A stretch of 28,317 nucleotides of DNA from Fidelibacterota bacterium (lineage in GTDB: Bacteria > Fidelibacterota > Marinisomatia > Marinisomatales > UBA2128): the NCBI GenBank assembly GCA_046861645.1, contig JBHHUM010000025.1:1-28317 (forward strand), written 5' to 3'. The notes beneath the pieces were generated by a model. That model did not search any database, was not told where the DNA came from, and worked only from the letters and a program-made list of their open reading frames with translations. Below, one piece after another: positions 1 to 28,317 of this stretch (within the stretch, counting starts at the first letter, position 1; each line of letters begins with the position of its first letter). Position numbers and translations under genes: made by a program.

Positions 1-83
1 CTGGTTTCTGTCACATATTAGGAGCTGTCACTTAACTGACACAAAACTCATAAATCGAGTAAGCCAATAGCAAACATTATAAA

Positions 84-719
84 ATGGAAAAGAGAGATAT
101 TCACCATAGGAAAAGGGATTTCCAAACCACTACACGTAATCTTAAGAACAATGATATAATTGTACCCAGAAATCGACAACTGATCCTCGACTTCATTAGA
201 GATTGTAGACTGGGAAAGACGGTTAAGAAAAAACAGAAAAAGGTCATTGGTGTAGCTCGATGCACAAAGTATATCCACATACTTGTCAAGATTTCCCTAT
301 GGATTGGAAAACCATTTGACGAAGTCAATGATAAGGATATGGAAGACTTCATCGCGGGATTAGAGAATGACAAGTATCGGTACGAACGCAAGACAAGAAA
401 AGGGGAAACAATAAGCGTGACGAAATATAGTCATGCGACAAAACTAGACTACAAGAAGACTATCAAGAAATTCTACAAATGGTTGTTCGGAAAAAATGAA
501 TATTACCCAGAGCTAGTTAACTGGATTGAAACCTATGAAAGAATAAAGGAAATACCTGCATTGAAAAGAGAGGAAGTTGAGAAGCTTGTGGTTGTTATAA
601 ATATCAGAAATAAAGCAATAATTATGTCAACCACAACTGCCTGTCAAGACTCCGGTACTGAATCGCCTCACTCAGATGCTGAGGGAGAATGCCGTCAACT
701 CCTTCAATATCTGCGATAG
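84..719 (+). pseudogene. Truncated tyrosine recombinase/integrase (N-terminal and core-binding part only; catalytic domain missing)
   Basis: Residues 1-181 resemble archaeal-type integrase N-termini ([63 protein letters not shown] = start of box I). The pattern stops at nt ~626. The last 30 codons are the antisense of the comM 3' end. No R-H-R-H/W-Y catalytic residues. Confidence 0.7.
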
Positions 720-2163
720 TTTGGGACACCTTAAGTATTCGATCATACGCCCGTGCCGACAGTCCCAGTTTTTCCATAGCGGTCTTCAAGAGCTTTCTGC
801 CATTCTCATCAATGCGGCAGTATTTCCTGATGTCCCGAGTGCCCATATGAGCGTTACAGTACTTATTGGAATGGGATTTGAAGCGCCTCAACTGCACTTC
901 CCGAGCCCTTTCCACCCGCTTGCGAACATCATCCGACGGCTCCCCTTTGGGCTTATCCGCTAAGTCAGTGTACGGAACAGCTGGTACTTCTACATGCAGA
1001 TCAATTCTATCGAGTAGAGGACCAGAGATGCGGCTCATGTATTTCTGGATCATTGGGGGCGTACAAGAACATTCGTTGTTAGGGTCAGTAGAGTAACCAC
1101 AAGGACAGGGATTCGTAGCTGCCAGCAACTGAAAATTGGCCGGGTAGGTTACAGAAACTGCCGCACGGGAAATGGTTACTTCTCCATTCTCAAGCGGCTG
1201 CCGCATCACCTCCAGGACGTTCTTCCGGAATTCTGCTAATTCATCCAGGAACAGCACACCGTGATGGGCAAGACTCACTTCTCCCGGCTTGGGGATCGTG
1301 CCGCCGCCGATAAGACCGGCATCGCTAATGGTATGGTGCGGCGCCCGGTACGGCCTGATTGCCACCAGCCCTACATCATTGGAGAGGACACCTGCAACTG
1401 AGTGAATCTTCGTGGTTTCCAGCGCTTCTTCTAAAGTAAGGTGTGGTAGAATGGTGGGCAAACGTTTAGCCAACATGGTCTTACCTGAACCAGGTGGACC
1501 AATCAGGATAGCATTGTGTCCACCCGCGGCAGCCACTTCCAGAGCTCGCTTCACATGTTCCTGACCACGTACATCCTCAAAGTCCACAGAATAATCCAGG
1601 TTTTCCTTGAATAAAGTACCCAGATCAACTTGGGTGGAAACCGTCTCAGTCTCATCATTCAGCATCGCTACCACTTCCTTCAGGGAAGTAAATCCAGCCA
1701 CCTTAACACCATCGGCCACAGCGGCTTCCCGGGCGTTCTGCTCGGGTAGCACGATTCCCTTTACACCCTGATAGGAAGCTGAGATGGCAATCGGCAGGGC
1801 ACCGCGAATCGGACGTAACGACCCATCTAAAGCTAATTCACCTAAGAGCCATAACTTGTCTAGGTAACTGGGCTTTACCTGTCCTAACGCAGCCAGGATA
1901 CCGATAGCAATGGGAAGATCAAAGGCGCTCCCTTCCTTCCGAATATCTGCTGGAGCCAGATTGATAATAGTTTTCTTGTTTGGGAATCTGAACCCGGAAT
2001 TTCTGATGGCAGCGACCACACGTTCTTTACTTTCTTTCACAGCACCTTCCGGAAGACCCACTGTAACAAATTTGGGCATGGGTGAAGGAGTCAGATTGGC
2101 TTCAATCTCTACCCGATAAGCATCGATACCCAGGATAGCGCTGCTTAGTACTCGGGCATGCAT
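622..2163 (-). CDS. comM: ComM/YifB Mg-chelatase-like AAA+ ATPase (competence helicase)
   Basis: N-terminal [15 protein letters not shown] and [20 protein letters not shown], Walker [15 protein letters not shown], Walker [35 protein letters not shown]. Full length at 513 aa. Confidence 0.96.
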
Positions 2164-2166
2164 CGC

Positions 2167-2364
2167 TCAGGATCCAGAACAGGTAACAATCCCATTTACA
2201 GCAAAATAGGGAATCAATATATAAAGAATGCTATCACGAATCAGATAAAACATGGTAAAAAGAAGAACAATAATCCACCCTTTCTTTTTGATCAACAGTC
2301 TGAAACCACCGGTGCGGAAAAGGGATCTCCACTCTACAATGATTTTGGGAATTAGAAATTTCAC
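2167..2364 (-). CDS. Small membrane protein, hypothetical
   Basis: 65 aa with a basic patch followed by hydrophobic helices (FYLIRDSILYILIPY). Packed 3 nt from comM and 5 nt from the upstream gene on the same strand. Confidence 0.7.
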   Translation of the reverse strand: MKFLIPKIIVEWRSLFRTGGFRLLIKKKGWIIVLLFTMFYLIRDSILYILIPYFAVNGIVTCSGS

Positions 2365-2369
2365 TATAC

Positions 2370-2816
2370 TTATTCATCCTCAATTTTCTTTATACCGACA
2401 CTTTCTTCCTCTCCTAAAAGACTTTCGATTTTCTCCATCATCGTCTTTCCCTTCTGCTGAGAAAACACGTACGCATATTCTAGAGCATCATGAAATGGCC
2501 GGTCAGAAAAAACTTTTTCTTCATAATATTCATCAATCCAACCGACAAACTTGGCCATATCAGTCTGCTCCAACTCATCGAGGATTTTATAGGCTATCTC
2601 TGCCCGATTATCGAAATACCATTTGGTCATCTCTCCATAACCCGTCTCAGCAATCATGACGTTGTGCATCTCATGAACCTGTGTAAGGTAAGCCATGAGA
2701 AAGACCTCTTTTTCTTTCGGTTCGAGGGTCTTCCAATAGAGGACCAAGGGTGAATAGTTGGTCTGAGTGAATCCCATACCAGATATCATTAAAAGTGACA
2801 AAATGAATTTCTTCAT
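2370..2816 (-). CDS. Exported hypothetical protein
   Basis: Start moved to the ATG at 2816 (MKKFILSLLMISGMGFTQ signal peptide, GAGGA RBS upstream), which removes the overlap with ispG. Confidence 0.8.
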   Translation of the reverse strand: MKKFILSLLMISGMGFTQTNYSPLVLYWKTLEPKEKEVFLMAYLTQVHEMHNVMIAETGYGEMTKWYFDNRAEIAYKILDELEQTDMAKFVGWIDEYYEEKVFSDRPFHDALEYAYVFSQQKGKTMMEKIESLLGEEESVGIKKIEDE

Positions 2817-2850
2817 TATACTATTCCTCTCTCTAGTTTCAGATACTCCT

Positions 2851-3933
2851 TCAAGTCTTTTTATTCTGCTCTTTTTCAATAATTTCCAGAAGACGAGCCA
2901 CAGCTTTATCCTCACTTACTTTTCCAAACTTTTCACCATCCTTATAAATCAGCCCCCCTCCTTTCCCAAAAGCAATACCCATGTCAGCATGACTAGCTTC
3001 ACCCGGACCATTAACCGCACAGCCCATTAATGCCAGGGTCATGGGCTTTTTCACATCTTTCAGTTTTTCCTCCATCTCACCTGCAATCTTGAACAGATCC
3101 ACCTCCAGACGCCCACAGGTTGGGCAAGCAACGATCGTGACGCCTCTGCTGGCCAGATGAAGTGATTTCAAAATCTCGAACCCCACCCGTACTTCTTCTA
3201 CAGGATCATCTGTTAAACTTACCCTGATGGTATCACCAATTCCTGCAGCTAAAAGTGAACCGAGTCCTATAGCAGATTTTACCGTACCACTTTTTGCAGG
3301 TCCGGCTTCAGTTACACCAAGATGAAGAGGATAGTCAAACTGTTCAGCAAATAAACGGTAAGAATCCATCATCAAGCATACATCAGAAGATTTCAAAGAC
3401 ACGACAATGTCCTCGAAGTCAAACTCCCGGCAAATTTGGATATGCTTTCTAGCGCTCTCCACCATCGCTTCCGGGGTTGGATAGCCATATTTCTCCATTA
3501 GATCCCTTTCCAGGCTGCCGGCGTTTACACCGATCCGGATAGGAAGTCCAGCACTCTTTACTTTTTTCAGTACCTTTTCCACCCGTTCACGTTTACCAAT
3601 ATTTCCTGGATTAATCCGAATTTTATCCGCCCCGGCATCTACGGCCAACAGAGCCATACGGTAATCAAAGTGAATATCAGCAACTAAGGGAACGGACATC
3701 TCCTTTTTGATCTCCCGAAGAGCCAGGGCAGCCCGTTCATCAGGTACTGTTATGCGAATAATCTGACATCCAGCCTTTTCCAAACGTTTTACTTCTTGTA
3801 GAGTAGCGGAAATATCATGTGTTTTGGTAGTTGTCATGGACTGGACGGTAATAGGAGCCTCTCCGCCAATTGGTACATCACCTACCATCACTTGACGGGT
3901 TTTATGTCTCTTTAAAGGTAAAGTAGATTCCAT
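2851..3933 (-). CDS. ispG: (E)-4-hydroxy-3-methylbut-2-enyl-diphosphate synthase (MEP pathway)
   Basis: VQSMTTT, LVADIHFDY, RINPGNIG, RIGVNAGSL, PLHLGVTEAG, GDTIRVSL, and [4Fe-4S] ligands CPTCGR and GCAVNGPGE. Confidence 0.97.
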   Translation of the reverse strand: MESTLPLKRHKTRQVMVGDVPIGGEAPITVQSMTTTKTHDISATLQEVKRLEKAGCQIIRITVPDERAALALREIKKEMSVPLVADIHFDYRMALLAVDAGADKIRINPGNIGKRERVEKVLKKVKSAGLPIRIGVNAGSLERDLMEKYGYPTPEAMVESARKHIQICREFDFEDIVVSLKSSDVCLMMDSYRLFAEQFDYPLHLGVTEAGPAKSGTVKSAIGLGSLLAAGIGDTIRVSLTDDPVEEVRVGFEILKSLHLASRGVTIVACPTCGRLEVDLFKIAGEMEEKLKDVKKPMTLALMGCAVNGPGEASHADMGIAFGKGGGLIYKDGEKFGKVSEDKAVARLLEIIEKEQNKKT

Positions 3934-3983
3934 GACACTAAATCGAAGTTATAATGAGGTTAAGAGAATGCCAATGGAAATGA

Positions 3984-5123
3984 CTAAGGCTCATAGGGGT
4001 GTTTTAAATACTGTTCAGCCTTTGTCATCGCAGAAGTATAGTTATCCAGGCTGACCGCCGCCCGGTAATTGGCAACAGCTTGTCGACGTTCTCCCTTTAA
4101 ATCAAATATCATACCTCTCAGCAGATAACCATATCCCAGAGGAGTATCCAATTCTGTGTTGAATTCATCGATAGATTCAGTTACCAATCGTAAAGCCTTA
4201 TCCAGATCACCTCGATAGAAATCGAGAAGAGCCTGTTGATATTTCAGTGTGGGTTGCCAGGCTTTTTGGGATGCGGGCAGATTATCGTTAGCCATATCCC
4301 AGGTAATAGCAAGACTCGTTTCCGCTTCATCTAACCGCTTTAACATTAATAACGTCTCGGTGTACAGATGATTGTAATAAGCGCTACGGGGAAACTCTTC
4401 CCTTAACATTTTAGTGATGGGCAAGGCACTCTCATAATCATCATACATCCATAGATAGATATAGGCTAAGGTAGAAGCAGATTCAATCCATGCATATTCA
4501 GCCTTCTTCGCTGCCAGCTTCATCTGTTCTATACCTTTACTTTCATCAGCTTCAATACCAAACACTTTTGCCAGTATTTTTACTACTGAAGAACTACGAC
4601 CAATATAATAGTTGAGAATACCCACCGGCAGATACGCATCATAAAGATCAGGATTAGCGCGATGAACCGCTACGGTGCCCCGGTAACCCTGTATACCTGC
4701 TGACACTACCCCCAGCCAATCTTTACGACCTAAGGCTACACGAGCCCGTAGTCCTTGGGTGGCAGCAAGATTCAATTTGTATTCAGGATCATCTGGGTAT
4801 TTTATAACCAGCTCTTCATACATTGGAATTACCGTAGCGATCGATTCCTCCAAGACTTTATGAGCTACTAAATGTCCATCCTGAGCCTGTGCTCGTAACC
4901 ACAGAGAGACGGCCCAAACAAGGTGAACCGTAGGATGCTCTGGAAAATCATTTTTTGCTTGAGTTAGAATTGTAACTGATTCATTATAGTCTTCGTTGTA
5001 GAAGGCTCTAATACCCTGCCATACCACCTCATCTCCTGTCTTATTCGCTGCTGATAATGTTCCTGTAAACCAGGTAAAAAGCAGAAATAGTAGATTCCGT
5101 AGTAATATTCTGCAGATAATCAT
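3984..5123 (-). CDS. Exported tetratricopeptide-repeat protein
   Basis: Signal peptide (..TGTLSA). All-helical with TPR-like units (YGYLLRGMIFDLKGERRQAVANYRAAVSLD). Confidence 0.8.
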   Translation of the reverse strand: MIICRILLRNLLFLLFTWFTGTLSAANKTGDEVVWQGIRAFYNEDYNESVTILTQAKNDFPEHPTVHLVWAVSLWLRAQAQDGHLVAHKVLEESIATVIPMYEELVIKYPDDPEYKLNLAATQGLRARVALGRKDWLGVVSAGIQGYRGTVAVHRANPDLYDAYLPVGILNYYIGRSSSVVKILAKVFGIEADESKGIEQMKLAAKKAEYAWIESASTLAYIYLWMYDDYESALPITKMLREEFPRSAYYNHLYTETLLMLKRLDEAETSLAITWDMANDNLPASQKAWQPTLKYQQALLDFYRGDLDKALRLVTESIDEFNTELDTPLGYGYLLRGMIFDLKGERRQAVANYRAAVSLDNYTSAMTKAEQYLKHPYEP

Positions 5124-5174
5124 ATCAGGTCCGTAGGTAGTAGAAGATAATCAGAAAATAATGATTTTCAGGAA

Positions 5175-6797
5175 TTAACCCCGTCCCGCAATAATAAGCC
5201 ATCCCTGGGCACTATTCCCATCTGGTTGGATAAGTAAACTTTTCTGCCAGGCTGCAGTGGCCATCTCTTTTTCACCCATGTACCAGTAAGTGATACCCAG
5301 ACCGTTGTAATGTTCTGGATCGGCAGGATCTATATCAATGGCATCCTGATAAGCCCGGAGAGCTTCCCGGTAAAGACCGTGCTCACGGTAGAATTCTCCA
5401 GAAGTTCTAAGAGCGAGGGATAACCAGTCTTGAGAATTGGGATTTACTGATAAAGCATTAGCAAAAGCTTGTCGTCCTAAATCGGTATAGCCACTACGAT
5501 TATATTCCACACTCATTATATAATACACCTGTGGCAACAGGACTCGAACTTCGGGATGATTGGGAGCATAAATGAGAAGATCTTCCCAGGCTGCAGCAGC
5601 TTTACTCCATTCGTAAGCTTTGAAGTAACTCAACCCCTGTTTGAACCTTAAATCGACATCCTGTGGTACAACAGGAAGAACATGATCATATGTCACAGCA
5701 GCATATAGGAAATTTCCCTGATCATAGTACAGATCACCCAGAGCTTTTGCTGCTGAAGGATCGCTTCTATTCAGGGACATACTGGTTTTGTAAGATTTTT
5801 TAGCCTGTTCTATTTCCCCAAGATTTTCGAGAGCCCGACCTTCCAAAAATGGGAAAATATGGTTATCAGGATAGCGGGAGACACCGTCATTGGCCAGCGA
5901 GAGTGCTTCATCGTAGGATTGCCGATTTAGACTTTCCCGGACCAGGTTCAGTAGATTTGCTGGTCCTTCCGGTTCTCGAACAGCGGCTTTTCCGTAAAGA
6001 TCATGCGCCATCTTATCTCCTTGAGGTTCTCCAGAATAGAGTGCCAGGGCATTAATCGTACCAATATGATTAGGATCGATTTCCAGAGCTTCTTCATAAG
6101 CAAATCGGGCTTTATGATGCTGACCCATCTTGGAATATAGAGATCCGAGGAAATAATGATAATCAGCTACTGAGGGATCACTTCCAATTAACCTCAAATA
6201 AATATCCTTGGCTTTGGAATACATCCCTTTTCGTTCGTATTCCAGAGCTAACTCACGTTGGACTATAACACTTTCCGGTTGTTCAGCCGCTCGCTGTTCT
6301 ATTCGCTGTAGTTTTTCACCAGCAGGAAAGACCTTTCTGACTGGAGGAGCTGGTTTAAGAGCTTGTAAAGCTTTGTTCATGCGACGCATGCTGACGTCGA
6401 GATCATAGGTAAGTTTGTAAATATCATCTGAAATTTGATAATTACTGCGGGTTGGTGTGGGGACCTCTTTTCTCTCTGGAGATATCTTTCTACGTTTAGG
6501 AGTACCTTTCTTTTTGGGTGATGCCTTTCTCTTGGCAGGTCTTTTCTTTTTACCTTTTCTTGATTTTTTCTTTCTAGAAGGCTTCTTTTTCTGGGAAGAC
6601 TTTTTCTTACCCTGACTAGATTTCTTTTTAGAAGAGCCCTTTTTACTCCTACTCTTTTTCTTTTTCTTTCTCTTTTTCTTATCCTGAGTGAGAGGAGCTG
6701 GCTCAGAAGTATACAAGGAAAGAGACTCAACTGGGAACATGCCCAGCATCAAAAGGTAAACCAGAAGACGGATTAGATATTTTGTAAGTGTGTTCAA
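5175..6797 (-). CDS. Exported TPR protein with an N-terminal Lys/Arg/Ser-rich low-complexity segment
   Basis: Many canonical TPRs (YHYFLGSLYSKMGQHHKARFAYEEALEIDP; HYNGLGITYWYMGEKEMATAAWQKSLLIQP). Hydrophobic N-terminus. The TTG at 6797 follows GAGGT; the alternative start is 6815. Confidence 0.85.
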   Translation of the reverse strand: MNTLTKYLIRLLVYLLMLGMFPVESLSLYTSEPAPLTQDKKKRKKKKKSRSKKGSSKKKSSQGKKKSSQKKKPSRKKKSRKGKKKRPAKRKASPKKKGTPKRRKISPERKEVPTPTRSNYQISDDIYKLTYDLDVSMRRMNKALQALKPAPPVRKVFPAGEKLQRIEQRAAEQPESVIVQRELALEYERKGMYSKAKDIYLRLIGSDPSVADYHYFLGSLYSKMGQHHKARFAYEEALEIDPNHIGTINALALYSGEPQGDKMAHDLYGKAAVREPEGPANLLNLVRESLNRQSYDEALSLANDGVSRYPDNHIFPFLEGRALENLGEIEQAKKSYKTSMSLNRSDPSAAKALGDLYYDQGNFLYAAVTYDHVLPVVPQDVDLRFKQGLSYFKAYEWSKAAAAWEDLLIYAPNHPEVRVLLPQVYYIMSVEYNRSGYTDLGRQAFANALSVNPNSQDWLSLALRTSGEFYREHGLYREALRAYQDAIDIDPADPEHYNGLGITYWYMGEKEMATAAWQKSLLIQPDGNSAQGWLIIAGRG

Positions 6798-6905
6798 TGT
6801 TACCTCGGATAACAAATATACAATGATGAACGGAAAATTGAATCAATATTTTTATATTTATTAGTTATCAATTACATCATTACCACCACTACTAGCAAAG
6901 ATGCC

Positions 6906-7553
6906 ATGTTAGCTGCAAAAATTAAGTCACTCCTGACTTTGGGGTTTCCAATTGTAATTCTGACCTGTAGTCCACTGCTTCGAGGGGCAACGGAAGAAGA
7001 TCAATTAACCCAAATTCAAAGTATTTCCATTTCTCAGAAAGCTAACGGCACCGTCATCCGGATCAAAACTGATGGCAATCTCCCGAAAGATGTTACCGCC
7101 TGGGAAGCTGACAATAAATGGTTCTATGTTACTTTGGTTGGTTGCCAGATCGATACAGCTATAGAAAAACCATTTATAGAGACCGGGATTATCACAGATT
7201 TTCAGTCATTGCAATTGGAAGAAACAGTCCAATTGAATTTCCAGCTCACCAACAAACTATCCGCTTATAACATTCTGGATAACGATCAAAATGAAATCCT
7301 CATTACCCTGCGTCTCCCTTTGGGTGAAACGGTCGCTTCCAGTGAAAGTGAGAATTTATTGGTTAACCAGCAAATAAAACCCCATCCCTTTTCCTATCTG
7401 GTCATAGTCACAGGTGGAGGTTTGATAGTCAAGGGTATAGTCGAATCTCGCTTCCAGGATTTTCTTGCTGGTACCGTTATTCTCGTGGGAGGATACCTTT
7501 GGATGCAATCATCCCCTGTAGAAATGGCAGTTGTGGAAGAATCTGAACAATGA
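6906..7553 (+). CDS. AMIN-like domain protein with a C-terminal membrane hairpin
   Basis: Signal-like N-terminus, beta-rich segment (IQSISISQKANGTVIRIKT..WFYVTL..TVQLNFQL) typical of AMIN, and two hydrophobic helices at the C-terminus. ATGA overlap with the next gene. Confidence 0.6.
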   Translation: MLAAKIKSLLTLGFPIVILTCSPLLRGATEEDQLTQIQSISISQKANGTVIRIKTDGNLPKDVTAWEADNKWFYVTLVGCQIDTAIEKPFIETGIITDFQSLQLEETVQLNFQLTNKLSAYNILDNDQNEILITLRLPLGETVASSESENLLVNQQIKPHPFSYLVIVTGGGLIVKGIVESRFQDFLAGTVILVGGYLWMQSSPVEMAVVEESEQ

Positions 7554-9364
7554 AGTACAAACTGCTTCTTATACTTATCCTCAACGGAGTTTATCACATA
7601 TCTGCTGAAGACGATTTCTCCTGGTTGCTCAGCCAATATGACAGGGGAGAAATTTCCCGGGAAGATTGGATCGTGACAAGTATTCGTCGCCTCCTCCCTG
7701 AAGCTGAACCGGTCTCATTTGAATTACTTAAATGTGGAACTCCAATAATCCAAAGTTTGCGACGAAATTATATCTTACTTTCCCCTGCTACCCAAAAACT
7801 TCTATCTACTTTAGGTATCAAATCGTATGGTGATAACTTCAGTTTCACTCGACCAACCGGATTGAATGAAACATATGATCTGGATGGCTATCGCATCCAC
7901 TATACAACCACCGGTTCTGATGCAGTAGAAACAACCGACTTAAATGCAAATGGAATACCAGATTATATTGACATCATAGCCGCCATTGCCTCTAAAGTTG
8001 ATTCTCTGGAATTGAATTCATATAACTTCAGTACACCTCCTGCCGATGGCTGGTATGCTGAAAATGGAGGAGATGAGCGATATGACATCTATGTCAAATC
8101 TCTATCCTGGGGATTGTATGGGTATGTCAATCCTGAATATTTGGCAAATTCATACTCCGGTGATAATGAAAATACTTCTCGTATAGAATCCAATGCATTT
8201 ACAAGCTATATGGTACTACGTAATAATTATGAGGGCTTTCCAACTCCCCAAACAGAAAGTTTACAGGTTACTATTGCTCATGAATTCTTCCATGCCATCC
8301 AGTTTGGTTATGATGGTTGGGAAGCCACCTGGATGCTGGAAGCAACGGCGACCTGGATGGAAGATGAGGTTTACGACGAAATAAATGATAATTACCAGTA
8401 CCTCCTTGACTGGTTCAAAAACCCCGGCACAGCTTTAAATCTTGACAGCAGTACGCGCTGGTATGGAAGTTTTATCTTTTTCCGCTATTTGTCAGAACAT
8501 TTGGGAGGACCCACTACTATTCGTAGGATTTTCGAACAAGGTATAAAACACGATAGCTATGATGATGACTTCAGCATTTTAACCATCGATGAAGCTCTCG
8601 ATTCGCTGGGTGTCTCATTTGAAGAGGGGTTGACTGCCATGACTATTACCAACCAGATACTCTCTTCCCGAGCTTCATTCAAAGAGTACACATACGAAGA
8701 AGCTCAAGATTATCGAGCTTACGGAATCCAACCTCATTATCAGGAAAGAGCCTTCTTGAACACGGATGAATATACTTTCATGTACAGTGAAAATGATCTG
8801 ATGAGCAACGCCGGTCACAATATTGAATTGGTTGGTTTGAACAGTCCCATGGATGCTGTATTTGCACCTGCAAAGGATATTGATGACAAGGAATTATTAA
8901 CCTCTTGGTGTGTAATTCAGACCCCGGAGGATGGTATTTTGATCTACGGTATCGGAACAAGTACTACAACTATTCCCATCCCCAGTGAGGCCGATTCTGT
9001 AGCTGTAGTCGTGGTTACAAAAAATGAACCCGATGCCAACTTTACTTATTCCCTGTTCATCATTCCTGAAATTCCCCTCCCTTCTAAAATTACTCTTCTA
9101 CAAAACTTTCCCAATCCAGCTAACGGAAAGCATACTACCATACGATTTTTCCTACCTGAAAAAGAAGATAAAGCAACTTTAACCCTTTATGATCTTTTAG
9201 GCAGAAGGTTAAAGCGAATGCAAATGACGTCACCTCAAGCAGGATTTAATGATGTAAAATTAAATACAGGTCGGATGGCAAATGGTATCTATGTAGTACA
9301 ACTCCAAGCAGGTTCTAAAAAAGCTGAAAGAGTGATCTCAATAGTTAAGGGAAAAAACGAGTAA
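7550..9364 (+). CDS. Secreted zinc metallopeptidase (MXAN_6640-like gluzincin) with T9SS/FlgD-like C-terminal sorting domain
   Basis: Signal peptide, KCGT propeptide-like Cys, D-x-N-x-N-G-IPDY Ca loop, HEFFH followed by EATATWMED, and C-terminal LLQNFPNP..LYDLLGR..NGIYVVQL. Confidence 0.82.
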   Translation: MKYKLLLILILNGVYHISAEDDFSWLLSQYDRGEISREDWIVTSIRRLLPEAEPVSFELLKCGTPIIQSLRRNYILLSPATQKLLSTLGIKSYGDNFSFTRPTGLNETYDLDGYRIHYTTTGSDAVETTDLNANGIPDYIDIIAAIASKVDSLELNSYNFSTPPADGWYAENGGDERYDIYVKSLSWGLYGYVNPEYLANSYSGDNENTSRIESNAFTSYMVLRNNYEGFPTPQTESLQVTIAHEFFHAIQFGYDGWEATWMLEATATWMEDEVYDEINDNYQYLLDWFKNPGTALNLDSSTRWYGSFIFFRYLSEHLGGPTTIRRIFEQGIKHDSYDDDFSILTIDEALDSLGVSFEEGLTAMTITNQILSSRASFKEYTYEEAQDYRAYGIQPHYQERAFLNTDEYTFMYSENDLMSNAGHNIELVGLNSPMDAVFAPAKDIDDKELLTSWCVIQTPEDGILIYGIGTSTTTIPIPSEADSVAVVVVTKNEPDANFTYSLFIIPEIPLPSKITLLQNFPNPANGKHTTIRFFLPEKEDKATLTLYDLLGRRLKRMQMTSPQAGFNDVKLNTGRMANGIYVVQLQAGSKKAERVISIVKGKNE

Positions 9365-9683
9365 AGACTAAGAACCCTTATCATTAGCTAAGGGATTAAC
9401 GTTATTCATTAACTTCATTATTAAACCAGCAACAAGATTTTATTGTACGTTTCTATCGGTAATATATAGTAATAAACTGAATTCCTATTTCTTGAGATGA
9501 GGTTGTGGACTCACTTTAATTAATACAATTCTGAAATACGAAAATAAACCAAGGCTTTAATGGAAAGTTTGGAAATATTCCGAATCGAAATATCTTTTTT
9601 ACTACTGCTTTTTAGATCCTGGATGACTACAGTACGGGTGATTCATGATAGTACCTCACAGAAAATTAATACGTCTATCAGGT

Positions 9684-10496
9684 TTACTGATCTAAAAGTT
9701 GGCTTAATTCCTCCACCAGGGATTCTGTTTTCCTCACATTATTAGTAAAAGCGCGGTCGAAATCCTTTTCTGGAAATCCGTTTCCCATCCAATAATAATC
9801 CACCCGACGAAGATCACGGGTTGCCAGTCGAACTATCTTATCCAATTTCTTCCGTTGGACCAGTACCCGGGCGTAAAGCTCCTCAATTTCGTTGAGTTCC
9901 CGACCTAATTGAACCAGTTTCCTCTCCCTATCCTTAACACCAAGAAACTCTGCTACAGTTTTCCTCCTTCCTTCAATTTCACTATCTAACTTGATCATCT
10001 GTGCTGTTATGGTGAAAACATCCTCCTCCATTTCCTGGAGACGAGCTTCAGGAGTATACAGCCGGAAACCGCCTTCTTTTAAATTTTGGAGAAAATCGAA
10101 TTCTGCCTGTTGAACAGCCTCCTGAGTTTTATTCAACTCTTCTTTCTTCTCAAGGTAAGTTTGTTGCTGACCGGGAGAAGGAATTTCCCTGACTCTGGCA
10201 ACCCTTTCCTTTTGACGTTCAAGTGCTATGTTAAATCGATCTAATGCTTGCTTGACTTCTCCTAACAACTCCTCAGCATCCTCATAAAGTTTTAAGCTGG
10301 AGGCAATAATGGTCAGAGACCCTTTTTCCAAAGCCTCTTCGTAAACGCTAATCCTCTTCTTCAACTCCCGGGACCACAGGCGATCGCCTTCTAAATCGGC
10401 CTTCATCTGATCCTTAGTGGTTATCTCATTATTATCAGTGGGAATCCCGCAAGAGTAGATGATACCAGTTAGAACAATAATAAGATATCTAATCAT
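9684..10496 (-). CDS. Coiled-coil lipoprotein, hypothetical
   Basis: Lipobox IIYS-C at residue 16, followed by long E/K/L-rich helices. Confidence 0.78.
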   Translation of the reverse strand: MIRYLIIVLTGIIYSCGIPTDNNEITTKDQMKADLEGDRLWSRELKKRISVYEEALEKGSLTIIASSLKLYEDAEELLGEVKQALDRFNIALERQKERVARVREIPSPGQQQTYLEKKEELNKTQEAVQQAEFDFLQNLKEGGFRLYTPEARLQEMEEDVFTITAQMIKLDSEIEGRRKTVAEFLGVKDRERKLVQLGRELNEIEELYARVLVQRKKLDKIVRLATRDLRRVDYYWMGNGFPEKDFDRAFTNNVRKTESLVEELSQLLDQ

Positions 10497-10511
10497 ATAC
10501 TGGGTCTTATA

Positions 10512-10754
10512 TCAATTGAAGTTGAGTTCTCCTGATTGAACCAGGGCCATCATATTGTCATACCCTCCAATGGGCTTTTCATCAATGATGATTTGAGGAA
10601 CAGTTCTTCCCTGAGTGATTTTATATAAATCCTCACGAGTAATTCCCTCCTGTTCGATGTCAATTTCACTATAGGGCACATCCTGTGCTGTTAAATACCG
10701 TTTGGCCATATGACAGTATGGACACCACGACGTGGTGTAAATAGTAACAGTCAT
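10512..10754 (-). CDS. grxC: Glutaredoxin (GrxC-like)
   Basis: CPYC active site, TVPQI and IGGYD. GGAGG RBS upstream. Confidence 0.9.
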   Translation of the reverse strand: MTVTIYTTSWCPYCHMAKRYLTAQDVPYSEIDIEQEGITREDLYKITQGRTVPQIIIDEKPIGGYDNMMALVQSGELNFN

Positions 10755-10823
10755 TGCTTACCTCCATTTATATAGTTGTTAACTCATAACGTCAGGTAAG
10801 ATTAAATAGAAAATATGGACATA

Positions 10824-11897
10824 TCAAGCCAGGTATTGAGTTTTGTCCGCCAGATGACTTTTCTTCTTCACATTTTGGACAAAAAGCTGTCCACAAGCCG
10901 CACGAATATCTGATCCCTGGCTCCAACGTACAGTCACAATTTGAATTGCCGGTGATAAACGTGAAAGAAACTTTTCCATCTCTTCCTGGGTTGGTTGCTG
11001 GAAAGGAGTTTCAGGAATCGGATTAAAGGGTATTACATTCAGCTTCGCTCTTAACCTGCGAACAATTTTGATAAGCCTTTCAGCGTCCTCTCTTGAATTA
11101 TTCACACCAGGTAATAAGACATACTCTACTGTAACCCTCTGACGGGACCGGGAGGAGTAGTACTCCAGGGCATCCAAGCAGGTGGCCAAGTCATGCTTCC
11201 GATTGATAGGCATAATTTCCGTACGTACCTGGTCAGTAGTTGCATTCAGGCTGAAGGCGAGCTGATAAGGATGATGTTCATCAGCAAATTGACGAATGCG
11301 GGGTGCTATTCCAGAAGTGGATATGGTAATTTTTCGCAAACCAATATTACCACCTGCCTCGTGATGTATTAGTTCAGCAGCTTTCAGAACAGCGTCATAA
11401 TTCAGTAGAGGTTCTCCCATACCCATGAATACTACATTAGTAATGCGTTCCTTAACCTCCCGTTTGATGGCATAAAGTTGAGCCACAATCTCTGCAGTAG
11501 AAAGGTCACGGAGAATCCCCATTTTGCCTGTTGCACAGAATTTGCAACCGAGAGGACATCCCACCTGTGAGGAAAGACAAACCGTACGACGGTTTCCTTC
11601 AGGCAGGAAAACAGATTCCACTTTGGAGCCATCAGAGAGTTCCAAAAGAAATTTTCGTGATCCAGTTATATCAGAATCGTGAATACTGAGGATATCCGGC
11701 ACTTCCAGACGATACTCACTCTCCATATGATCACGGAAAGTTTTTGGTAGATCCGTCATTTGTACAAAAGATGAAACTGTCCGATCATGAATCCAGGAAA
11801 AAATCTGTCGAGCACGATATTTTGGTTCACCAGATGATAGGAGAAATTTCTCCAACTCTTTCAGAGTTAGACTTGTTATATCAAACTTTTCCCCCAC
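10824..11897 (-). CDS. rlmN: 23S rRNA (A2503)-C2-methyltransferase, radical SAM
   Basis: CLSSQVGCPLGCKFCATG (CxxxCxxC), FMGMGEP, ISTSG and DIRAACGQL. GTG start. Confidence 0.95.
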   Translation of the reverse strand: MGEKFDITSLTLKELEKFLLSSGEPKYRARQIFSWIHDRTVSSFVQMTDLPKTFRDHMESEYRLEVPDILSIHDSDITGSRKFLLELSDGSKVESVFLPEGNRRTVCLSSQVGCPLGCKFCATGKMGILRDLSTAEIVAQLYAIKREVKERITNVVFMGMGEPLLNYDAVLKAAELIHHEAGGNIGLRKITISTSGIAPRIRQFADEHHPYQLAFSLNATTDQVRTEIMPINRKHDLATCLDALEYYSSRSRQRVTVEYVLLPGVNNSREDAERLIKIVRRLRAKLNVIPFNPIPETPFQQPTQEEMEKFLSRLSPAIQIVTVRWSQGSDIRAACGQLFVQNVKKKSHLADKTQYLA

Positions 11898-11902
11898 GTC
11901 AG

Positions 11903-12562
11903 CTAACGTAAAGGATTAAAGATAAACTCTCTCTGACCCTTAAGAAAGTCGTATGTTACCCACCCCATAGTGATTAAAGGTACTCCGATAAAGGCTGTCG
12001 GATAAAGTTTATTAGCTCGTTTAAAAACAAGGTTAAAATCGAAAAATTCCTTAGTGGCTTTGAATTGCACCAGATATGCAAAAAGAGAAAGGCCGGCTCC
12101 TGACAATCCTCCCTTCTTAACCGCATATTCAGATAAAGTATGATCAATGTTCAATTTGTGTACCCGATGAAGTGGTATTGATCGACGCTCAAAATTATCT
12201 ATAGTACGATATATAAGTTTCGGATGATACATACGTATTTCCGCTTCTAAATCGGTAAATTCTATTTCACGTCCTTCCACAGTGATGATACTCCCACTCC
12301 GACCTAAAGCCAGATTAATATATCTCCAGAAAGTTTGAGAAAGATAAAAATACTTCCCAGCACCATTATGGATCAGGAACAAAGAATCGAGTGGTACTCG
12401 TTCCACTGTCTGTTGCCACTTGGGACGGAAAGCAACAGAATCATGATCAATGGCAGCTACCCAGCCGGTTTTACTACTACCATCAAGATAAACTATTTGA
12501 TGTTCTGGATCGGAGGCAATCAGGCTTGATATAATCAGTAATATTATGAAGGAGAACTTCAT
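11903..12562 (-). CDS. Exported/membrane hypothetical protein
   Basis: Signal peptide MKFSFIILLIISSLIA and C-terminal hydrophobic segments. Lies 5 nt upstream of rlmN. Confidence 0.75.
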   Translation of the reverse strand: MKFSFIILLIISSLIASDPEHQIVYLDGSSKTGWVAAIDHDSVAFRPKWQQTVERVPLDSLFLIHNGAGKYFYLSQTFWRYINLALGRSGSIITVEGREIEFTDLEAEIRMYHPKLIYRTIDNFERRSIPLHRVHKLNIDHTLSEYAVKKGGLSGAGLSLFAYLVQFKATKEFFDFNLVFKRANKLYPTAFIGVPLITMGWVTYDFLKGQREFIFNPLR

Positions 12563-12643
12563 TGAGTTTTCACCAGGGTCAAACTAAATTTAGTTATGCA
12601 ACTCATCAGAGGGTAGCGATTTCATACCTCAATTTCCAGATTT

Positions 12644-13303
12644 ATGCAACACATACGAAAAATAGTTATTATTCTGCTGCTGTCAAGTTCTTTCCTTCCT
12701 GCTCAGTTCAAGTACTCCGTGAATACCGGCATAGGTATTTTTTTACCTGATTTCTCAGAGTTCAACTCTGTCATCTCGGACTCAGGATTAAAAGAGGTAG
12801 CTAGTTTCTGGATGCCTTTGGCATACGATTTTTCTTACAAAATTTATCCTTCCCTGAGGGTAGGATATTTCCGTTATTCCAGTGCTCTGACGAGTAAAAT
12901 TATTAACGGTTCATCTGATAACTTCACTCTTACCTTTAAGATGAATGGTATCTCCTTACAAACCTTCTTTTCTTTCTTTGAACGGTATGAAGCCATTTTT
13001 GGGTTGGCACCTCTTCTGGGAAGAGCCCAGTTCACTCAGGAGGATTTGACTGCCTCCACTTCTCCTTTTCAGATGTCCACAACCACACAAGCTGGTATGA
13101 CACATGCCTTTTTTGCATATTACTCATGGATGGGTATACGATTACATCTTAATCATTGGTTGGCATTAGAGGGTACTATCGGCTACCTGGATGCGGAGAT
13201 AAAGGGTAATTCGTGGAAGAATGAAAAGCAGAAAATTGACATTAAGGGTGGAATGGATCTATCTGGACCAACTGGAAGGATTGGAGTTGTTTTGGGATGG
13301 TAG
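12644..13303 (+). CDS. Putative outer-membrane beta-barrel protein
   Basis: Signal peptide, alternating aromatic/Gly beta-strands, and a terminal strand GRIGVVLGW ending in an aromatic residue. Confidence 0.75.
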   Translation: MQHIRKIVIILLLSSSFLPAQFKYSVNTGIGIFLPDFSEFNSVISDSGLKEVASFWMPLAYDFSYKIYPSLRVGYFRYSSALTSKIINGSSDNFTLTFKMNGISLQTFFSFFERYEAIFGLAPLLGRAQFTQEDLTASTSPFQMSTTTQAGMTHAFFAYYSWMGIRLHLNHWLALEGTIGYLDAEIKGNSWKNEKQKIDIKGGMDLSGPTGRIGVVLGW

Positions 13304-13674
13304 TCCTGCATCGTTTTATGTTCCTTCTCATCATATTACTCACCCTTGTACAGGCTCAGACTGTCGAGGAGGATAGTATCGAAGTCCCTCAGACACCCTG
13401 TGAACATCCCCTTGTCCACAAGGCCCTTGAGGAGGGTTTGAATTCCTTGACTTTGAAAGAAATCCCTGAATATTGGTACCGAATCTGGCTATGTAAACGG
13501 TACGCTAATAAAGCAGGAGTTACTATTGATCTTTCCATTGCCCAGGAAAGAAAAAGAGAAGAACTCCAGCACCCCATTCAAGAAATATCTGGTCCTGGTA
13601 CCTGTTGTGCTACAATGGTTACAGTTATTCTGGTGTTTTCATATTACAGTTATTTTGCTGGACCAGATAAATAA
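13297..13674 (+). CDS. Small exported protein with Cys residues and a C-terminal TM helix
   Basis: Signal peptide (..LVQA), four Cys (TPCEHP, WLCKR, GTCCA), C-terminal hydrophobic helix. Overlaps the upstream stop. Confidence 0.7.
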   Translation: MVVLHRFMFLLIILLTLVQAQTVEEDSIEVPQTPCEHPLVHKALEEGLNSLTLKEIPEYWYRIWLCKRYANKAGVTIDLSIAQERKREELQHPIQEISGPGTCCATMVTVILVFSYYSYFAGPDK

Positions 13675-13764
13675 TGTGATTTAGAGCAAACCCACTGGAC
13701 TACCATTTAGTCAGTATTGGAATTAACCTTACTCTTTCCTAAACTTCTAACAATTGAATATAGG

Positions 13765-15102
13765 ATGAAAATTAACTCACTAATAATCCCTGGTCTTTTG
13801 ACAGTCGGACTCTTACTTAGCTGTGAATCCTTAACGGACATTTATCCACCAGAATTGAAATGGATAAGTCCAATTGAAAAGATTCTCTCTGCCGACTCTG
13901 TGACATTTTCTGTAGATGTAAAAGACAACATTACTGTTGATAGAGTAGAGTTTACATTGCGTGATCCATTTACAGGTGAGGAGATTGAAGAAAGTATAAG
14001 ACATGATCCTTACCAATATCAACTTTATGGTGTTCAATCTTGGAAACAAATCGATTTAATTGTCACGGCTTATGATGATGTAGGAAACTTTGCTGAATTG
14101 GAGAGAAATTTCCTTATCCAGTCTTCGGTAGAGAATGCAAGAATTACGGTAACTTCACCCAATGGTGGCGAGATCTGGGTAACAGACGCAACCGAAACCA
14201 TTACCTGGTCCAGTAGTGACGTCTCCGGGGATGTGGATATCGAACTCTACAAGGATGCAAATCTTGTCGAGATAATCAAATCCAGCACTAAAAATGACGG
14301 CGTTTATCGCTGGAATATTCCTGACAACCTGGATAATTCAACAGACTATATGATAAAAATTCTTTGGGAAAGCAACACAGACATCTTTGACTATAGCGAT
14401 GAAACATTTACCATTCATAAGGCAGGGGAAACTATCACCATAACTCGTCCTGAGGAGGGCGAAGTATGGTATAGAGGTACGACTGAAGAGATTACCTGGA
14501 TTGATAATGAAAACTTAGGTTCATCTCATAGCCTTGATATTGATCTGTACCGTAGTAGCTCTTTTATCCAGCGGATTACAGCTACTACCTCTAATGATGG
14601 CAGCTATTACTGGTTCATCCCTTCTGAAGTGACGGAGGCAACTAACTATGTGATCAAAATTGTTCAAGCATCTTCAGGTGAAGTGTACGGAGTAAGTAGT
14701 CCCTTTGCTATCAAAGAACAAGAGACCAGTTCAAATCTATCTGTTGTGGACGTTTCCGTATCACCAAACTCTATCCCTGCCGGTGAAGATGTAGAGATCG
14801 CATTTTCCATCAGTAATAGCGGCTTCTCAACGATCTTCTCAGCCTCCGCTGAGATATTCCTTTCTACGTCAATTTGGGAAAATTCCTCTGGTATAGAAAT
14901 TTTTGATGGATCCTTTTCTGAGGGAATTGATCCAGGTACCAGTTATTGGATAGCTTCAGATGTAACCATACCCAATTCCACTAGCAGTGGAATCTACTAC
15001 CTATTCGTCGTCCTGGAGTACGAGGATCAAAATCAAGATGATAATTATGCCTATACTTTTCTGACTGTAACTCCGGGACAGTTGGGTAACAGTATGAGGT
15101 AA
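13765..15102 (+). CDS. Surface lipoprotein with Ig-like, two Ser/Thr-rich (GPI-anchored/Kre9-like) Ig repeats and a CARDB-like domain
   Basis: ATG at 13765 gives MKINS..LLLS-C lipobox. Repeats ITVTSPNGGEIW..TITW..NDGVYRWNIP and ITITRPEEGEVW..EITW..NDGSYYWFIP. C-terminal NLSVVDVSVSP..ISNSG..GIYYL..DDNY. Confidence 0.82.
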   Translation: MKINSLIIPGLLTVGLLLSCESLTDIYPPELKWISPIEKILSADSVTFSVDVKDNITVDRVEFTLRDPFTGEEIEESIRHDPYQYQLYGVQSWKQIDLIVTAYDDVGNFAELERNFLIQSSVENARITVTSPNGGEIWVTDATETITWSSSDVSGDVDIELYKDANLVEIIKSSTKNDGVYRWNIPDNLDNSTDYMIKILWESNTDIFDYSDETFTIHKAGETITITRPEEGEVWYRGTTEEITWIDNENLGSSHSLDIDLYRSSSFIQRITATTSNDGSYYWFIPSEVTEATNYVIKIVQASSGEVYGVSSPFAIKEQETSSNLSVVDVSVSPNSIPAGEDVEIAFSISNSGFSTIFSASAEIFLSTSIWENSSGIEIFDGSFSEGIDPGTSYWIASDVTIPNSTSSGIYYLFVVLEYEDQNQDDNYAYTFLTVTPGQLGNSMR

Positions 15103-15107
15103 TCCAT

Positions 15108-15137
15108 TAAAAAAGGAACAAATAAAAAAGGAACAAA
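15108..15137. repeat. Perfect 15-bp tandem duplication TAAAAAAGGAACAAA x2
   Basis: Read directly at 15108-15122 and 15123-15137. Confidence 0.9.
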
Positions 15138-15375
15138 AAGTTATAAGATCATATTAATATTATGACGACAAAACTGAAGACCAACAAAATCCAGAATAAT
15201 TCCAATTGGGGAACCTCTCATTTAAAAGAAATGTACTACTATTCAGGAGAAAAAGGGTTAAATGGAAATCACATTTAATTCAGGTCCAAACTTCCACAAT
15301 ATTTACTATCCAGATTATTGATAAATGACCCTGAAAAGAATCATCTCTTCTTCATATCTGATGTAGAGAAATAAA

Positions 15376-17181
15376 ATGAGCTTAGAAAGAACAGCAATAA
15401 TTATCATAATGGTTTTTTCAGGATTTCTAGTCGCTCAAGAAAAGCTAACCATTAAAGAGGATTCACCCATTTATGCTGAACCTGACAACGAATCCCGGGT
15501 GATTGCCTATGGTATCGCCGGGGACAAGGCTGAGGTGCTAGAATATAAAGATGACTTCTTCCTTATACGCTACAATTCATTTGGTTTTACTTACGAGGGT
15601 TATATACAATCTTCTGCAATTAAAGGGAAAAAACCATCTATTAAATCCCACGATGATGAATTGGATCTTACCAAAGTACCTGAGAAAGCACCTTCTGTTC
15701 TGAAAACCCCGTTATCCTCCTTACAACCAATACCTGAAAAGAGACCGGCTATGCTAATCAGACCTGACCCTGAGGCTCTTCAAAGGAATCGCTTTTTCTT
15801 TAGCGATTGCCTCTGGCTCGTTGGAGCTACGGGAGTAGTCTATGGAGGCTGGGAACTTACCAATAGAGGATACGTGGTATTGGGGCGAGATATCATGGCA
15901 GGTTCTATCCTTACCTGGCTTCTGCGTACCAAACTGGTCAGGAACCGTCGGTCATGGGGATCACTTGAAACTCTGGAGGTAACAGCACAGCCTTATGACG
16001 TTGCCGGTTGGCCTAAGTGGCAATTTACTCCCGGAGAGCAGGGTCAAGTAGTACTTACTATTATCAATCGGGGAGATAAGAGAGTTAAAGGCATCCACCC
16101 TAGAATTCGACTCAAATCGAGCGTATTGCAAAAACAATTCGGTAAACTGAAGGTCAGGAGGGGTAGCACCGAAGGTAGAAGAAGGTATCTGATCGGTGGT
16201 TTTACCCTCGACCCGGGTGAATCAATGACCATCGCAACTACATTTCAAATTCCCTCCACCTATCCATCGACTACCATCGAAATCAAAGGCTCTCTCACTC
16301 GTACCCTGTATGGAACAGCACAGATGGAAGTAGGTATTGATGAGTTGTTACCTCTCATGGCTCAGGCTGAAGAGAAACCTGTCATCGCTCTATTGGATGT
16401 TGAGCGAAATATCCCTCAAACTACCTCCAACCATAATGCTTATGGTATTGTTTTTGGAATCGAACAGTACAAAAACGTCTCTCCCGTTACTTACGCCCGG
16501 AGGGATGCTCATTGGGTTCGAGAGTATTTTGAAAAAACCCTGGGTATTCCTAAGGAAAACATTTATTACCTAACTGATAGCGATGTCAGTAAAGCAGAAC
16601 TCGACAAAGTTTTTTCGCTCGGTGGATGGCTGGATAAGAGAGTACTCGATGGTGTAAGCGATATCTATATCTATTACGCTGGGCATGGAGCTCCAGATAT
16701 CAGTAACCGGACTGCCTATCTTATTCCTTATGATGGTGATCCCAATTACGCTTCCCAAACCGGTTACGAGGTGGACGAATTAACTCGTAATTTGAGTCAA
16801 TTGGGAGCTCGCTCGGTTACAGTTTTCCTTGACGCTTGCTTTACTGGTGCCAACCGGGAAAATGAAATCCTGTTAGCTGGAGCCCGACCAATCTTTATGG
16901 AAGTCAATCCCTCCATGGCAGAAAATGTCACCCTCTTCTCTGCTGCCAGTGGGACAGAGATATCTTCAGCCTGGCCAGAAAAGCAACATGGTCTTTTCAC
17001 TTACTGGTTACTGAAGGGACTTCAGGGAAAAGCTGACACCGATCAGAATAACAATTTAACCGTGCAGGAATTAGGCGATTATATTCGCGAAAACGTCAGT
17101 ATCACAGCTGGAAAATTAGATCGAGAACAGACCCCTGTTTTACAGACCCGAATAACTGATAAAGTGGTAGTAGAATATTGA
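15376..17181 (+). CDS. Caspase-family (peptidase C14) protein with signal peptide, SH3-like domain, membrane hairpin and Ig-like domain
   Basis: Catalytic dyad motifs YYAGHG and FLDACFTG, plus GIEQY, HGLFTYWLLKGLQG and EQTP. N-terminal IYAEPDNESRVI..EGYI SH3-like segment. Confidence 0.9.
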   Translation: MSLERTAIIIIMVFSGFLVAQEKLTIKEDSPIYAEPDNESRVIAYGIAGDKAEVLEYKDDFFLIRYNSFGFTYEGYIQSSAIKGKKPSIKSHDDELDLTKVPEKAPSVLKTPLSSLQPIPEKRPAMLIRPDPEALQRNRFFFSDCLWLVGATGVVYGGWELTNRGYVVLGRDIMAGSILTWLLRTKLVRNRRSWGSLETLEVTAQPYDVAGWPKWQFTPGEQGQVVLTIINRGDKRVKGIHPRIRLKSSVLQKQFGKLKVRRGSTEGRRRYLIGGFTLDPGESMTIATTFQIPSTYPSTTIEIKGSLTRTLYGTAQMEVGIDELLPLMAQAEEKPVIALLDVERNIPQTTSNHNAYGIVFGIEQYKNVSPVTYARRDAHWVREYFEKTLGIPKENIYYLTDSDVSKAELDKVFSLGGWLDKRVLDGVSDIYIYYAGHGAPDISNRTAYLIPYDGDPNYASQTGYEVDELTRNLSQLGARSVTVFLDACFTGANRENEILLAGARPIFMEVNPSMAENVTLFSAASGTEISSAWPEKQHGLFTYWLLKGLQGKADTDQNNNLTVQELGDYIRENVSITAGKLDREQTPVLQTRITDKVVVEY

Positions 17182-18341
17182 TAGCTAAAACTCACTCCAG
17201 AACCCCATCTCTAATTAAGAGCGGGGGCCGCTTTGAACTCATTCTGACACAACAATCATACTATGTACATAAGTTAAATAATATACCTCCCCGTCTTACT
17301 CTTGTTGTAATAACTTTGATTGTCCTCACTGCCTGCGGTTCGAAACCCTCCACTGAACCGCAATTATCAACAGAAGAAGCGAAAGCTAAGATTAAGGAAG
17401 GTTTCACTGAACTGAATACTGAAGTAGGAGTCACTGAAGTCGAAAAGGATCTGTCTGGAGTGGAATCTGCAGCTACTGGTGAATTCAATGTGATGGAAAG
17501 CTTAGTTGAACCTGATGCAGCGGAGATGATCGAATACGAAACCGGGAAACCAGGATGGATTGAAGTTGCAGCTACCCGGATTTTCCCGGAGAGTGTATCC
17601 AATCTCTCTGCCCGACAGGAGCTATTGAACATTCTGCGTAATGAAGCTGTCTCGAAAAAAGTCCCTCGTACAATAGAGGTGTCTTCCCTCCTCACCGACA
17701 TCATGAGTGAAACCGCTGGTCGGGCTCAAGAGCAAACGGCCTGGTCAAGCTTCTTCAAAAGTACGGTAACAGGGATGATTACAAGTGAAAAAATAGTCTC
17801 AGAATCCGATCCAAAATTCCTGCAGGGAAAAAACAGCTTTGAGAAATCTATTACCCTGAAAGCTTACGTGGAACCTGTTAAGGGTAACCGTGATCCAGCA
17901 TTTTCAGTCAAAGCTGAATTACAGGACAACACTCTCTCTACCGGCGATGAATTAAATTTTTATTTGACCCCTTCTCAGGAAAGCTATCTTTACGTTTTTA
18001 ATCTGATGGCAGATCACAGTGTTCTATTAGTTTTTCCAAATGATTACATGCCGGATAATCACCTCAAGGCGGGTGAAACGGTACAGTTTCCTGATCCTAA
18101 AATGCGAGGTTATATCCGTTTTCGAGTGGGAACTTTACCAAGTGAAAAACTAACTACAGAATCGATCTACGTGGTCTGTACCAAAGATCCCGTAACCGTC
18201 GCTGATAAACTTCCCAGGATAGGAACAGGTATGCCGACTTCTGGAGACAGTAAAAGTTTTGTAGAGCTACAACGTTGGCTGACCAACATACCTCTAAACC
18301 GAAGAGTAGAGAAAAATCTAGTCTATTTTGTGGCGGAATGA
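17178..18341 (+). CDS. DUF4384-domain lipoprotein (start uncertain)
   Basis: Lipobox LTA-C. C-terminal GDELNFYL..SYLYVFNL..VLLVFPN..NHLKAGETVQFP matches the DUF4384 pattern. The middle region is LPP20/FlgT-N-like (weaker call). Confidence 0.8.
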   Translation: MIAKTHSRTPSLIKSGGRFELILTQQSYYVHKLNNIPPRLTLVVITLIVLTACGSKPSTEPQLSTEEAKAKIKEGFTELNTEVGVTEVEKDLSGVESAATGEFNVMESLVEPDAAEMIEYETGKPGWIEVAATRIFPESVSNLSARQELLNILRNEAVSKKVPRTIEVSSLLTDIMSETAGRAQEQTAWSSFFKSTVTGMITSEKIVSESDPKFLQGKNSFEKSITLKAYVEPVKGNRDPAFSVKAELQDNTLSTGDELNFYLTPSQESYLYVFNLMADHSVLLVFPNDYMPDNHLKAGETVQFPDPKMRGYIRFRVGTLPSEKLTTESIYVVCTKDPVTVADKLPRIGTGMPTSGDSKSFVELQRWLTNIPLNRRVEKNLVYFVAE

Positions 18342-18411
18342 AGCATGGAGAATTGGAGGAATGCCTGTTTGCCGAACAGGAAGGGATTCTGGAGAAAGGG
18401 AGAAGTCGTTT

Positions 18412-18497
18412 AACCTTGATTAAAAAAAGATTGTAACGATTAGCTTGATTGAAAAATCATGGAAATCAGAATAATCAAGTAAATCAAGTTTCAGACA
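18412..18497. repeat. Periodic imperfect inverted repeat (4x GATT / GAAA loop / 4x AATC)
   Basis: GATT at 18418, 18429, 18438, 18447. GAAA at 18451-54. AATC at 18455, 18464, 18473, 18482. Confidence 0.75.
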
Positions 18498-18611
18498 ATA
18501 GAGAAACAGTCATGAAATATTAACAATGAAGAGGGTTAAAATCTTAATAACTAACTGGATATGGAAGTATCCTATCCGGTTTAAAACCATCAACAAGAAG
18601 GAGCATAGCAC

Positions 18612-19154
18612 ATGAAATATTTCATCATTACATTAACAGTTACTCTCATCTTAGCAGGATGTGGAGGGCCGAAATCCAGTTCAGGTAGTACTGAAGCAGG
18701 ATCGTTTGGAGATGCACCAAAATGGTTCATGAATCCCCCCAAATCTAAGGACAAGATATATGCTGTAGGAGCTGCTAAAAAGCAAAATCCTTCTCTGGCA
18801 TTAAATGCAGCAACCCAACGGGCTCGGGATGAAATAGCCCGCTCTATAACGGTAAAAGTTCAGAATATGATGAAGGATTTTATGCAGGAATCAGGAGTTG
18901 GTGAGAATGCCCAAGCTCTGGAATTTTCCGAATCCGTTTCCAAGCAAGTAGCTAATGTATCCCTATCTGGATCAGTACGAACCAAGACAGCTACCGGAAA
19001 AGATGGTACCATCTATGTCCTGGTGGAATATCCGTTAGACGGGGTACGACAGGCCGCTTTAGACGAAGCCAAGAAACAGGAAGCCCTCTACAACGAGTTC
19101 AAAGCAAATCAGGGATTCAAAGAGTTAGAAGAAGCTATCCGCAATCTGAAGTAG
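18612..19154 (+). CDS. LPP20-family lipoprotein
   Basis: AAGGAG RBS, lipobox LAG-C, P-x-W motif (APKWFMNPP), YAVGAA, A..RARDEIARSI and GTIYVLV. Confidence 0.88.
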   Translation: MKYFIITLTVTLILAGCGGPKSSSGSTEAGSFGDAPKWFMNPPKSKDKIYAVGAAKKQNPSLALNAATQRARDEIARSITVKVQNMMKDFMQESGVGENAQALEFSESVSKQVANVSLSGSVRTKTATGKDGTIYVLVEYPLDGVRQAALDEAKKQEALYNEFKANQGFKELEEAIRNLK

Positions 19155-19172
19155 TAATCAAATCCTAAGCGA

Positions 19173-19210
19173 AGACCCTCCTGATTCAATTCAGGAGGGT
19201 CTCATTTAAT
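19173..19210 (+). terminator. Probable intrinsic terminator after the LPP20 gene
   Basis: Perfect 12-bp stem AGACCCTCCTGA / TCAGGAGGGTCT with a 6-nt loop, then CATTTAAT (weak U tract). Confidence 0.7.
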
Positions 19211-19239
19211 TACAACTGACTGATAATAAGGAGAGAATC

Positions 19240-19713
19240 ATGTACTCTAAATACCATTTTTCTTGGGATGATATTCCAGATTGGTTCACCTACCTGAAAG
19301 CACCATTAGCATTGACCGCTTTAGGATTAAACCTAATAAAGATACCTGCCGGAAAGGGTTATACTTTCATGCATCGTCATGAACATCAGGAGGAAGTCTA
19401 CATCATTCTGAGGGGGAGAGGTATAATCCATATTGAAGGAAATGATATTTCTCTAGTCGAAGGAGACATCGTTAGAGTTTCTCCAAAAGCCCTTCGTGCT
19501 GTTAAAGCCGAAGATCAAGAGTCCATTATTCTACTCTGTGCAGGCGCTGTGGAAAGTAATCTTGCACTAGATCCAAATTCCAAATATCTCTATTCTGATG
19601 GCAGACCTGATTGGGAAAATCTTCCCCCCTGGTATAAAGGCAACAAGAAAATCAAAGAGTTAAACAAACAAATTAGAGCCTCACGTGAAAAAAATATTAA
19701 GAAGCTGATTTGA
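19240..19713 (+). CDS. Cupin-domain protein
   Basis: HRHEHQEEVYIILRGRG and GDIVRVSP cupin motifs. AAGGAG RBS. Confidence 0.88.
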   Translation: MYSKYHFSWDDIPDWFTYLKAPLALTALGLNLIKIPAGKGYTFMHRHEHQEEVYIILRGRGIIHIEGNDISLVEGDIVRVSPKALRAVKAEDQESIILLCAGAVESNLALDPNSKYLYSDGRPDWENLPPWYKGNKKIKELNKQIRASREKNIKKLI

Positions 19714-19936
19714 CCTCAATCCATTGACCTATGGCCATCTCAACCTACTTGATTATAAATAATGTTGTTATTGGAGAAATTGGTCGTAAATTAACGAAAG
19801 AAGTGCGAGAAGAGTATCGGGTGAGTACAAGTTAGCGAATAAGATCCTCTCTAAGGTATCGAAATTTCCACTGTAGTTCTCCCTTTCCTTCAAGCAGTAA
19901 GTTGGCAAGTAAATAACCAAATGGAGTACCATAAAC

Positions 19937-20149
19937 ATGTCAGAACGCCAAACAGGAACAGTCAAGTGGTTTGATAGCCGTAAAGGATACGGTTTCATCA
20001 CCACGGAGAACGGCAGTGATGTATTCGTACATTACTCGTCCTTAGACGGCGAAGGCTTCCGCACGTTAGAAGAAAACGTAGCGGTAGAATTCGAAGTCGT
20101 TGACGGCGAAAAAGGTCCACAGGCTAAAGATGTAAAAGTCGTTAATTAG
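19937..20149 (+). CDS. Cold-shock protein (CspA family)
   Basis: GTVKWF, RNP1 KGYGFI, RNP2 VFVHYS and KGPQA. Confidence 0.97.
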
Positions 20150-20202
20150 CAGGGCCTGCTTCTGAGAGAGAAATATTTATTTCTCAGAAACGCTTTGACT
20201 AC

Positions 20203-20236
20203 AACAAAAAAGGCACCGGAAGGCGCCTTTTTTGTT
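20203..20236. terminator. Bidirectional intrinsic terminator between csp and tRNA-Met/pepA
   Basis: AACAAAAAAGGCACC-GGAA-GGCGCCTTTTTTGTT: GC stem with A and T tracts on both sides, between convergent genes. Confidence 0.88.
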
Positions 20237-20283
20237 ATCTGCTCATTTCGCCTTAGCTAATAAATTACTTTTCAACTATCATG

Positions 20284-20357
20284 TAGCGGAGGAGGGATTC
20301 GAACCCCCGACACGCGGATTATGATTCCGCTGCTCTAACCAACTGAGCTACTCCGCC
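20284..20357 (-). tRNA. tRNA-Met (CAT), elongator type; 3' CCA not encoded
   Basis: Minus strand reads GGCGGAGTAGCTCAGTTGGTTAGAGCAGCGGAATCATAATCCGCGTGTCGGGGGTTCGAATCCCTCCTCCGCTA. Full cloverleaf with a G1-U72 pair and no initiator 3xG-C anticodon stem. Confidence 0.95.
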
Positions 20358-20378
20358 AAAAGTGCAGCGATTTTAAGC

Positions 20379-21866
20379 CTAACGCATCAGATTCAAAAGC
20401 TCAAGCGATAACCTAACTCCCACACCTGATGGTCCTGCTGGGACATAAGGACGTGATTTATCCCACCAGGCAGTACCAGCAATATCTACATGAGCCCAGG
20501 GTATATCACCTACAAATTCCTTCAGAAAGGCACCCCCGGCAATACTTCCCGACTGCATTGGGGCTCCGATATTCTTTACATCGGCAATTTTGCTTTCCAC
20601 ATCTTCACAATACTCTTCCCATAAGGGTAATTCCCAGACGCGTTCTCCAGTAGTTTCACCGGCTTCTCTTAACTTGGAAATAAGTCGCCCATCATTACCC
20701 ATAATTCCACTCGCTTTGTGACCTAAAGCTACAATAACCGCTCCGGTTAATGTTGCGAAATCCACTATATAACGAGGATTGAAGGTTTTTGCCACATACG
20801 CCAGAGCATCCGCTAACACCAACCGACCTTCTGCATCGGTATTCAGTATTTCCACTGTTTTACCGTTATAGGCTTTAACAATATCTCCTGGTTTGGTTGC
20901 ATGACCACCAGGCATATTTTCAGTGCTGGCGATAGCCATTATTACATTCTTTTTTAGACCCAGTTTACCTACGACTTTCATTACACCTAATACTGCTGCG
21001 GCCCCACACATATCAAACTTCATTTCATCCATTGCTTTAGATGGTTTCAGAGAAATCCCACCGGTATCAAAAGTGATCCCTTTGCCAATGAATGCCACCG
21101 GTTTCTGGTTTGAGCGACTACCATAATATTCTAAGAGAATAAATTTAGGTGGTTCATCTGTTCCCCTGGCGACGGCGGCAAAAGCTTTCATTCCTTTCCT
21201 GGTGAACTCCGCCCGATCCCACACTGTACATTTCATGCCAAATTCTTCAGCGATTTTCTGAGCCTCACTGGCAATGCGCGTTGGAGTAATAACATTACTC
21301 GGATGGGACCCTAAATCACGGGCAAAACAGACGGCTTCAGCGATGATCTTTCCCTTTTCCACCCCTGATTTAACTCCACCATGAACCAATACAACTGATT
21401 GCAATAAAATTTCATCTTTAGTATCAGTTTTATAATCCAAGAAATGGTAAGAACCAAGGACTAACCCTTCAGTAAATGCCTGGGTTGCAACAATGCCGGA
21501 TGCTTTCAGAACCTTTTTACCAGGAACCTCCGCAGAAAATTTTTTAGCTTTTATAGCCCTCGCTGAGGTCGCTGCCGTACCTCCCGCTTGTCGTAATTTG
21601 TCAAGGTTAAATGCCTCTCGCTTACCTAAACCGACTAAAAGAATCCTTCTGGCTGGTCCATCACTATAAAGGATCAGATTCTTATTTGCTTTTCCATCGA
21701 AATCTCCTGCTTCAAGAGCACGAGAAATAATATTACGACTGACCTCATCAACTCTAAGTTGAAAATCATTAAGTTGCTTATCTTCAAATATTCCTAAGAC
21801 CAAAAGATCATGGGTAATTGAATCCCATCTCCCAGAATAGACAGATATATCCCTCAGATAGGCCAT
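20379..21866 (-). CDS. pepA: Leucyl aminopeptidase (M17)
   Basis: GKGITFDTGGISLK, MKFDMCGAA, NTDAEGRLVLADAL, ATLTGA and WAHVDIAGT. GGAGG RBS. Confidence 0.96.
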   Translation of the reverse strand: MAYLRDISVYSGRWDSITHDLLVLGIFEDKQLNDFQLRVDEVSRNIISRALEAGDFDGKANKNLILYSDGPARRILLVGLGKREAFNLDKLRQAGGTAATSARAIKAKKFSAEVPGKKVLKASGIVATQAFTEGLVLGSYHFLDYKTDTKDEILLQSVVLVHGGVKSGVEKGKIIAEAVCFARDLGSHPSNVITPTRIASEAQKIAEEFGMKCTVWDRAEFTRKGMKAFAAVARGTDEPPKFILLEYYGSRSNQKPVAFIGKGITFDTGGISLKPSKAMDEMKFDMCGAAAVLGVMKVVGKLGLKKNVIMAIASTENMPGGHATKPGDIVKAYNGKTVEILNTDAEGRLVLADALAYVAKTFNPRYIVDFATLTGAVIVALGHKASGIMGNDGRLISKLREAGETTGERVWELPLWEEYCEDVESKIADVKNIGAPMQSGSIAGGAFLKEFVGDIPWAHVDIAGTAWWDKSRPYVPAGPSGVGVRLSLELLNLMR

Positions 21867-22030
21867 TATTTTCCTCCTTTATTGATAAAATTAGGGACAA
21901 GGAAGTTAGGTCGAATTATACAAAAGAGAAAGAAATCACTATGGTAAATAAGATTGACTATTAGAGAAACTTCTTATATATGAAAAAATACTCATTCGCT
22001 ACTGCAAATCGATAAACTTAGAAATTCCTG

Positions 22031-22059
22031 TTGACATTATCACAAGTAAAGAATAAATT
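22031..22059 (+). promoter_or_regulatory. Sigma70-type promoter
   Basis: TTGACA (22031-36), 17-nt spacer, TAAATT (22054-59), with AT-rich sequence upstream. Lies ~50 nt before the 61-aa ORF. Confidence 0.65.
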
Positions 22060-22110
22060 AATATACGCCTTTTGTATGCTTCCACAGGAAAAGACAACAG
22101 GAACTGAAAA

Positions 22111-22296
22111 ATGGAAAGAACAGAATACACCCAAGATATTGAAATATTGCCACCCCCACCGACAATAATTGTCTGCCCAGAATGCAGGATACCCTGGTCA
22201 GCAGACTACACAGATTATAGCTGGATGCGTGAACGAGATGTTCTGGTTTGTGCTTGCGGTGAAATACTCTGCGAAGTAAGTGAACTCCGCGACTGA
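22111..22296 (+). CDS. Putative zinc-ribbon microprotein (CPEC...CACG)
   Basis: 61 aa, AGGA RBS, upstream promoter, paired Cys knuckles. The stop lies 2 nt from the convergent acs stop. Confidence 0.7.
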   Translation: MERTEYTQDIEILPPPPTIIVCPECRIPWSADYTDYSWMRERDVLVCACGEILCEVSELRD

Positions 22297-22298
22297 AA

Positions 22299-24236
22299 CT
22301 ACTGACGCCCTTCCACCAATGCATCAACAACTGAGGGATCGGCCAGCGTGGAAGTATCCCCTAGATTATCCACATTACCTTCAGCAATTTTACGTAGAAT
22401 TCTCCGCATGATCTTACCAGAGCGAGTCTTAGGCAAGCCATCCGTGAACTGTATTTTATCCGGGGCAGCATGGGGACCTATTTCCGTCCGTACAGTTTGA
22501 ACAATGGCTGTATTCAATTCTCCACCTGGTTCGAGACCAGTCATCAGGGTTACAAAAGCGTAGATACCCTGTCCTTTAATATCATGAGGAAAACCGACCA
22601 CTGCCGCTTCGGCAACCCCTTCAGTCTTACCTATAGCTCCTTCCACTTCTGCTGTCCCGATACGATGACCGGAAACGTTCAGGACATCATCCACCCTTCC
22701 TGTAATCCAGTAGTAGCCATCTTCGTCTCGCTTGGCACCATCTCCAGTGAGATAGTATCCAGGATACATAGCAAAATAGGTCTGACGAAATCGTTCATGA
22801 TCACCATAGACAGTACGCATCATTCCCGGCCACGCGGCTTTGATAGCTAAAAGACCTTCTGCCGTTCCTTCTAACTCATTACCCTCCTGATCAAGTATCA
22901 CCGGTTGTACTCCAAAGAAGGGTACAGTTGCAGAACCTGGTTTGGTGGGAATTGCTCCTGGGAGAGGTGTAATCAGTATTCCGCCTGTCTCTGTCTGCCA
23001 CCAGGTGTCCACTATGGGGCATTTCTCCTTACCAATGACGGTATGGTACCACATCCACTCGGGTTCCTTAATAGGTTCACCAACGGTACCCAGTAATCGC
23101 AGGGAAGTTAGATGATGCTGCTTTGGCCATTTATCGCCTTCACGCATTAAGGCACGAAGAGCTGTAGGAGCAGTGTAGAAAAGATTGATTTTATGCTTGT
23201 CAACTATCACCCAGAAGCGACCGTAATCTGGATAAGTTGGCACTCCTTCAAACATGACAGATATTGCCCGGTTAGCCAAAGGTCCATATACAATATATGA
23301 GTGTCCTGTTACCCAACCGATATCTGCTGTACACCAATAGATGTCATCTTCATGATAGTCAAATATTAATTCATGAGAAAAAGCAGTATAAACAAGATAT
23401 CCCCCCGTGGTATGGAGCACACCTTTGGGTTTACCCGTTGAACCAGAGGTATAAAGAATAAATAGAGGGTCTTCTGCATCCATCTCTTCTGGAGGACAGT
23501 GAATATCGGTTGATTCCATTTCTTCGTGCCACCAGAGATCTCGTCCTGCTTCCATACTCACTTCCGCTCCTGTTCGTTGCACAACTATAATCCTCTCGAT
23601 AGATGGTGTATCTGAACAAGCTTTATCCGCATTGATTTTCATGGGAATATCAAGTTTTTTACCACGAACACCTGTATCCTGGGTAATTAACATTTTACAG
23701 GAAGAGTCATTAATCCTATCTCTAAGGGAATCTGCACTAAATGCACCAAAAACGATGGAGTGTACAGCTCCAATCCGGGCACACGCCAACATCGCTATAG
23801 GAAGCTGAGGTATCATCTGTAGATAAATACAAACTCGGTCTCCTTTACGAATACCGTTATTCTTTAAAACATTAGCAAATTGCTCTACTTCAGCCAACAG
23901 TTCTGCATAGGTATAAGTGCGATCCTCAGCAGGCTCGTTCCCTTCCCAAATAATTGCAGTACGATCACCAAATCCAGCTTCAACATGTCGATCAAGACAA
24001 TTGTAACTGACGTTGAGTTTACCACCCCGGAACCAGGTAATGTTAGCATCTACAAAATCATAATCTACCACTCGATCCCATTTTTTAAACCAGTGTAACC
24101 GCTCTGCCTGTCTAGCCCAAAAGCCAGCAGGATCACTGACTGACTCCTCATACATCTTCTGATACTGCTCTTGGGAACTAATATGAGCGTGTTTAGAGAA
24201 TTTACTACTTGGATAAAATTTCTTATCAATCGACAT
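22299..24236 (-). CDS. acs: Acetyl-CoA synthetase (AMP-forming)
   Basis: [47 protein letters not shown] and [11 protein letters not shown] (acetylation Lys). GGAGG RBS. Confidence 0.97.
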
Positions 24237-24404
24237 GTTTACCTCCTTGAATGAATCCCCTCCTGTAAGGTTGAAAATTAGTTAAGGATAAAGTAAGAAG
24301 TAAAAAGTAAATATTTCTTCTGCTTGATAAAAAATGGATATGTTAATCATCTTTAGAATGTTGATGAATCATTCGGAAATCTTTGTAAAAAATCTTTCAG
24401 CCGA

Positions 24405-24430
24405 TCAGTGACCCTTTCGGGGTTCACTGA
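24405..24430. repeat. REP-like or terminator-like hairpin downstream of the oxoprolinase gene
   Basis: Minus strand TCAGTGAACCC-CGAA-AGGGTCACTGA forms a near-perfect stem; no U tract. Confidence 0.55.
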
Positions 24431-24476
24431 GAACTATACTCACACTTTTCAAGGATTAGTGTATTAACAACATGAT

Positions 24477-27400
24477 TTACGGTGAACCAAATCCTCCCCC
24501 TCCCGGCGTCTTGATAATAACAGTTTCTCCGGGACCGACTTTTTTCTCTACCTTTCCGCCCAAATTTACTACCTGACCATCTTTTTTCACCAGTTGATTT
24601 TTCCCTTTGGCACCTGCTTTCCCACCAGCCATTCCATACGGAGGCACTTCACGCCGCTCCGATAGAATGGTTACTTTACGCTCTTGTAGGAACTTTATCT
24701 CCCGAATGGTACCGTCTCCACCCCGAAATTTGCCCCTGCCTCCTGACCCTCGCCGGATGGAAAATCTTTCCAGTCTCAGTTCTGGAAACCGCTGCTCTAA
24801 TACTTCCGGATCAGTACCGCGGGTATTGGTCATGTGCACCTGAACTGCAGACGCACCCTGATGTCCCTCCATTGCCCCAGAACCACCAGCTATCGTCTCG
24901 TAGTACTGTTTCCCTTTATTATCTATTCTGCCAAAGAGAAAATTATTCATAGTTCCCTGGGAAGCTGCAGCGACACCCAAAGCCCCCAGCAGAACATCCA
25001 CTACACGCTGGGACGTTTCCACATTACCCCCTACAACAGCAGCTATGGGAGTGGGATTCAATAATGATCCTCTGGGAATGATGATCTCCACTGGATCGAG
25101 ACAGCCTGAATTCAGAGGAATGTCTTCATCAATGAGTGTTCGAAAGACATAGAGAACTGCCGCCTTTGTAACGGCAACTGGAGCATTCAGATTTCCAGAA
25201 AGTTGGGAACTGGTACCTGAGAAATCTACTTTAGCCCGACAGGTAGCAGGTGGATGATCTCCTTTTTCAATCTGAAACGTAACTGCAATTTTTGCACCCT
25301 CATCCAGAAAATCTTCAAAAGTTGAGATAAACTGTTTCCTTTTCCCCAGGAAACGGTGAAGAAACAAACGAACTGCTTCAGCCGCATTTTCCCTGATATA
25401 ACCCATATAGACATGGACAGTTGCGAGACCATATTTATTAACCAGGTGTTGCACCTCTCTTCTGCCGGTTCTCATGGCAGCTACTTGAGCTTTCAGATCT
25501 GAAATACGCTCTTCAATATTTCGAGCTGGAAAGGGTCCTGAACGGAGGAGCTTACGAAGTTGTTTCTCTCTGAATTTTCCCTTTCTAACCAATAAAAAAT
25601 TGTCTATGACTACCCCCTCTTCCTCCAAGGTTTGAGCAAATGGCGGCATTGAACCCGGAGTTACCCCACCAATATCCGCATGGTGACCACGTGCAGCCAA
25701 GTAAAATGTAGGTCGTCTACCCTCAGTATTGGGCACGTCTTCAGTAAAAATTGGTGCTATGACAGTTATATCAGGAAGATGAGAGCCACCTCGGTGGGGA
25801 TTGTTCATTACGTAAACATCACCTGGGAACATCCTGGCCTTATTCTCCCGAATAATCGCTTCGACCGACTCCCCCATCGCTCCCAGGTGAACTGGAATAT
25901 GAGGAGCGTTAGCCACAAGATTGCCCTCAGGATCGAAAATAGCACAGGAAAAATCAAGCCGCTCCTTGATGTTGGTGGAATGAGCCGTATTTCGCAGAGT
26001 ATAGCCCATCTGCTCCGCTACGCTCATGAACAGGTGATTAAAAACTTCAAGCATAACAGGATCCCGTCTGACACTGATTTCCTCACTGCCCGCTTTCTTC
26101 TGTTCCAGCAGAATATGACCAAATTCGTTAAGCGTTGCAGAAAATCCCGGTTCTACAACAATAGTCGTAAAATCTTCCACAACAATAGCTGGACCATCCA
26201 GCTTTATACCTGCACATAAGTCATCTCTTCTGAAAACAGGTGTTTTTATCGGTTTTGTTGAAAAATAAACCTCTGTCTTCGCAACTGGTTCAATTTCTTC
26301 CGCTCTCTCTTTCTGGATTTCATTCTCTCGCAAAACGTTCCCTTTACCCATCACATCCACATGAATATTCACAAGCTCCAGCGGTACACCGATAGGTTCA
26401 AATCCAAAGTGCTTCTGGTATGCCTTTATGAATCTCCTGTGGATATCGTCGTAGGGAACAGCAGGGATGGAAAGAAAGGTGTCCGTCCCCATTGGGCGCA
26501 AGTCAAGATAACGTTGAACAGAAATATCTTCCATGGACGTACCACAGTTCAACAACTCCATTCTCAGAGGCTGTATCATTTCATCAAACTGTCGATCCAA
26601 GGATTCTAGTAAATCTCTGTCCAATTCTTTCACGATGGAACGGGTAGCATAACGGAGATAGTCAGCCATGGCGATGCCATAGGCTGAAAGTAGTCCTGCC
26701 AGAGGATGGATAAAAATTCTGGGGATACCGAGAATGCGGGCAATTGCACAGGCGTGTTGAGGAGCGGCTCCGCCAAAACAGACCAGGGCGTGGTTCCTGA
26801 TATCGTATCCTCGCGATACGGAAATTTCCTTGATGGCTCTTGCCATTGTTTCATTAGCAATCCTGACAAAACCAAGGGCTGCTTCGATTTCAGTCATCTT
26901 TCTCGGCAGCGAGCTGTTAATGGTTGCTGTAAATTCTGAAAACTTCTGTGATGTTACCGTTTTGTTTAGGGGCTGATCTTCTGTTATACCAAAGGTCCCA
27001 GGGAAATATGCTGGCAGAATCCTGCCGAGAAGCAGGTTAGCATCCGTGAGAGCCAGTAGACCCCCTCGACCGTAGCAGACGGGACCAGGATGGGCTCCGG
27101 CTGACTCGGGACCCACACGGAGTTTTTGTCCATCGAACCAGAGAACCGAGCCCCCACCAGCTGCCACAGTATTGATATCCAGACTGGGCGCCTGAAACTG
27201 AATTCCCCCTGTCTCTACTTCAAACACCTTCTCATACATACCACCAAAGCGAGAGACATCCGTGGAAGTCCCGCCCATGTCAAAGCCGATGGATTCATCA
27301 ATCCTGTTAAGATTCGCCACAGCGGCCGTGCCAATAATGCCCCCAGCGGGACCTGAAACGATAGCATCCTTACCAGTGAAGGCGTCAGCATCCGTGATGC

Positions 27401-28139
27401 CGCCGGAACTCTGCATGAACTCCAACCGAATATTCCCGGTGAATTTCCTCACCGATTCAATGTATTTCATGAGAACAGGAGTCAAATAAGCATCTACTAC
27501 CGATGTCTGTCCCCGTCCCACAATCTTGATAAGAGGCATCACTTCATGGGAGACGGAAACCTGCCGGAAGCCCAGCTTTCTCGCCATGGAAGCCATTTGC
27601 TGCTCGTGCAGAGGATTCTTCCAAGCGTGCATGAGGACGATGGCGACTGATGAAATTCCCATCCGTCTGATGCGCAGCAGATCCGCCTCTGCCTTTTTCA
27701 TGTTCAGATACCTGATGACATTACCCTCAGCATCAATCCGTTCCTCAACTTCTTTCACACAGCGGTAAAGCTGTGCAGGCTTTCGTACATGCAGTTTAAA
27801 TAGTTCAGGCCGTGCCTGATTACCGATCTCAAGCAGGTCTCGAAACCCATTCGTGATGAAGAGGGCTACAGAAGTTCCTTTGCGTTCGAGAAGAGCATTC
27901 GTGGCGACGGTGGTGCCCATACGAATGCGGGTAACTTCTTCCTCCGGTATAGATTCTCCTCTCTGCAATCCAAGGATTCTCTGGATACCTTCAATAGCGG
28001 AATCTTCGTAGTGTGGGGATTCAGACAGCAATTTGTAAGTATGGAGATTCCCCAGGGAATCGATGCCGATGACGTCTGTGAACGTCCCACCCCGGTCTAC
28101 TGAAAATTGCCATTTGCCTTTGTTGTTAGATGATTTCAT
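24477..28139 (-). CDS. oplA: Single-chain ATP-dependent 5-oxoprolinase (hydantoinase A + B domains fused)
   Basis: DRGGTFTD, GTTVATNALLERKG, SGPAGG, DMGGTSTD, NIKERLDFSCA, HIPVHLG, GGSHLPD, SQGTMNN, YYETIAGG and TPGGGGFG. Start at ATG 28139 or TTG 28145. Confidence 0.92.
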   Translation of the reverse strand: MKSSNNKGKWQFSVDRGGTFTDVIGIDSLGNLHTYKLLSESPHYEDSAIEGIQRILGLQRGESIPEEEVTRIRMGTTVATNALLERKGTSVALFITNGFRDLLEIGNQARPELFKLHVRKPAQLYRCVKEVEERIDAEGNVIRYLNMKKAEADLLRIRRMGISSVAIVLMHAWKNPLHEQQMASMARKLGFRQVSVSHEVMPLIKIVGRGQTSVVDAYLTPVLMKYIESVRKFTGNIRLEFMQSSGGITDADAFTGKDAIVSGPAGGIIGTAAVANLNRIDESIGFDMGGTSTDVSRFGGMYEKVFEVETGGIQFQAPSLDINTVAAGGGSVLWFDGQKLRVGPESAGAHPGPVCYGRGGLLALTDANLLLGRILPAYFPGTFGITEDQPLNKTVTSQKFSEFTATINSSLPRKMTEIEAALGFVRIANETMARAIKEISVSRGYDIRNHALVCFGGAAPQHACAIARILGIPRIFIHPLAGLLSAYGIAMADYLRYATRSIVKELDRDLLESLDRQFDEMIQPLRMELLNCGTSMEDISVQRYLDLRPMGTDTFLSIPAVPYDDIHRRFIKAYQKHFGFEPIGVPLELVNIHVDVMGKGNVLRENEIQKERAEEIEPVAKTEVYFSTKPIKTPVFRRDDLCAGIKLDGPAIVVEDFTTIVVEPGFSATLNEFGHILLEQKKAGSEEISVRRDPVMLEVFNHLFMSVAEQMGYTLRNTAHSTNIKERLDFSCAIFDPEGNLVANAPHIPVHLGAMGESVEAIIRENKARMFPGDVYVMNNPHRGGSHLPDITVIAPIFTEDVPNTEGRRPTFYLAARGHHADIGGVTPGSMPPFAQTLEEEGVVIDNFLLVRKGKFREKQLRKLLRSGPFPARNIEERISDLKAQVAAMRTGRREVQHLVNKYGLATVHVYMGYIRENAAEAVRLFLHRFLGKRKQFISTFEDFLDEGAKIAVTFQIEKGDHPPATCRAKVDFSGTSSQLSGNLNAPVAVTKAAVLYVFRTLIDEDIPLNSGCLDPVEIIIPRGSLLNPTPIAAVVGGNVETSQRVVDVLLGALGVAAASQGTMNNFLFGRIDNKGKQYYETIAGGSGAMEGHQGASAVQVHMTNTRGTDPEVLEQRFPELRLERFSIRRGSGGRGKFRGGDGTIREIKFLQERKVTILSERREVPPYGMAGGKAGAKGKNQLVKKDGQVVNLGGKVEKKVGPGETVIIKTPGGGGFGSP

Positions 28140-28317
28140 AAACAAAAGTTAAGTGAGTTATGGAGTTTTCCCTAATATCAGGAAGTAAAAAGGAAGAAGT
28201 AATGAAATGCAAATGAAATACTATATGTAGGAGAGTTTGGGAGCTGAGGTGCTGGGGAGACCTAATAAGTCAGGATGTACGGAGGGTCCTAAGACGCCGC
28301 CTATCTCCCTTACTCCT

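Follow-up and report, generated by a model that had tools for sequence, protein, structure and literature searches.

The window analyzed here, that is, the whole stretch of 28,317 nt, is the entire contig C100 of the Fidelibacterota genome G000, a metagenome bin from a hydrothermal-vent sample according to the run listing. We propose that it is probably one edge of a composite island flanked on either side by a copy of the comM 3′ end, and that the open reading frame (ORF) at 84-719 is a truncated passenger, which was likely not cut by its own integration. A preliminary description had seen in this ORF the intN end of an element integrated at the comM 3′ end, whose integrase had split itself. 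The junction of an island stood, as did the duplicated core, the second copy of which lies at C163:10141-10173, but the self-splitting did not, as no intC was found beside this copy or elsewhere in the bin.

The ORF at 84-719 encodes the N-terminal part of a tyrosine recombinase

The ORF at 84-719 (forward strand, 211 aa) is made of two parts. Positions 84-627 (forward strand) encode the N-terminal portion of a solo tyrosine recombinase (181 codons and one further base), and positions 628-719 (forward strand) carry a read-through tail of 30 residues, which has no homology to the recombinase family and is comM antisense. Residues 1-181 aligned full-length with 79 relatives of 348-459 aa, out of 298 candidates, with 67% identity for the best one, and all 79 carry the PF00589 catalytic domain. 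The fragment thus represents residues 1-181 of a family of ~400 residues. In the alignment, it departs from the family at RNKAIIM, where the relatives go on with FLFDSGAR, so that homology stops 8 residues short of the first catalytic Arg, that of DSGAR. The catalytic residues R192, H277, R280, and Y313 (P0001 numbering) are kept in the relatives, and none of them is present in the window ORF. Consequently, the recombinase encoded by 84-627 is predicted to be inactive. The fragment matched Phage_int_SAM_4 in Pfam (E 5.6e-4) and XerA_Arch in NCBIfam (E 7e-6), both under cut-off, and its G+C content was 0.36 in 84-627 as against 0.51 in comM.

These observations bore out several points of the preliminary description: the integrase pattern does run up to RNKAIIM, its ATG (624-626) overlaps the comM TAA (622-624), the remainder of the ORF is antisense to a whole comM, and box I does run a few residues on to the catalytic Arg, which the relatives have 8 residues past the cut.

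comM is intact and takes its stop codon from the integrase

The comM gene (622-2163, reverse strand) encodes an intact YifB-family Mg-chelatase-like AAA ATPase of 513 aa, which scored 638.8 bits against NCBIfam TIGR00368 (cut-off, 362.4). Comparison with congeners placed the exact join at 627/628. Indeed, in congeners the last sense codon of comM is followed by the stop, whereas the comM of the window has lost its own stop and reads one extra codon (Thr513) and a TAA, both borrowed from the integrase antisense strand (622-627, reverse strand). Judging from codon use in the family, the integrase and comM would have been joined with little or no microhomology.

That the junction is an assembly or library chimera, an alternative raised at the outset, is scarcely credible. 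The fragment does lie close to a contig end, and every read came from one sample. Yet the assembly was made with k=55 (109/206 contig-end overlaps were exactly 55 nt), which is longer than the 33-bp repeat found at the junction; the assembly therefore spans the repeat and a de Bruijn chimera is not expected. Moreover, contigs in which the core is followed by the integrase antisense strand were recovered in all four separately assembled runs. When the same runs were aligned to C163:1-12000, each of the four showed a loose end before 10129 matching the host comM and another after 10173 matching the integrase antisense strand, and the complementary junction is itself present on C163. We therefore rejected the chimera. 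These four runs stem from one sample of one study, probably the source sample, and their Logan contigs break at the core; they thus add no independent sample.

A second comM 3′ end lies at the far end of the island

The 33-bp core (628-660, reverse strand) corresponds to the last 11 native sense codons of comM. It has an exact second copy at C163:10141-10173, and these are the only two copies in the whole genome. The C163 copy still has the native stop and is followed by strictosidine-synthase-like, MORN, and MscS genes, the very genes that directly follow comM in the congeners G001, G002, and G003. After the C163 copy, 37/40 nt matched G003, as compared with 8/40 after the window core. Since the second copy leads into the genes adjoining comM in these congeners, this indicated that an island sits at the comM 3′ end. 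Comparison of the comM 3′ flanks supported the same view: all three congeners show the empty site, that is, comM without the island.

Upstream of the core copy on C163, a diverged comM piece of ~20-30 codons marks the far end of the island. The comM of the window is of the host type as far as the core, 45/54 nt upstream of it matching G003, while the diverged codons before the C163 copy matched the window at 33/54 nt only. The wider duplication between window and C163 covers 87 nt at 78% identity, of which 33 bp are exact. In the integrase frame, the diverged C163 piece reads one codon past the core and then stops.

The assembled island amounts to ~10.7 kb, in which remnants are the only recombinase sequences, and its middle is outside the bin; C100 and C163 would be the two ends of one island, the middle of which is unassembled. 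On C163:1-10110, its accessory genes comprise a cluster for type II secretion and pilins, the gene of a TPR-HTH regulator, a lipoprotein-like gene, and an S8 peptidase gene that is frameshifted and ends in a FlgD-type tail. The same stretch also holds a stub of only 7 codons from a second member of the integrase family, together with two tandem upstream sites (see below). No match to C163:1-5300 was found in the DNA of the three congeners. FlgD-type C-terminal coding tails near-identical to that of the peptidase (L006:9510-9827; 69-83%) occur on contigs C24, C60, C68, C90, C116, C136, C152, C179, and C181 as well, a recurrence that suggests a shuffled family of secreted proteins in G000. Two further features were noticed outside the island ends: a tyrosine recombinase gene with one in-frame TAG at C163:30218-30823, 20 kb from the comM copy, and, at 15376-19154 of the window, a cluster of caspase-like, DUF4384-like, and LPP20-like lipoprotein genes, labelled by eye.

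Positions 1-55 of the window overlap exactly with the interior of C163. This is a branch point of the assembly graph, the true left neighbour of the window being outside the bin; the left end of C163 has no 55-nt partner in the bin either. A heterogeneous population, in which the window would join the C163 cargo directly in one genotype while another carries a larger pilin/TPR version, seems to us quite improbable. It would make sense of the branch at an exact 55-nt overlap, and loose ends matching the window do leave C163 at 5565 (among the rows listed, in two runs); the resulting 5.1-kb islet would comprise the integrase fragment, the site, the lipoprotein, and the peptidase. However, contig depth in run X1, a weak measure, was not higher over the cargo (17) than over the TPR gene (18.3), and run X4 contains a third site variant, which departs from C163 at 5631. 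The like depth over TPR and cargo, together with this third variant, hints that the window may continue into other, unbinned DNA. In any case, heterogeneity alters the size of the island, not the verdict on the splitting of the integrase.

The other end of the island does not carry the back half of the integrase

An SSV-type split must place intC beside the second att copy, as the mechanism is set out in the accessible part of PMC7253208. The search for an intC behind a copied core, which had been advised, yielded the copy at C163:10141-10173 and nothing of intC: reading its surroundings in three frames gave no recombinase sequence, and searching the G000 bin with a full-length relative retrieved only the window fragment and a XerD-like gene, with no C-terminal half. 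As the other end of the island lacks the matching back half, the split reading is unsupported. The deletion remnant, which had been listed as an alternative, came close to our best reading, that is, a truncated passenger cut by an illegitimate join or a deletion.

A more elaborate version of the split would be a suicidal (SSV-type) integration at the comM stop, nested in an older island, with intC lying in the unassembled middle. We hold it to be very unlikely. The cut site is a plausible one, as it precedes every catalytic residue and lies no more than one base from the stop; the middle of the island is outside the assembly; and six short database proteins begin at the very Met at which the window is cut. 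On the other side, the outer junction is without intC, and the family sequence past KAIIM (FLFDSGAR) is unlike the core. The DSG common to the comM antisense strand and the integrase was considered as the crossover point and discarded, because it is 12 nt out of register. Furthermore, the gene is whole in large chromosomal contigs, one of them of 4.46 Mb, and its predicted att lies upstream and not within it. P0001 matched PF00589 and PF13495, with no match to PF16795, the domain of the SSV-type family (E<=0.01). Finally, the arrangement did not recur: a degenerate junction pattern retrieved only the window's own two loci among 121 loci and nothing in JGI metagenomes, and comM was found in 0/125 family loci (1.2 Mb, some duplicates, flanks of 1.5-10 kb), the one weak match being a sigma-54 activator.

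Of the 22 short C-half proteins, 6 have the Met of the cut as their first residue, which counts against the passenger reading. In the family consensus, no other in-frame Met lies between about residue 89 and this one, and two of the six are 91-95% identical to full-length genes. Other family fragments break at residues 81, about 192, about 207, 288, and 303. Two further leads were dropped: a KIIM-like antisense reading after the comM copy of G020, which is host downstream sequence shared with G005, and a 16-nt match across the junction on C116, which lies inside a sensor kinase gene and was treated as chance.

The window shares with the suicidal integrases of SSV1, pTN3, and pT26-2, as described in the accessible parts of PMC7253208 and PMC8371274, a catalysis-less N-terminal piece abutting a duplicated target at an island end. 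It differs from them in having no intC at the other end and an att that is not encoded in the gene, in its target, comM in place of a tRNA, and in the protein family. Among the entries listed for the open literature, we found nothing relevant on split integrases, Marinimicrobia comM islands, or att sites of DPANN integrases.

Extra comM 3′ ends recur across the phylum

The last 51 residues of comM were matched in 238 of 401 genomes of the phylum, with >=2 matches in 22/238 (up to about 9%) and up to five in G271. Twelve multi-match genomes besides G000 were examined. One was accounted for by a contig overlap, and in three the comM pieces were large or interrupted, so that not every one of the 22 has a true islet. 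In seven, comM and a copy on the same contig enclosed a small islet of about 0.15-8 kb; G271 is counted in both of the latter groups. Ten aligned pairs of comM 3′ ends spanned 79-257 nt at 64-90% identity, with variable ends. Among 11 proteins scanned from small islets (GIY-YIG, ankyrin, HicAB, FIST, hydrolase, and one IS1595 fragment), none was a site-specific recombinase.

Within the genus, the 33-bp core is the best-conserved part of the comM end, 31-32/33 nt being identical in congeners. Considered as a DNA-level att motif, the comM end was not an outlier among 8-codon windows in comM genes across the order. Long and variable duplications around a core without special DNA constraint thus fit target duplication, or homology, better than a fixed att.

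We therefore favor the following scheme for a truncated passenger. The island would have come in through homology to the conserved 3′ end of comM, as an insertion with a long, variable target duplication, or through homology-facilitated illegitimate recombination followed by ordinary homologous transfer. Such a homology-driven entry requires no site-specific recombinase. The passenger integrase would have been cut by an illegitimate join or a deletion, and the need to keep comM whole would account for the position of its break, at the comM stop.

Some observations count against this scheme. Selection explains only in part the coincidence by which the break falls less than two bases from the comM stop, and the unassembled middle could hold a real mobilising recombinase or intC. 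Also, of the five genomes of the phylum in which a family member is full-length, three contain additional copies of the comM 3′ end; these copies are on other contigs, and two of the three genomes belong to one family rich in such copies. One may imagine, although we regard it as unlikely, that a site-specific element, whose own recombinase would lie in the unassembled middle, used the 33-bp core as its integration site, and that a later deletion of at least ~0.7 kb removed the C-terminal half of the passenger integrase up to the comM stop. The exact 33-bp direct repeat at both island ends would suit such an element, the middle is outside the assembly, and recombinase elements are known to target comM (PMC10293859, accessible part). 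Yet these 33 bp are merely the most conserved part of the gene end (31-32/33 in congeners), synonymous conservation shows no excess across comM genes, repeat lengths vary, and small complete islets exist without a recombinase. Capture by homology remains the reading that we prefer.

Similar arrangements were noticed elsewhere. In G000, a 40-bp gene-end duplication (95%) at a peptidase gene (C179:5079-5118 and 9809-9848) has the same pattern as at comM, and a 37-bp exact repeat with 65% upstream similarity (C34:25962 and 32610, ~6.6 kb apart) surrounds a two-component system block, possibly another such islet. In G005 and G020, which belong to a different family within the order, a gene homologous to that of the TPR-HTH regulator on C163 (49-51%) adjoins a decayed comM copy (L045:5131-7386 and L046:14018-16276), which also retains a piece of the Walker B region. 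In G271, comM is interrupted near codon 281-290 by about 2 kb (L252:3123-6706), and in G159, a single contig, comM is found only as pieces 1.5 Mb apart (L249-L250).

A 76-bp palindrome lies upstream of the parent genes

A conserved upstream motif was present in 32/85 testable family loci. In 30 of 32 aligned rows, it formed a gapless palindrome of 76 bp, placed 44-61 nt ahead of the start codon; the other two (L072 and L178) were dropped as chance. We predict that this palindrome is the att-type site of the family. The window itself begins inside such a site: positions 1-30 (forward strand) are its right arm (model columns 51-80), identical to C163:5623-5594 (60.3 bits, model R1).

A covariance model, with 150 site candidates scored per genome, found the site in 19/24 chosen genomes, almost always once and beside the integrase. 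An integron-like cassette array was thus set aside, nearly all of the 19/24 matching genomes having one site, and G000 and G403 two. A known RNA was likewise set aside, with no Rfam match near the gathering score. Covariation over the whole structure exceeded that of shuffles, and that of the inner stem alone did not (52/500); G.T occurred 39 times and A.C 11 times. Since a DNA palindrome also covaries and the inner stem does no better than shuffles, a folded single strand is not established. A promoter-like motif, whose pattern was written after viewing the sequences, occurred 55-71 nt upstream in 21/30 loci and in 2% of shuffles. We take it to resemble the archaeal BRE-TATA promoter.

Palindrome-bearing loci (L051-L089 and L123-L186) lie on contigs of several bacterial phyla, including the 4.46-Mb one, and have a centre resembling a tRNA 3′ end. 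On C163 (L006:5519-5760), the 7-codon stub of the second family integrase is accompanied by two tandem palindromes 82 nt apart, and one X3 contig repeats the stub-palindrome unit once more. In L054 (107-186), the palindrome centre is inverted relative to the integrase gene. L079 (6058-11209) has three tandem integrases, two of which are preceded by only the right half-site joined to other sequence, and L065 (at 1716) likewise has the right half only. These lone right half-sites suggest that crossover takes place at the palindrome centre.

The parent family is shared by DPANN archaea and bacteria

Family loci comprised 39 in genomes and the best 80 of 245 in metagenomes, a choice biased to whole genes. 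In viral contigs, the only match was a weak one at 23%, and a viral home was not retained. The nearest structures were 5HXY and 4A8E. In a quick unrooted tree, the window fell in a clade of 9 rows (98%), among them rows from Fidelibacterota, Cloacimonadota, Armatimonadota, and Planctomycetota. Rows from archaea were scattered over the tree, which gives no indication of the direction of transfer between archaea and bacteria.

The family resembles type II (pNOB8/SNJ2-like) archaeal integrases and XerA in that several relatives have the whole gene beside a tRNA 3′ end. In contrast to these, it has a C-terminal coiled-coil-like tail, its XerA-like profile match reaches 83 bits against a cut-off of 220 bits, and many bacterial members carry the unsplit palindrome in place of the tRNA. 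A tRNA or tRNA-like end lies directly upstream of the gene in L071, L078, L088, L147, L166, and L178 (three labelled DPANN archaea and three unlabelled metagenome loci), most loci being without a nearby tRNA. In these six, the tRNA(-like) 3′ end replaces the left half of the palindrome, and its last bases resemble the palindrome centre. From this arrangement, we infer that the family would have the type II layout, with att outside the gene (types as in the accessible part of PMC8371274).

In a Woesearchaeota contig (L088:165-851), the first 81 integrase residues are fused in frame to serine-resolvase-like sequence (label by eye). Nine loci (L057, L058, L060, L061, L066, L068, L076, L077, and L086) share motifs about 50-280 nt after the integrase stop, namely two short GC hairpins with TTCG loops followed by two conserved blocks. 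By their position, these may mark the right end of an integrase module; in the Zixibacteria-rich clade, where the conserved motifs lie about 150-280 nt downstream, no flanking repeat was found as an element end around the family genes.

A tentative and rather doubtful proposal is that these genes form a hitherto undescribed family of solo tyrosine recombinases, for which tRNA 3′ ends are the targets in DPANN archaea and which have spread as passengers to several bacterial phyla with an unsplit 76-bp attP palindrome, built around an archaeal tRNA end, and an archaeal promoter-like motif; here, the family would have been captured and destroyed twice in an island at the comM 3′ end, a recombinase-free capture site widespread in the phylum. 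It is possible that the family is already listed in the integrase tables of PMC8371274 and PMC8138268.

DISCUSSION

The island at comM has counterparts among known systems, as these are described in the accessible parts of the papers cited. Long variable target duplications without mobility genes have been reported (PMC2853133, Furuta et al. 2010, citing Nobusato 2000), with accessory DNA lying between direct repeats of >30 bp and of variable length, often at gene ends. Both a >30-bp direct repeat and an empty site in relatives are present at the comM island, and an insert without a mobility gene is the case for the seven small same-contig islets in relatives. However, that process was described for restriction-modification genes in inserts under 20 kb, whereas here the island carries genes for secreted proteins and pilins along with remnants of recombinases, and its far copy of the comM end belongs to a diverged allele. 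In T6SS/Rhs orphan arrays, 3′ gene ends are displaced by homology-facilitated illegitimate recombination (PMC5361080). There too, homology is anchored in a conserved gene end, downstream of which orphan 3′ ends accumulate, but the anchor here is the end of a housekeeping gene, which is functionally unchanged, with no swap of toxin domains.

Tsy and Tn6022 also use comM as a site, and Tsy does so with a tyrosine recombinase (PMC10293859). Their insertion point is close to the Walker B region, so that comM is left in partial pieces, in contrast to the window, where comM is whole (513 aa) and the site is the stop codon. The genes reported for the assembled island ends include no TnsF-type operon; a TniQ search of the genome gave no match, with the controls silent as well.

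In the accessible part of PMC8371274, suicidal integrases are reported from archaea only. A suicidal integrase in a bacterium and at a protein-coding gene, if true, would extend this system, and such an extension is unsupported here. The island is most likely of a known kind, and the integrase a truncated passenger. What stands is a well-resolved gene capture at the comM 3′ end with comM intact, in contrast to the comM-disrupting elements of Acinetobacter and Zoogloea. In addition, a recombinase family common to DPANN archaea and bacteria, with a conserved upstream palindrome, provides a testable lead.
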